From positions 224,001 through 288,000 of the forward strand of contig CAVRQT010000003.1 of NCBI GenBank assembly GCA_963723515.1: a stretch of 64,000 bases of DNA, written 5' to 3'. This DNA is from Vulcanimicrobiota bacterium. Its GTDB lineage: Bacteria > Vulcanimicrobiota > Vulcanimicrobiia > Vulcanimicrobiales > Vulcanimicrobiaceae. The position numbers were made by a program, and so were the translations under genes. Each line of letters begins with the position of its first letter. Positions within the stretch are counted from its first letter, which is position 1. The notes under the pieces are model-generated. The model was not told the origin of the DNA. It saw nothing but the letters and a program-made list of their open reading frames with translations, and searched no databases. Shown one piece after another: positions 1 through 64,000 of the stretch.

Positions 1-159
1 GTTTGCGACGGTCTCTAATATCGCCAAAGCCATCGAAGTCGCGGTGTATATCATCGGTGTTCCGCGATGATTCCATCGCCCCGAATAAAGCGAAGCGCCC
101 TGACCGCTCAGGGCGCTTTCTTCGTATTCAGCGGCGCAAACACGCCACAACCGAATCAG
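1..159 (-). CDS. RES-domain toxin (RES-Xre/MbcT-ParT type), runs off the window start
   Basis: Manual translation from CTG at 159: (M)IRLWRVCAAEYEESALSGQGASLYSGRWNHRGTPMIYTATSMALAILETVAN, matching the RES N-terminal pattern G.GA....GRWN..G...Y.A.S..LA.LE. Start overlaps the antitoxin stop (CTGA). Confidence 0.85.
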   Translation of the reverse strand, partial: MIRLWRVCAAEYEESALSGQGASLYSGRWNHRGTPMIYTATSMALAILETVAN

Positions 160-578
160 GAGAACACGCCGTAAGCGATCCGCCCAAGCGCATCTTCAAC
201 AAGGCGTGCTGCCGGCTCGCTTTTCATAGCGCGCAAGGGAATGCGACCGCCCAAACTGCGATTCGGTTTGCGCAGCCATCGCAACGCCCTCTCATCGTCG
301 CCGAGCACCGTGCGGGCGAAAGCATAAATGCGCGCAAGCCGGAACACTTGATCGGACTGTTCAGGTGAAAGCTGTCGCGCGCGCGCTTTTCGTGCCAGCG
401 ACCGGCTCGGAATGTCCAATATCTCTCCGATTTCACGCAGGGAAACTTTTAGCAGACGCGCTGCTTTGTGCAAGGCCGAGCCCGGTAAACCGGCTTCGAT
501 GCGAAGCGCAACATCGTACGGATCATCGACCCGCACACCGAGGCATCTCGCTGCCTCCACCGTTTCTGACGCGGCCAT
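156..578 (-). CDS. Xre/MbcA/ParS-type antitoxin (HTH plus DUF2384-like C-terminus)
   Basis: IEAGLP...LSPEQSDQVFRLARI...WLRKPNRSLGGRIPL...LGRIAYGVFS. ATG at 578 chosen because it lies 7 nt from a consensus -10. Confidence 0.85.
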   Translation of the reverse strand: MAASETVEAARCLGVRVDDPYDVALRIEAGLPGSALHKAARLLKVSLREIGEILDIPSRSLARKARARQLSPEQSDQVFRLARIYAFARTVLGDDERALRWLRKPNRSLGGRIPLRAMKSEPAARLVEDALGRIAYGVFS

Positions 579-585
579 ACGTTCA

Positions 586-626
586 AGTATATGCCAATAT
601 GGCTGTTCTAGCAATGCCATAATGGC
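586..626 (-). promoter_or_regulatory. sigma70-type promoter with two palindromic operators for the TA operon
   Basis: Minus strand TTGCTA (614-609), 17 nt, TATACT (591-586). GCCA-N3-TGGC palindromes at 593-603 and 616-626. Confidence 0.7.
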
Positions 627-702
627 CGGCGCGCCGAAGCGGCCCATATTCGGCAAGCGCGATGTTTCCGATTTTTTAACCGGTAACGACGCGGCAATCG
701 CC

Positions 703-1714
703 CTAAAGGCGCTGTTCTAGCGCGCGGATTCCATCCGGCGGACCCGCAGCGACAATTTCATCGCCGGCCGCCAGTTGCGCATCGGATGGGCGGAAAGACA
801 TGCGGCCCGCCCGCTTCATCGCGAGAATGATCACCTCGTCGTTATCCGGCGCGAGCGCCGAAACCGTGCGCCCGATCCACGTCGAGTTGCTGGGAATCAT
901 AAAATCTTCCAAGAGCAGCTCGCCATTGTTCGCGGAGAGCACCGTATCGACGAACTCGACTGCCGTTGGACGCATTGCAAGGCTCGCGATGCGCCGGCCG
1001 CCGATCGTGTAGGGCGAGATGATGCGGTTGGCACCGGCAAGCGCGCAGCTTCGGCTCCGTATCGTCGCGATTTGCGCGTGCGACGATAAAGATCTTTGGG
1101 TTGAGCACCCGCGCCGATAACGTGACATAAACGTTGTTCTCGTCACTATCAATGCACGTGATCAGCCCGCGAGCGCGTTCGACGCCGGCCGCCTTGAGCG
1201 TCTCAACGTGCGCCGCATCGCCGTTGACGACCGTGAGGCCTTCATCTGCAGCGCGCACGAGGGAATCCGCATTGATGTCGATGACGGCGAATGGGATCTT
1301 CTCTTCCAAGAAGTTGCGCGCGACCTCGCGTCCGACGCGACCGTAGCCGCAGAGGATGAAGTGGCCTTCCATTCTAGCGACCCGCCGGCGCATGCGGCGC
1401 TCGTAAAACGCGGCGCTCAGGCGCCCTTCGATCACATATGAGATCAACATCAACAACGTGAAGGTCAGTGCGCCAAAGCCGACCGTGACGACGATGATCG
1501 TCCAAAGCTTGCCCGCAATGGTGAGCGGTTGCGGTTCGCCGCCGCCGGTCGTCGTGACGGTCATGATCGTCATGTAAAATGAATCGAACCATCCCCACCC
1601 CTCCAGCACCACGTAGCCAATCGTTCCGATGGCGATGACTGCCCCAAGCAGAACGGCAGCGATAGCCGGTCCGCGCAGCAATCGTCTTTCCGTGCGCACG
1701 GCACCAAATTTCAC
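703..1714 (-). CDS. Two-TM ion channel with RCK (TrkA-N/TrkA-C) domains; frameshift near 1045
   Basis: TM-pore-TM, GHFILCGYGRVG Rossmann motif, ARAN...AGANRIISPY..GG and TrkA-C, split across ORFs 842..1714 and 703..1152. Confidence 0.85.
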
Positions 1715-1866
1715 CGGCGCGCCGCATTGCCATCTACCGCATGCACGCTTTGGTTCAGCGAGTTAAGCAGGCGCAAGCTTAGAGCAGGCGATGGCTAACT
1801 GGGTACGATTGGCACGCGGAAATTCGCGTTCTTAAGGACGCGAAATACCGGCGAAAGGAGCGTCTC

Positions 1867-2256
1867 TTGAAACACCTGTATCTCGCACTCGCAGCCACTC
1901 TGCTCGCGTACGGCGCCGGCGCCGGCCTGGCAAGTGCGCAGCAAGCGCCGCCGGCTCCGAGCGATGTAACGCCATCATATAGCGATCTTGCATGCGGCAC
2001 ATGGGTCAACGACGAGTGGGTTCCAAACGGCAAATGCCCACCTGAAACAACTCGGCTCAGACACGACACAGTAAGCGGCACGATCACAAAGGTGGAGGGG
2101 CATCTTGTCTCGTTGCAGCAGTCGACGCGCACCGTTATCGTCAACGATCAACCGGCACTCGATCGCAAGCAGACCGGCAAGGTCGGTGTCGGACGGCAGG
2201 TCGTTGCTTATGGATACTGGCTCGACAACACATTCTACGCGACAGCAATCTATTAG
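1867..2256 (+). CDS. Hypothetical secreted protein, probable small OB-like beta domain
   Basis: SD AAAGGAG before TTG; signal peptide ending ASA; Cys pair; VSGTITKVEG...VVAYGYW. Confidence 0.65.
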   Translation: MKHLYLALAATLLAYGAGAGLASAQQAPPAPSDVTPSYSDLACGTWVNDEWVPNGKCPPETTRLRHDTVSGTITKVEGHLVSLQQSTRTVIVNDQPALDRKQTGKVGVGRQVVAYGYWLDNTFYATAIY

Positions 2257-2268
2257 GCGCACGCTAAT

Positions 2269-3264
2269 CTAAAGGAAGTCACGGGGCAGCAAAACAGCTG
2301 CCCCATTTATTTCGTCCCGCTTTAGCGCCCAGAGCGCTTCGTTTGCTTGCTCAAGCGGAAAAGTTTCGACGACCGGCCGGATTCCAATGTGCGCCGCGAG
2401 CGCAAGGAAGTCGTGCGCGTCGCCGCGCGTCATATTCGTGACGCTGCGGATCTGTCGCTCGCCCCAGAGCAGCCGGTCGTAATCGAACTGCGGCATGCGA
2501 TCGAGATGAATGGCGTTGATCGCGAGGACACCGCCTTTGCGCAGTGACGCTAAGGCGCTGATCACGACCTCGCCCGCCGGCGCAAAGGTAATCGCGCGAT
2601 CGAGCGGTTGCGGCGGTAAATCGGCAGCATCGCCGACCCACGCCGCGCCGAGCTTTCGCGCAAATTCTTGATGCGAGCGGCCGCGCGTCGACACGTACAC
2701 CTCACAACCCCAGTGATGCAGCACCGAGAGCGCCAAATGCGCCGATGCACCGAATCCGAAAAGTCCGACGCGCTCGTTTGGCAACACTCCGGCAATACGC
2801 AAGGCACGAAAGCCAATAATGCCTGCGCAAAGCAGCGGCGCTGCTTGCAGATCTTCCAGCTCTGAGGGCAGCGGCAACGCAAAGTCGCCGCGCGCATCTA
2901 CGTAGTCTGCATACCCGCCGTTCACATCGTAGCCGCTAAAGGTCGGAGTGTCGCAAAGATTCTCAGCACCGCCAAGGCAGTAACTGCACGTTCCGTCGAC
3001 ACCACCGAGCCAAGAGACGCCCACGCGGCTACCGATTTCATGTAACGGGCCCGCGCTTTCAACGACATCCCCGACGATTTGATGGCCCGGAACGATTGCC
3101 GGATGACGCGCCGGCAATTCGCCCTCGGCAATGTGCAGATCCGTTCGGCAGACGCCGCATGCACGAACGCGAATCCGAACATGTCCTGATTGCAATGGCG
3201 CGAGAGCGATCTCTTCAGCGCGCAACGGGCGTTGCTCGATCGGCATCGGTTCGCGCAGCACCAT
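2269..3264 (-). CDS. Zinc-dependent alcohol dehydrogenase family protein
   Basis: CGVCRTDLH, PGHQIVG, C..C.....NLC, APLLCAG, GFGASA. Confidence 0.9.
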   Translation of the reverse strand: MVLREPMPIEQRPLRAEEIALAPLQSGHVRIRVRACGVCRTDLHIAEGELPARHPAIVPGHQIVGDVVESAGPLHEIGSRVGVSWLGGVDGTCSYCLGGAENLCDTPTFSGYDVNGGYADYVDARGDFALPLPSELEDLQAAPLLCAGIIGFRALRIAGVLPNERVGLFGFGASAHLALSVLHHWGCEVYVSTRGRSHQEFARKLGAAWVGDAADLPPQPLDRAITFAPAGEVVISALASLRKGGVLAINAIHLDRMPQFDYDRLLWGERQIRSVTNMTRGDAHDFLALAAHIGIRPVVETFPLEQANEALWALKRDEINGAAVLLPRDFL

Positions 3265-3293
3265 CGCCCGCGTCGAAGTAACGGTGCTTATTG

Positions 3294-4539
3294 TTAAGGC
3301 CGGATTCTGTAGATGTTGCCGGTTAGATCATCTGCGACGAAGAGATCGCCTTGCGGACCAATCGCGACGCCGGTCGGGCGTCCGACGCGCTGTCCGGAAG
3401 ACGTTTGAAAACCACTGACGATATCGCGCCATTGCGTCGTGGGATCGTTCCAATTGACGGCGCCTGCAGGCGCATCTCCCACTAATGGAACGAAAGCCAC
3501 ACGCGGTGGTGCGACCGGGACGCCGCCGTTTTGATGCCACGAACCATGCATCGCAACGAACGCTCCGCCGTTATACTGAGAGGGAAGCGCAAATGCGCCC
3601 CCATTGTGTGCCGGGACGATCGTTAGGCCGATGATGGTTTGATACGCGGGAAATTCAATAAGCGGCACGGTTTGATTCGAGCAGCTCGCGCCGCTCCCGT
3701 AATTTTGGTGATTTTCCTCACATTTCGGCCAGCCGTAATCCGGCACACCGCCTCGCGTGCCAACCGGATCGAGGAATTCGTACGGATGGCCGGACGGAAG
3801 ATCGTCCTGCCCCGCATCGCCCGCCCATAATATGCCGGTCGATGGATTGACGGCGAGTCCGATCGAGTTGCGGATATGCGTCGCGCGCGCCGTCATATTG
3901 CTTCCGTCAAGTCGCCATTTGCTGGATCGTCGCACGCGTCGGATCATTTTCATCGCATGCGTTGCATGAAGAACCGACGCTTGCATAAACCGTTGTGCCG
4001 CTGATCGCGACAGTCGTCGTTACATGGCCGCCACCGCCGCCGTTTCGAACGGATGCAATCTTTTGCGGCGCTGAGGATGCGCTTAGATCGCCGGGCTTAT
4101 AGCTGAGGCGATAGACGCCGAATTGCGTCCCGACGTAGATTGCGCACGCATTGGCGCTAAATGCAACGCCTGCGGCCGGAGCGTCCGGAAGCGTGGCAAA
4201 TGTCTGCGCCGCTCCGGCGTTGCCCGAAGCATCCGCGTTCGGCACGATCGCGATCGTATTCCCGAGCGTTCCAACCAACAGATCACCGGTGGGCAAGAAC
4301 GCCAGTTCGCGTGCGTTGGCAACATTTGCAATCGTCTGGATGCGAAGTCCGGCCGCAACATGCAAGTCCGGCGGCGTTGATGGGGGCGGCCCTGTGGGCG
4401 CAGGCGCCGGCGTGCCGGAACACGATTGAGGTTGCGGCGGCGGCGCTTGCTGCGGGGCCGCGCTCGTACTGCTCCCGCCTCCGCCGCACGCGACCAGCGC
4501 GAAGAAGAAGCACAGGCCGCTCGTCCTACACATATCCAT
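3294..4539 (-). CDS. Sorbosone/glucose dehydrogenase-like beta-propeller lipoprotein; frameshift near 3910
   Basis: Lipobox LVAC; SVGSSCNAC, RNSIGL, YGWP.C, HGSW, GRPTGVA.GP.G.LFVADD..G.IYRI. Confidence 0.8.
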
Positions 4540-4606
4540 AGTGTTCCCATCCGGCGCCGCCGCGCGCAACAGGTCGCCTCTAACGGAAAGCAATAACGAG
4601 CGCGTG

Positions 4607-5409
4607 ATGTCTCTTCGCGGAATGGTGGCGATCGTTGCCGGCGCCTCCGGCGCAATCGGCAGCGCAACCTGCAGCGCGCTCGGCGCGCGAGGCGTCAAGC
4701 TCATCTTTGCCGCGCTGGACGATCCGATGTTGCAAGCGCTCGTCAAACGCGCTCAGGCGCAAGGGTTTTCGCACCTCGCCGTGCCGACGAATTTGCAAAG
4801 CCGCGGCGACATCGATCGCTTGATCGCGCGAACGCTCGATGAATTTGGCCATATCGACATTCTCATTAACGCGGCCGGCATCGGATCGAGTCCGGCGATG
4901 TGCGAGAGCACCGATGCCGAGCTCGCAGATGTCGTGACGATCAACTTATTAGGAGCGGCACGGTTAATGCATGCCGTTTTGCCCGCCATGAAGGCGCAGC
5001 GCCGCGGCTCGATCGTCAACGTCGGCTCGATCGCAGGAGAAGCGGGCATCATGGGGATTTACTCGGCGTCAAAATTCGGATTGCGCGGCCTGAACGATTC
5101 CGTGCGTCGCGAGGTCAAGAGTTTTGGAATCGACGTAACGTTAATCGAGCCCGGCTTCATCGAACGGCGATGAACGCGCGGATGACCAATCGCCTTCCCG
5201 GCCCGGAGATCGTCGCTGCTGCAATCATCGATGCGATTCGGCGGCCGCGTCGCACGCGAATCATTCCGCCCAACTACATCGTGCCGACGCTGCTCGTACG
5301 GTCGTTTCCGGCCCTCGCCGATCTCGTCTTCGGCAACGCGCGCATTCAAAAGCGCTTGAACCGGGACGCGCGCGCTGCGCGCAGCGCGAATGCTGCCGAA
5401 CCCTCCTAG
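4607..5409 (+). CDS. SDR family oxidoreductase; frameshift near 5165
   Basis: AGASGAIG, NAAG, YSASK, IEPGFI; the C-terminus continues in the 4900..5409 frame. Confidence 0.85.
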
Positions 5410-6598
5410 CAAGCGCGAAAACGAATTAGAGAAGACTGCGCCACTCTGGGTGCAGCCCCTGCGCTGGGTGGCGGTAACGGTCATCACCGTGTACTACTCG
5501 CTCGCCTATCGGATCACGGGATGGGGAACGCTGCCGCGCAGACGCCGTAGCGCGTTGCTCGTTGCCAACCATCAACACGAAATCGAATCTCCGGCAATCG
5601 TCGCCATCATGACGCTCAAGACGTTTTCGTGGCGCTATCCGATCTTCACGGTTTCCTCGCGCCGCATGTGGGAGCCGGGATTTCTCGCCGAACGGATTCC
5701 GTGGCTTTCCTTTCTGTTGAAGACCGTCAATCTTGGGCCAATGTTCAGTGCGCTCGGATTGCAGCCTATCGAGAACGAGCTTCACACGCGGCCGTTCGCG
5801 AGCGTGGCATATACGTTGCGAGAAGAATTCGGCGATCTGCCGGTCAACCGCGTTTTCCGCGAAAGCGTGCTTCAACGTTTACCCGCTCAGATTCGGCAGC
5901 TTTCGGATTTGCTAGCGCCGGCGAATTTCAATATCGGACGTACCATGGTAACGTTGTCGGAGCTGAACGATCCTTACAAACAAGCAGCGCTCAATGCGAC
6001 GCGAGCGCAACTCGAAAGCGATCTGCAGCACTTCGAATCGCTCGCGCGCGACGGCGCGACGATCTTCTTAGCGCCCGAAGGTTTTTATTCGGGTGACGGC
6101 AAGATGCAGCGTCTTCGCGGCGTTCTCTCGCGGCTGCAGCCCCTTGCAACAACGTGGCTCACCGGCATTAGCTACGATCCATTCGTTGGGCGGCGTTTGG
6201 GTTTGCTGTACCGTATCGCTCGAGCGATTGAGGATGCTCCGCTCGACATGCAGCTCAAACGACTTCGTCCCGTCACGACCAGTGCGCTGCTGGCCACGTG
6301 GTTGCAGGCACGAAGCGAACCGTTCTCCGCGGCAGAAGCAATCGAGGGCGTCAAGGAGCAACTGAAGAGCTTGCCGGCAATGCTCTTTGTCGAACCGCGG
6401 CTCCGAAGCGATGCGGAGCAATCGACGACCACGGCGCTCGACGGACTGCTGCGACTTGGTTCGTTGATCGTAAAGGATGGCGGCTACGCACTAACTTCGC
6501 AGCGCCGGCATCCGCAATTTCCGCGGACGAGCGACATAATCCAATATCAGGCGAATTTTCATGCGGAAACGCTCGAAGGCGCTCGCGTCACCGCCTGA
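5390..6598 (+). CDS. PlsC-like acyltransferase with extended C-terminus
   Basis: LLVANHQHEIE (HX4D-like) and FLAPEG motifs. Confidence 0.65.
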   Translation: MLPNPPSKRENELEKTAPLWVQPLRWVAVTVITVYYSLAYRITGWGTLPRRRRSALLVANHQHEIESPAIVAIMTLKTFSWRYPIFTVSSRRMWEPGFLAERIPWLSFLLKTVNLGPMFSALGLQPIENELHTRPFASVAYTLREEFGDLPVNRVFRESVLQRLPAQIRQLSDLLAPANFNIGRTMVTLSELNDPYKQAALNATRAQLESDLQHFESLARDGATIFLAPEGFYSGDGKMQRLRGVLSRLQPLATTWLTGISYDPFVGRRLGLLYRIARAIEDAPLDMQLKRLRPVTTSALLATWLQARSEPFSAAEAIEGVKEQLKSLPAMLFVEPRLRSDAEQSTTTALDGLLRLGSLIVKDGGYALTSQRRHPQFPRTSDIIQYQANFHAETLEGARVTA

Positions 6599-7439
6599 CC
6601 GTGGCGCGGTCGTCGTCACCGGAACTTCGAGCGGTATCGGCAAGGCGATCGTCGAGCAGCTTGCTGATAACGGCTTCAAGATTTTTGCAACCGTTCGCAA
6701 CCAAGCCGATTTAAAGGCGCTCGAGACGCGTCGCGACGTGCGCGGAGTCATCTGCGACATCACGGATCACGCTTCGATTACAAAGGCCTCGGAAGTCGTT
6801 ACGTCCAGCGGCATGCGGCTCGAGGGCCTCGTGAACAACGCCGGGATTGCGATCGGCGGTCCATTGGAACATCTGCCGCTGGATGCGTTTCGCAAGCAAT
6901 TCGAAGTCAACGTCATCGGATCGCTCGCAGTCACGCAAGCCTTCTTGCCGCAATTGCGCGCAGCGCGCGGCCGTTTGATCTTTATCGGCTCGGTCGCCGG
7001 CCGCATTGCGATGCCGTTCATCGGGCCCTACAGTGCGTCGAAATTTGCATTGCGCGCGCTTTCGGATGCGCTTCGCATCGAATTAGGTCACGCCGGCATA
7101 CGCGTCTCCTTGATCGAGCCGGGATCGGTCCGAACGCCGATCTGGAGCAAGGGTCGAGAAGGGAAAGCAACACTCGAGGAGCGCCTTGGTACCGCGGGCG
7201 CGGAGCACTACGGCGAAGCGCTGCGAGCGCTGATGCGGCAAACGGAGCAAGAGGAGCGCATCGGCATGCCGCCTGAACGCGTCGCCCAAATCGTCTTTAC
7301 CGCTCTAACCGCACGTCGGCCACGCGCGCACTACATCGTCGGCGCGCCCGCCCGCATCGGCACGATTTTGAGCCTGCTTCCGGCGACGTTGCATGACCGC
7401 ATCATGCGGGCGTCGATGCGCTTGCCGAAACATAGGTAA
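6561..7439 (+). CDS. SDR family oxidoreductase
   Basis: VTGTSSGIG, NNAG, YSASK, IEPG.V.TPIW. Confidence 0.9.
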   Translation: MRKRSKALASPPDRGAVVVTGTSSGIGKAIVEQLADNGFKIFATVRNQADLKALETRRDVRGVICDITDHASITKASEVVTSSGMRLEGLVNNAGIAIGGPLEHLPLDAFRKQFEVNVIGSLAVTQAFLPQLRAARGRLIFIGSVAGRIAMPFIGPYSASKFALRALSDALRIELGHAGIRVSLIEPGSVRTPIWSKGREGKATLEERLGTAGAEHYGEALRALMRQTEQEERIGMPPERVAQIVFTALTARRPRAHYIVGAPARIGTILSLLPATLHDRIMRASMRLPKHR

Positions 7440-7525
7440 TGAATCCAACGACGGGAACGAAGGAGGTGCCGCCGGTGGAGAAGCTGGCGGCGAACACACT
7501 TGCTATCATTTGAAAGGATACCTTC

Positions 7526-7777
7526 ATGAATCGTGTCAAGCGGACATCAAGCCTTATCGCACTCGTGCTGGGTGGCGCGATGCTCGGATCGGCGTTAACC
7601 GGAACGGCGCTCGCCTATCAAAGCCACATGTGGAATGCGCTTAACGCGGAGCAGACCGCAATACATCAACTGCAGATCGCGAGACCCGACAAGGCCGGTC
7701 ATCGTGTGAACGCGATCAACTTGCTGGGCCAGGCGATCACGCAAACCCATCTGGGAATCACGGCAGGCGCACAGTAA
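7526..7777 (+). CDS. Small secreted helical protein with Q.HM..AL and DK.GHR motifs
   Basis: SD AAAGGA; signal peptide ending ALA; 83 aa. Confidence 0.7.
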   Translation: MNRVKRTSSLIALVLGGAMLGSALTGTALAYQSHMWNALNAEQTAIHQLQIARPDKAGHRVNAINLLGQAITQTHLGITAGAQ

Positions 7778-7854
7778 CGTTTGCCGCGGGAGCTTCGCCT
7801 GCGCGCACGTCGTGCGGGCGAAGCAATCCGCAGATGCCGAAACGGTAGGCTTTC

Positions 7855-10389
7855 GTGGAAACTGATCTCGGCCCGAAAACTCGCGCCGTTCCGCAGACGG
7901 CGCTCGGGCCGCGGCAGCTGCCGGCGTTTACGATCTCCGATAGCGAGCTCGGCATGGGTGCGAGCCTCGGCAATAGCGCCATTTGGATCAACACGAAAAG
8001 CACCGGTGCGATCGAACGCATCTCGCCGATCAAATGTCCTGAAAGCCTCTTTGGAACAATCATGATCCGCTACGCGGGCACGGGTAGCGCGTTGAGCGAT
8101 GGTTGGGTCGAGACGGCGCATGGCGACGTCGCCGAGCCGAGCTACGTCAACTTGCGCCCCGATGGAAATATCCGAACGTTTGAGATCCATCCCGCATACC
8201 AGCGGGTATCGTTCACGATTGTCGGCGCGGTGCGCGTGGTGGAGACGACGTTCGTTCCACTGCTTTCGCATGATACCGAAACAGAAGATGACCCCCCGAT
8301 TGCCTACCAAAGCATCGAACTGAAGAACAACGACGTCTATCCGCATAACGTGCGTATTACCGCTTACGCGCGTCTTCGCGGCAGTCTCGGGGCAGACGTC
8401 CAAGCGCGCTATGACGAGCGGTGCAACGCGATCGTCGCGTGGAATCGCAGCGACCGCAAGTGCATCCGGCTCTTTGCCATGTTGCCGAAGGCGATGCGAT
8501 ACAGCACGACCTTCGATTTCGGCAGCGTCTACGATCCCTCACACGTGCACGCGTTGCCGAATTCAACCGACGTCGAAGGCGATGTGCTCGGCTGCTTACA
8601 GGTCGACATCACGCTGGAGCCGGGCGCAAAACACGAATTCTGCATCAAAGCAGGCGCCTTTGTGGGCAGCGACGAGACGGCGGTTCTCGATGCGTTCTGT
8701 GACTCAGATAATGCGCAAACGGCGCTGCAACGGACGATCGAGCATCTCGACCAGCGTCTGCATTTCAGCGAGATTGTCGCGCCCGATGCGGTGATCAATC
8801 AAGGCGCGCTTTGGAGCAAGGTCAACATGCGCCGAGTGATGGCGACCTACCCGCAGGGCCGCGCCTTTACAAACGATCCGGGGAACACGCCGAATCTCGT
8901 CGTGAGAGATGCGGCCTGGTTCATCTTGGGCAATGATTACTTCATGCCCGATTTTTCGCGTTCGCTGCTAAAGAAGTTGATCGCGATTCAATACCGCAAC
9001 GGCAAAATGCCGGAATACACCGACGCAATTACCGGGAAGATCGAAGATGACGGCCTCAACATCAACGATGATACGCCGCTCTTCATCCTGGCTGCGCATC
9101 ACCATTTTCAGGCGACCGGCGACAAAACGTGGCTCGAGGAAGCCTATCCCGCCGTCGCCCGAGCCGCGCGTTACATCCTCTCACAGCGCGACAAACGCGG
9201 CTTGATCTTTTGCGACGCCAAAGATCCGCGCGGGTATGTTTGGGCGATCGCCAGCTGGCGCAACATCATCCCGCTGTACACGATTAACGGGGCGGTGACG
9301 GAGATCAACGCCGAATGCGCCGCCGCGCTCCGTGCCGCCGCTGAGCTGGCAGCGCAGACGGAGGATCATGGCGCAGATGGACCCGAGTTTTCGTCCGCAT
9401 ATCAATCGCTGCGCGATGCAATCAACAGCCACCTGATCAACCCCGAGAACGGCCTGTACTATCTCAATATCGATGTGGACGGGAACGTTCATACCGACGT
9501 TACGGGCGACGAAGTTTTTCCGGTGATGTTTCGAGTCTGTGACGACGAGACGGCCTTTCGCGTCATCAGCCGCCTCAATGCGCCCGATTTTTGGACGCCG
9601 GCGGGTTTACGGACCGCCTCGCGTGTCGATCCGCTCTACGACCCAAGCCATTTCTCGGGTCTGATGGGCGGCGTTTGGCCCGGATTAACGTGGTGGTATG
9701 CATTTGCCGCTGCGCCGTATCATCCCGAGTTCATGGTGCGAGCGTTGCGCTCGTCTTTCGAACACTATGGCACCGATCCGAAGAAGAACAACACGGTTCC
9801 GGGCCAATTCAGCGAGTGGTTCGACGGCGAAAGCTTGACCAACAAAGGCATGCGCTTGAGCCCTTGGGAGCCGCCGCGATTCTTGTGGGCCGCCGTTGAA
9901 GGCGTTTGCGGACTAACATTGACCTCCGGCGTCCCGTGCATCAACCCGCTGATTCCCCCCGAATGGAGCTGGGTCGGTTTGCGGCGCTTGCGCTACCACG
10001 GCGGGGAGCTCTCATATTTCATGATCCGCAAAGGCACGACATCGCAGATCTATACGACGGCGCAGCTCGAAAGCGAATCCGAGATGCAACTCTTCAGCCG
10101 CGATGTTACGGATGAGCTCGCGGTCTTTTCAACGACGGCCGCCGCGATCGCGCTCGCCAAAGAGAACGAGATCGCGGTGCTCCTCGGAAACATCGGCGAT
10201 CAGACGGCAACGATTCCGATGAACCTTTCGCGGCTTGTCGATGCGCAGGCGAACTACATGGTGCGGCTCTTTAACAGCGAGCGCGGGGCGTGGGAAGAAC
10301 CGGAAGAAGAGATCGGCGCTGAATTAACGACGCTCGCACTCTCGATTGAGGGCAAAGGTTTCCGGCTTCTGAATTTCACGCGGATCTAG
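7855..10389 (+). CDS. Six-hairpin (alpha/alpha)6 glycoside hydrolase (amylo-alpha-1,6-glucosidase/GH116-like)
   Basis: RDAAW, D.TPLFI, G.VWP..WW and FSEWFDG motifs; 844-aa ORF. Confidence 0.7.
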   Translation: METDLGPKTRAVPQTALGPRQLPAFTISDSELGMGASLGNSAIWINTKSTGAIERISPIKCPESLFGTIMIRYAGTGSALSDGWVETAHGDVAEPSYVNLRPDGNIRTFEIHPAYQRVSFTIVGAVRVVETTFVPLLSHDTETEDDPPIAYQSIELKNNDVYPHNVRITAYARLRGSLGADVQARYDERCNAIVAWNRSDRKCIRLFAMLPKAMRYSTTFDFGSVYDPSHVHALPNSTDVEGDVLGCLQVDITLEPGAKHEFCIKAGAFVGSDETAVLDAFCDSDNAQTALQRTIEHLDQRLHFSEIVAPDAVINQGALWSKVNMRRVMATYPQGRAFTNDPGNTPNLVVRDAAWFILGNDYFMPDFSRSLLKKLIAIQYRNGKMPEYTDAITGKIEDDGLNINDDTPLFILAAHHHFQATGDKTWLEEAYPAVARAARYILSQRDKRGLIFCDAKDPRGYVWAIASWRNIIPLYTINGAVTEINAECAAALRAAAELAAQTEDHGADGPEFSSAYQSLRDAINSHLINPENGLYYLNIDVDGNVHTDVTGDEVFPVMFRVCDDETAFRVISRLNAPDFWTPAGLRTASRVDPLYDPSHFSGLMGGVWPGLTWWYAFAAAPYHPEFMVRALRSSFEHYGTDPKKNNTVPGQFSEWFDGESLTNKGMRLSPWEPPRFLWAAVEGVCGLTLTSGVPCINPLIPPEWSWVGLRRLRYHGGELSYFMIRKGTTSQIYTTAQLESESEMQLFSRDVTDELAVFSTTAAAIALAKENEIAVLLGNIGDQTATIPMNLSRLVDAQANYMVRLFNSERGAWEEPEEEIGAELTTLALSIEGKGFRLLNFTRI

Positions 10390-10399
10390 AAGCGCGAGC

Positions 10400-11338
10400 G
10401 TGAAAGTCAAAGCACAATTTCCCGATGAAGCCGCCGGCGACGGGCGCTTCATCCGGCAGAAGGATCACTTTCGCGGTTGGATCGGCGCCGGAAGCTCGGA
10501 CTATCCGGCCGTTGCCGGGCGTTACCATCTCTATGTGTCGCTCGCATGCCCTTGGGCGCATCGCACGGTTATCGTCCGCAAGTTGCTGCAATTGGAAGAG
10601 GCGATCGGAATGACGATTGTCGATCCAATCCGTGACGAACGGGGCTGGGCGTTTCGAGATGGTCCCGGATACTCGCACGATCCGATCAACGGGTTCGCTT
10701 TCTTGAAGGAAGCCTATGTTGCAACCGATCCGCAGTATCGGGGGCGCGTCACCGTCCCAGTCCTCTGGGATAAGCAAACGAAAAGAATCGTCAGCAACTC
10801 AGATGACGACATCATGCGCATGTTGGAGACCGAGTTTCTCGAAGTTGCCCGCAATAAGATCGTGCTCTATCCAGCGCCGATCGCGCCAGATATCGATGAG
10901 CTCAACGAAGCGATTTACCAGACGATCAACGACGGCGTGTACCGTGCCGGATTTGCAACGTCACAGGGAGCGTACGAAGAGGCGGCTTATCGCCTTTTCG
11001 ATATGCTCGACGTGCTCGAGAGCCGGCTCGCCGAGCGTCGCTATCTTTTCGGTGAGCAGCCGCTCGAAACCGATTGGCGGTTATTCACGACGCTGATCCG
11101 CTTCGATCCGGTCTACTACTTGCATTTCAAGTGCAATCTGCGGCGCATCATCGACTATCCGAATCTGTTCGGCTACCTCCGCGATCTCTATCAAGTCGAT
11201 GGCGTCGCGCAAACGGTCAACTTCGATCACATCAAACGCCACTACTATTGCACGCATACGGAGATCAATCCGAGCGGAATCGTCCCGATCGGCCCGGCGC
11301 AGGATTTGAACGCGCCGCACGGCCGCGAGCGGCTTTAG
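10400..11338 (+). CDS. Glutathionyl-hydroquinone reductase (YqjG/GST-omega-like)
   Basis: RYHLYVSLACPWAHR, TVPVLWDK, GVYRAGFA, RFDPVY..HFKCN, HIKRHYY. Confidence 0.92.
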   Translation: MKVKAQFPDEAAGDGRFIRQKDHFRGWIGAGSSDYPAVAGRYHLYVSLACPWAHRTVIVRKLLQLEEAIGMTIVDPIRDERGWAFRDGPGYSHDPINGFAFLKEAYVATDPQYRGRVTVPVLWDKQTKRIVSNSDDDIMRMLETEFLEVARNKIVLYPAPIAPDIDELNEAIYQTINDGVYRAGFATSQGAYEEAAYRLFDMLDVLESRLAERRYLFGEQPLETDWRLFTTLIRFDPVYYLHFKCNLRRIIDYPNLFGYLRDLYQVDGVAQTVNFDHIKRHYYCTHTEINPSGIVPIGPAQDLNAPHGRERL

Positions 11339-11344
11339 ATAGGA

Positions 11345-12504
11345 TCAGCGCACGACGCCGAGCTCGAAACCGAAGCGATCTTGATCGGCGTTCGTGCCGC
11401 CTGCACTGAAACCAAGCCCCGCGGTAAACGAAGTGAGCCGAACGTGAGAGTACTCAAACCGCAAGACGCCATAATTTGCAAAGTGGTATGCCGGCGTCAG
11501 TGTTAAGGAAAGTGCCGAGCTGCCCGGACCGAAACCGATTAAGTCTGCGTTACCGCTGTGAGTCCGTCGTAGAGCTGTAATTCCAGACGCTTTCAAACCG
11601 AAATGCAAGTGAGAACGGCGTGCTCCATGCGTACGTGCCCATCAACACAGCTGCCATCGCATTTTCACTCGCGAGTGTAGCCAAGTGAAGATGATGCCGG
11701 CGAATGCACCCACAGCATGTACGGTAGCAACTGCAGTTTCCCGAACTGCCGCGTCAACATCAAATCGTATTCAGCTTTGTTGCCGATCGCGACAGTTGGA
11801 TTGGGGCCGATGTTGCTTCCGGGAACGATACCGGCAAACTGAACGCTCGTATCGGACGATGGGGACCATCCAACGAGCCACTCGATCGCGCGATTATGAC
11901 CGGAGTAATAGGCATCGTTCGCCTCAAGCGTCGCCGTCCATGGGCCACGTGCGTAGATCGCGCGCACGCCGCGGCTTATTGTCGGCTCCATCGTCCACGC
12001 AAGCCCGCGTTGCACGTTGATGTTCTGGTAGGTCATCGGCGACTCTTGACCGAGCAACGAGGCAAATTTTCCGGCTGCAAGACTGAAGTGGCTATCGAAG
12101 TTGTACTGGGCGGCAACAACAGGCAACTGCGAATAGAGCAGTGTATTGGCGCCGCTTTGCGTGCTCTGGTTGATCGCTTCTCCGACCGTTAAGAGGTTGT
12201 AGACGCCGGCGCTTGCAGTCACGCGAAACCGCGCACTACCGGCGGATATGTTAAGAAGAAGATCCGAGATGTCGCCGCGACCGGCCCGATCGCTTCCAGA
12301 CGGCGTATCGAGCGCGCCGGTGTTGTTCACCCCATCGGTGTGAAATCCGAAAATCGTGAACGCGCCGCCGATGATGAGCGGTGGCATTGGCGTCGGAAGC
12401 TCCAGCGGTGTGGGGCTTGGTGATGGAGCTGGCGTTTGTGCGATCGCCGGTGCCGTGATCGCCGCTGCGATCAAACAGACGAAGATAAGAGTGAGTCGGT
12501 GCAT
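11345..12504 (-). CDS. Outer-membrane beta-barrel (porin-like) protein; two frameshifts near 11665 and 11560
   Basis: Signal peptide, Pro linker, AGKF..L.G.E....YQN.N..RG.....P..SRG motif, alternating beta strands, C-terminal RFGFELGV. The middle segment is recoverable in a third frame. Confidence 0.7.
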
Positions 12505-12607
12505 TCTGCCCTCGAGTCTAGCGCGAACGCTCGCTTCCCGGTATCCGTCAAACGGATGATCCAAATGGATATGGGTGACACGGAATAATGGCGCGAACGT
12601 ATAGCGC

Positions 12608-13180
12608 ATGATTGAGTGGATGCATGATTTAGACGCTGCTCTTCAGCGTGCCCGCGAGGAAGAAAAACTCGTCTTGGTCGATGTCTTCAACCCTGGCTGA
12701 GGGGGCTGCAAAGCGTTGGATACCGTGACGTATCCTCAGCCGCCCGTCGTGCAAGTAATCACAGAAAACGCCATTCCCGTTCAATACGACAATTCGAAGA
12801 AAGAGAATGTCGAGGTTCTCAAGCGGCTCCATCACATTTGGACGCCGGATGTGCGAGTTCTCGATGAGAGGGGCGCGGAGCTCTACCGTTGGGACGGCTT
12901 CCTCCCGCCGCCGGAATTCATCGCGCGAGCATTATGCGGCTTCGGGCAAGCGCATTTGCGCCGGCGAGAGTTTGAAGCGGCCGAAAAGCTCTACATTGAC
13001 GTGCTGACGCGCTTCTCGACGACCTATGCGGCTCCCGAAGCGCTCTACTACTTAGGCGTGACGAGGTATCGCAAGAATCCGCTCGGCAACGATCTGCTCG
13101 ACCAGTGGGCCCATCTGCGCGAGCGCTATCCGATGAGCGAGTATCGCGTCAAGCAATCGTTCAAAGAACTGCCGGAATAG
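12608..13180 (+). CDS. Thioredoxin-fold selenoprotein (UxxC) with C-terminal TPR-like helices, 190 aa
   Basis: ATG 12608 reads MIEWMHDLDAALQRAREEEKLVLVDVFNPG-(TGA 12698-12700)-GGCKALDTVTYP, in frame with ORF 12716..13180. Has the cis-Pro WTP motif and a SECIS-like hairpin right after the UGA. Confidence 0.88.
12701..12745 (+). promoter_or_regulatory. Bacterial SECIS element
   Basis: Upper stem GGATAC (12718-23)/GTATCC (12730-35) with G-containing loop CGTGAC; lower stem GGGGGCTG/CAGCCGCCC; 23 nt lie between the UGA and the loop. Confidence 0.78.
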
Positions 13181-13186
13181 TTGACG

Positions 13187-14483
<1,297 letters not shown>

Positions 14484-14502
14484 GGAGAACGAACGCCGCA
14501 TT

Positions 14503-15757
14503 ATGCGAGGCGCAAGCGCAGTCCTATCCCGCAAAAGCGGCTTCGATGTCGAGCAGTTGCTGCCGCCGCAGCAGGCAATCATCACTTTCTTGTCGCGCGC
14601 GGCCCTGCGGCCGGCGCGACGCGAGCGCGTGAATCTGGATGAAGCATCGGGTCGCGTACTCGCCGCCGATCTTATTGCGGATCGCTGCTATCCCGATGCG
14701 CCTCGTTCGACGATGGACGGCTACGCGATTCGTGCGAGCGACGTCCCCGCGGCCTTGCGCATCGTCGACGAAATTCAGATCGGACGTCTCCCTGCGCGTC
14801 GCATTATCCGCTTTGGAGGCAGCGCGCATTCCGACCGGCGGCCTCTTGCCTGTGGGAAGCGACGCCGTCGTTCCGTTTGAGCGCGTCGTCCTCGACGGTG
14901 AGACGATTCGGATCGAGGACGCGGTAGCCGTGGGCGACTGCATCACTCCGCGCGGCGAAGATATAAAGGAAGGCGAGCTGCTCTTTCGCGCCGGCCGGCG
15001 CATCGGTGCAGCGGAGGCCGGGGTCTTGGCGACGCTAGGCCGAGGGCAGATCGAGGTCTTTGCACGTCCTCGCATTGCGGTCGTTTCTTCCGGCGATGAG
15101 CTCGTCGATCCGCAGGCCGATCCCCAACCGGGCCAGGTCCGCGATTCAAATCGCTATGTGATTGCGGCGGCTTTGAGAGCGATGGGAGCCATCGCGACGC
15201 ACTATCCTACCGCGCGCGACCGTGAAGGCGCCTTGGAGGATATTTTGCGTGCCGCGCTCGCGGACAACGATGCGGTCATCGTCAGCGGTGGTTCTTCGGT
15301 CGGAGAACGCGATCGCACGCCCGTTGCAATTGCGGCGCTCGGAGAGCCCGGCGTTATCGTGCATGGCTTGCGCGTCAAGCCAGGCAAACCGACGGTGCTC
15401 GCCGCTATCGACGGTAAACCGATCGTCGGCTTGCCCGGAAATCCAACGTCCGCGCTGATGATTCTCGAGACCGTAGGGGCCCCGATTATTGCGGCAATGA
15501 CCGGCGCGCATCTCATCGAACGCCAAACGGGAGCCCAACTGGAGCAAACCGTGGAGAGCCGAGCGGGTTGGACGTCGTTCGTTCCCGTCGCTCTTTCGCA
15601 AGATGCAGTGCCCTTTCGAGCGCAGCCGCTCGCGATGCACTCGTCGCTGACGAGTTTGTGCGCGCGCGCCGACGGTTTCATCGTCGTCGACGAGGAAACC
15701 AAACGCCTCGAGCGCGGTGCAGCCGTGCGCGTCTATCCGTTTACGAGAGGTTGGTAG
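14503..15757 (+). CDS. moeA: Molybdopterin molybdotransferase; frameshift near 14800
   Basis: GRVLA.D, RSTMDGYA, IPTGG.LP.G.DAVV, SSGDEL, DSNRY, SGGSSVG, KPGKP, LPGNP. Start uncertain (14482 or 14503). Confidence 0.92.
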
Positions 15758-15759
15758 CC

Positions 15760-16314
15760 GTGAAGCTTTGGCGTGCGATTGCTTGTGGAGCAATGTTCGC
15801 GCTTGCCGCGTGTTCCGGAACCGCGCAGCGACAAGCGCAAAGTTTTGCCAGTGCAGCGCCCGGCCAGCTGAAGGACGCAGGGCTAGCGGTTGCGATCAAA
15901 GGCAAGCTGGCAACGATCGATCTCGATTCGTCGGCGGCGGTCGATGTTGTCGTCTCTAACGGCGTCGCCACGCTAAGCGGTGAAGTACGTTCGCAAAGCG
16001 TGCGAAATCAATTCGAGGCGGCCGCCCGATCGATCGGAGGCGTGCGCAGCGTTCAAGATCGCACGACGATCAACCCGAAAGTGCGGAGCGTTCGCGAGTC
16101 GGCGTCCGACGCGGCTTTGCTCGCAAAAGTCGACGGCACGCTTCTCGCGCAAACGGGCATCAACGCCTTCAAAGTCAAGACTGCGGCTCACAGCGGCGTC
16201 GTTACCTTGAGCGGCACGCTTTCGTCGCAGGGGACAAAGCAGACGATGCTCGACTCCGTGCGCCGATTGAACGGCGTAAGAAGCGTCGTCGATCGCATCA
16301 CCGTTCATCCGTGA
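15760..16314 (+). CDS. Dual BON-domain lipoprotein
   Basis: Lipobox LAAC; two repeats of D..(I/V)K...G.(A/V)TLSG...GVRSV.D. Confidence 0.88.
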   Translation: MKLWRAIACGAMFALAACSGTAQRQAQSFASAAPGQLKDAGLAVAIKGKLATIDLDSSAAVDVVVSNGVATLSGEVRSQSVRNQFEAAARSIGGVRSVQDRTTINPKVRSVRESASDAALLAKVDGTLLAQTGINAFKVKTAAHSGVVTLSGTLSSQGTKQTMLDSVRRLNGVRSVVDRITVHP

Positions 16315-17405
16315 CGGTACTGCGCGCAACGCCCGCGATTGAAGCGATTCCGCCGATGACGCCGTTCATCGGTCCGGAGCAACTGATGCGCGAGGGCGGA
16401 CATCCGCGCATCTTGCGCCTGGGCGCAAATGAAAGCGCGTTCGGCCCATCGCCCAGAGCGCTCGCCGCGATGGCGGCGGAGTTGCCGCGGCTCTCATGGT
16501 ACGGCGACCCGGAGTCGCACGACTTACGTGAAGCGCTCGCCGGCCGGCTCGGCTGCAAGATCGATCAAATCTTAATCGCTTCAGGCATCGACGATTTGAT
16601 GGGCCTCGCTGTTCGCGCGTTCATCGGCCCGGGTTCAATTGCGTTGGCGACCCGCGGAACGTATCCGACATTCGCATACCACGTCACCGGGTATGGCGGG
16701 GCGCTTGAAACGGTCGACTACCTTGCCGACGGGAAGATCGACGTCGACGGCTTGCTGGAGCGCGCTCGTCAATTGCGTCCCGCGATCCTCTACGTTGCCA
16801 ATCCTGACAATCCGAGCGGAACGATGTGCGCGCGCGAGCAGGTCGAGACGCTTCTCGAGAAGACGCCGCCGCAAACGCTGCTGCTCTTGGATGAGGCGTA
16901 CGCGGAATTCGCTCCGCCGCACTCGTTCATGCCGACGATCGTCGATCCGCGATTGATGCGCGTCCGCACGTTTTCAAAGGCGTATGGGATGGCCGGGGCG
17001 CGCGTGGGCTACGCCGTCACGACGATCCGCAACGTCGAAACCTTCGCCAAGATTCGGCTTCAATACGGCGTCAACCGCAACGCCCAGATCGGGGCGCTTG
17101 CGGCACTCGACGATGAAGCGTATGCATCGGGCGTTGTCGCGCAAGTCGAGCGGGGACGCGAGGAGTACTACGCGCTCGCGAGGTCTTTAGGGCGTCAATC
17201 TATCCCGTCGTACACGAACTTCGTATGCATCGACTACGGCACGGCGCAAGAGGCAAATGCCGTCATCGTCGATCTGATGGCCCGCGGCGTCTTTATTCGC
17301 AAGCCCTTCGCGCCGCCGCTCGACGGTTATATTCGAGTGACCGTTGGAACGGCGCCGGAACGATCCGAATTTGCGGAGCACCTGCGTGCTGTACGGCCGC
17401 GATGA
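16311..17405 (+). CDS. PLP-dependent aminotransferase class I/II (HisC-like)
   Basis: LGANES.FGPSP, NPDNPSG, DEAY, RTFSKAYGMAGARVGY. Confidence 0.88.
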   Translation: MTVLRATPAIEAIPPMTPFIGPEQLMREGGHPRILRLGANESAFGPSPRALAAMAAELPRLSWYGDPESHDLREALAGRLGCKIDQILIASGIDDLMGLAVRAFIGPGSIALATRGTYPTFAYHVTGYGGALETVDYLADGKIDVDGLLERARQLRPAILYVANPDNPSGTMCAREQVETLLEKTPPQTLLLLDEAYAEFAPPHSFMPTIVDPRLMRVRTFSKAYGMAGARVGYAVTTIRNVETFAKIRLQYGVNRNAQIGALAALDDEAYASGVVAQVERGREEYYALARSLGRQSIPSYTNFVCIDYGTAQEANAVIVDLMARGVFIRKPFAPPLDGYIRVTVGTAPERSEFAEHLRAVRPR

Positions 17406-18127
17406 GATATGCGATCATTTCGGACGTCCATTCCAATCTCGAGTCGCTTGAAGTGATGCTCGGGAGGCTTCAAGAGGACGACGGTCTCTTGTGTTTGGGC
17501 GACATCGTTGGATACGGTCCAAACCCCAATGAATGCGTCTCGCGCATCCACGCGCGGGCGACCGAAGTCGTGCTAGGAAACCATGACGTCGCCGCGACCG
17601 ACAACTTCGGCGTCGAATATTTCAACCCGGTTGCCCGCAATGCGATCGAGTGGACTCAGCGGACGATTTCAAAAGAGAGCGTCGATTGGCTCACTACGCT
17701 GAGTTATGAAATTCGCAAGCCCGAATACTTGATGGTGCACGGCGCCCCCAAAAACTACTTCGAGTACATCCTCGATAAGCGCGGCGCATCTCGCGCGTTC
17801 AAGAACACCGATGCGCCGTTGATCTTCGTCGGTCATACGCACATCGCCGACTACTACACGCTCAGGGCAGACGGCACAATCGACCACGCCCACATGCAGA
17901 ACGGCGGCCCACTCGAACTCGCGGAAGGCGATCGGTACATTATCAATCCGGGAAGCATCGGACAGCCGCGGGACCTGAACCCCAAAGCCGCCTTCGCCTG
18001 GTACGACGACGTGCAGCGAACGCTCGAATTCGTTCGGTACGATTACGCGATTGCCCAAGTTCAGCAGAAGATTCTCGCTGCCGGCCTTCCTGAAGCCCTG
18101 GCGGCTCGACTCGACGTTGGACGCTGA
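17402..18127 (+). CDS. Metallophosphoesterase family protein
   Basis: SDVHSN, LGDIVGYG, GNHD, VHG, GHTH, NPGSIGQPRD. Confidence 0.92.
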   Translation: MRYAIISDVHSNLESLEVMLGRLQEDDGLLCLGDIVGYGPNPNECVSRIHARATEVVLGNHDVAATDNFGVEYFNPVARNAIEWTQRTISKESVDWLTTLSYEIRKPEYLMVHGAPKNYFEYILDKRGASRAFKNTDAPLIFVGHTHIADYYTLRADGTIDHAHMQNGGPLELAEGDRYIINPGSIGQPRDLNPKAAFAWYDDVQRTLEFVRYDYAIAQVQQKILAAGLPEALAARLDVGR

Positions 18128-18566
18128 TCTCGTGCCGATCGACGATCGGAACTGCTTTGCTTGCGGAGCCGAGAATCCGATCGGTTTGCATCTCGAGTTT
18201 GAGCGCGCGGGGGCGCAAAGCGTTCGCACGCAGGTCACGCTGGCGCGCCAGTTTCAAGGATGGCGTGACGTCGCGCACGGCGGCATCGTCATTGCGCTGC
18301 TCGATGAAGCGATGGCGTATGCGGCCGGTGCCGCAGGCTTTCGCGGCGTAACGGCGAGCCTATCCACACGCTTTCGCGCTCCGATTCCGCTTGGCCGGCC
18401 GCTTGATGTCTTCGGCGAGGTCCGATGGATGCGCCGTAACGTGCTCGGACTCTTCGCGCGCGTCTGCGATAGCCATCGGCTTCTTGCGGAAGGCGAGGGC
18501 CATTTCGTCGCCCGAGGCGCGATTGACGCGTCTTCCGACTTAGCCCGGCGGCTCGAAGGCGCATAA
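18117..18566 (+). CDS. PaaI family (hotdog-fold) thioesterase
   Basis: CFACG.ENP.GL, QG...AHGG....LLDEAM. Confidence 0.88.
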   Translation: MDADLVPIDDRNCFACGAENPIGLHLEFERAGAQSVRTQVTLARQFQGWRDVAHGGIVIALLDEAMAYAAGAAGFRGVTASLSTRFRAPIPLGRPLDVFGEVRWMRRNVLGLFARVCDSHRLLAEGEGHFVARGAIDASSDLARRLEGA

Positions 18567-19048
18567 TGGCAAAGCGGCGTGCGCCCCGCGACGAGAAACC
18601 GCCGGCGCGCTCCCCCTCAGTTGACAACCGGCGCGCGCGTTACGAATACGAAATTCTGGAGTCGATAGAAGCCGGCATCGTACTCACCGGCACCGAGATC
18701 AAGTCGCTTCGCGCCGGCGGCGTCAGTCTGGCCGAGAGCTACGCGCGCGTCCGCGAGGGTGAGCTCTGGCTGCTCGGCATGCACGTGCCTCCATATAAGG
18801 AAGGAAGTTTCGCCAATCAAGAACCGCTCAGACCTCGCAAACTGCTCTTGCATAAGGCGCAGATCGTTCGGCTCGGCGGACGCGCGGCGGAAAAAGGCTT
18901 GACGCTCGTGCCGCTGCGGCTCTATTTCACCCGTGGAAAGGCGAAAGTCGAGCTAGGTTTAGCTCGCGGCAAGAAACTGTGGGATAAGCGGCGCGCCACC
19001 GCCGAACGGGAATTGCGTCGCGAAATTGCACGGCATGCGCGGCGCTAG
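18566..19048 (+). CDS. smpB: SsrA-binding protein
   Basis: NRRARYEY, EAGIVLTGTEIKSLR, RKLLLHK, GKKLWDKR. Confidence 0.97.
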   Translation: MAKRRAPRDEKPPARSPSVDNRRARYEYEILESIEAGIVLTGTEIKSLRAGGVSLAESYARVREGELWLLGMHVPPYKEGSFANQEPLRPRKLLLHKAQIVRLGGRAAEKGLTLVPLRLYFTRGKAKVELGLARGKKLWDKRRATAERELRREIARHARR

Positions 19049-19919
19049 GCCACAGCGGGCGCTCGAATCTGCAATTTTGCATGACGCGAGCCTGCAGGAT
19101 GGTGAGTCAATTGTCATCGCGTGCTCCGGCGGTCCGGATAGCGTCGCGCTCGCGGGTGTAATGAAGGCACTCGCCTTCAAGCGCAAGTGGCGGCTTTGTA
19201 TCGGCCATGTAAACCACGGCGTACGTGCTTCGGCGGAACAGGATGAGGCGGTTGCGCTCTACATCGCGGCGGCTTTGCAGTTGCCCATAAGAACCGTTCG
19301 CCTCGGTGGCGCTTCACGCGATGAACGTGCTTTGCGAACGGCTCGTTACGATACGCTCAAGCGCATCGCCAAGGAAATTGGCGCATCGGCGATCGCGACC
19401 GCCCACACCGCCGAAGATCAAACCGAAACGGTGCTCCTGGCGCTCTTTCGCGGGACAGGTACGGCCGGACTGACGGGGATCGTGCCCCGACGCTCGCTCG
19501 GCGCCGCTGTCGAGCTGTGCCGTCCGCTGCTGCGCTGCACTCACGATCAGTTGCGACGATACTGTGAAACGCTGTGTTTGCCGTATGCGCTCGATCCGAC
19601 AAATCAACTTCTGAGATACCGCCGCAATGCGGTGCGTGATGCGCTCGAGACGCTGCGCCTTTGCTTTCCAGGCCTGGATCGTGCAGTTGCTCGCGCAGCC
19701 TATATCGTCGCAGAGGAGTTGACCGGCGCGCCGCGAGCCGGCGTTCGTCGTCGCGTGCGCGAAGCGCTCAGTGAAAGCGGAGAGCTGCTAGACGTTGACT
19801 TCGAACACGTTGAGAGTGCGGTGCGTGCACTCGAGCGAGGGCGCTCCGGACTTTTTCATGTCAACCAAAACGCGGCCCTCGCGATCCGTCGCGGCAGCCT
19901 GACGGTGAAGAAACGTTGA
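19035..19919 (+). CDS. tilS: tRNA(Ile)-lysidine synthetase, short form
   Basis: SGGPDS PP-loop, HVNHG.R, AHT.EDQ.ET, RPLL, D.TN....RN; directly upstream of hpt-ftsH. Confidence 0.92.
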   Translation: MRGARPQRALESAILHDASLQDGESIVIACSGGPDSVALAGVMKALAFKRKWRLCIGHVNHGVRASAEQDEAVALYIAAALQLPIRTVRLGGASRDERALRTARYDTLKRIAKEIGASAIATAHTAEDQTETVLLALFRGTGTAGLTGIVPRRSLGAAVELCRPLLRCTHDQLRRYCETLCLPYALDPTNQLLRYRRNAVRDALETLRLCFPGLDRAVARAAYIVAEELTGAPRAGVRRRVREALSESGELLDVDFEHVESAVRALERGRSGLFHVNQNAALAIRRGSLTVKKR

Positions 19920-20476
19920 TTCAGCGGACCGCGTTGAAAGAAAGTGCCGCCCCGGTGCTCTACACGTCCCAGGAAGTCGACGGAGCGGTTCGACGCCTGG
20001 CAGCGCAGATTGCGCGCGACTTCTGCGGGCAACCCTTGCTGCTGCTCGGCGTGTTGAAAGGTGCGCTGTATGTCACGGTCGATTTGGCCCGGGCGCTCTG
20101 CTCGGTAGCCGATGGCCCGAGCGAGATCACGATTGACTACATCGTTCTCTCGAGTTACGGGCAAAATATGACCAGCAGCGGTGAGGTACGGATGCTCAGG
20201 GATATAAAGCGCGTTCTCCACGGAAAAAACGTGGTGATCATCGAGGACATCGTCGACCATGGGCTGACGCTGGAGTACTTGCAAGCGCTCGTGCGGGGCC
20301 GCCAACCGGCCGTACAGAAATCATGCACGCTGCTCGATAAACCATATCACCGCCGTACCGATGTGCGCATCGACTACGTTGGAATGACCGCGCCGGATGC
20401 GTTTGTCGTAGGGTACGGTTTAGACTTCCAAGAACGCTATCGCAACCTTCCGTATATCGCGCAACTGGGGCACTGA
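19916..20476 (+). CDS. hpt: Hypoxanthine phosphoribosyltransferase
   Basis: VLKG, SSYG, IIEDIVD.G.TL, FVVGYGLD..E.YRNLPYI. Confidence 0.95.
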   Translation: MIQRTALKESAAPVLYTSQEVDGAVRRLAAQIARDFCGQPLLLLGVLKGALYVTVDLARALCSVADGPSEITIDYIVLSSYGQNMTSSGEVRMLRDIKRVLHGKNVVIIEDIVDHGLTLEYLQALVRGRQPAVQKSCTLLDKPYHRRTDVRIDYVGMTAPDAFVVGYGLDFQERYRNLPYIAQLGH

Positions 20477-20482
20477 GAATCT

Positions 20483-22399
20483 TTGGCTAAACATCTTCGT
20501 TCGATCGTTCTGATTATCGCGGCTATCATCGCGGTCTTTTTGATCGTTGAGCGGCTCGTGCTGACGCAAAACACGAGCCAGAAACTTTCCTACAGCGATT
20601 TCTATCGGCGCGTATCGCAAAACCAGGTCAAGGATTTTCACGCGATCGGTCACGACGCGACGGGCGAGCTCAAGAACGGCACAAAGTACACCGTTTCGGT
20701 TCCGGACTCGAGCAGTTATCCGTTTACGCAATTTCTCTATAACCACGGCGTCGGGATCGACGTCGAACAGCCCAGCAACGGCGCGATCTTTGCGAACATT
20801 TTGCAATTCTTACCGCTGCTGCTGATGGCGGGCTTCCTGATCTTCATCCTTCGGCAAGCGCAGAACGGAGGCAGCCAGGCCCTCTCCTTCGGGCGCTCCA
20901 GGGCAAAACTGCTTTCTGAAAATCGTCCCAAGGTGACGTTCAACGACGTCGCCGGAATCGACGAGGCCAAAGAAGAGCTGCAAGAAGTTGTCGAGTTCCT
21001 GAAGTATCCGAAAAAATTCCAATCGCTCGGCGCGCGCATTCCAAAGGGCGTGCTCTTACTTGGGCCGCCGGGCTCCGGCAAGACACTGCTGGCGCGCGCG
21101 ATTGCGGGCGAAGCCGGTGTCCCGTTCTTCTCGATTTCGGGATCCGATTTCGTCGAAATGTTCGTCGGAGTTGGTGCGTCACGCGTGCGCGATCTGTTCG
21201 AGCAGGCCAAGAAGTCTGCACCATGTATCGTTTTCATTGATGAAATCGACGCGGTCGGGCGCCAGCGTGGAGCAGGCCTTGGCGGCGGCCACGACGAGCG
21301 CGAGCAGACGCTCAACCAATTGCTCGTTGAGATGGATGGCTTCGATCAAAACACGGGCGTCATTTTGATCGCGGCAACGAACCGTCCCGACGTCTTAGAT
21401 CCTGCGCTCTTGCGCCCCGGACGTTTCGACCGGCAAATCGTGGTCGATCGTGCCGACATCAGAGGACGCGCGGCGATTCTCGGCGTGCATGCGCGCAACA
21501 AGCCGCTCAACAAAGACGTCTCATTGGAGACGCTTGCCAAACGCACGCCGGGGTTTTCCGGCGCCGACCTCGAGAATCTGCTGAACGAAGCGGCATTGCT
21601 CGCGGCACGCAAAGACAAGAGCGCGATCGAAATGGCGGATTGCGATGAAGCGATCGATCGCGTGATGGTTGGCCCCGAGCGTCGCTCGGTCGTCATGTCG
21701 CAACAAGAAAAAGAAGTCACCGCTTACCACGAGTCCGGCCACGCGTTGATCGGCGGACTGCTGCCGCACCACGATCCGATTCACAAAGTCACGATCATAC
21801 CGCGCGGAATGGCAATGGGCATTACCTGGTCGCTTCCGGAAGATGACCGCCACAGCCAGACCAAAGAGCAGTTGCTCGCTGCAGTGTGCCGGCTCTTGGG
21901 CGGACGAATCGCTGAAGAGATCAAGTTCAAAGATGTAACGACCGGCGCAAGCAACGATTTTGAGAAAGCGACCGAAGTTGCACGGCGGATGGTGACGCAA
22001 TACGGAATGTCCGATGCGCTGGGCCCGATCCAATATGGCCGCGGCAACCATCAGGTCTTCTTAGGACGAGAACTGGGCGAAGATCGCAACTACTCCGAGG
22101 ATATCGCCGGCCGAATCGACGCTGAAGTGCGGCGCATTATCGATAACTGTTACGAGCGTGGCCGCGAGCTGCTCGAGAAAAATTGGGGCAAGGTCGAGCG
22201 CATGGTCAGCTCGCTGCTCGAATATGAAACCGTCGAGACCGAAGAAGTGAAAGCGATCCTGGAAGATCGCCCCTTCACGCGCGAAAAGGCCCCGACTGAT
22301 ACGACTCCGCCCTCGACGCCCGAGCGCGTGGAAGGCGGCACGCGCGCCAAACCCAAGAGCAAGCGCCTCCCGCCAAACATATCGCCGGAACCGGCATGA
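20483..22399 (+). CDS. ftsH: ATP-dependent zinc metalloprotease FtsH
   Basis: Two TMs, [34 protein letters not shown]. Confidence 0.98.
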
Positions 22400-23700
22400 T
22401 GCGCAGCGCCCGCGCTCTGGGCGCCATCGCTTTATGTGCCGGCCTCACGCTGGCGCTTCTTTCGAACGTTCAACGGCCTTGCGCGGCGGCCGTCGAGCGA
22501 ACGCAACTGCCGAACGGCAGCGCGCTGATCTTGCGGCGCGACGCTGCCGTACCGATGGTGGCGATCGAACTGTGGTATCGCGCTCCCTCGATCGGTTTCC
22601 ACGCGCCAATTGTCGGTTTATCACGCTACGCCGCAACGGCGATAGCGGCGTCAGCGCAAGGGCGTTCGCTTTCGCTAAGTCAGCTGATCAAGAGTTTGGG
22701 CGGCCGCTTTGTGATCAACGCCTATGCAGACGCCGTTTCGATCGCCGCATCGGTTGCGGCAAACGATCAAAGCCGCGTCTTTCGCGCGTTGACGCAAGCC
22801 TACTTTACCCCGCAGATCTCAGCGCAAGGAATGCGTGCGGCACTGCGTGAGGTCGCGGTCGCCGGCACGCAGCAGCAGCTCGATCCCCAGGCGACGCTGC
22901 ACGATGCGCTCTTCGCGCAATTGTTTACCGGCGGCCCGGCCCACTACGCCGCGGTTCCTGTGAGTGCCAATGCGCTCACACACGTTTCGCCCACCGAGCT
23001 GAAATCGTTTGCGGCGCGCGCGTTTCGATCGACGAATGCGATCGTGACCGTCGCCGGCGACGCAGCCGGCAACGTCGCGCCGGAAGTTACCGGCCGGCGT
23101 TCCGGTCTGGCGATGGAGAATCCGGTTGACTCAATTCGGGCGTCCGGGCCAACGACGACGAGCCGGTCGTACGGCGAAGACGCGATCGGCTATGCGTGGC
23201 TCGGCCCACCGATCCGTGACGTGAAAGCAGCCACGGCGCTCGACTTTATCGCAGATTACCTCTTTCGCGCGGAGAGCGGAACGGTTGCACGAATGAGCCG
23301 CAACGATGCACCGGATTCCTTTCTGTCCGGCCAATTTATCACACTGCACGATCCGGGTGTGATGGTCGTTGACATGTCCGGCAAGCAACTCGATCAGCTT
23401 CAGGCGCATGTCGACGACCAACTTCAGCAGATCAAACGTCCGCTGGCGCAGCATGCGTTCGACCAAGCACGCGTCGCATTCGAATACCACATCTTGACCG
23501 ATACGGAATCACCGCTCGCGATGGCTGACAATTTCGGGTGGTACGCCGTGGAGGGCGATCCGCTTTACGCGCCGAGTGACGACGGCGCGAAATACTTGCA
23601 GACGATGCAGTCGCTTGATCCCGGCTACGTTGCGCGCATCGCGCAACAATATCTCGGCACGCCGACGATCGTGCGGTTGCGGGCGAGCGCGCAGAAATGA
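22396..23700 (+). CDS. Secreted M16 (insulinase)-fold protein lacking HxxEH
   Basis: Signal peptide; LPNG...V.IELWY...S; GLSRYAA in place of G.AH..EH; LKSF....F...NA.VTVAGD. Confidence 0.7.
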
Positions 23701-25030
23701 AGGCCCGCTTTCAGAGCCGCACTCCTTATGCGTGAGCGCAGTGTCGATCGTATTGGCCGCCCTGCACCCGGCAAATGCGGCGCCCGTCATCACGCAAAGC
23801 GCCTATGACGGAGCCAGACTCGTTCAGCAGCCGGACCGGTTGAGCGCCTTGATCGGCATGCAGCTCTTCATACCGGCTGGACTCGACCGCCAAACGCCCG
23901 CGGAAAACGGACTGTCGGCGCTCGTCGCCGAGGACCTATTGACCACGCCGGTCGGGCCGGATCGAATGCCGCTGCGCGATGCGCTGCAGGCCGAAGGGCG
24001 GATCGATTACTTACAGCGTTGACGGGCGTTGGATCAGATATTACATCGAAGGGATCAAAGCGAATTTCGGATCGCGCTTGCTGCCGCTTTTCGAAGCGGC
24101 GTTAGCTCATCCGAGTTTCAACGATTCGGCGCTGCTGAGCGCACGCAACGAGCTCGACCGTAAGATCGCGGAGGATGAGGCCGTGCCGCTAACCGTCGGG
24201 CTCGAGATGCTGAACGGCGCATTCTTCACGCAGTCGGATGCGGGATTGCCGCCGTTTGGTTTGCCGGCAACGCTCGCGGCGCTTACGCCGCCCGATGCGC
24301 AACGCTTCTTCACAACGTATTACCGGCGCAACGGTGCCGTCGTCAGCGCGGCAGGCGGTCTCGACGCTTCAGCGCGGCGACGATTTCACTAAGTTGATCG
24401 ACACGTTGCCGGCCGGCAGCACGCGTCCGGTGGCAATCAAGGTGCCGAAGTTGCGTGGCACGCAGCGGCGGCTGGTCGCACAACGAGATATTGCGGTGCC
24501 CTGGCTGGTCGCGCAATTCCCCGCGCCGTCACTGCGCAGCCGAGACTTTGGGGCGATGCTCGTTTTGACCACGTTCTTGGAACGAACGGCATCCGAAGTG
24601 GCCGGCAATCCGACGATCACGACGATACCGTTTACGGATCGTCCGGCCGGGCGCGATGTACAACTTCGATCAGCAGCCGGCGAACGTTGTTCTCTTCATC
24701 AATGGTGGTTTCGGCGATCCGTCTCGACCTTTTGGAACGGCGCTTTCCGTCGTTCAGATTTTCGCCCGCAGCAAAATATCCGGTGATCTCAGCACGATGA
24801 AATCGATTGCCGCCGGAACGTACATCGATGCAGCGGGTTCACTCGAAGATCGCGCTTGGTTTGCCGGAGTCTTTGCTGCGCAAGGCGTCTCGCCCGACTT
24901 CCTCGCACGCGGATTGGATGCGATCCGGACCGTTAAGGCAGCGGATCTGCAGCGCGTGGCACGCGTTTATCTCGGCAATCCAAACGTCGCGCTGGTATTG
25001 CCGCGCGACGGCGCTAACCTTTCTAGCTGA
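23697..25030 (+). CDS. Second secreted M16-fold protein; several frameshifts
   Basis: Pieces in ORFs 23576, 23979, 24238 and 24656: AG...T....GLSAL, F..YY......V..AG, I..V...DLQRVA..YL. Confidence 0.65.
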
Positions 25031-26101
25031 ACGTCGCACTCGTCCATGATTACCTCAATCAGCGCGGCGGCGCCGAGCGCGTCTTCGCGCAGATCGCGCG
25101 GGCTTTTCCGGAAGCGCCGATCTACACGGCGCTTTTCGATGCACGCTTAACCGGCGATCTTTTTCCGGGGCGGACGATCAACGTTTCGCCGCTCGGAAAA
25201 CTTCCGGGCGTCAATCGCTACTTCCGCGCGTTGGCGCCGCTGTATCCGGCAGTTTTTGAAGCCTTCGACCTAAGCGCTTACGATACGATCGTCAGCTCGA
25301 CAACAGCCTGGGCGAAGGGTGTGCGCTTTTCATCAAGCGCCGTGCACGTTTCGTATATCAATACGGTCAGCCGCTTCGTCTTCGCCTACGATCGGCTACA
25401 CGAGCGGGTTCGCGCTGCGCAATCTCGCCCGGCCCGTCATCGCGCAACTCGCGCGGTGGGATCAACGAGCCGCGCAACGGCCCACGATGCTGATCGCAAA
25501 TTCGCACAACGTCGCGGCGCGAATTCGTACGTACTACGGGCGAGAGGCGGAGGTCTTGCACTGTCCGGTCGACCTCGATCGCTTCACCGTTGGAGCCGGC
25601 CGCGGCGATTACTTTGTCATCGCCTCGCGGCTCTTACCCTATAAGAACATCCAGATCGCGATCGATGCTTGCACCGCGGCCGGCGTTCCGTTATTGATCG
25701 CCGGAACGGGTCCGGCGCAATCAATGCTGCAGCGGCACGCGCGCGGTTCAACGACCACAATGCTCGGCTTCGTTGAGGACCGCAAGTTGAACGAGCTGCT
25801 TGGAAACGCGCGCGCTGCGATTGTTCCCGGAGAGGAAGATTTCGGATTGATTCCACTGGAGGCGGCCGCAACCGGAACGCCGACGATCGCCTTGCGCGCC
25901 GGCGGAGCGTTGGAGACGATCAGGGAGCATGAAACCGGTGAATTCTTCGATCGCCCGACGGCGGAATCGTTGCGCACCGTCCTCGATCGTTTTCAACGCG
26001 CCCGCTACGATCCTCAAGTGCTGCGCCGGCATGCCGAAAATTTCTCGCCTGCCATCTTCATCGAACGACTTCAGCAGCTTGTCGCAAGCGCTCGGCGATG
26101 A
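25027..26101 (+). CDS. GT4 glycosyltransferase; CTG start; frameshift near 25395
   Basis: (M)NVALVHDYLNQRGGAERV from CTG at 25027; SRL.PYK, EEDFGLIPLEA.A.GTP.IA. Confidence 0.88.
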
Positions 26102-27083
26102 TCTCGCCGGGTCGCGAGCGGTCGATCCGCGCAGCGCGCGCTAAGGATTCAGCGCGCAACGCCCCGCGTTGCTCCGAACTCGCTGCAATGGCCTTCATCG
26201 CTTCTTGCCATCGCCCCGCGTCGTCAAACGGCAGAAGGAGAGCCGCACCGTCGCATGCTTCGGGCAATCCGCCACGGTCTGCGGCCAGCACGGGTGCGCC
26301 GCACGCCATCGCCTCAACGGCCGGCAAACCGTAGCCTTCATCGCGCGATGGCATCAAAAGGGCGATCGCACCGCTGTATAGAGCCCGCAGCTCCTCATCG
26401 GACGGCGTCACGCGTTCGTACGCCATGGTGGCGCTACCCAGAATGCGCTGATCGGCGATCGAAAGCGTGCCGGCGATGATGAGCTGCACGTCGTGCTTTG
26501 GAAAGGCATGCGCAAATGCCCTGAAGAGCATCGCGGCATTCTTTCGTGCATCTGCGGCTCCGATAAAGAGAAAGTACGGCGCTCGCTCCGGCGGCGCGAC
26601 GGGAAACCAGAAGTTGGACGGCACCGGGCAGGCGATCGTCAAGCGTTCGACCGGGATGCTGAATTGCGCAGCGATCTCACGCGCGGAGAACTCTGAAACG
26701 GTCGTCAACGTCGTCGCCTCGTTGATGGCCCGGTTGATCGGGCGCTGCTCACGGCGACGTGCAAGCGGATTGCGGTGCGGATAGCTGAAGGCGAAGACGT
26801 CGTGAATCGTGGCCACGCTCCCGCCTGTTAAGCGGAAGCGCATGCCGTTCCACGGATACCACGTTGCATCGAACCGGCGGCGTCGCGCTTCGCCGAGCGT
26901 TATGCATTCAGCGCTCTGATTTACGACGCCCGCGATTGCGAAAAGTGCGCGCCGATCCCGAACGACGATCGTGACCAAGGCATCGTTCCGTGCGCTCAAC
27001 GTGTTCAGCACGATGCGCGCGTACCGCCCCATGCCGCGCCGATCCGTCGCGAGATTCAGCCCGTCGACCGCGATGCGCAGCAC
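26058..27083 (-). CDS. GT4 glycosyltransferase
   Basis: RGMGRY, TIHD, RKN, PS..EGYGLPAVEAMACG.PV. Confidence 0.88.
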   Translation of the reverse strand: MLRIAVDGLNLATDRRGMGRYARIVLNTLSARNDALVTIVVRDRRALFAIAGVVNQSAECITLGEARRRRFDATWYPWNGMRFRLTGGSVATIHDVFAFSYPHRNPLARRREQRPINRAINEATTLTTVSEFSAREIAAQFSIPVERLTIACPVPSNFWFPVAPPERAPYFLFIGAADARKNAAMLFRAFAHAFPKHDVQLIIAGTLSIADQRILGSATMAYERVTPSDEELRALYSGAIALLMPSRDEGYGLPAVEAMACGAPVLAADRGGLPEACDGAALLLPFDDAGRWQEAMKAIAASSEQRGALRAESLARAARIDRSRPGEIIAERLRQAAEVVR

Positions 27084-27084
27084 G

Positions 27085-27843
27085 TCAGAAGGCGCTCTTC
27101 GGCGCGATAAAGAGCACGAGAAGCGTGAAGCCATTAAAGCAGGCGTGGGTGATCATCGACATCCATGCGTTTGTCGTCTTGATATAGACGTAGCAGAGAA
27201 TCAGGCCGCCGGCGGTGAGGGGGATCAAGAGAAACGGATCTTGATGCGCGACCGCAAAGAGGCCGCCGCTGACCAGCGCTGCTCCCGAAATCGGCAAGAA
27301 TCGCCGTGCTGCGTTAAAGATGAAGACGCGAAAGGTCAGCTCTTCCGTAATTGGCGCCGCGACCGTCACAACGAGCGTAAAGTACAGTGCAAGCCGGGGA
27401 TTGCGTATCGAGCGAAATATTTGCACCGCTTGCTGTTCGTGCCGCGCGTGCAGAATGGCTTGGACGAGTTGGCCAAGCGCGGCAACGACGACGATCATCG
27501 CCACCGCGCCAGCAAGCGCGACTGCGATTTGCCCGAAGGACGGCCATGTGAAGCCCAGTCGCGCAAACGAATCGCGCCAGAGTGCTCGCAAGATAAAGAG
27601 CACATACGGGGCCAAGAAGACGTAACCGAAAAGCTGCGCGGTCAGTAGCGACCAAAGACTGAGATGCCGCGCATTCAGCGACCCGTGGAACGCAACGATC
27701 AGAAGAAATCCGAATGCGACTCCGGCAATCGCGACGGGGACGATGCCGACCGCAGCGAGGACCGTCCAGGTTGCCTGCTGGCGATCAGTTGTGAAGGTGG
27801 TCGGCGAGGGCGGCGAACTGGGCGAGCTCGAGTTGTTCTCCAC
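27085..27843 (-). CDS. CPBP (CAAX/Abi) family intramembrane protease
   Basis: APITEELTFR, FAVAH, H..FN; multiple TMs. Confidence 0.9.
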   Translation of the reverse strand: MENNSSSPSSPPSPTTFTTDRQQATWTVLAAVGIVPVAIAGVAFGFLLIVAFHGSLNARHLSLWSLLTAQLFGYVFLAPYVLFILRALWRDSFARLGFTWPSFGQIAVALAGAVAMIVVVAALGQLVQAILHARHEQQAVQIFRSIRNPRLALYFTLVVTVAAPITEELTFRVFIFNAARRFLPISGAALVSGGLFAVAHQDPFLLIPLTAGGLILCYVYIKTTNAWMSMITHACFNGFTLLVLFIAPKSAF

Positions 27844-28631
27844 GGACCTCCGGACCTAAACCGATCGATCTGAGCGCCGACGATGTCCGAGCGGGCTCGA
27901 TGTTCAGAGCAAGCCGCAAGCTGTTCGCGAGCGTTTTGCGGCGGTACGCGAAGGCAGCGCGCGTGACCTGCAGCAAAAACCGCGCATCGCTCGTGCGAAC
28001 CGGCGGCTCGCCGTACCGAACCATCCGCACAATCGTTGAATCGACTTTCGGACGCGGGTAAAACGCCGCTGGCGACAGCGTGAACAGGCGCTCAACGCGC
28101 ATCGCGTATTGTACCGCAAGCGTTAAGCTGCCGTATGCGGACGTTGACGGCTTTGCCATGAAGCGGTCTGCAACGTCTTTTTGCAGCATGACGACCATTT
28201 GCTCGGGTCCGCCTGGCATTTCGATCAACCGCAGCAGCAACGGAGTGGCGATGTTATACGGGAGATTTCCCGTTACGCGCCACGGCCGTCCGCCGGCGAA
28301 GGCTTCGTAATCAAAGTGCAGTGCATCGGCTTGAACGATTTCCACCGCTGCGAGTTCCGGATCTGCGCGCAGCAGCCTGACGAGGTCCTCATCGATCTCA
28401 ATCGCCGTAACGGGAAAGATTCGCTTTGACAAGCGCAATCGTCAGCGCGCCTGTGCCCGCACCAATTTCGAGGACGGAAAAACCGCGGTCGCCGTTCGAG
28501 GGCAAGCCGACCAGAGTTGCGATCCGGCGGGCAGCGGATGAATCCAGAAGAAAGTGCTGCCCGAGGTGGCGTTTCGGCCGTGATCCGAGCGCGCGAAAAA
28601 TAGCGCGCGGATGTGTCGGCCTTAGCGCAAT
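27785..28631 (-). CDS. rsmA: 16S rRNA dimethyltransferase; frameshift near 28435; start uncertain
   Basis: P...LGQHFL, LEIG.G.GALT, AIEID, NLPYNI, F.PRPKVDS, F.YRRKTL.N. Confidence 0.93.
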
Positions 28632-29642
28632 CGGTACACCCTAACGGGTCGCCGTCCGAACTGCATCGCATCGCTGAGCGAATTGAAGCCCAAGTCGATG
28701 CGATTACCGACAATCGCCCCGCCGGTATCACCGGCAATCGCAAGACCGTAACCGGGAATGTACAGACGCGTGCCGAGCGGGATGACGCGCGGATCGACCG
28801 CGACGATACCGTGACCGGCTCGCGGACCAATTGCGGTGTAGCCGCTGCAACCGGCGCATTGCGCCGTGTATGCGGTGGCCATCATCGATATAGCGCTTGC
28901 CGCGATGTACGACGTCTTCTCTAGACCGAACTTCGCCATTTGCTCGAACGCGGCGTATTCGCCGATCCCGCGCGCGATAATTCGCGCTCGGGGTTTGCGA
29001 ACGATGCGCGTCGCGATGACGCGATGTTCTGTGACGCCGTCACGTTGTGTGAATCCGACAAGCGTCTCACGCTCCCCGCGACCGCCATGCGCGATGACCT
29101 TGGTTCTGCCCGGCGGCAGGCTGAAGACCAATCGTGTGATCGTCCGCGGCGTGATGGACTGCTGGGTCGCTTTCGTCCATTCGGCGATCCGGATAACGCG
29201 AATGCGCTCTCCCGGGACGAGCGCATCCGAAAACGGCGCCGACACTTCGTCATGCAGGCCGATGTCGACATTCTCGTTTTCAAGCAACGTGCCGACGTCG
29301 ATCGCCGAGGAGAGAACCGTCTTCGAGCCCTGTGAAGTAATGATCGTGACCGGCACCGCGGCGCGGTACGTGATCGATCGTATTATCTGCTACTGCGGTT
29401 GCCAACGATGGCGAAACGTAGTCTGCGTCGGTGACGCCGAGACCGCGTTCTTTGAGAAAGTCGCCGACGGTTTTCGCCGTCGTAACGTGCTGCGTCGTGG
29501 CCCCATTTGAGGTAAACGACACGATGTGTGAGATAACTGCCGCTAGTGAAGCGGCGGGGTGACTGATATTCCCGATCCACAGACCGAGAAAGAGAACGCT
29601 CGCGGCGAGCCAGCTCGCCTTTGAGTGACCGCGTCCTATCAA
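28622..29642 (-). CDS. DUF348-G5-3D domain cell-wall protein (YabE-like); frameshift near 29375
   Basis: TTG start after SD AAAGGAG; ubiquitin-like DUF348 repeats (TVGDFL), G5 segment, 3D domain ATAYT...AVDP.VIPLGT.LYIPGYG..IAGDTGGAI.GNRIDL; adjacent to rsmA. Confidence 0.9.
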
Positions 29643-29719
29643 TCCAACTCCTTTCCTGGTACGACGGGCCCGCAAGGAAGCAGAGCGCGCTAAAAATCGC
29701 GCCGAGTGCAATGCGTGCA

Positions 29720-29835
29720 CGCCTTTAGAGGTTAGTAGTGGTTGACGGATCCGTACGAGGAAACGCCATAAACCATGGGCGGCCGAGCCCCTGAAGGCTG
29801 CGGGCCATACCCTCTAGCGACGGGGCGCCGAAGCG
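29720..29835 (-). promoter_or_regulatory. Candidate divergent c-di-AMP (ydaO/yuaA)-like riboswitch
   Basis: Lies in a ~205-nt leader after TGcTATAGT (29862-29854). The 3' block GAUCCGUCA..CUAACCUCUAAAGGCG resembles the ydaO 3' block; CGCUU/AGGCG and UAGAGG/CCUCUA can pair. GAAUC motifs are absent. Confidence 0.4.
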
Positions 29836-29952
29836 CTCCCGGTAACTCCGGGCACTATAGCACGGCCTCCGCGACCCGCCACTATGCCAAAAGTCGCCCC
29901 ATTTTGCCTGGAGCCATATGAAGACGACCGCCGGCGACATGGTTTAATGAGG

Positions 29953-31101
29953 ATGATGGAGTCCGCTCTGAAGGTCGGTTTCTTCACCGAATGCTACCGT
30001 CCGATCGTCAACGGAGTGGTCGCGTCGGTTGATGCGCTCGCCGACGGGCTGCGGCAGCGGCACCACGAGGTCTATTGCTTCGCTCCGCGAGCGCCGGGCT
30101 ACGCTGAGCGCCCTGGGCCGGTGTTTCGGATGCCGTCTTTGCCCTTGCCGGTGAGAACGCCGTACCGCTTGACGTTGCCGCTGGTCAGCCGCAAGAACCT
30201 CAATGGAATCATCAAGCGGCTATCGATCATCCACGCCCATTCGCCGTTCATCACCGGCTGGATGAGCGTCTGGTACGCCCGTCGTTTCGGCATTCCGCTG
30301 GTTTACACGTATCACACCCAACTCGAACAATACGCGCATTATGTGCCGTTCGATGCAACGGCGATTGCGCGGCTCGCTTCCCGGATCACGCGCTGGTATG
30401 CGAACGCCGCCGATGCGGTCGTCGTACCGACCGCCGCAATGGCCGATCGGCTCGTAGATCTGGGAGTTCGCAGCCGCATCGAAATCGTGCCGAGCGGCAT
30501 CGATTTGCAAGCCTTTGGCGCTGGGCGGCGACGCAAAGAGATTCGGGCGCAGCTCGGCGCCGAGGGAGAAGAACCGCTCGCCTTGACCGTGGGCCGTCTC
30601 GCACGCGAGAAAAACCTCGAACTGATGATCGACGCGCTCGCCGGCGAGCCGGCCTCCAAGGTCCGTCTGGCGATCGTGGGCGAAGGCCCGCATTCCGAAG
30701 CCTTGCGGCGGCATGCCGCGCAGCGAAATGTGGCCGACCGCGTTCGCTTCGTGGGGCACGTCGAGAGCTCGCTATTACCTGACCTGTATGCATCGGCAGA
30801 CGTATTTCTTTTCTCGAGCGTCACCGAGACGCAAGGTATCGTCTTGGCGGAAGCCTTAGCGGCCGGCTGTCCCGTCATTGCGGTCGAGACGCCGCAAACG
30901 CGTGAAGTGCTACACGATGCGGCCGCCTACGTACAAGACGATGCCGGCGAAATGGCGCGCGCATTAGCACTCGTCGCCTGCCCACCCGATTGCGCCTCGC
31001 GCGACCGCTCCAAGGCGGTCGCCATGCAGTTTAGTCGAGAAACACAAGCCGATCGGACGGCGGCATTGTACGAGGACTTGCTCGCCCGGCGCCGGACTTG
31101 A
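29953..31101 (+). CDS. GT4 glycosyltransferase (glycolipid synthase-like)
   Basis: FT..Y.P.VNGV, YTYHT...Y.HY, VGRLAREKN, S.TETQG.VL.EA.A.G.PV. Confidence 0.88.
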   Translation: MMESALKVGFFTECYRPIVNGVVASVDALADGLRQRHHEVYCFAPRAPGYAERPGPVFRMPSLPLPVRTPYRLTLPLVSRKNLNGIIKRLSIIHAHSPFITGWMSVWYARRFGIPLVYTYHTQLEQYAHYVPFDATAIARLASRITRWYANAADAVVVPTAAMADRLVDLGVRSRIEIVPSGIDLQAFGAGRRRKEIRAQLGAEGEEPLALTVGRLAREKNLELMIDALAGEPASKVRLAIVGEGPHSEALRRHAAQRNVADRVRFVGHVESSLLPDLYASADVFLFSSVTETQGIVLAEALAAGCPVIAVETPQTREVLHDAAAYVQDDAGEMARALALVACPPDCASRDRSKAVAMQFSRETQADRTAALYEDLLARRRT

Positions 31102-31126
31102 CTCGAACATACGTTCGATTTACAAT
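31098..31126 (+). promoter_or_regulatory. sigma70 promoter with Gram-positive-type LexA (SOS) box in the spacer
   Basis: TTGACT (31098-31103), 17 nt, TACAAT (31121-31126). The spacer holds CGAAC-ATAC-GTTCG (31104-31117). Confidence 0.88.
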
Positions 31127-31132
31127 GGGTAC

Positions 31133-31573
31133 GTGATCTCCGTGAGGGCGAAAAAGCAATCGGCAAGGAGGATCCAAGCGGTGCTTGGATACAGCGCGGA
31201 TGACCTCGGGAACGGGCTGGCCTACGTCGACCTGCGAACCGCCACGGCGCAACGCGTTGCCCGGGTCGATTTTCCCGTGCACCGGATTCCGGCGCTGGTC
31301 GGACGCGAGGTCGGCTACGCTGCGTTGACTGAGGTTGCGAAACGGCTCGCCGACGCGGGCTTTCACGAAGCTTCCTTTAGAATACCGGATCATGACCTCG
31401 TCGACGACCTCGAGGGGACGGCCGAAGTGCCGGCGGCGCTCTCGTTGCCATACGTGAATCTACGCTGTCAACTGAACCGCTTTCAAACGGCCACGGTCGA
31501 GGCGGACGAGTCGGTCACAGAAGATCTTGCGGCGCGCGCGCGCGCAGAGGTAACGCTTCACGTAGCCGCTTAA
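31133..31573 (+). CDS. Hypothetical protein, probable degenerate RNase H-like fold
   Basis: EVGYAAL..A..G......D..LV..L.G...V...L...Y......LNRF......DLA.RA parallels the type-1 RNase H pattern AEY.AL...GDS.LVV.Q..G...F...AD.LA. Confidence 0.6.
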   Translation: MISVRAKKQSARRIQAVLGYSADDLGNGLAYVDLRTATAQRVARVDFPVHRIPALVGREVGYAALTEVAKRLADAGFHEASFRIPDHDLVDDLEGTAEVPAALSLPYVNLRCQLNRFQTATVEADESVTEDLAARARAEVTLHVAA

Positions 31574-31583
31574 CGACGCGTGG

Positions 31584-32183
31584 GTGCGCGCGTACCGCCG
31601 TCTAAAGCGAAGTACTCTTCCAACGGAAACGATCGCCTGCGCCAAGGCCTTAATCGGCGTCGTGCTCGTGCACGACCACAATCGCGTGCGGCTTGCCGGC
31701 CGAATCGTTGAAACCGAAGCCTACGTCCTCAAAGATCCGGCATCGCACGCTTATCGCGGGCGAAGCTCGCGAAATGCTAGCATGTTCCTTGCGCCGTTTC
31801 ATGCCTACATTTATAAGATCTACGGAACGGCGTTCTGCTTCAACGTGACGACCGAAAGCGAGATGGAAGGCGCGGCGGTCCTCGTGCGTGCTCTCGAACC
31901 GCTCGAAGGTATCCACATCATGATGGAGCGGCGCGGGAGAAGCTCACTTCGTGATCTCTGCCGAGGACCAGGACGCCTCTGCCACGCGCTCGGGCTCGAC
32001 CGGCGTGTAGACGGCGCGGACTTGATTGCAGACTCAGAACTTTGGCTCGCCGACGGCGGTTTCAGCAATGCGCGGGTTCGAAAGAGCAAGCGGATCGGCA
32101 TCACAAAAGCGGCCCACCGGCACCTTCGTTTTTACGAGCCCGGCAGCCAATTCGTCTCTGGGCCGCGGCATCTCTCGCCGTAA
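31584..32183 (+). CDS. mpg: DNA-3-methyladenine glycosylase (AAG/MPG family)
   Basis: GRIVETEAY...DPASH, YIY..YG...CFN, AVLVRALEP, GPGRLC, RIGI. Confidence 0.95.
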   Translation: MRAYRRLKRSTLPTETIACAKALIGVVLVHDHNRVRLAGRIVETEAYVLKDPASHAYRGRSSRNASMFLAPFHAYIYKIYGTAFCFNVTTESEMEGAAVLVRALEPLEGIHIMMERRGRSSLRDLCRGPGRLCHALGLDRRVDGADLIADSELWLADGGFSNARVRKSKRIGITKAAHRHLRFYEPGSQFVSGPRHLSP

Positions 32184-32186
32184 TAG

Positions 32187-32999
32187 ATGAAAGATGACCA
32201 TGCCGCATTTGTCGGTTCGATTCCGCAGTATTACGATCGCATTCTCGTTCCCCTGATTTTTGCGCCATGCGCTGACGATCTGGTTGCGCGCGTCAAGCCA
32301 TGCGCGGCATCACGCGTTCTCGAGCTGGCTTGCGGAACTGGCTCAGTGACAACACGGCTGGCCGAAACGCTTGGGCCGTCGGCACGCATTATGGCGACCG
32401 ATCTCAACGACGCGATGCTGGACGTCGCGCGCTTAAAGCAAATCTCCGGCGCGGCAGTCACATGGCAGCAGGCGGACGCGACGGCGCTTCCTTTTGCAGC
32501 GCGTTCATTCGACGCCGTCGTCTGCCAATTCGGTTGGATGTTTTTCCCGGACAAAGCTCGTGCGATGCATGAAGCGCGTCGAGTGCTCGTCCCGGGCGGC
32601 CGATTGTTCTACACTGTTTGGGATCGCATTGAGTCTTGCCCGGTCTACGACCTTGCGAACGCTGCGGTGCACGCGTGCTTTCGAGCGGATCCACCGACGT
32701 TTCTTCAGACGCCGTTCGGCATGTCGGATCCGGACGTGCATCGCCGCCTCATGGCGGATGCCGGATTCACGGGCGTTTCAATTGACGTTCTGGCGCATAC
32801 CGGTGCGCCGATGAACGCCGCGCGGATGGCCGAAGGCATCGTTCGGGGCGGCCCGCTTGCGACGGAGATCGAGGCGCGCAAAGGGGACGTGGCTGCCGTC
32901 GTTCGCTCCATCGAAGAACGGCTCGAGGACCGTTTCGGACGCGAACCATTCACCTCGCCGATGAAGGCGGTATTCTGCACCGGTTCGGCTCCATCTTGA
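32187..32999 (+). CDS. Class I SAM-dependent methyltransferase
   Basis: VLELACGTG, TDLN..ML, ADA.ALPF...FD.V.CQFG.MF. Confidence 0.9.
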   Translation: MKDDHAAFVGSIPQYYDRILVPLIFAPCADDLVARVKPCAASRVLELACGTGSVTTRLAETLGPSARIMATDLNDAMLDVARLKQISGAAVTWQQADATALPFAARSFDAVVCQFGWMFFPDKARAMHEARRVLVPGGRLFYTVWDRIESCPVYDLANAAVHACFRADPPTFLQTPFGMSDPDVHRRLMADAGFTGVSIDVLAHTGAPMNAARMAEGIVRGGPLATEIEARKGDVAAVVRSIEERLEDRFGREPFTSPMKAVFCTGSAPS

Positions 33000-33025
33000 T
33001 TGCGCACTAAGGCCTATGCTATAGT
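32996..33025 (+). promoter_or_regulatory. Probable rho promoter (extended -10)
   Basis: TTGATT, 18 nt, TATAGT with TG at the extended -10 position. Confidence 0.6.
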
Positions 33026-33165
33026 GTGCACGTCGCCACGGCGGTTGTAGAGACCGCGGCGGTGCACGTTATTCCCTTCGCGCCACACACACGTTAAGGA
33101 TGAAGGCAGCCTCGCCGGTCGTTCTTCGCACATGATGCGCGCGATTTCTTTCGGAGATCAATCCG

Positions 33166-34602
33166 CTGCAATTCGAAAACCGCCCCAATCAAAACGGCCC
33201 GGAAGGCCGGGGTCGCCGCCGGCGCCCGCGACGGCACCACCAACAACGATTTAACCCGCAATCTCACTTCGGTGAAAACTTTCCTCAAGCCGAAGCCGTG
33301 ATGCCGGCGCTGCTGACGGCGCCGCAACTCGAAGAGAAGTCGAAGACGGAGCTCAACGAGCTGGCCAAAGAGTTCGATGTCCTCAATCCGCTCAAGCTCA
33401 AGAAAGACGAACTGATTCCGCGCATCCTTGAAATTCAGGCGGCGCGCTCGGGCATCGAGATGGCGAACGGCGTACTGGACATCCTTCCTGAGGGCTACGG
33501 TTTCTTGCGTCGCGACGGCTATTTGATCGGCCCCGACGACATCTATGTCAGTCAATCGCAGATTCGGCGCTTCGAACTGCGCCGCGGCGATCTAATCGAA
33601 GGACAGGTTCGGCGCCCGAAAGACAACGAGAAATACTTCGGCCTGATCAAGGTCGAGACGGTCGACGGCTATGATCCGGAAGAGATTCGCGGCCGGAGCG
33701 TCTTTGAAAAAGGCACGCCGATCTATCCGAACGATCGGTACAAACTCGAGGTGCGTTCAACGCAGCTCTCAACGCGCGTCATCGATCTCATCTGCCCGAT
33801 CGGCAAGGGACAGCGTGCGCTGATCGTCTCGCCGCCGAAAGCCGGCAAGACAACGCTCCTCAAGAACATCGCCAATTCGATTTCGATCAACCATCCCGAA
33901 GCGCACATCATAGCGCTGCTTGTGGACGAGCGTCCGGAAGAAGTGACGGACATGCAGCGCACGATCGATGGTGAGGTCGTCGCCTCAACCTTCGACGAGC
34001 ATCCGGAGAATCACACGGCAGTCGCCGAATTAACGATGGAGCGGGCCAAGCGCCTCGCCGAGCTCGGCAAAGACGTCATCATCTTGCTGGATTCGATTAC
34101 GCGACTCGCGCGGGCGTACAACCAGGTGATTCCGACTTCGGGCCGCACGCTTTCCGGCGGCTTAGACACCGCGTCGCTTCACAAGCCCAAGCGCTTCTTC
34201 GGCGCGGCGCGTAAGATCGAAGAAGGCGGCTCGCTGACGATCGTCGCGACCGCGTTAATTGAAACGGGCTCGAAGATGGACGACGTCATCTTCGAAGAGT
34301 TCAAAGGCACCGGCAACATGGAGCTCAACCTCACGCGCAAGCTCGCCGAATCGCGTATCTTCCCAGCCATCGACATCAAGCGCTCGGGAACGCGACACGA
34401 AGAGTTGCTCCTCAGTGAAATCGAGATGCGCAAGATCTGGATGCTTCGTCGCGCAACATCCGTGCTCAACTCCGGCGACATCACGGAGATCATTCTCGAC
34501 AAGATGGCGCAGACGCGTTCGAACGCCGAATTCTTGGACACCGTCACAAAAGAGGCCCTGTCACTCTCGCGCGGCTACGAGGACGGCAACGGGAAGTACT
34601 AA
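33166..34602 (+). CDS. rho: Transcription termination factor Rho; probable CTG start 44 codons upstream of GTG 33298
   Basis: GYGFLR, DIYVS.SQIRRF.L, GKGQR.LIVSPPKAGKT, DERPEEVT, FKGTGNMEL. GGAG 9 nt before the in-frame CTG at 33166. Confidence 0.97.
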   Translation: MQFENRPNQNGPEGRGRRRRPRRHHQQRFNPQSHFGENFPQAEAVMPALLTAPQLEEKSKTELNELAKEFDVLNPLKLKKDELIPRILEIQAARSGIEMANGVLDILPEGYGFLRRDGYLIGPDDIYVSQSQIRRFELRRGDLIEGQVRRPKDNEKYFGLIKVETVDGYDPEEIRGRSVFEKGTPIYPNDRYKLEVRSTQLSTRVIDLICPIGKGQRALIVSPPKAGKTTLLKNIANSISINHPEAHIIALLVDERPEEVTDMQRTIDGEVVASTFDEHPENHTAVAELTMERAKRLAELGKDVIILLDSITRLARAYNQVIPTSGRTLSGGLDTASLHKPKRFFGAARKIEEGGSLTIVATALIETGSKMDDVIFEEFKGTGNMELNLTRKLAESRIFPAIDIKRSGTRHEELLLSEIEMRKIWMLRRATSVLNSGDITEIILDKMAQTRSNAEFLDTVTKEALSLSRGYEDGNGKY

Positions 34603-34651
34603 GGCGAGCATTTCGCCTGCCTAAGTCACACCTTCCCTTCGCAGACCGCTC

Positions 34652-34681
34652 GAAAGGGCCGGCTGCCAACGCCGGCCTTTC
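34652..34681. terminator. GC-rich hairpin after rho
   Basis: GAAAGGGCCGGC-TGCCAAC-GCCGGCCTTTC; short T tracts only. Confidence 0.5.
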
Positions 34682-34863
34682 TGCTGCCTGCATTTCTTGC
34701 AGCATTTGTGAGCTAACTGTTTGAATGCAACAAATGTCAGAGCTTTCGCGAGAAAGCGTCGACCGAACAGCGCGAGGCGCATCATTGTCACCCTATTGTA
34801 TGTGACCGCCTTGCAAGAAAGCGTCACTCGATAACCGCGCCTTAGCGTGAAGGTAGGCTGAGC

Positions 34864-35385
34864 ATGCGGCTAGATTGCGGGATATGCGTCGTGCGCTCGT
34901 ACCGGCACGACGATGCCGAAGCGCTTGTCAGACAAGCGAACAATTCGAACGTCTCACGTTATCTGCGAGATAGCTTTCCATATCCGTACACGATCGCGGA
35001 CGCGCGCGCTTGGCTGCGGTATGCCGTTGATATCGATCATGAAGAGACACACTTTGCGATCGAGCGCGGCCGTGAAGTCGCAGGCGGCCTCGGCTTCACG
35101 CGCTTTCCCGGCGAACGACAGTTTACCGCGGAGTTCGGCTACTGGTTAGGCGAAGCGTTTTGGAATCAAGGCATCATGACAGCGGCCGTGCGATCGTTTG
35201 TTGAGTGGTTGTGGCGCGAAACCGATCTGCAGCGCGTTCAGTCGGGTGTCTTTGAGCCGAACGTCGCGTCGCGTCGAGTCCTCGAGAAATGCGGGTTCGT
35301 CCATGAAGCGACGCTGCGGCGCGACGTTTGCAAAAATGATTGCTTCCTCGATACGCAGCTTTTTGTACGGTTGCGCCCCGCGTAA
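34864..35385 (+). CDS. RimJ/RimL-type GNAT N-acetyltransferase
   Basis: FP.PYT..DA, E.GYWLG..FW.QGI.T, N.AS.RVLEK.GF. Confidence 0.9.
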   Translation: MRLDCGICVVRSYRHDDAEALVRQANNSNVSRYLRDSFPYPYTIADARAWLRYAVDIDHEETHFAIERGREVAGGLGFTRFPGERQFTAEFGYWLGEAFWNQGIMTAAVRSFVEWLWRETDLQRVQSGVFEPNVASRRVLEKCGFVHEATLRRDVCKNDCFLDTQLFVRLRPA

Positions 35386-36100
35386 TGCGGCTGCAGCGCT
35401 TTCTGGCTCAGGCGGGCGTTGCATCGCGCCGCAAAGCCGAAGAGCTGATCGTTAGCGGGCGCGTCAGCGTGAACGGCACAAAAGTTGAGCGACTCGGCAC
35501 GACGGTTGAAGCGGATGACGTTGTTTGCGTTGACGGGAAAACGATCAGCATCGCGCCCGAGCGCATCTACCTTGCGCTGAACAAGCCGGCCGGCGTCGTC
35601 ACCACGATGCGAGATCCGCAAGGGCGCCGCACCGTTGCCGATCTGCTTCCGGAAGGTTCGGCCGGCGTCGTGCCCGTGGGTCGACTCGACTATGACACGA
35701 GCGGCCTATTGCTGCTGACGAACGACGGCGACCTCGCGCACCGCTTGATGCATCCAAGCTTTGGGGTGCAGAAGACGTATCGCGCGTTGCTCGCAGGACG
35801 GTTCGTCGCTGCTGCGGCGCAGCGGCTCATCAAAGGCGTCAACCTTGACGACCAGCCAACGTCGCCCGCACGGCTGCGCATTGTCAGCGCACGTGCGGAT
35901 CGCTCGCTTGTCGACGTCACGATTCACGAAGGCCGCAAGCGCCAAGTGCGCCGTATGTTCGAAGCTGTCGGCCACCGCGTTCTTACGTTGGAGCGGCGTG
36001 CATTCGGAACACTTACACTCGGAACGCTGGAATCCGGGCGATGTCGTTTGCTCGCTCCGAGTGAGATAGCGGCCCTGCGAGGATGTGTGACGAAAAGAGG
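35385..36100 (+). CDS. RsuA/RluB-family pseudouridine synthase; true stop obscured, ORF runs to 36293
   Basis: RLQRFLAQAG.ASRR.AE S4 domain, NKP.G, GRLDYDTSGLLLLTNDG, EGRKRQVRRM. Confidence 0.9.
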
Positions 36101-36106
36101 GCGCCC

Positions 36107-36977
36107 GTGGAGCAGTTTGCCTCGATTCCGCAAAAATACCGGCTCGTCAGAAGCGAGCCGGGCCGCGAACGTTCGATCGTCCAACTGGACGGCCACCGCG
36201 TCGCCTTCGGAGCAGAAGCGCTCGTCGTCTGCGCCGGACCGTGCAGCGTCGAGTCGGAAGCGCAGATTGACCAGACGGCGCAAGCCGTCGTAACATCCGG
36301 CGCGACCGTTCTGCGCGGCGGCGCGTTCAAGCCTCGCAGTTCACCCTATGCGTTTCAGGGTCTTGGCGAAGATGCGCTCAAGATGTTGCGGAGCTGCTGC
36401 CGACCGGCACGGAGTCGCCGTCGTCACCGAAGTGCTCGACGTTCGTCACGTTGAGCTTGTCGCGCAATATTCCGACATGCTGCAGATCGGCGCGCGCAAC
36501 ATGCAGAATTTTAGTTTGTTGCGGGAAGTTGGCGAATGCGGTAAACCCGTTTTGCTAAAGCGCGGCCTTGCAGCGACGGTTGACGAGTGGCTGATGGCCG
36601 CTGAGTACGTCGTTCTCGCCGGCAACGAACGCGTCGTCTTGTGCGAGCGTGGCGTGCGTTCGTTCGATTCGGCGACGCGCAATTTGCTCGACCTAGCGGT
36701 CATCCCGCTGTTGCGTCAACTGACGCATCTGCCGGTCATCGTCGATCCGTCGCACGGTACCGGCATCGCGCGTTTGGTGGAACCGATGGCGCTGGCGGCG
36801 GTTGCGGCCGGGGCCGACGGGCTGCTCGTCGAGGTCCATCCTGAACCGCACAATGCCGCTTCCGACGGCGCTCAATCCCTGCGGCCATCGGATTTTGCGC
36901 ATTTGATGCAAAAACTGCCGCAGTTCGCCGGCGTCGCAGGACGCTCGGTCGCAAGCGGCGCCTTCCTCGCCGTATGA
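36107..36977 (+). CDS. aroF: 3-deoxy-7-phosphoheptulonate (DAHP) synthase, type I-beta; frameshift near 36395
   Basis: [43 protein letters not shown]. Confidence 0.92.
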
Positions 36978-37140
36978 GGGATCTCTGAAGAAGCCCCGCG
37001 CGTTCCATCGCTGCACCGCTTTTCGGCCATTTCGTCGTTGCTGCGGCGGCCACAATGCGCTGCATTGCGTCCGTCCTCGCGCCTCGAACTGACCAAAAAT
37101 CGCCGCAACGCTGGAACACGGCGGCTTCTTCAGAGGTCCC
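36978..37140. mobile_element. MITE-like non-coding palindromic element (163 bp)
   Basis: Left end GGGATCTCTGAAGAAGCC versus right end reverse complement GGGACCTCTGAAGAAGCC; imperfect inverted arms extend ~60 bp; central CAATGC-GCT-GCATTG. Confidence 0.65.
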
Positions 37141-37192
37141 AAGGCGAGCGTTTTAACAAATCGGTCCTGGGTATCGTTACTGCTGCAGAGAG

Positions 37193-38419
37193 GTGCTTAT
37201 GAACTTGCTTCGCATCGCCGGCGCGATCCTAACCGTCGCCGTCGGGTCCACCGCTGTTACGTCAGCTGCCACTTACGGAACCGACTTTAAGCCGCCCAAG
37301 CTTTCCCAACTTGGAAAGACAACCGTTCCGATCGCCGGCTCGGGGACCGTCATTGTTAAGGTGCTCGTCAAAGGCGACGGCAGCTTCAACGTGCAGAACG
37401 TCATCCGTTCGACGAACTCGGCGGACAACGCGGCGGCGCTGGACATTGCAAAGAACTCCAGCTACCACGTCGCCACGCGGGGTGGAAAGCCGACAACCGC
37501 GTTTTACGATTTCACGCTGAAGTTCAACGGGAAGGCTGTCTCATCGCCCGACGAGGAGGCAGTCGGAATTTCAAGCGGGACCGTGTCCTCAATCAACACG
37601 CTGCTGCGGGCCCAAAACTATGTCGGCGCTGCGGCCGAATTTGACAGGATGAGCACGATTCCGGCGCGCGATCGGTCGACTGCGGCCTCAGTCTATGCGA
37701 CGGCTGCAATTCAGTTGCACACCTCAAACGCGCAGCAGGCTCTTACGTACGGGCAGAAGGCAGTATCGCTTTCGCCGGTGGGAACGTCATACTTCGCGCT
37801 CGGCGTCGCCCAACTCGCGAACAATGACAACGCCGGCGCAGTGGTCAGCTTAAAACGCGCGCACGATTTTGGCGGCGGTCCGAGATCCACAAGCGATCGT
37901 GTCGCCGTCGATCAGTATCTTATTCAAGCCTACAATGCAACCGGCGATACGGCCGATGCCAACGCGATGAGCGCAGAGCTTCAGCGCATCGCACCAAATT
38001 CAACATCGTCCTCAGGTGGGGTGATGGTCCCCCCGGTATTCAACCAGGCAATGCAAGCTGAGAGCGCCGCTAGATACGACGATGCCGTCAGGCTTTACGA
38101 ACAAGCTGCGCAGCAATCGCCGTCGATTGCCGTCACGGCATACGGACGGGCGGCGTTAGCAATTGGCAGGATGGATAAGCCGGACTTCACTCGGATGAAG
38201 GCCGAAGCCGATAGGGCAGTCGCGCTGAATCCAACCGATCCAACTGCGAATTTCGCTGAGGGTGTCGCCCTGATCCAACTTTCGGTGATAAACCACAACG
38301 ATGGGCAAAAAAAAGAAGGGCTCGACACATTGAAAAAGGCCGACGATGAAGCGAAATCAGCCCATATTTCAGCGTTGATAAACGCCATCGAAAACTTCAT
38401 CAAGAGCGTGCCGCAGTAG
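37193..38419 (+). CDS. Secreted protein with TonB C-terminal-like domain followed by TPRs
   Basis: Signal peptide; G.V.V.V.V..DG......V.RS....N.AAL......Y..A.RGG.P....F; TPR-like Ala/Tyr helices. Confidence 0.7.
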   Translation: MLMNLLRIAGAILTVAVGSTAVTSAATYGTDFKPPKLSQLGKTTVPIAGSGTVIVKVLVKGDGSFNVQNVIRSTNSADNAAALDIAKNSSYHVATRGGKPTTAFYDFTLKFNGKAVSSPDEEAVGISSGTVSSINTLLRAQNYVGAAAEFDRMSTIPARDRSTAASVYATAAIQLHTSNAQQALTYGQKAVSLSPVGTSYFALGVAQLANNDNAGAVVSLKRAHDFGGGPRSTSDRVAVDQYLIQAYNATGDTADANAMSAELQRIAPNSTSSSGGVMVPPVFNQAMQAESAARYDDAVRLYEQAAQQSPSIAVTAYGRAALAIGRMDKPDFTRMKAEADRAVALNPTDPTANFAEGVALIQLSVINHNDGQKKEGLDTLKKADDEAKSAHISALINAIENFIKSVPQ

Positions 38420-38484
38420 TACGAGGAGAATCCTGGAAGGTGGGCCAATGGTCCGCCTTCTACTGACGGGAGGGGCCGAAAAAA

Positions 38485-39171
38485 GTGGATTTCTTCAGTA
38501 ATTTCTACGGGTTCATCCAACGCGGCGGACCTGCGATGTGGGCATTGCTGATCTGCTCGATCGTTGTGATCGCAATCGTTATCGAACGTCTCGTTTTCTT
38601 CGCATCCCAGCACGGCGATACGAAGGGCTTGCTCAAAGCGCTCGGCGACCGCATCGCCAGCGACGACATAGACGGCGCCGTGCAATATTGCCGGCAGAAC
38701 AAAGGCATGCTGCCGCGCATTCTCGAGTTCGGACTGCTCCGCGGTGAAAAGAACCGAGCGGACATTACCGATGCGCTTTCGATTGCGCTGATGGAGCATC
38801 TCAATTCGCTCGAACGCAACCTGGGCATCATCGGTACCGTCGCGGTCATCGCGCCGTTCGTCGGGCTGTTTGGAACCGTCTTAGGCATCATTCGTGCCTT
38901 CCAAGACATCGCGCTCAAAGGCAACTCGACGCCGGCGGTGGTTGCGGCGGGCGTCTCAGAGGCCTTGATCACGACTGCGGCCGGACTCTTCGTGGCGATC
39001 GTTGCCGTGATTTTCTTCAACTACTTCAAGACGCGCATCAAAGCGTACAACCAAGAAATGATCGTCGCCGCCAACCAGCTCGCCGAAATGTTGCACTTCC
39101 ACAACACCGGCGCCCCGATTCCGACGGACCTCTACCAGCCTACGACTGCGGCGCGCCAGGCCGCGACATAA
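38485..39171 (+). CDS. MotA/TolQ/ExbB proton channel protein
   Basis: GG..MW.L, LERNL..IGT....APFVGLFGTV.GII..F, GVSEAL.TTA.GL.VAI. Confidence 0.95.
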   Translation: MDFFSNFYGFIQRGGPAMWALLICSIVVIAIVIERLVFFASQHGDTKGLLKALGDRIASDDIDGAVQYCRQNKGMLPRILEFGLLRGEKNRADITDALSIALMEHLNSLERNLGIIGTVAVIAPFVGLFGTVLGIIRAFQDIALKGNSTPAVVAAGVSEALITTAAGLFVAIVAVIFFNYFKTRIKAYNQEMIVAANQLAEMLHFHNTGAPIPTDLYQPTTAARQAAT

Positions 39172-39174
39172 ACC

Positions 39175-39588
39175 GTGTCCCTCCTCTCAGCCAAGCAAGA
39201 AGATGAGGTGATGGCGGAGATCAACATCACGCCGTTCACCGACGTGCTGTTGGTTTTGCTCATCATCTTCATGATTCTCGCCGCGTTGATCACGCCGCCC
39301 GGGTTCGAGAAGCAGCTTCCGAACAAGAGCAGCAACAATCCGGCTGAGAATCCAAACAAAAAAGACAACATCGAAATTGACGTCAACAACAAAGGCGTGA
39401 TCTTCGTCGACGGCAAGAAGAGCGATCTGGCGCACATCTACTACGACATGAACGCGGTCGCGCTGAAGAAGCCGGGCAAGCACGTCTCGATCGTTGCGGA
39501 TGCGAAAGCGCCCTATGGGATCATCATCCGCATCTTGGACGCGGCGAAGCTCGCCAATCTTCAAGACGTCGGCTTCGTGACCTCATAA
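39175..39588 (+). CDS. ExbD/TolR family protein
   Basis: EINITPFTDVLLVLLIIFM; AD...PYG...ILD. Confidence 0.95.
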   Translation: MSLLSAKQEDEVMAEINITPFTDVLLVLLIIFMILAALITPPGFEKQLPNKSSNNPAENPNKKDNIEIDVNNKGVIFVDGKKSDLAHIYYDMNAVALKKPGKHVSIVADAKAPYGIIIRILDAAKLANLQDVGFVTS

Positions 39589-39601
39589 GGAAGGCGTAAG
39601 A

Positions 39602-40015
39602 ATGGCCGTTTCAACGGGACAAGGCGAAGAGGAGGTCATGTCGACGATCAACATCACGCCGTTCACCGACGTGCTGCTGGTTTTGCTGATCATCTTCATC
39701 ATCTTGGCGGCGGTCACCAAAGAGCCGAAACTTCCTAACGCCAAGAATCGCGATAAGGTTCACCCGTCCCAAATCGTCGTCATCGTCAACGACAAGGATG
39801 AGATTCAGATCGGTTCAACGGTCGTGCCGATTCAGCAGGCCTCCGATACGTTTAAGACCCTGCAAGAGCAAACGGGTCACGTTTACAAGAGCGTAATCAT
39901 CAAAGCTGATCCGGCGTCGCAGTACGGCACAATCTTGCAAGTCATGGATGCCGCGAAATCGCAAGACTTGACCGACTTCGGTCTCGCGAACCACGTCGAA
40001 GGTCAGAAAACCTAA
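39602..40015 (+). CDS. ExbD/TolR family protein (second copy)
   Basis: INITPFTDVLLVLLIIF; KAD....YG..LQVMD. Confidence 0.95.
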   Translation: MAVSTGQGEEEVMSTINITPFTDVLLVLLIIFIILAAVTKEPKLPNAKNRDKVHPSQIVVIVNDKDEIQIGSTVVPIQQASDTFKTLQEQTGHVYKSVIIKADPASQYGTILQVMDAAKSQDLTDFGLANHVEGQKT

Positions 40016-40018
40016 GCG

Positions 40019-40765
40019 ATGGCCAAGCTCGCAGGTGGCTCTCCGTTCCTAACGACCGGCGAGCGCATTCGCACCTTTTTAGGGTGGGCGTTCGTGATCT
40101 CTATTGCCGGACATCTGGTCTTAGGACCGCTGATTCCGTTCAAGCAAACCCACACGGAAGAGCAGCAAGTCGAAAAAGTTTCGCTGATGAAGAAGACCAA
40201 GGTCAAGGTGCCGACGCCGCCGCCTCCGACGCCGACGCCGAAACCGACTCAGCCACCGGTATCGACTCCCAAGCCAAAGCCGCAACAGCAGCAGCCGCGG
40301 CTCAAGGTCAATCTGGTGCATCAGCATTCAACGACCGGCTCGAACCAAAACGAGCCGGCTTACACGGCGCCGAAGAGCGGCAGCGAAAACGGCGCCCCAC
40401 AGGGCGTCAGCACGGCCTCTGCCGGAACGGGCCAGCAAGCAAAAGTAGCGGCGCCGCCCCCGACGCCCAAACCGGCGTGTGCGGATCCGTATCGAGAAGC
40501 GACGATGACCAACGGCGTCTCGCCCGAGTATCCTGAATCGGCGAAGGAACAGGGACTCGGCCCGGTGACGGTCATCGTGAAGATTACGCTTTCGCCGGCA
40601 GCCTCGGTTGAAAGCGCCAGCGTTCTGCAAAGCTCGGGGAATATGGCGGTCGATCAAGCAGCGATCATCGCGGCTCGTCAATCGTCGTATGCACCGAAGC
40701 TCATGAACTGCCAACCCGCGGAAGGCACGTACTCCTTCCGTGCCAACTTCGACCCCGCTCAGTAG
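40019..40765 (+). CDS. TonB family energy transducer
   Basis: TM with SxxxH (SIAGH), Pro/Lys spacer, PEYPESAK..G.G.V.V, SSGN..VD.AA..AAR. Confidence 0.9.
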   Translation: MAKLAGGSPFLTTGERIRTFLGWAFVISIAGHLVLGPLIPFKQTHTEEQQVEKVSLMKKTKVKVPTPPPPTPTPKPTQPPVSTPKPKPQQQQPRLKVNLVHQHSTTGSNQNEPAYTAPKSGSENGAPQGVSTASAGTGQQAKVAAPPPTPKPACADPYREATMTNGVSPEYPESAKEQGLGPVTVIVKITLSPAASVESASVLQSSGNMAVDQAAIIAARQSSYAPKLMNCQPAEGTYSFRANFDPAQ

Positions 40766-40804
40766 TTATTTAGACGGTCGACGACGCGAGGCTCATCCTC
40801 CCCG

Positions 40805-41458
40805 ATGAGCCTTCGTTCTGCGCGGCGCCTGCTGCTCGGCGCGCTCCTTCTCTCGATCGTCCTCCATCTGCTCGGCGTGCTTTTCATTCACTGGAGCGTG
40901 CCGGCCACGCAGGAAGTGCCTGAAAGTTTGCAGCTCACGAAAATTTACAAAGTTCGCGCCACGATCTTGCACTCACCACGGCCGCCTGCACCGCCGAAGA
41001 CGGTGCCGCACAAGGCGATCAACGTTCCGAGGACGGTTGCTCGGAGCGCGCGCGGTCCTGCAATCGTTGCAATGCCGAAGTCTGCCGTCGCAACAGCGAC
41101 TCCGTCGCCGTCACCGACCGTTGCACATCTGCCGACGCCGGCCGGCGTCAGCGGGTGTACCAAAGCATATGCGGTTGCAACGGTCATGGCGTCGCCGCAA
41201 CCACCGGACGTTCCCGACGATGCACGACGTTCGGCGACCGCCGGCGTCACGGAAATCCACGTGCAACTGGATGACCGCGGAGCGATCGTCGATGCAGCGG
41301 TCGCCGCCAGTTCCGGAAATGCCCAACTCGATCAAGTCGCATTGAACCTCGCCAAGGGCAGCACGTACACGCCTGCGGTTAGCGCGTGCAAGAAGATCGC
41401 ATCAACGTACACGTATCGTGTGCGCTTCGAACCCGCAAGCACGAGCGAGCTGAGATGA
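40805..41458 (+). CDS. TonB family energy transducer (second copy)
   Basis: SIVLH TM, Pro-rich spacer, G...V.LD..G......SSGN..LD..A. Confidence 0.85.
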   Translation: MSLRSARRLLLGALLLSIVLHLLGVLFIHWSVPATQEVPESLQLTKIYKVRATILHSPRPPAPPKTVPHKAINVPRTVARSARGPAIVAMPKSAVATATPSPSPTVAHLPTPAGVSGCTKAYAVATVMASPQPPDVPDDARRSATAGVTEIHVQLDDRGAIVDAAVAASSGNAQLDQVALNLAKGSTYTPAVSACKKIASTYTYRVRFEPASTSELR

Positions 41459-42309
41459 CGTTCGCCCAAGCAATTCTGCTTGCGATCTTGCAGGGAGTGA
41501 GCGAGCTATTCCCCGTTAGCAGTCTCGGGCATACGATCTTGGTTCCGGCGCTCTTGCACTGGACGGTGAATCGACGGGATCCGTCATTTCTCGCCTTCAT
41601 CGTCGTCCTGCACTTAGGAACGGCGATCGCCCTTGTGATCTTCTATCGACGCGAGTGGATAGCGCTCGTGCGCGCGTTCGTCGCAAGCATCGTTCGGGGA
41701 CGGCTATCCGGCGAGCGCAATGAACGCATCGCGTGGCTGCTCGTCGTCGGCTCGATTCCCGTCGGAATCCTTGGCGTCTACCTCGAGTCGCCGGTGCGCA
41801 ATCTTTTCGGCTCGGCAGCGTTTGCGGCGATCTTCTTGATGATTAACGCGCTGATCATGTTTGCCGGCGAATTCTTTCGCAAGCGGCAGCATGAAGATCG
41901 CAGCAAGCAATATAAGCGGCTAGAGAAGATGACGTGGATCGAAAGTCTCGGTGTCGGTTTGGCACAGTCGCTCGCACTTTTGCCGGGGATCTCGCGTTCC
42001 GGGTCGTCGATCGTGGCGGGTCTGGCCGTTGATCTCGATCATGAGGATGCAGCGCGTTACTCGTTCTTGCTTGCAACTCCCGTCATCGGGGCGGCTGCGC
42101 TGATCGAGATGCCGCGTCTTTGGGCAGGCGCGCACGTCGTTCCGGTGCAAGCGTTAATAGGTGGAATACTAGCCGGCATCGCCGCGTATCTCTCGGTTGC
42201 ATTTCTCACGAAATACTTTGAGCGCAACGATCTACGTCCGTTCGGCTGGTATTGCTTGATCTTTGGAGCGCTCTGCTTGTGGCTGGCTTATAAAGGAGTC
42301 ATCGTTTGA
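41455..42309 (+). CDS. uppP: Undecaprenyl-diphosphate phosphatase
   Basis: QG.SELFPVSS.GH, HLGT, LPGISRSG, A.YSFLL. Confidence 0.95.
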   Translation: MTFAQAILLAILQGVSELFPVSSLGHTILVPALLHWTVNRRDPSFLAFIVVLHLGTAIALVIFYRREWIALVRAFVASIVRGRLSGERNERIAWLLVVGSIPVGILGVYLESPVRNLFGSAAFAAIFLMINALIMFAGEFFRKRQHEDRSKQYKRLEKMTWIESLGVGLAQSLALLPGISRSGSSIVAGLAVDLDHEDAARYSFLLATPVIGAAALIEMPRLWAGAHVVPVQALIGGILAGIAAYLSVAFLTKYFERNDLRPFGWYCLIFGALCLWLAYKGVIV

Positions 42310-42494
42310 AAATCGTCGCCCTCGTTATCGCAATCATCTGCTTTGTCATTGCCATCGGCTATGCGCTCGGAGTAATTAATTGGTTTGTTTTCGACCCGAC
42401 GCATAAGCATCACATCAGCCACTTCGCGCTCTTCGTCATACTCGGTGTGCTTGCGCTGATCTGGATGCGCTTCGCCGGTGCGCGCGCGACGTAA
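42306..42494 (+). CDS. Small two-TM protein with His-rich loop
   Basis: TTGA-coupled start; two hydrophobic helices around DPTHKHHISH. Confidence 0.65.
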   Translation: MKIVALVIAIICFVIAIGYALGVINWFVFDPTHKHHISHFALFVILGVLALIWMRFAGARAT

Positions 42495-42969
42495 AGCAGC
42501 GCCTCTCTCGCACGTCCGCGCTGATGGAACGGTTGCGATGGTCGACGTTTCCGCGAAGAAGCCGTCGGCACGAATCGCAAGAGCGCAAGCACGGCTGAAG
42601 CTCTCGCCGCCGGCGGCAAACGCAATTCGCACAGCCGCATTGCAAAAAGGCGATGCGCTTGCGACGGCGCAGATCGCGGGCATCCTGGCTGCAAAACAAA
42701 CGCCGGGGCTGATTCCGTTGACGCATCCAATCCCGCTCTCCGGCGTTGACGTTACATTTGCGTGGGAGAGCAATGTGCTCGTGGTGCAGGCGGAGGCGCG
42801 CACGAACGCGGCAACGGGAGTCGAGATGGAAGCGCTCGTTGCGGTGGCGATTGCGGCCTTAACGATTTACGACATGACGAAATCGATCGCTCGCGGTACT
42901 CGCATCGAACGTTTGGCCCTGCTTGAGAAGCGCGGCGGCAAGAGCGGTTCCTGGAAGGCGAAGCGATGA
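42478..42969 (+). CDS. moaC: Cyclic pyranopterin monophosphate synthase
   Basis: MVDVS.K, KGD.L..A..AG..AAK.T..LIPL.HP, TGVEMEAL, YDM.K, K.GGKSG. Confidence 0.96.
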   Translation: MRARRKAAPLSHVRADGTVAMVDVSAKKPSARIARAQARLKLSPPAANAIRTAALQKGDALATAQIAGILAAKQTPGLIPLTHPIPLSGVDVTFAWESNVLVVQAEARTNAATGVEMEALVAVAIAALTIYDMTKSIARGTRIERLALLEKRGGKSGSWKAKR

Positions 42970-43448
42970 AATACCGCGCTGCACTGATCGTACTCTCCGA
43001 TCGCGCCGCGTCGGGGGAGCGTCCGGACCAATGCCTTCCGATCATGAAAGATCGCTTGGGAGCAGCGTACGACATCGTTCATGAGAGCGTCATACCGGAC
43101 GATGCGAGTGCGTTGCAGGCACAACTGATCGATCTCGCGGATCGCAACGTTGCCTCGCTGATCTTGACCAGTGGCGGCACCGGACTCTCGCCGCGCGATC
43201 GCACGCCGCAGACGACCGCCGCAGTGATTGACTATGAGGTGCCGGGCATCGGCGAAGCAATTCGGAGCTACTCCTTGGGCATCGTGCGCAGCGCGATGCT
43301 TTCACGCGCAGTCGCCGGAGTGCGGCATCGAACGCTCATCGTCAACCTTCCGGGCAGTCCGAAGGCGGTCGCGGAATCTCTAGACGTCATCGTGCCGGTG
43401 TTGCCGCATGCCATTGAGCTACTGACCGATGAGGTCGTCGACGGATGA
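42966..43448 (+). CDS. MogA/MoaB molybdopterin adenylyltransferase
   Basis: SDR...G.R.D, T.GGTG.SPRD.TP, LSR..AG, NLPGSPK. Confidence 0.93.
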   Translation: MKYRAALIVLSDRAASGERPDQCLPIMKDRLGAAYDIVHESVIPDDASALQAQLIDLADRNVASLILTSGGTGLSPRDRTPQTTAAVIDYEVPGIGEAIRSYSLGIVRSAMLSRAVAGVRHRTLIVNLPGSPKAVAESLDVIVPVLPHAIELLTDEVVDG

Positions 43449-44776
43449 ATTACGAGCAGGCCGAGGCCTATCTTTACGGCACGGTCAGCGAGATCGTCTC
43501 GCCGCGGGTTCCGTATCGTTTAGATCGGATGCGCTTCTTTCTTGAAGCGCTCGGTAATCCTCAGCGCCGCTATCCGTCGTTGCACATCGGCGGCACGAGC
43601 GGCAAGAGCTCGACCGCTACGATGGCCGCAGCTGTCTTGACCGCCGGCGGAAAGCGTTGCGGGTTGCATACGAAACCGCACCTCGAATCGATGACGGAGC
43701 GCGCGAGAATCGATGGCATCGCAATTTCACGCGAACGGTTCGCTCAGTTGCTGACCGAGATGGAAAGCGCGATCGATGAAGTGGCGCGCGAGTACAGCCG
43801 GCCATCCTACTACGAAACACTACTCGCCTTGGGGTTCTTGCATTTTGCGATCGAGCAGGTTGAAATCGCGGTGATCGAGGTCGGCCTTGGCGGCACGCTC
43901 GATGGCACGAATGTGATCACGCCGCTCGTCAGCGTCATCACGAACGTCGGGCTCGACCACACCGACGTGCTCGGCGACACTCTCGAAGAGATTGCATCCG
44001 ACAAGGTTGGGATTGCGAAACCCGGCGTGCCGCTGGTCACCGCCGTCTCCGATGCGGGTGCGGAACGCGTCATTCGTGCCGGTTGCGCAGCCGTTGGTGC
44101 GCCATATGTTTCTGTGCAATCGCAGGTTTGCGCGGTCACGCAGCAGTTTGAGGGACAATACGGACAACGCTTTACGCTGGAGACCAACCAGGCGAAGTAC
44201 AAAATCGAGATGCCCTTGCTCGGTGATTTTCAGATTCGAAATGCGGAAGCGGCGGTTGTTGCGCTCGAACAGTTGCCGGCTCTCTGCCGTCCGGGCGCGA
44301 CGGATGTGGAACGGGGCTTCGAAAGGGTCCACATTGCGGGACGCATGGAGGTGCTGCCTGGAAACCCGACGGTCGTCTTCGACATCGCGCATAACGCTGA
44401 TAAGGCGCAAAGTTTTGCGCAAGCGCTTCGCGCACATTTTGGGACCGGCCATCGCTATTGGTTTGTCATCGCGATTGGCGAACGCAAAGACGCAAAGGAT
44501 CTTCTGGCGGCGTTCAACGACTTCGAAGGCTCGTTCATTTTCACGACGTTCAGTGCGGTCGGAAGAACGGCTGCAAAGCCACAGCGGCTGGCGAGCATCG
44601 CGCAAGACCTCGGCATCTGGGGGCGAGAAATCAACGATCCGGTCGAAGCGCTCTCCGTTGCGCGCCGTAATGCGGAGCCCGGGGACATCGTCGTTGTAAC
44701 GGGCTCGACGTTCGTCGTCGCGCAACTGCGCGCGTGGTGGCTTGAAAACGTCGGTACGCAAGCCCCAGCGCGATAA
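43445..44776 (+). CDS. folC: Folylpolyglutamate synthase/dihydrofolate synthase
   Basis: HIGGTSGKSST, EVGLGG.LD.TN, GLDH...LG, D.AHN, VTGS. Confidence 0.93.
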   Translation: MNYEQAEAYLYGTVSEIVSPRVPYRLDRMRFFLEALGNPQRRYPSLHIGGTSGKSSTATMAAAVLTAGGKRCGLHTKPHLESMTERARIDGIAISRERFAQLLTEMESAIDEVAREYSRPSYYETLLALGFLHFAIEQVEIAVIEVGLGGTLDGTNVITPLVSVITNVGLDHTDVLGDTLEEIASDKVGIAKPGVPLVTAVSDAGAERVIRAGCAAVGAPYVSVQSQVCAVTQQFEGQYGQRFTLETNQAKYKIEMPLLGDFQIRNAEAAVVALEQLPALCRPGATDVERGFERVHIAGRMEVLPGNPTVVFDIAHNADKAQSFAQALRAHFGTGHRYWFVIAIGERKDAKDLLAAFNDFEGSFIFTTFSAVGRTAAKPQRLASIAQDLGIWGREINDPVEALSVARRNAEPGDIVVVTGSTFVVAQLRAWWLENVGTQAPAR

Positions 44777-45614
44777 GCGTCGCGGCGCCCTGCAGCTGCG
44801 CGGGCGCACGCTGCCGTGGGGCGAGCGAACCTACTTGATGGGTGTCGTCAACGTGACGCCCGATTCATTCTCAGGCGACGGCCATCTCGAGCGCAGTGAT
44901 GCAATCGCCCATGCGCTCGAACAGCATTCGAAGAGCGCCGATATCATCGACATCGGTGCGCAGTCGACTCGTCCGGGATATACGCCGATTTCAGCGGAGG
45001 TTGAAGCGGAGCGGCTCTTACCCGTCCTTCAGGGCGTTCGCAAACAACTGTCCGACGCGATCATCTCCGTGGACACTTTTGAGGTTTCCGTGGCGAATGC
45101 GGCCGCCGACGCCGGCGCCGACATCTTGAACTCAATTTGGGGCCTTTCCAACGACCTGCTCTCGGTCGCGCTGCAGCACGAGATGCCGTTCGTCATCATG
45201 CATAACAAAGACGTGGCAGCCTATAAAGGCGACGTCGTGGACGAAGTGCTCAGGTTCTTAGAAAACGGGGCGCAACGCGCTCTTCGTGCCGGCATGCGCG
45301 AGGAGCATATTATCCTCGACCCTGGCATCGGATTCGGAAAACTGCCCGAAGACAATATGTCGGTCTTGCGCGAGCTAGAACGAGTCGTCGCGCTCGGATT
45401 CCCAACCTTGCTCGGAACATCTCGCAAATCGATGATCGGTAAGCTGACCGGCCGGCGAGCGGAGGAGAGGGTCTTGGGAACGGCCGCGACCGTCGCGCTC
45501 GCGATTGCGGCGGGCATCGACGTCGTTCGCGTCCACGATGTGCGTGAAATGCGCGACGTCATCGACGTCTGCGATGCGATCGAACGCGGATGGCGGCCGC
45601 AAGAATGGATGTAA
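44742..45614 (+). CDS. folP: Dihydropteroate synthase
   Basis: MG.VNVTPDSFS, STRPG, DPGIGFGK, G.SRK, RVHDV. Confidence 0.96.
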   Translation: MKTSVRKPQRDKRRGALQLRGRTLPWGERTYLMGVVNVTPDSFSGDGHLERSDAIAHALEQHSKSADIIDIGAQSTRPGYTPISAEVEAERLLPVLQGVRKQLSDAIISVDTFEVSVANAAADAGADILNSIWGLSNDLLSVALQHEMPFVIMHNKDVAAYKGDVVDEVLRFLENGAQRALRAGMREEHIILDPGIGFGKLPEDNMSVLRELERVVALGFPTLLGTSRKSMIGKLTGRRAEERVLGTAATVALAIAAGIDVVRVHDVREMRDVIDVCDAIERGWRPQEWM

Positions 45615-45976
45615 TCGAAATTCGTGGGATTCGCGCGTTCGGCAAACATGGCGCCGACGAGCCGGAACGTTCACACGAGCAGCCGCTGGATATAGATGTT
45701 CGTCTGGAGATTGATTTGAGCGCCGCCTCGTCAAGCGACGATCTAGAAGCGACGCTCGACTATGCAAAACTTCACGCGCGGATCCTGAGCACCGTGCGCG
45801 AGCAGTCATATCATTTGCTCGAACGCCTCGCAGCCGAACTCCTGAAAACCATCTTCGATGATGTTCGCGTGGCTCGTGCCCAAGTCGCTATTGCGAAGCC
45901 CGCCATTCTCGGCGGGGCGACGCCGCGAGTACGACTGCGCAAGAAAAATCCCCGCTATCTTGGACCATGCCGATAA
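45605..45976 (+). CDS. folB: Dihydroneopterin aldolase
   Basis: G.HG...ER...Q...D, SDDL..T.DY, LLE.LA, KP. Confidence 0.93.
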   Translation: MDVIEIRGIRAFGKHGADEPERSHEQPLDIDVRLEIDLSAASSSDDLEATLDYAKLHARILSTVREQSYHLLERLAAELLKTIFDDVRVARAQVAIAKPAILGGATPRVRLRKKNPRYLGPCR

Positions 45977-46842
45977 CTGCCATCGGAATCGGGTCCAATC
46001 AAGGCGACGCTCGAGCGAACGTCACCGCAGCCTTCAACATGCTGCGTGAAATCGGCGACGTCACCGCAACCTCGCGGCTCTACCGAACGCGTCCGTGGGG
46101 TGTCAAAGATCAACCGGAGTTCATCAACGCGGCGGCGTTGGTCGAAACGACGCTCACGCCACACGAGTTGTTGCACGCCCTGCAATCGCTGGAACGCAAA
46201 CTTGGCCGCCGCCCAACGTATCGGTGGGGACCCCGCGTCATCGATCTCGACATTCTGTACTATGACGACGAGCGGATCGATGCATCCGACTTAGTCATTC
46301 CGCATCCGCGCATCTTGGAGCGCCAATTCGTTCTCGCGCCGCTCGCCGACATCGATCCGCGTTATGGTAATATCGCGCGCTCAGGATACGATGCGCAACC
46401 CGGCGAATGCACCCCGCTCATGCCTGAAGAGAGCGAAGATGTGACGATGCGAGTTCGCCGTCTCGTCGATGCATTCGAGCAAACGGACCTGATCGGCTTG
46501 CGGATCAGCGATGCGAATGGTGATGCGATCGAGCTTCGCCGTGCGCCCCGGAGCGCTTCCGATACAGAGCAAGATGGGTCGCAGCGCAAGTCATTCGAAG
46601 ATCGCAACCGAATCCCGGTGGACGTCATAAAAGCGAATCTCGTCGGTATCGCGCATCTTATCAAACCCGTTCCGCCGACCGGCACGCAACTCGATGGCGA
46701 GCGGGAACTTGCGTACGTCGAAGCGCTCGGCATTCGCAATGCCGTCGTCGCGCGAGGTCCAGGCCGACTTCATGCAGTTCTCGTTGACGACGGGCAGCCG
46801 GTCGAATACGGTCAACCACTCTTCGAGATCGCGCGGCCTTGA
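45967..46842 (+). CDS. folK: FolK (HPPK) in frame with an AccB/BCCP-like module lacking the biotinyl lysine
   Basis: IGSN.G, S.LY.T.PWG..DQP.F.N, WGPR.IDLDIL, PHP...ER.FVL.PL. From Met 46420: AccB-like N-helix and lipoyl domain VEALGIRN...V.DGQPVEYGQPLF.I. Confidence 0.85.
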   Translation: MPITAIGIGSNQGDARANVTAAFNMLREIGDVTATSRLYRTRPWGVKDQPEFINAAALVETTLTPHELLHALQSLERKLGRRPTYRWGPRVIDLDILYYDDERIDASDLVIPHPRILERQFVLAPLADIDPRYGNIARSGYDAQPGECTPLMPEESEDVTMRVRRLVDAFEQTDLIGLRISDANGDAIELRRAPRSASDTEQDGSQRKSFEDRNRIPVDVIKANLVGIAHLIKPVPPTGTQLDGERELAYVEALGIRNAVVARGPGRLHAVLVDDGQPVEYGQPLFEIARP

Positions 46843-46863
46843 CTACTACCACTTCACGTAGCC

Positions 46864-46887
46864 TGTCACCCCGAGCTTGTCGAGGGG
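46864..46887. repeat. REP-like palindromic repeat unit
   Basis: TGTCA-CCCC-GAGCTTGTCGA-GGGG. Confidence 0.7.
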
Positions 46888-46890
46888 GCC

Positions 46891-48244
46891 GTGTTTAGAA
46901 AGGTCTTGATCGCCAATCGCGGCGAGATCGCGCTTCGAATCAACCGCGCATGTCAAGAATTGGGCGTGTCAACGGTCGCGATTCATTCCGAGGCGGATCG
47001 GAGCTCGCTTCACGTTCGGCAAGCGAACGAAGCATTTTGCGTGGGTCCGGGGTCGGCCGCGCACTCCTATCTCAATATTCCGAACATCATCTCGACGGCA
47101 TTGATTACCGGCGCCGACGCTGTTCATCCCGGCTACGGATTTTTAGCCGAGAACGCTCGTTTTGCGGAGATCTGCGCCGACCATGGGCTCGTCTTCATCG
47201 GCCCACCACCGGATGTCATCGCATTGATGGGTGATAAGGCGAACGCGAAGCGTGTCATGGCGCAGAGCGGCGTTCCGACGACTCCCGGAACGGAAGTTCT
47301 TGAAACGGCCGCCGATGCGGCGCATGCCGCTGAAAAGATCGGCTTCCCAGTTCTCTTGAAAGCGACGGCCGGCGGCGGCGGCAAGGGCATGCGCGAGGTC
47401 GACGCTTCGGATCAGATGGAGCGGACCTTTGCGATGGCGCAAGCGGAGGCGGAAGCGAATTTTAACGACGGCCGGCTCTATTTAGAGAAGCTGATCGAAC
47501 ATCCGCGGCACATTGAAGTTCAAGTTTTGGGCGATACGTTCGGCAACATCGTGCATCTCGGGGAGCGCGACTGCTCGATTCAAAAGCCATCGCACCAAAA
47601 ATTGATCGAGGAAGCGCCCGCGGCGAATCTCGCCGGAGCGCGTGCGGCGAACGCTGCAAGAGACGGCCGTTCGCGCCGCAGTAGCCGTCAAATATACCAA
47701 TGCCGGAACGCTGGAATTCCTCGTGAGCGATCGGCAGGCGTATTTCATGGAGATGAACACGCGCATTCAAGTCGAGCATCCGGTGACGGAAATGGTCTAT
47801 GGCATCGACCTCGTCAAGGAGCAGATTCGCATTGCGGCCGGCGAGGCGCTCGGTTACGCGCAGGGCGACCTGCGTGCAAGAGGCCACGCGATCGAGTGCC
47901 GGCTGAACGCCGAGGATCCGACGCGCAATTTTGCGCCCGTCGCCGGTACGCTGACCGATGTCGTCTTTCCGGGCGGCCCGGGAATTCGCGTTGATACGCA
48001 CGCTTATTCCGGCCTCGAAGTCCCGCCGTTTTACGATTCGATGCTTGCCAAGGTGATCGCATTCGCCGATACGCGTGAAGCGGCGATCGCTCGGATGGAA
48101 CGTGCGCTCAAAGAAACCGTAATAGAGGGCGTGGCCACGACGATAGCCCCGTGCCTCGGCGTGCTCGCCTCGCGTGCGTTTCGTTCAGGCAATTACGGGA
48201 TCGATTTTCTGCCGTCGTTCATTCACGAGTCGACGGCTGCCTAA
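46891..48244 (+). CDS. accC: Biotin carboxylase; frameshift near 47640
   Basis: KVLIANRGEIA, HPGYGFLAEN, GGGGKGMR, ERDCSIQ, EMNTRIQVEHPVTE, YDSM.AK. Confidence 0.95.
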
Positions 48245-48249
48245 TTGCA

Positions 48250-48675
48250 ATGCCGACCCGCCGCATGGCTCGAGAGCTGGCCCTACAGACGCTCTTCAGC
48301 GTCGAAGTCGGACATCAGCCGCCTGACGATGCGCTCACGCAAACATTCACGCATAGCGGCAGCCGGGGTGCCCAACGCGCGTTCATTCAGGATCTGGTCT
48401 TTGGAACGCTCGAGCACTCCGAGGAAAGCGATCGCGAATTCTCGCCGCTGCTCGAGGGTTGGACGATCGATCGCTTGCCGACGATCGATCGGCTTCTGCT
48501 GCGCATGAGCCTTTTTGAACTGCGCCACCGGCCACAAATTCCGCGCGCCGTCGTCATCAACGAGGCGGTGGAACTCGCGAAGAAATTCTCGACGGACGAC
48601 TCGGGCCGCTTCATCAACGGCGTGCTCTCGGCCGCGTGCAATGGCCGTCCAACGAAAGCCGATGCAACGCACTAG
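48250..48675 (+). CDS. nusB: Transcription antitermination factor
   Basis: RR.ARE.ALQ.LF, W..DRL..IDR.LLR, INEAVELAK.F....S..FINGVL. Confidence 0.96.
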   Translation: MPTRRMARELALQTLFSVEVGHQPPDDALTQTFTHSGSRGAQRAFIQDLVFGTLEHSEESDREFSPLLEGWTIDRLPTIDRLLLRMSLFELRHRPQIPRAVVINEAVELAKKFSTDDSGRFINGVLSAACNGRPTKADATH

Positions 48676-50727
48676 ATTTCGCACCGATTACGTGCGGCCT
48701 GTGAGGCGCCCGTTGCCTTTGTGGTGGCGCATTTTGGCGGTCTGCCTCTGCGTGATCTTCTTCATCGGGCTCTTCGCCGCAGGGACGATCGCCGGCGTGA
48801 TCGCTTCGTACTCGCAAAATTTGCCCGACATCAACCGTATGGCGGATTTTCAACCGGAACGTTCGACGCGTCTGTACGCGCGCGACGGGACGCTGCTCGC
48901 AAACCTCTATCGGCAGAATCGCATCTGGGTACCGATCAACAAGATTCCACCGATCGTTCGTGACGCGTTCATTGCGGTCGAAGACGAGCATTTTTACCAG
49001 CATCACGGCGTCGATTTTCAAGGCATAGCGCGCGCCGCGATCGCCGACTGGCGGCACGAGCGCTTCCAAGGCGCATCGACGATCACGCAGCAGCTCGCGC
49101 GCGCGCTCTTCCTTTCCGGTGAAGTCTCGGTATCGCGCAAGATTCAGGAAGCGCTGCTGGCGATGGAAATCGAGCGCTTTTATACGAAGGACGAAATCCT
49201 CGAACGCTACCTGAACATGATCTATTTCGGCTCCCAAGCCTATGGAGTCGAGGCGGCCGCGCATACGTACTTTGGAAAGAGCGTCCAAAATTTGAGCGTT
49301 GGGCAGGCGGCATTGCTTGCCGGTTTGCCCGCCGCGCCGTCGGACTACTCACCGTATGTCAATCTTTCGCATGCTAAGCAGCGGCAAACGCACGTTCTCG
49401 ACCGGATGGTCGCGGGTGGCTACCTGACGCAGGCGCAGGCGGCGGCGGCATATGCTGAGCCGTTGCATTTAGCGGGTGAACGCAGCCCCGGTTTCAGGGC
49501 TACGCTTATCCGTATTTCACGACGTACGCAATCAACCAACTCGAAAAGACGTTCGGGCGACAAGCAACGTACGAAGCGGGCTTGCAAGTGTACACGACGC
49601 TCGATCCCAAACTGCAAAAACTTGCGCAAGATTGCGTCAATTGGGGCGTGCAGAGCGCAATTGCGGAAGGCATCGGCGCCGATCAAGAGGCGCTCGTCGC
49701 GATCCGTCCGTCAACGGGAGAGATTCTCGCGATGGTCGGCGGCGCCGGCGGCTTTCTCGCTGCACAACCAATTCAACCGCGCGTGGCAAACGCGCCGCCA
49801 GCCGGGTTCTTCCTTTAAAGTGTACGTTTACACCGCTGCAATCGACAGCGGCATGCCGCCGACCGCAATCATGGAAGATACGCCGGTTTCTTACCCGATG
49901 GGCGACGGTACGCTGTGGGAACCGAAGGACGACGATCTGAGCTATATGGGTGCGATCCCGCTGCGAACGGCGCTCGCGCAATCGCGCAATATCGTCGCCG
50001 TCAAACTGGCGCAATTGCTCGGCGTCGACCGCGTGATCGCGTATGCGCAACGGATGGGCGTCCGCTCGCCGCTCGAAGCGAACCTTTCACTTGCGCTCGG
50101 CACTTCGGGCGTGAGTCCGCTCGACATGGCCTCCGGCTTCTCGACCTTAGCCAATCAGGGCGTGCACATTGAGCCCTCGCCGTTTCGGATCGTCAAAGAT
50201 TCGCTCGGGACGATGATTCTCGACAACCGCTTTCCGCAACAGACCGAAGTGGTCGGCGCGGGCACCGCATACATCATGGACTCGATGATGGAAAGCGTCA
50301 TCCAATCGGGCACCGGAATCGAATGCGCAAAATCGGACGGCCCGCAGCCGGCAAGACCGGAACGACCTCGAGCTTCCGCGATGCCTGGTTCGTCGGGTTC
50401 ACGCCGGATCTCGTGGCGGCGGTTTGGCTGGGCAACGACGATTACGCGCCGATGAACGAATCGTACGGGGGGAATATCCCGGCGCGAACCTGGGCGCGTT
50501 TCATGGAAGCGGCGCTTGCCAAGACGCCCAAACATGATTTTCCGTTCCCGAGCGGCGAGGTCGTGAAAGTTGCCAACTGCGGCGGCGGCTACGAATACTT
50601 TCTGCCCGGCACGGAGCCGCTGAGCCGTTGCGCGAGCCCGGGCTCCGAGCGCCGCGTCGACATCAATGCGTACCAGCCGCCCGAGGGAGCTGCAACGCTG
50701 CAGCCTTTACCGACCGCGACGCCATGA
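48641..50727 (+). CDS. Class A penicillin-binding protein (PBP1A family); frameshifts near 49500, 49750 and 50320
   Basis: ED..F..H.G, GASTITQQL, RK..E; GSSFK, SRN and KTG motifs. Confidence 0.93.
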
Positions 50728-52277
50728 ACACTCCCATGCGGCAACAAGCCACCAATGCGATGCCGCTCACGGTGAGCCAATTTGTCCGAGGGGTCGATAC
50801 GTTTTTCAAAAAACACAGTGTACTCAGCAGCTTGGCCATCGCCGGCGAAATATCGGGGTACGCGCCGGTACACAGTGGTTCTATCTTTTTTAAGCTCAAA
50901 GATGAAGACTGCAGCCTCGAGTGCTTTGTGTCTAGAGCGAACGTGCTGGAGCTGCCCGCTCTTCGAAATGGCTTAGAAGTGATTGCCCGCGGCGGAATGT
51001 CGCTTTGGGCGGACGGCCGGTGCACAATGCTTGTCCGCCAGGTCACGCTAACCGGCGAGGGCGCACTCTTCGCGCGTCAGGAAGAGCTGCGTAAGCGGCT
51101 TGAGCGCCAAGGCGTTTTCTCCAGTGCACGTAAAAGAAACTTGCCGCCATATCCGTTCGCAATAGCGATTGTTACGCGACGCGGAAGCCATGCCGAAAGT
51201 GACTTTCGCGCGAAGATGGTTCGAGCGAGCCATATTACTGTAACGACTGTCGATTCACCGGTTCAAGGTGCTGTGGCTGGTCCCGAGATTGCAAACGCAA
51301 TTGAGCGCGCTAACCAAATGCCAGTGGATTTGATCGTTTTAGCGCGAGGCGGTGGATCGCTTGAAGAACTCTTTGGATTCAGCACGGAACCAGTGGTTAC
51401 CGCGATCGTCCAAAGTAACATCCCGGTCGTCACCGGGATAGGCCACTCGGCGCATAAAATGCTCGCCGATCTGGCCGCCGATAGAGTGTTCGACACGCCG
51501 GGAGACGTTGCAAGCTATATCGTTGAATGCACGCAGTCAACTCTGCAGAAGCTGACAATTTGCCAACGTGACCTAAGCAGAGACGCCGAACGCGCGCTGG
51601 CCCTAGCCGCTGACAAGGTCGGCGGTGCGCTTCGCCGATTGGGTTCAGCCGGTCAGGTGTATCTGAACCAGAGGATGAGCAAGCGCGAGAGGCTCCATCA
51701 TCTACTTGTCGAGCTCAGACCGTCCGCTGAAATGTCCCGCCGAAATAGCCGGCTTGCGGCCGCTCGGGCGCGCCTTTTAGCGGTTCGTAGAAATGGGCTG
51801 AAGCCTTTTCATCGGCAACTAAAAAGCATCGAGCGGCAACTTGTGCCAAGCGTCCGCAGAAGCGTATCATTGTTGATGGCGCGTCACCAATCGTGCAAAT
51901 CGCAGCTGCACGCGAACAACCCAGCCGCTTCCGTAACCCAAGCCAAAAGACTGCTGCGCGGACACGCGCAGCAGTTGCATAGGCTGCGTCGTCGCGGCCT
52001 CGAGCCGTCTAGAGTATTTGTGCGATCGGCGCATGGGCGGCTGCTCCAGATATCAAAGGACAATGTGATGGCGTGCGAGGCTCGATATCGGCTTAGCGCT
52101 TCAAAGCTGGGAACACTCGATCCTAAAGCAATTCTCAGGCGTGGGTACGCTATAGTCCGAAGAGATGGCAAGGTCGTTAAAGATTCACGCTTGCTGACAA
52201 CCGGTTCTTGCGTTGAGGCCGAACTTGCGCGCGGGGTCATAGGTGCACGCGTTGAAAGCATCAGGAATGCCAGATAA
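50724..52277 (+). CDS. xseA: Exodeoxyribonuclease VII large subunit, divergent
   Basis: OB fold (GEIS...F.LKD), VQG..A, ARGGGS.EEL, GIGH, LDP..IL.RGYAIV. Confidence 0.9.
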   Translation: MNTPMRQQATNAMPLTVSQFVRGVDTFFKKHSVLSSLAIAGEISGYAPVHSGSIFFKLKDEDCSLECFVSRANVLELPALRNGLEVIARGGMSLWADGRCTMLVRQVTLTGEGALFARQEELRKRLERQGVFSSARKRNLPPYPFAIAIVTRRGSHAESDFRAKMVRASHITVTTVDSPVQGAVAGPEIANAIERANQMPVDLIVLARGGGSLEELFGFSTEPVVTAIVQSNIPVVTGIGHSAHKMLADLAADRVFDTPGDVASYIVECTQSTLQKLTICQRDLSRDAERALALAADKVGGALRRLGSAGQVYLNQRMSKRERLHHLLVELRPSAEMSRRNSRLAAARARLLAVRRNGLKPFHRQLKSIERQLVPSVRRSVSLLMARHQSCKSQLHANNPAASVTQAKRLLRGHAQQLHRLRRRGLEPSRVFVRSAHGRLLQISKDNVMACEARYRLSASKLGTLDPKAILRRGYAIVRRDGKVVKDSRLLTTGSCVEAELARGVIGARVESIRNAR

Positions 52278-52545
52278 GCGCGCAAGAAAATTTGAGGAGG
52301 CCATGAACGAGCTTGAGCAAATTATAAGCAAGCTCGACGGTGGCAGTGTGGATTTAGAAGAGCACGTCGAGCTTTTTAAGCGCGGAACTGCGCTTGCACG
52401 CGAGTGCGAGAAAATGCTTAAAGCCGCGCAAGATCAGATAGATGAAGCGACGCGCATTCCAAAGTCGGATTCTAAGGCTTTTCCAAAAGTTACTGAGGAA
52501 GACGTCGCGGCCGAAGCCGTGGTCGACGAAGAGATTCCATTCTGA
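52267..52545 (+). CDS. xseB: Exodeoxyribonuclease VII small subunit
   Basis: FEEAM.ELE.I...L..G...LE....F..G..L...C...L..A. Confidence 0.92.
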   Translation: MPDKRARKFEEAMNELEQIISKLDGGSVDLEEHVELFKRGTALARECEKMLKAAQDQIDEATRIPKSDSKAFPKVTEEDVAAEAVVDEEIPF

Positions 52546-52641
52546 CTTTCTAGTCGCGAACAGCCCGCTCGGCCGCGCTTAGATTACATATCGTGGAATA
52601 CGACGGGGGTGACGCTGATGTTCACTCGAACGGCCAAGCAG

Positions 52642-53121
52642 ATGCGTAAAGTTAACTCGAAAGACGTTGACGAGGAAGCCTGGGAATCACCCAAAGGCAA
52701 GTTCAAATCCGCCGGCAAGCAGATATCCATGGCGCTGGGGCGCAAGCCGGAATCGTTGGATCTGCACGAGCGGCATCCGTTCGATGTGGAAATTGCCCGC
52801 ATACCCGCCGGTGCAACGCCCTATCCCTATCACTCGCATAGCGCGCAGTGGGAGTTCTATCACGTCATTGAGGGTCGTGGAATCGTTCGCCATGAGGACG
52901 GCACAACGGAAGTCGAAACGGGCGATGCGTTCATCTTCAAACCCGGCGAAGCGCACGTCGTTTCCAACAACGGCACGGAAGATTTGATCATGTATGTCAT
53001 TGCCGATAATCCAATCGGTGAATCGTGCTACTATCCAGATAGCAAGAAATGGGTGGTGCGCTCGCCGGAGCGCCGTCTGATCCGCTCCGAACCCTTAGAC
53101 TATTTCGACGGCGAAGAGTAA
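52642..53121 (+). CDS. Cupin domain protein
   Basis: PYHSH...EF..V..G.G, GD...F.PG.AH...N, YYPDS.K. Confidence 0.88.
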   Translation: MRKVNSKDVDEEAWESPKGKFKSAGKQISMALGRKPESLDLHERHPFDVEIARIPAGATPYPYHSHSAQWEFYHVIEGRGIVRHEDGTTEVETGDAFIFKPGEAHVVSNNGTEDLIMYVIADNPIGESCYYPDSKKWVVRSPERRLIRSEPLDYFDGEE

Positions 53122-53154
53122 CTACTCAAACGCGCGTGCAGCCGCGGCGTGACC

Positions 53155-53919
53155 ATGCGCCTCGACGATGCGGTCGTTCGGCGTGCCGGCGTGACACGAT
53201 CTCGTGCGCGTAGTCTTATTCTCGAAGGTCGCGTGCAAGTGAACGGAGCGCTCGCGACAAAGGCCGGCGCAAAGGTTCGCGATGATGCGCGCATCCAGGT
53301 GCAGGACGCGAAGCCCTACGTCAGCCGCGGCGGTGAGAAGCTGGAAGCGGCGCTGCGGTCCTTTGGAATTGATCCAAGCGCGAAGCGCGCGCTCGACATC
53401 GGCGCCAGCACCGGCGGCTTTACGGATTGCTTGCTGCGCTTCGGTGCAGGGCACGTTACGGCGGTCGACGTTGGTTACGGGCAATTGGCATGGCCGCTTC
53501 GCAATGATGCGCGCGTTCATGCCGTCGAGCGAACGAACTTCCGTTATATTAAAGACGATGAACTTGGCGAGCCGTTCGACTTGATTACGATCGATGCGTC
53601 GTTCATCTCGCTTCGCACGATCGTCGAGCGCGCTCGCGCATTCTTGGCGCCGAGCGGCATCATCATTGCGCTCGTCAAGCCGCAGTTCGAGGCCGGCCGC
53701 GCCCGCGTGCAACGCGGCGGTGTTGTCCGTGATGCCGAAGTACATGCGGCCGTATTGCGCGAAGTGCGCGATGCGATGAACGAACTTGGCTTACGGGCCG
53801 TTGCGCTCGCTCCCTCACCGCTGCTTGGGCCGGCGGGAAACCGAGAGTTCTTTATCGCCTTGCAGCGCAGCGGCAATCCGATCGGCGATGGGGCGATTGC
53901 AGAGGCCGCCGGAATTTGA
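53155..53919 (+). CDS. tlyA: TlyA family rRNA 2'-O-methyltransferase
   Basis: S4 domain, YVSRGG.KL, DIGASTGGFTD, D.SFISL, LVKPQFE, G..GN.EF. Confidence 0.95.
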   Translation: MRLDDAVVRRAGVTRSRARSLILEGRVQVNGALATKAGAKVRDDARIQVQDAKPYVSRGGEKLEAALRSFGIDPSAKRALDIGASTGGFTDCLLRFGAGHVTAVDVGYGQLAWPLRNDARVHAVERTNFRYIKDDELGEPFDLITIDASFISLRTIVERARAFLAPSGIIIALVKPQFEAGRARVQRGGVVRDAEVHAAVLREVRDAMNELGLRAVALAPSPLLGPAGNREFFIALQRSGNPIGDGAIAEAAGI

Positions 53920-54758
53920 CCGGAGCGAGCATCACCGCCAAGAGTCAAACGATCGCGTTATTTGTCGATCCGAATCGCGGCAATGCGCAAGCCCTCGCTC
54001 AGCGCGTCTCGAGCGCGTTTTCGAAACGCGGATATGGCGTGCTCACGATGGATGGCGGGGCACAATTGCGAGACGCCTCCTTGCTCGTAACGATCGGGGG
54101 CGACGGTACGCTTCTGCGTGCAGCGCGTCTTGCGATTGAAACCGATACGCCGCTCTTGGGAATCAATACCGGCCGCCTTGGATTCTTGACGGAGTTCGAT
54201 GAAGGCGATCCGCGCATCGAGCAGTTGCCGGAACTGTTCGCCGGCGGTTTGCACATCGAAGAGCGCGTCGCGCTGCGAGCCGAGTATGAGGGGCGGCAAT
54301 ATTTTGCGCTCAACGATGTGATCGTGCGCAAGGGCGGCATCTCGCGCATCGTTCCCTTCGGGCTTTGCCTCGACGATGAACAGGCAGCGCACATTCCCGC
54401 GGACGGGATCTGCATCTCGACGCCGACCGGTTCGACTGCGTATTTCCTTTCGGCGGGAGGCGCCATCATATCGCCGCGCGTCGAGGCGTTCGGTATCGCG
54501 CCGCTTCTTGCACATACGCTGTTCTCGCGTCCGCTGATCGTTCCGATCACCTCGCGCATCGTGATCAGCGTCGACTCCGACATCGAACATGCAAATTTAG
54601 AAACCGACGGCGATCTAGCGAGCGATCTCGCGCCCGGCACGAGCGTTGTGATCACGAAGCACCCCAAGATGATCCGCTTTGCGCGCACATCGCCGTTGCA
54701 TTTCTTCGAGCGCCTTGAAGAGAAGATGCTCTGGGGCGTCTCGATCAAACGAATTTAA
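53916..54758 (+). CDS. nadK: NAD(+) kinase
   Basis: GGDGT.L, GIN.G.LGFL, ALND, DG...STPTGSTAY..SAGG. Confidence 0.95.
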   Translation: MTGASITAKSQTIALFVDPNRGNAQALAQRVSSAFSKRGYGVLTMDGGAQLRDASLLVTIGGDGTLLRAARLAIETDTPLLGINTGRLGFLTEFDEGDPRIEQLPELFAGGLHIEERVALRAEYEGRQYFALNDVIVRKGGISRIVPFGLCLDDEQAAHIPADGICISTPTGSTAYFLSAGGAIISPRVEAFGIAPLLAHTLFSRPLIVPITSRIVISVDSDIEHANLETDGDLASDLAPGTSVVITKHPKMIRFARTSPLHFFERLEEKMLWGVSIKRI

Positions 54759-54782
54759 ACGAATTTAACTGAAGAGTCCCAG

Positions 54783-54848
54783 TGTCATGCTGAGCCTGTC
54801 GAAGCATGACTGGCGGTCATGTCACACTTCGACAAGCTCAGTGTGACA
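54783..54848. repeat. Inverted pair of REP-like units between convergent nadK and pyk
   Basis: TGTCATGCTGAGCCTGTCGAAGCATGAC (54783-54810) and GTCACACTTCGACAAGCTCAGTGTGACA (54821-54848). Confidence 0.8.
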
Positions 54849-54937
54849 CAGGGACAATCGCATGGAACAAAACCAACGATCTCCGGCTTCAACTTCTAAT
54901 TGCTCTCAATCAGGTTCTCTGCATCGTAAAGCTGTCG

Positions 54938-56362
54938 CTAGCTTATACGATGTATTTTTAGCACGTTCGTGCCGCCGGCGCCGACCGGCATGCCCGTCGT
55001 GAACGCGACGCAGTCGCCCGATTTGGCGAGGCCGGTTTCCTTCAAACGTTGTTCGGTGTGCTGGAGAAGCTGATCGAACGAGCCGTAATCCTCGATCAAC
55101 AGCGATTCCACGCCCCAAACAAGTGAGAGCCGTCGCGCCACCTCGATGACGGGTGTCAAGGCGATGATGCGCGCGCGCGGCCGGAAAGCAGAAATGTGGT
55201 GTGCCGTGTTGCCCGTTGTCGTGCCGGTCACAATGTAAGGCAGCTCCAGCTCATCCGCGCTGCGCACGGCCGCCTCAGCGATCGAGCTTGCGATGTCCGG
55301 GCGGATGTTCTCGAGCCGGCGCGCGTGCAGAATTTCGTGCGGATAAGAACGTTCCACTTCGCGCGCAATCTGCGCCATGACGCGAACCGCTTCAGTCGGA
55401 TAAGCGCCGCGGGCCGTCTCTCCCGAGAGCATCACTGCGTCAGTTCCGTCCAGGATCGCATTGGCAACGTCGGCCGCTTCGGCACGGGTTGGTCGCGGCG
55501 CCGAAATCATCGATTCCAACATCTGCGTTGCGGTGATGACGGGCTTTGAAACGCGGTTGCAACGCGCCACTAAATCTTTTTGCACCATCGGTACGAGCTC
55601 GAGGGGCATCTCAATGCCGAGATCACCGCGTGCGATCATGATGCCGTCTGCTGCCCGAACGATCGCTTCGATGTCTTTTAAGGCGTCATGCCGCTCGATC
55701 TTGGCGAGGACTCGAGCGACGCCGTGATGTTGCGCGATGAACTCTTTGACCTGGATGACGTCATCGGCTGAGCGTACGAATGAGACCGCGACCCAATCGA
55801 CGTCCTTCGTTAAACCGAATTCAAGGAACTCGAGATCGCGCTCTGTTACCGCGGCAATATTGAGCGAGCCGTCAGGATAGTTGATACCCTGCGTCGCGCG
55901 CAGATCGCCGCCGACCTCGACGACTGTGTCGATCGACGTTGCATCCTTTCCGGTAATGCGTAATGCAATCGCGCCGTCGGCAAGGTAGATTCGCTTTCCG
56001 AGAGCGACGTCGGCCGCTAGATTCGCATACGAAACGGAAACATGTTGCGCATCGCCCGAAACAGAGGCGGTTTCCAAGCGAAACGGCTTTCCGCGTTCGA
56101 GATGCACGGACGACGCATTTCCCCCGAGCGTTCCAGTGCGCACTTTTGGTCCCGGAAGATCTTGCAAGACGCCCGCGTGTACGTCCAGCTCCTCGCTGAG
56201 GCGGCGCACGGCATCGACGACGGCGCCATGTTCGTCCGCACTACCGTGCGAGAAATTGAGGCGTGCAACGTTCATTCCGGAGATGAGCAGCGAGCGCAAA
56301 ATCGGATCGCTGCGCGATGCCGGCCCGATCGTTGCAACGATCTTCGTGCGTTTATGCAGCAT
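54938..56362 (-). CDS. pyk: Pyruvate kinase
   Basis: RTKIVATIGPAS, RLNFSHG, DL.GPK.R, AKIE, ARGDLG, ATQMLESM, DAVMLSGE. Confidence 0.97.
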   Translation of the reverse strand: MLHKRTKIVATIGPASRSDPILRSLLISGMNVARLNFSHGSADEHGAVVDAVRRLSEELDVHAGVLQDLPGPKVRTGTLGGNASSVHLERGKPFRLETASVSGDAQHVSVSYANLAADVALGKRIYLADGAIALRITGKDATSIDTVVEVGGDLRATQGINYPDGSLNIAAVTERDLEFLEFGLTKDVDWVAVSFVRSADDVIQVKEFIAQHHGVARVLAKIERHDALKDIEAIVRAADGIMIARGDLGIEMPLELVPMVQKDLVARCNRVSKPVITATQMLESMISAPRPTRAEAADVANAILDGTDAVMLSGETARGAYPTEAVRVMAQIAREVERSYPHEILHARRLENIRPDIASSIAEAAVRSADELELPYIVTGTTTGNTAHHISAFRPRARIIALTPVIEVARRLSLVWGVESLLIEDYGSFDQLLQHTEQRLKETGLAKSGDCVAFTTGMPVGAGGTNVLKIHRIS

Positions 56363-56367
56363 CGGCG

Positions 56368-56391
56368 TGTCATGCTGAGCTTGTCGAAGCA
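56368..56391. repeat. REP-like palindromic repeat unit
   Basis: TGTCA-TGCT-GAGCTTGTCGA-AGCA. Confidence 0.75.
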
Positions 56392-56455
56392 CGCGTGCCC
56401 GCTTGCGTTACTGTAACGGCAGGCTCCTGCGGCTGATTAATCGCACTAACGCTCG

Positions 56456-57832
56456 ATGCCCCGCCGCGATCCCACCGACGAGCGTATGCATCGCCGGTTG
56501 GCGGTCAGTTATGTCATTTCAATTCTCCTTCACGCGCTGATCGCGCTACTCTTCGTGACAACGGCTTCGCAAATGTCGGAGCAATCTGCACCCGAAGCGA
56601 CGCAAGGCGCTCCCGCTGTTAGCGTCTCGCACATACGATTGAGCACGCGCGCGAAGAGCACGGCGGTTCAAAAACGCGCGCCCTCTCCGAGTGCACCGCG
56701 CATCGCGCCGCCGCAAGCGATTCCTCTTATCGCAGGACGACCGCCGGTGCCGACACGTCGTGAATTAGCGAAGATCGTTCCGAAAGCACCGCCGAATCCG
56801 ACGCCGGCACCGCCGGCACCGTTGCAGCGTAATCCGCAACGGGTGCAAGTCGCAGTAGGCACACCCACGCCTGCGCCGATTCCGGCGGTCCCAATATCCG
56901 CGCCGACACCGATTCCGATCATCGCTCCAAAGCCGCAATTCACGACACAACCGACCGCTGCGCCCTCGGTCGCGCCGACCGCGCATGCAACGCTTGCACC
57001 GCGCGCGACCGCGTCACCAATGCCGTTGAAGTCGCCGGTCGTCGCGACAAGGGCCGTGCCGACGCATGCGCCCACTCCGGCCACTGCCGCAGCGACACCG
57101 GCCGCGGCTGCATCCGCCGCAGCGCGCGTCGCCGCAAGCCCCGCGGCACGACAGACGCCCGGTGTTCCAAGACCGGCACCATCCGGTATTGCGAGTCCCT
57201 CCGCGCAGCGCGGCAATGCGCCAAGCCCCGGTCCCAAAGCCGCGGCAAGCGCGGGACCCGGAGCCGTTCCTCGCGCCGGCGCGAAACCGCAACCGCCGCG
57301 TCCGATCAACCTTCCGCCGACGCCATCACCTTCGCCGCGTCCGACAGCCAAACCGGCGAAGCTCCCACCGCAAAAAGAGAAGGCCTATGCCGATCTCAAC
57401 GCGCGCTTGCGCAAACTCTTGCCGAACAACGCCGTCAAGCCGACAACCAAGCACTTTACGACAGGGCCCGAAGCGATGCGACCCGCCGAACCGACGCCTC
57501 CGCCGGATGTCCTCGCGAAGACGAAGTACATCTACCGCTCGGCGAGCCATCGAGCCGAAGATCGCTTCACGATGTGGGTGACGTCGCTCAAGAAGCTCGG
57601 TTTCTTGACCGTCTGCCACGGTTGGCTCGTGCGCTATCCCGCAGCGCCTCCCTCGTATGGCAGCGTCGCGGCCGGATCTGGCGGGCCGTTGCACGGTGGT
57701 GCGGTCGCCTTGCCCGACCCCGGGCCGCGGCCGCAAAACGCTTTCATGCCCATCATCGAAACCGACGCCAGCTACGTCTGTCCGGCGAGCGCTTTGCAGC
57801 CATTTTATCCACAGCCGGCGCCGCAAAAATAG
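56456..57832 (+). CDS. Membrane-anchored Pro/Ala-rich protein (TonB/TolA-like architecture) with unrecognised C-terminal domain
   Basis: N-terminal TM with SILLH; ~270-aa Pro/Ala/Thr spacer; compact C-terminal region with two Cys. Confidence 0.6.
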   Translation: MPRRDPTDERMHRRLAVSYVISILLHALIALLFVTTASQMSEQSAPEATQGAPAVSVSHIRLSTRAKSTAVQKRAPSPSAPRIAPPQAIPLIAGRPPVPTRRELAKIVPKAPPNPTPAPPAPLQRNPQRVQVAVGTPTPAPIPAVPISAPTPIPIIAPKPQFTTQPTAAPSVAPTAHATLAPRATASPMPLKSPVVATRAVPTHAPTPATAAATPAAAASAAARVAASPAARQTPGVPRPAPSGIASPSAQRGNAPSPGPKAAASAGPGAVPRAGAKPQPPRPINLPPTPSPSPRPTAKPAKLPPQKEKAYADLNARLRKLLPNNAVKPTTKHFTTGPEAMRPAEPTPPPDVLAKTKYIYRSASHRAEDRFTMWVTSLKKLGFLTVCHGWLVRYPAAPPSYGSVAAGSGGPLHGGAVALPDPGPRPQNAFMPIIETDASYVCPASALQPFYPQPAPQK

Positions 57833-57846
57833 GCGTTCTGCCCCTA

Positions 57847-57875
57847 TTGAATCGCGTAATTCAGGCGCGTAAAAT
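57847..57875 (+). promoter_or_regulatory. sigma70 promoter of an intergenic transcript
   Basis: TTGAAT, 17 nt, TAAAAT. Confidence 0.75.
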
Positions 57876-57881
57876 ATGGGT

Positions 57882-58098
57882 ATCTCGTTCGAGATCAGAG
57901 AGCGTAAGACACAAGGAGGGCGGTTGGAACCGCAAAGTCCACCGGGTCAGAGAGACCCCAACGAGCGCGCCTAGCGGGCGCTAAGTGATCTAAGCGCTCA
58001 ACGCATGCCGGACGTATTCCGGCCGGCGCAGACTCGAAGAATATCGGAAACCAGCAAAAGGGCCGCGTTCTAGTGCATCTAGGACACGGCCGTTTTGC
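57882..58098 (+). ncRNA. Unidentified structured RNA (or sORF mRNA)
   Basis: Bounded by its own promoter and a terminator-like hairpin; contains at least five hairpins and no long ORF. Confidence 0.55.
58054..58098. terminator. Intrinsic terminator-like hairpin
   Basis: GCAAAAGGGCCGCGTTCTAG-TGCAT-CTAGGACACGGCCGTTTTGC. Confidence 0.65.
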
Positions 58099-58103
58099 AA
58101 AAG

Positions 58104-58178
58104 TTGCCTGAGCGGCGACTTTTTGCTATCCTACTTTTCGGTCATTTTTGATACAAAGCGTGGGCAGGTCCCGCGCTT
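58104..58178 (+). promoter_or_regulatory. rimP-nusA-infB operon promoter and rimP leader hairpin
   Basis: TTGCCT, 17 nt, TATCCT with TG extension; hairpin AAGCGTGGG-CAGGT-CCCGCGCTT resembling the GAGTGGG..CCCACTC hairpin common before rimP. Confidence 0.65.
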
Positions 58179-58205
58179 CGTTGTTCAATGGGGCCCCGCC
58201 CGCGA

Positions 58206-58224
58206 CACTTCGACAGGCTCAGTG
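58206..58224. repeat. REP-like unit inside a GC hairpin in the rimP leader
   Basis: CACTTCGACAGGCTCAGTG, enclosed by CCCCGCCC/GGGCGGGG. Confidence 0.7.
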
Positions 58225-58333
58225 CTTGGGCGGGGGCGGCGTAGATCGCTTTTCGTCGCATCGTGACGAAATGCGATTGGAGCGCCAAGCGTTGCGCACG
58301 GTGCAACGCTATGTTAAATGGGGGTCGAGAAGT

Positions 58334-58840
58334 ATGGCTCTGGCTCGCGCCTTCGAGCGCGCAGTCGATCAACTACGATACGACGCTGCATTCGCGGATG
58401 TCGAAGTCGTTTCGCATTCCGCACAGCATCGCCGTGATACGCATGCCCTTAAAGTCGTGCTCGATCGACCGGGCGGAGCGGACGTCGCACTCTGCGAGCG
58501 CATCGCCGGCGAGCTCAACGCACGGCTGCAAGGCTTTGACGAGCCATACACCTTAGAGGTGGAAACGGCCGGACTAGATCGTCCCCTTAGCAAAGCCGCC
58601 GACTACGCGCGTTTTTCCGGTCGCGAAGTTAAGGTTGCCACGACGCTATCGATCAGCGGTCAGAAGACGCATCACGGCACGCTGCTCGGAATGCGCGGGA
58701 CGAACGTTGTCTTACAAACAAAAAGCGGTGAGCTGCCGATTCCCCTGGACCTAATCAAATCTGCCCGCCTCGAGTTCGATATTCGAGCCGACCTGCGGCG
58801 GGCAAAAGAAGAAAGAAAACGACATGAACACCACGCTTGA
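58334..58840 (+). CDS. rimP: Ribosome maturation factor RimP
   Basis: D..GG.D...CE, Y.LEV...GLDRPL....DY.RF.G, I.SARL; first gene before nusA. Confidence 0.93.
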   Translation: MALARAFERAVDQLRYDAAFADVEVVSHSAQHRRDTHALKVVLDRPGGADVALCERIAGELNARLQGFDEPYTLEVETAGLDRPLSKAADYARFSGREVKVATTLSISGQKTHHGTLLGMRGTNVVLQTKSGELPIPLDLIKSARLEFDIRADLRRAKEERKRHEHHA

Positions 58841-60047
58841 GTCGAGTGAACTGCTGACTGCGCTGCGCGAAATCGCGCGGGAGCGCGACATTCCGTTTGA
58901 AATGTTACTCGAGGCGCTTGAGGCCGCGTTGATCACGGCGTACAAACGGCACTATGGCGGAGAAGCAAACGCCATCGTGACGCTGGATCGCCAGAGCGGC
59001 GAGTACACCGTCTACCATCGACGCAACGTGGTTGCCGAAGTTCTGGATCGAAAACTCGAGATCTCGCAGAAAGAAGCGGGCGCGCGGTATCAAATCGGCG
59101 ATTTTTACGACGAGGTCGTCACGCCGAAAGACTTCGGACGCATCGCCGCGCAGACCGCAAAGCAAGTGATCGTCCAACGGATTCGCGAGGCCGAGCGCGA
59201 CACAATCTATAACAAATATGCTGCCCGCGTCAACGACATCGTTCGCGGTACGGTGCAACGTTACGAACAGCGCAATATGTACGTCCTGCTGGAAGGCAAA
59301 GACGAAGCGCTTTTGCCGCTTTCGGAACAGGTGCCGCGCGAAAACTTCCGCATCAACGATTTTATTCGCGCCTACATCTTAGACGTGCGCAAATCGCCGA
59401 AAGGCCCGACCGTCATTCTTTCGCGCGCCGCTGAAGGTCTCGTGCAGCGGCTGCTCGAGTTCGAAGTTCCGGAGATAGAAGGCGGGATCGTCGAGCTGAT
59501 GGCAATCGCGCGCGAAGCGGGCAGCCGAAGCAAAGTCGCGGTGCGTTCAAATCGCAATGAAGTCGACGCCGTCGGTGCATGCCTGGGCCCGAAGTCGAGC
59601 CGCATTGCCAATGTCTCCGATGAACTGCGCGGGGAGAAGATCGACGTCATTCGTTGGGACCCCGATCCCGTGACGTTTATCAGCAACGCGCTCGCGCCGG
59701 CGAAGGTGATCGGTGTCGAGCTCTTTCCGGAAGACGGTTCGGCGCTCGTCACCGTGCCGGATTATCAACTCTCGCTTGCGATCGGACGCGAAGGCCAAAA
59801 TGTGCGCCTTGCGGCCCGTTTAACCGGCTGGCGGTTGGACATTGCGAGCGAAGCGGAGGCGGCGCAAGCGCGAGAGCGGTACTTGAGCGATCGTGTGCGC
59901 ACGGCCGAGCAGCCGCCGCCGATCGAAGAAACCGTCGAGCCCATCGCTGAAGAGAAACTCGAAGAGCCGGCAATCGATGCCGATCTGATTCGTAAGCTCG
60001 AAGAGTTCAAGCGCGAGCGGCTTGGGCAAGGTGGAGAACCAAAATAG
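58824..60047 (+). CDS. nusA: Transcription termination factor NusA
   Basis: FGRIAAQTAKQVI.Q, FEVPEI, AREAG.RSK.AV, GEKIDV, SLAIGR.GQNVRLAARLTGW. Confidence 0.98.
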   Translation: MNTTLESSELLTALREIARERDIPFEMLLEALEAALITAYKRHYGGEANAIVTLDRQSGEYTVYHRRNVVAEVLDRKLEISQKEAGARYQIGDFYDEVVTPKDFGRIAAQTAKQVIVQRIREAERDTIYNKYAARVNDIVRGTVQRYEQRNMYVLLEGKDEALLPLSEQVPRENFRINDFIRAYILDVRKSPKGPTVILSRAAEGLVQRLLEFEVPEIEGGIVELMAIAREAGSRSKVAVRSNRNEVDAVGACLGPKSSRIANVSDELRGEKIDVIRWDPDPVTFISNALAPAKVIGVELFPEDGSALVTVPDYQLSLAIGREGQNVRLAARLTGWRLDIASEAEAAQARERYLSDRVRTAEQPPPIEETVEPIAEEKLEEPAIDADLIRKLEEFKRERLGQGGEPK

Positions 60048-60297
60048 GCCGCCGATTCGCACCTGCGTCGGTTGTCGTGAGCGAAAGGCGCAAGCGGCGA
60101 TGCGGCGCTTCGTTCGGCGCGGCACTCAGTGGGTGGCCGATGCAGCGCCAAAACGCAGCGCGGGGCGAGGCGCCTACTTATGCTCCGCTGAATGCGCCCG
60201 GCGAGTTTTCAAGAATAAGCGTTACGCGAGCCTTGCATCCGCAGCGCTCGAGAACGTGTTTGAAAGTGGCTACGATGCTCAACATCACTGTCCGTGA
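60031..60297 (+). CDS. ylxR: YlxR (DUF448) RNA-binding protein
   Basis: P.RTCVGCR, GRGAYLC...C. Confidence 0.9.
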   Translation: MENQNRPPIRTCVGCRERKAQAAMRRFVRRGTQWVADAAPKRSAGRGAYLCSAECARRVFKNKRYASLASAALENVFESGYDAQHHCP

Positions 60298-60371
60298 ATA
60301 AGGGGATCTGGATGCCCCGGGGATGCGCGCCATGAGCTGACGCGCGACCCTTTGGGGGCTCACAATACAAT

Positions 60372-63002
60372 ATGGCAACTGGTAAAGTACGAATTTTTGA
60401 GCTCGCCAAAGAGGTCGGGCTAACGTCAAAAGAGCTGATCGCGCTGTTTAACGACCGTCTCGGCGGGGTGTTCGAAGCGCGCAACCAGCTGAGCGTCGTT
60501 CCCGATCAAATCGCGGATCTCGTGCGCACCGTGCTGGCGAAACCCGCGCCCGCGCCCGAATCTCGCAAGCCGGCAGCCCCACCGAAGAAGGCGCCGGTGG
60601 CTGCCAAACGCGCGTCGCCCGCCGCGCCCGCCGCGCCACCAACACCTGCGGTTGCTGCACCAACGCTGAAACCAGTTGCCGCGACATCGCGCCGTGCTCC
60701 GGCAGCGAAGCCTGCCGTGCCGCCGCAAGAGGTGGCCGCGCCCCCTGAAGCACCGCCGTCACGCCCTGCCCCTACGCGCCGCCCGGCGGCCGCAGCCGAA
60801 CAGACGGTCCCTACGCTGCGCCCTGTGCCGGCAGGGCAGTCGTCGGTCACACCGCGCCCGCCCGCACCGCCGCCGCAGAGCACCCCCATGCCTCGCCCTG
60901 GCCTTTCGCCCCGCCCCGGTCAGATGGGGTTGCCCGGTCAAGGGTACCAACCGCGAACCGGCGTGCCGGGTCGTCCTCCACAAACGGGGCGCCGACCATC
61001 AGGCAATGGGCCATTCCGCCCACTTGGACCGCCGCGACCGCTACGGCCCGTCGGGCCAGTCCTTCCGGATCAGTCGGCACCCGCGCCGAGCTCCGGCGAA
61101 AAAGGCGGCCGTCCCGGAGAGCGCGTGCGCGTTCACGAGGACAAAATCTCAAAGAAAGATCGCGAAAAAGATCTTCTCTTAGAAAAGGAACGTGCGCGCA
61201 AGAAGCGGTCTGATGGGACTCCGGTTGCACCAGCTCGACAACTCGAGACGATTGAAATTCCGGATTTGCTGACCGTGCAAGAGCTGGCAACGTCGATGAT
61301 CGTTCCCGCTAAAGACGTGATCACCGAACTGATCAAGACGGGCACGATGGCCACGATCAATCAAAATATTCCGAGCGACGTTGCGATTTCGGTGGCCCGC
61401 AAGTTCGGCTTTAACGCCGTCGTCAAGGAAGCCGGCGAAGAAGTGACGGTCGAGCAAGAACAGGACAAAGCCGAAATGATGACACCGCGTCCGCCGGTCG
61501 TCACGGTGCTCGGACACGTGGATCACGGCAAGACCTCGCTGCTCGACAAGATTCGAGAAGCGAATGTTGCCGAAGGCGAGGCCGGCGGAATCACGCAGAA
61601 GATCGGTGCGTATACGGTCGATCGCGGCGAGCGGAAGCTCACGTTCATCGACACGCCGGGCCACGAAGCATTCACCGCGATGCGCGCGCGCGGCGCCAAA
61701 GTTGCGGACGTCGCGGTGCTCGTCGTGGCCGCCGATGACGGCGTGATGCCGCAGACGAAGGAAGCGATCGCACATGCGCGAGCAGCCGAAATGCCGATCG
61801 TCGTGGCCGTCAACAAGATGGACAAACCGGAAGCGCAGCCCGAACGCGTCAAACAGCAGTTAGCTCAAGAAGGTTTACAGCCGGTCGATTGGGGCGGGAG
61901 GACGGAAACCGTGCCCGTGTCTGCGCGCACTGGCGACGGCATCGACCAACTGCTCGAGACAGTGCTCCTTGAGGCCGACATTCAAGAACTGCGCGCCAAC
62001 AAGAATCGGCGCGCGACCGGCGTCGTTATCGAGTCGGCGCTCGATCGTGGTCGCGGTGCCGTTGCGACGGTACTCGTGCAAAACGGCACGCTGCGAGTCG
62101 GCGATATCGTCGTCGTCGGTGGAACATTCGGCAAGATTCGAGCGCTGGTCGACGACAAGGGCAAACAAGTCAAGAAAGCCGGCCCATCGATTCCGGTCGA
62201 GATCATGGGTTTGCAAGATGTCCCGTCGGCGGGCGATACGCTGATGGTCGTCAGCGACGAACGTGTCGCGCGCGAAACAGCTTCGAAGCGTAAGACGCGC
62301 CGGCGTGACACGCGCATTGCGACCGCGGGCGGTCAACGTGTTTCGCTCGAGACGTTCATGCAGATGCCGGCTGAAGGCAAGAAGACGCTCAACCTCATCA
62401 TCAAAGCTGACGGACAAGGTTCGCTTGAAGCGCTGCGCGCGCGAATGGAGTCACTCTCAACCGCGGAGGTTGACATTCGCGTCATTCATGGCGGCGTTGG
62501 CGCGATTACACCCAACGACGTCAACCTCGCGAGTGCTTCCAACGCGGTGCTCATCGGCTTCAACGTTCGTCCCGACGAGACGGCGAAGCGCTTAGCCGAA
62601 AACGAGCGCGTTGATTTGCGCTTCTATCAAGTAATTTACGATATCGAAGACGATCTGCGCAAAGCGATGCTGGGCATGCTCGAGCCGAAGTTCCGTGAGG
62701 TTACGCTGGGCCGCGCGGAAGTCCGGAAGATCTTCAAGGTCAGCAAGGTCGGCACGATTGCCGGCTGCTATGTAGTGAGCGGCAAGATCGCCCGCAATGC
62801 GAAGGCTCGCATCTTGCGCGACAACACGGTGATCTTTGACGGCGAGATCGAATCGCTGCGACGAGTCAAGGACGACGTCAAAGAGGTCACAGAGAACTTC
62901 GAGTGCGGCGTGCAGATCGGGCGCTTCAACGATCTCAAAGAAGGCGACATCATCGAAGCGTACACGAGCGAGCTCGTCGCGCCGGAACCCGCACTAGCAT
63001 AA
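60372..63002 (+). CDS. infB: Translation initiation factor IF-2
   Basis: [33 protein letters not shown]. Confidence 0.98.
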
Positions 63003-63090
63003 TGTTCTTAGGGGCGCCCACGGGGAATGATGCATCGACCGGGATGATGAGCGCCCCATGGGTTGGGGGCCCCAGCTCGGCTGGGGGGCG

Positions 63091-63116
63091 CCCTTCGACA
63101 TTGCTCAGGACAAGCT
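63091..63116. repeat. Variant REP-like unit in the infB-rbfA spacer
   Basis: CCCTTCGACATTGCTCAGGACAAGCT shares the CTTCGAC..GCTCAG core. Confidence 0.55.
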
Positions 63117-63141
63117 GCGCTTGGAGCGGAGCGCCTTCCAA

Positions 63142-63489
63142 ATGAACAAGCAGCGCATGGAGCGGATCGACCACGAGATCCAGCGCGTGGTAGGAACGCT
63201 GATTTCTCGCCAACTCAAGGATCCACGGCTGGGCTTTGCGACCGTCACGCGCGTTGAAACGACGCCGGATCTGCGCAGCGCGCGGGTCTTCGTCTCGGTT
63301 ATCGGTGACCGTCATGGCGCGCGTCAGACGATGGATACGCTCGCGCATGCGGCAAAGTTTTTGCGCGGTGAGCTCGGCCACCAAATCGCGTTGCGTTATG
63401 TTCCTGAGTTGATCTTCGTTGAAGATCGGACGACCGAACGCGCGATTGCCGTCAGCAAGGCGATTCGCGACGCGCAGGACAGCCTGTGA
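63142..63489 (+). CDS. rbfA: 30S ribosome-binding factor A
   Basis: R.ERI...IQR, KDPRL..TVT.V..T.DL..A.VFVS, LR.VPEL.F..D. Confidence 0.96.
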   Translation: MNKQRMERIDHEIQRVVGTLISRQLKDPRLGFATVTRVETTPDLRSARVFVSVIGDRHGARQTMDTLAHAAKFLRGELGHQIALRYVPELIFVEDRTTERAIAVSKAIRDAQDSL

Positions 63490-64000
63490 TCGAGCAAAGC
63501 GTTAAGCCCTCGAACACAACGGCCGAAATCATCGCCGAGTTAGGTCGGCGCTCGACCTTCGTCATGGTCAGCCATGTTCGGCCCGATGGCGATACGCTGG
63601 GCGCTGGACTCGCCCTCGGAATCGCGCTCACCCGTCTGGGAAAACGCGTCCATTACTTTCAGCAAGATCCGGTGCCGCGCAATTTGCGGTATCTGCCGAG
63701 TGCGCAAGCCGTTTCGCGCAGCATCCCGGACGATCTGCCGGCGGATACGCTCTGGTGCTTCTATGATATGAGCGACACCGCTCGGGCAGGTGAGTTTTTG
63801 CCGCCCATTGCGCGCGAAAACACGCTCAACATCGACCACCATCTCGGCAACGCGCGATTCGGAAAGTGGAACTACGTGATCGAGACGGAGTGCTCGACCG
63901 GCACATGCGTGATGCGCCTGTTGCGCGCCATGAACGTGCCGATCGATCAGGAGATCGCCACCTGTGTTCTGACGACGATCATGACGGATACCGGCGGCTT
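63486..64000 (+). CDS. DHH-family phosphoesterase (NrnA-like), truncated by the window end
   Basis: GTG 63486 reads ...SHVRPDGDTLG...NIDHH..N...TDTG. Confidence 0.9.
   Translation, partial: MIEQSVKPSNTTAEIIAELGRRSTFVMVSHVRPDGDTLGAGLALGIALTRLGKRVHYFQQDPVPRNLRYLPSAQAVSRSIPDDLPADTLWCFYDMSDTARAGEFLPPIARENTLNIDHHLGNARFGKWNYVIETECSTGTCVMRLLRAMNVPIDQEIATCVLTTIMTDTGG

Follow-up and report, generated by a model that had tools for sequence, protein, structure and literature searches.

Does a TGA codon in the middle of an otherwise open reading frame end a gene, or is it read as an amino acid? The question is raised by positions 12608-13180 on the plus strand of the 64,000-nucleotide stretch of DNA analysed here (the window), where a frame of 190 codons has a TGA at 12698-12700 as its sole interruption. 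We put the probability at roughly 90% that this gene encodes a conserved UxxC selenoprotein with a U-G-G-C motif, in which a thioredoxin fold is joined to a TPR-like domain (Trx-TPR). This reading is based on the conserved recoded UGA, the existence of cysteine (Cys) homologs, a conserved hairpin, the selenocysteine (Sec, U) machinery of the genome, and the predicted fold. The parts of the gene are the following:

12608..13180, plus strand: predicted selenoprotein gene, whole; 190 codons and a TAG stop, with a single in-frame TGA (Sec31)
12608..12610, plus strand: start codon ATG; an in-frame ATG is also present in 18/18 orthologs
12614..12907, plus strand: thioredoxin-fold domain, residues ~3-100 (Pfam, AlphaFold2, Foldseek)
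12698..12700, plus strand: UGA, putatively read as selenocysteine U31, at the attacking-Cys position of CxxC
12701..12745, plus strand: lower stem of the two-tier fold, 12701-12708 with 12737-12745 in the minimum free energy (MFE) fold; a feature of the window only
12707..12709, plus strand: TGC, Cys34, the putative resolving Cys of U-G-G-C; invariant in alignment A2 and Cys in 60/69 distant relatives
12718..12735, plus strand: SECIS-like hairpin, stem 12718-12723 / 12730-12735, loop 12724-12729 (CGUGAC)
12842-12847, plus strand: candidate cis-Pro loop T79-P80; P80 is aligned with the P of 'YPT' in 2kuc
12908..13126, plus strand: C-terminal four-helix TPR-like domain, residues 101-173 (AlphaFold2 helices, match to 2xev)
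13178-13180, plus strand: stop codon TAG, end of the frame

A mechanical list of open reading frames had begun the gene at a TTG at 12716 (12716..13180, 154 aa). The original prediction extended this frame upstream to the ATG at 12608 and held that no frame change is involved, and both points are borne out: one frame leads from this ATG through the listed start to the TAG ending at 13180. With the TGA read as U the N-terminus becomes MIEWMHDLDAALQRAREEEKLVLVDVFNPG-U-GG-C-KALDTVTYPQ, with the local context ...LVLVDVFNPG-U-GG-C-KALDTVTYPQ.... The motif had been described as 'FNPG-UGA-GGC'; the FNPG-U context is correct, but the wording was loose in what follows, where the DNA reads TGA GGG GGC TGC and hence U-G-G-C. 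By eye, neither a signal peptide nor a membrane segment is visible in the protein sequence, which is why we would place the protein in the cytoplasm.

How general is the TGA among related genes? For a first ortholog set we searched 61 genomes of the same class, the window's own genome included. A strong match covering the U column was present in 18 of them (E 6e-131 to 6e-24), with a TGA inside the match in all 18. The remaining matches were weak (E 3e-10 or worse, 23-32% identity) and lay in stop-free open frames of 177-814 aa, mostly about 400-800. The orthologs align to residues 1-190, each with one internal TGA, and the 18 translated loci all carry U at the identical column in the context F-(N/K/S)-P-(G/T)-U-G-G-C; their in-frame ATG lies 0-12 codons upstream of the aligned N-terminus. 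For a second set we scanned GTDB with each species represented by a single genome; the main seed was a peptide pattern located well away from the active site. Among the best 80 of 99 relatives found in this way the column held TGA in every case, 74 by pattern and 6 by inspection. Seven loci are common to both sets, so that their union comprises 91 loci, one of which (in the 18-locus set as well) comes from the unpublished genome G059 and contributes no more than this one row to the counts. The record titles of the loci are mostly Eremiobacterota, Vulcanimicrobiota, Baltobacteraceae, Cybelea or Elarobacter, and a few stand under other depositor labels (Acidoferrum/Acidiferrales, Binatia, Chloroflexi, Limnocylindrales, Proteobacteria).

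The presence of TGA in 91/91 loci bears directly on the idea that the gene is a pseudogene or the codon a sequencing error. Such an idea would suit an indel-prone assembly in which serS, selB and fdhA are all interrupted (see below). However, the same TGA recurs in independent assemblies, the gene is without a frame change, and purifying selection is apparent on both sides of the codon; we regard a decayed or misread gene as the least likely explanation of all. One ortholog, L029 (G044:C2:301281-301845), has the conserved TGA together with a frame change after about residue 69, due either to decay of this copy or to a fault in the assembly.

Evidence that the region before the TGA is coding comes from the 27 codons that precede it. 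Their pairwise differences average 0.349, 0.284 and 0.533 at the first, second and third codon position, and no stop occurs across them in 90/90 loci. This is the signature expected of a region that is translated in the same frame as the downstream part. The codon at 12716, where the listed ORF starts, is CTG in most relatives, and the internal start is thus not conserved.

The predicted fold likewise extends across the TGA. Thioredoxin_7 (PF13899) matches residues 3-85 with 43.2 bits (cut-off 27, E 4.4e-11), Thioredoxin_2 (PF13098) scores 35.2 bits (cut-off 27) and Thioredox_DsbH is over its cut-off with 28.8 bits, and all three matches span the TGA. Towards the C-terminus TPR_16 (residues 112-156) reaches 23.7 bits, below its cut-off of 32.7. 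An AlphaFold2 model built on a 14-sequence alignment has a pLDDT of 88.5, falling to about 60 around residues 31-40, and a pTM of 0.87. It places a strand at 21-27, U31, a helix at 32-37 and strands at 55-61, 81-85 and 91-95, followed by C-terminal helices at 101-118, 122-135, 142-156 and 162-173. The model thus has the CxxC-type motif at the N-terminal end of helix 1, as well as P80 as the candidate cis-Pro. In a profile search of solved structures, U31 and C34 fall on both Cys of WCGPCK in 2kuc (E 7.6e-10) and on those of DsbD-gamma (E 4.9e-7), and the C-terminal half is similar to a TPR domain, that of YbgF/CpoB (2xev, E 3.7e-6). The best solved Foldseek matches are again 2kuc, DsbD-gamma and other Thioredoxin_7-type domains (E ~3e-5).

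Taken as a real stop, the TGA would give two products, an upstream peptide of 30 residues and a TPR-only protein made on its own from TTG 12716 or GTG 12725. This is how the public databases have it: at least 120 homologs, 143-156 aa in length, cover 75-81% of the query (79% in most) under the names 'tetratricopeptide repeat protein', 'TolA-binding protein' or 'hypothetical', and all 120 among the matches listed start after the UGA. TGA is also a common stop in this genome. Against termination stand the thioredoxin fold and Pfam domains that span the codon, of which a start after the TGA would lose strand 1 and the active site, the constrained and stop-free upstream codons, the unconserved internal start and the Cys relatives described below, which are continuous across the column. 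Hence we consider true termination very improbable, although it ranks ahead of the other rivals. With the TGA read as selenocysteine, the original prediction that standard annotation truncates the active site agrees with the public records. Because the records listed start after the UGA, the databases appear to lack the active-site half of the protein across an entire candidate phylum of bacteria from soil and peat.

If the column is catalytic, distant relatives should be informative about the residue that it carries. A profile of 14 full-length orthologs was searched against 1.84 billion cluster representatives and gave 10,418 matches at E <= 1e-3, 33 of them at E <= 1e-30. The best 150 of these 10,418 comprise 69 proteins of 175-260 aa, 69 shorter than 175 aa and 12 longer ones. 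In the 69 mid-length relatives among these best 150 the U column is occupied by Cys in 57; the other 12 have Ser (5), a gap (2) or one each of W, N, Q, E and L. At the fourth position of the motif, 60 of the same 69 have Cys. The closest Cys form among the best 150 is P0122, a protein of 194 aa with the motif SPT-C-GG-C (E 4.6e-57). The UGA had been predicted to sit at the first Cys of a CxxC motif, and a column holding either TGA or Cys in homologs had been proposed as the check; the alignment with WCGPCK in 2kuc and with DsbD-gamma, TGA in the orthologs and Cys in most of the distant relatives all agree with this, with a single Trp.

That Trp belongs to the metagenome protein P0132, which reads FNPG-W-GGC. 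Most likely the gene caller translated a TGA under a TGA=Trp code. Many of the relatives shorter than 175 aa among the best 150 start with M-(D/G)-(A/T)-V-T-Y-P, just past the motif, as would be expected if they were truncated calls of additional Sec forms. The P0125 and P0137 clusters (90% identity) hold Cys forms of 188-190 aa alongside forms of 148-150 aa that begin right after the motif. These mixed clusters could stem from a recent switch between Sec and Cys in close relatives, or just from truncated gene calls; a metagenome scan for Sec/Cys switching with the Cys form P0125 yielded no confirmed locus. Truncated-looking members were also noted in MAGs of Candidatus Brocadia and Fimbriimonadales (P0301/P0302 and P0305, 147 and 113 aa), so that Sec forms of the Trx-TPR family may exist outside Eremiobacterota.

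Does the organism have the means to insert selenocysteine? The original prediction inferred that it does, and the genome holds selA (435 bits), selB, selD (358 bits, G000:C2:780199-781126, minus strand) and a tRNA-SeC(tca) with the typical long extra arm. No other tRNA with the anticodon UCA was found. The selB gene adjoins selA and scores 244 bits, just over the cut-off (G000:C2:432826-434673); its frame is broken by one TAG in this assembly, with a 39-residue stretch that matches in another frame, and the gene is intact in the same-genus genome G001 and also in G014 and G049. Similar breaks occur elsewhere. The match to fdhA (G000:C3:1001903-1004910), which has an in-frame TGA, is split into at least three pieces in several frames. 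In the window serS (13187-14585, minus strand) is divided into two ORFs, 13187..13585 and 13593..14585, with a frame change near 13586-13592, and in G001 both parts lie in one frame (L014 3-386, 408-791). The assembly seems to be indel-prone and the breaks in serS, selB and fdhA seem to be assembly indels; for selB this is argued by the like breaks in the other two genes and by its intact state in relatives. Alternatively, selB may have decayed in this one genome.

The selD gene has an in-frame TGA of its own, in the context ...SSCAG-U-ASKLG (a UxxK form), which makes selD itself a selenoprotein gene in this genome, as far as can be told from its sequence. Two hairpins follow the selD UGA, the second with a GUC loop about 33 nt past it. 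In the class as a whole selA is present in 57/61 genomes, including 18/18 genomes with the Trx-TPR gene. Being near-universal, it agrees with the selenoprotein reading and does not discriminate.

The machinery and the Cys column also bear on readthrough of the UGA as a standard amino acid, be it Trp, Cys or Arg by near-cognate decoding or through a local change of the code. The record of P0132 with Trp at the column speaks for it. But TGA terminates 224/572 open frames of at least 400 codons and is therefore not reassigned genome-wide, and a complete Sec pathway is present with tRNA-SeC as the only tRNA for this codon. Moreover, the column is that of a catalytic Cys, where Trp would destroy the function, and such decoding has no use for a conserved hairpin placed like a SECIS. 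We therefore give readthrough a very small chance, slightly below that of termination and above that of a pseudogene or sequencing error.

The hairpin provides the remaining line of evidence for selenocysteine. In the standard bacterial mechanism Sec is inserted when SelB, together with Sec-tRNA(Sec), acts with a hairpin 3' of the UGA, and the bSECISearch model places the loop about 16-37 nt from the UGA. Here a 6-bp stem begins 17 nt after the UGA (GGAUAC-CGUGAC-GUAUCC, 12718-12735). Its apical loop, CGUGAC, has G at loop positions 2 and 4 and starts 23 nt past the UGA. The locus thus has a 3' stem-loop with a G in the apical loop at a distance typical of a bacterial SECIS.

The original prediction described a two-tier stem-loop. 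The upper hairpin, the apical G and the position of the loop 23 nt past the UGA stand; the lower tier is not conserved. The 66 nt from 12695 do fold into a two-tier stem-loop with an MFE of -22.7 kcal/mol (z = -0.96), and we rejected folding energy as evidence, with 38/200 shuffles folding at least equally well. For the lower stem we compared 12704-12708 with 12737-12741 across the relatives, where only 60.2% of cells pair. We accordingly do not count it among the conserved elements, and the two-tier shape belongs to the window, not to the family.

The upper stem was followed in an alignment of 90 sequences (89 distinct rows, G059 omitted). All 6 pairs form in 89/89 distinct sequences, that is in 100% of cells. 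In 85 rows one of the pairs is A-U, with a G-C double change in 4, another is A-U in 75 rows and G.U in 14, and two further pairs are G-C in 88 rows and G.U in 1, so that G.U accounts for 16 cells overall. In a FastTree protein tree of 86/90 loci (4 with <170 readable residues were dropped) the G-C compensatory variant appears at three separate places, which suggests that the change arose in at least two independent events. RNAalifold recovers the same hairpin independently in both alignments.

Synonymous sites point in the same direction. Among invariant degenerate residues in 14 sequences, 3 of 5 within residues 34-42 use a single codon, compared with 3 of 48 elsewhere: C34 TGC, V40 GTG and T41 ACG are fixed in 14/14 sequences, and the compensatory change has its partners in the two Y42 TAC codons. 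At third positions the divergence is 0.273 over codons +1..+15 and 0.524 over codons +16..+50. The covariation itself is thin, with double changes at one pair in 4 sequences, and controls slid by +1 and +2 score 0.078 and 0.110 compared with 0.072 observed. Hence the case for the hairpin rests on its invariance, the 100% pairing and the frozen synonymous sites. The hairpin also overlaps the highly conserved peptide DTVTYP, so that part of the nucleotide conservation is due to protein constraint. An Rfam scan of 12500-12900 at E <= 10 returned no SECIS and only a chance snoRNA match (E 3.8). The 18-mer of the hairpin occurs once in the genome. A SECIS shared with other sites of the genome was considered and rejected: the three sites that come within 3 mismatches lack either a stem or a TGA context upstream.

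Taken together, the sel machinery, the TGA or Cys at the column and the conserved hairpin support the interpretation originally given to this gene. If the standard mechanism applies, a ribosome would arrive at the UGA at 12698-12700 while SelB carrying Sec-tRNA(Sec) binds the hairpin at 12718-12735, and selenocysteine would be inserted in place of termination. Judged by fold and motif, Sec31 would then sit at the N-terminal end of helix 1 like the attacking Cys of thioredoxins. There it might attack a substrate disulfide or an oxidised thiol, with Cys34 resolving the intermediate via a selenenylsulfide. By analogy with Trx+TPR proteins of the YbbN/CnoX type, the TPR-like domain is likely to hold a client or another protein partner. 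We infer selenium incorporation, redox role and client binding alike from such comparisons, and the redox and client roles are less certain than the selenoprotein reading.

The gene neighbourhood varies between loci and gives no functional hint. Next to the gene in the window lies serS, an adjacency which the original prediction allowed might be due to chance. It is kept only in the same-genus genome G001 (1/17 other loci); a functional link to serS was rejected for this reason, and the adjacency is chance. At other loci the neighbours are unrelated and include DUF2079, MFS, thiolase, Na/H exchanger and dienelactone hydrolase genes. In the window the divergent neighbour (11665-12609, minus strand) is an OmpL-like beta-barrel porin (Pfam BBP2, 86.5 bits) whose listed ATG at 12609 overlaps the selenoprotein ATG. 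A signal-peptide-like stretch, MHRLTLIFVCLIAAAITAPAIA, starts 35 codons into this porin, so that its true start is probably near 12504. Two genes upstream, at 10400-11338 on the plus strand, there is a glutathione S-transferase-like gene (GST_N_2, GST_C_2). A moeA-like ORF, named by eye from its sequence, lies at 14639-15757.

Is the family new? A 2026 review lists 119 selenoprotein families and subfamilies in its Table 1 (PMC13188914). That table has no entry for a Thioredoxin_7+TPR architecture, and neither 'TPR' nor 'tetratricopeptide' occurs in the text of the review. On a broad reading, and comparing by description only, the Trx-TPR protein could be filed under the review's PF13098 entry, because it passes the PF13098 cut-off. 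The passages covered of the deep-Sep paper (PMC12013277) and of the BSepDB paper (PMC13326102) carry no mention of a Trx-TPR selenoprotein family. A full-text literature search found no paper on selenocysteine in Eremiobacterota, and going by titles and abstracts no paper on a bacterial selenoprotein combining thioredoxin-like and tetratricopeptide parts was found.

It is possible, though we hold it only tentatively and would sooner doubt it than assume it, that the family is absent from current inventories: Sec-only across Eremiobacterota, with a chaperedoxin-like Trx+TPR architecture, a U-G-G-C centre and an almost invariant 18-nt SECIS over class-level divergence. If this were true, the family would be the first selenium-dependent member of the Trx-TPR client-binding architecture, and it would offer a lineage-specific model of SECIS/SelB recognition. 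The recoding would restore a thiol/selenol oxidoreductase, as judged from the fold, to Eremiobacterota genomes and add a selenoprotein family to them. The 89 distinct sequences form a very clean natural SECIS alignment, which could be used to train SECIS and selenoprotein predictors.

How does the protein compare with described systems? No NCBIfam model comes near its cut-off for the Trx-TPR protein. The best selenoprotein match among them is VPGUxxT type 2 (NF041383), which shares the 'PGU' context and a Trx7-like N-terminus. However, it scores 38.2 bits (cut-off 275) and only residues 2-92 match a model of 287 positions; in VPGUxxT the fourth motif position is Thr, whereas it is Cys here. 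Two further models were rejected, VPGUxxT NF041382 with 13.9 bits (cut-off 350) and Trx7/PDZ NF041199 with 11.6 bits (cut-off 300), and TsoX HSGNPxU (NF045809), SaoT (NF040730) and HUIPC (NF047660) gave no match at E <= 1.

In sequence and fold the closest solved structures are 2kuc, a 'putative disulphide isomerase' from Bacteroides, and DsbD-gamma (TM to target 0.64-0.71). Both have Cys-Gly-Pro-Cys or Cys-Val-Ala-Cys in place of U-G-G-C and are without a TPR domain. DsbD-gamma, moreover, is periplasmic and part of a membrane protein, unlike the predicted selenoprotein with no visible signal or membrane segment. The order of domains, a thioredoxin fold at the N-terminus and then a TPR helical domain, is that of YbbN/CnoX (E. 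coli 3qou, Salmonella 3qdn). The Foldseek match to YbbN is weak (~200 columns, E 1e-4 to 4e-4, TM 0.38-0.42, rmsd 11-12), YbbN gave no sequence-level match at E <= 0.01 in the profile search of solved structures, and it has about 280 residues compared with 190 here.

Among bacterial selenoproteins, those with a UxxC thioredoxin fold are the most common kind. The gene described here shares their main traits, with predicted Sec in place of the attacking Cys, Cys homologs and a hairpin just 3' of the UGA, and it differs from them in its best Pfam match, Thioredoxin_7 (PF13899), its TPR-like C-terminus and its U-G-G-C motif. As such the Trx-TPR selenoprotein is a distinct family or architecture of the well-known UxxC kind and not a new mechanism, and the picture of how selenocysteine is encoded is left unchanged.
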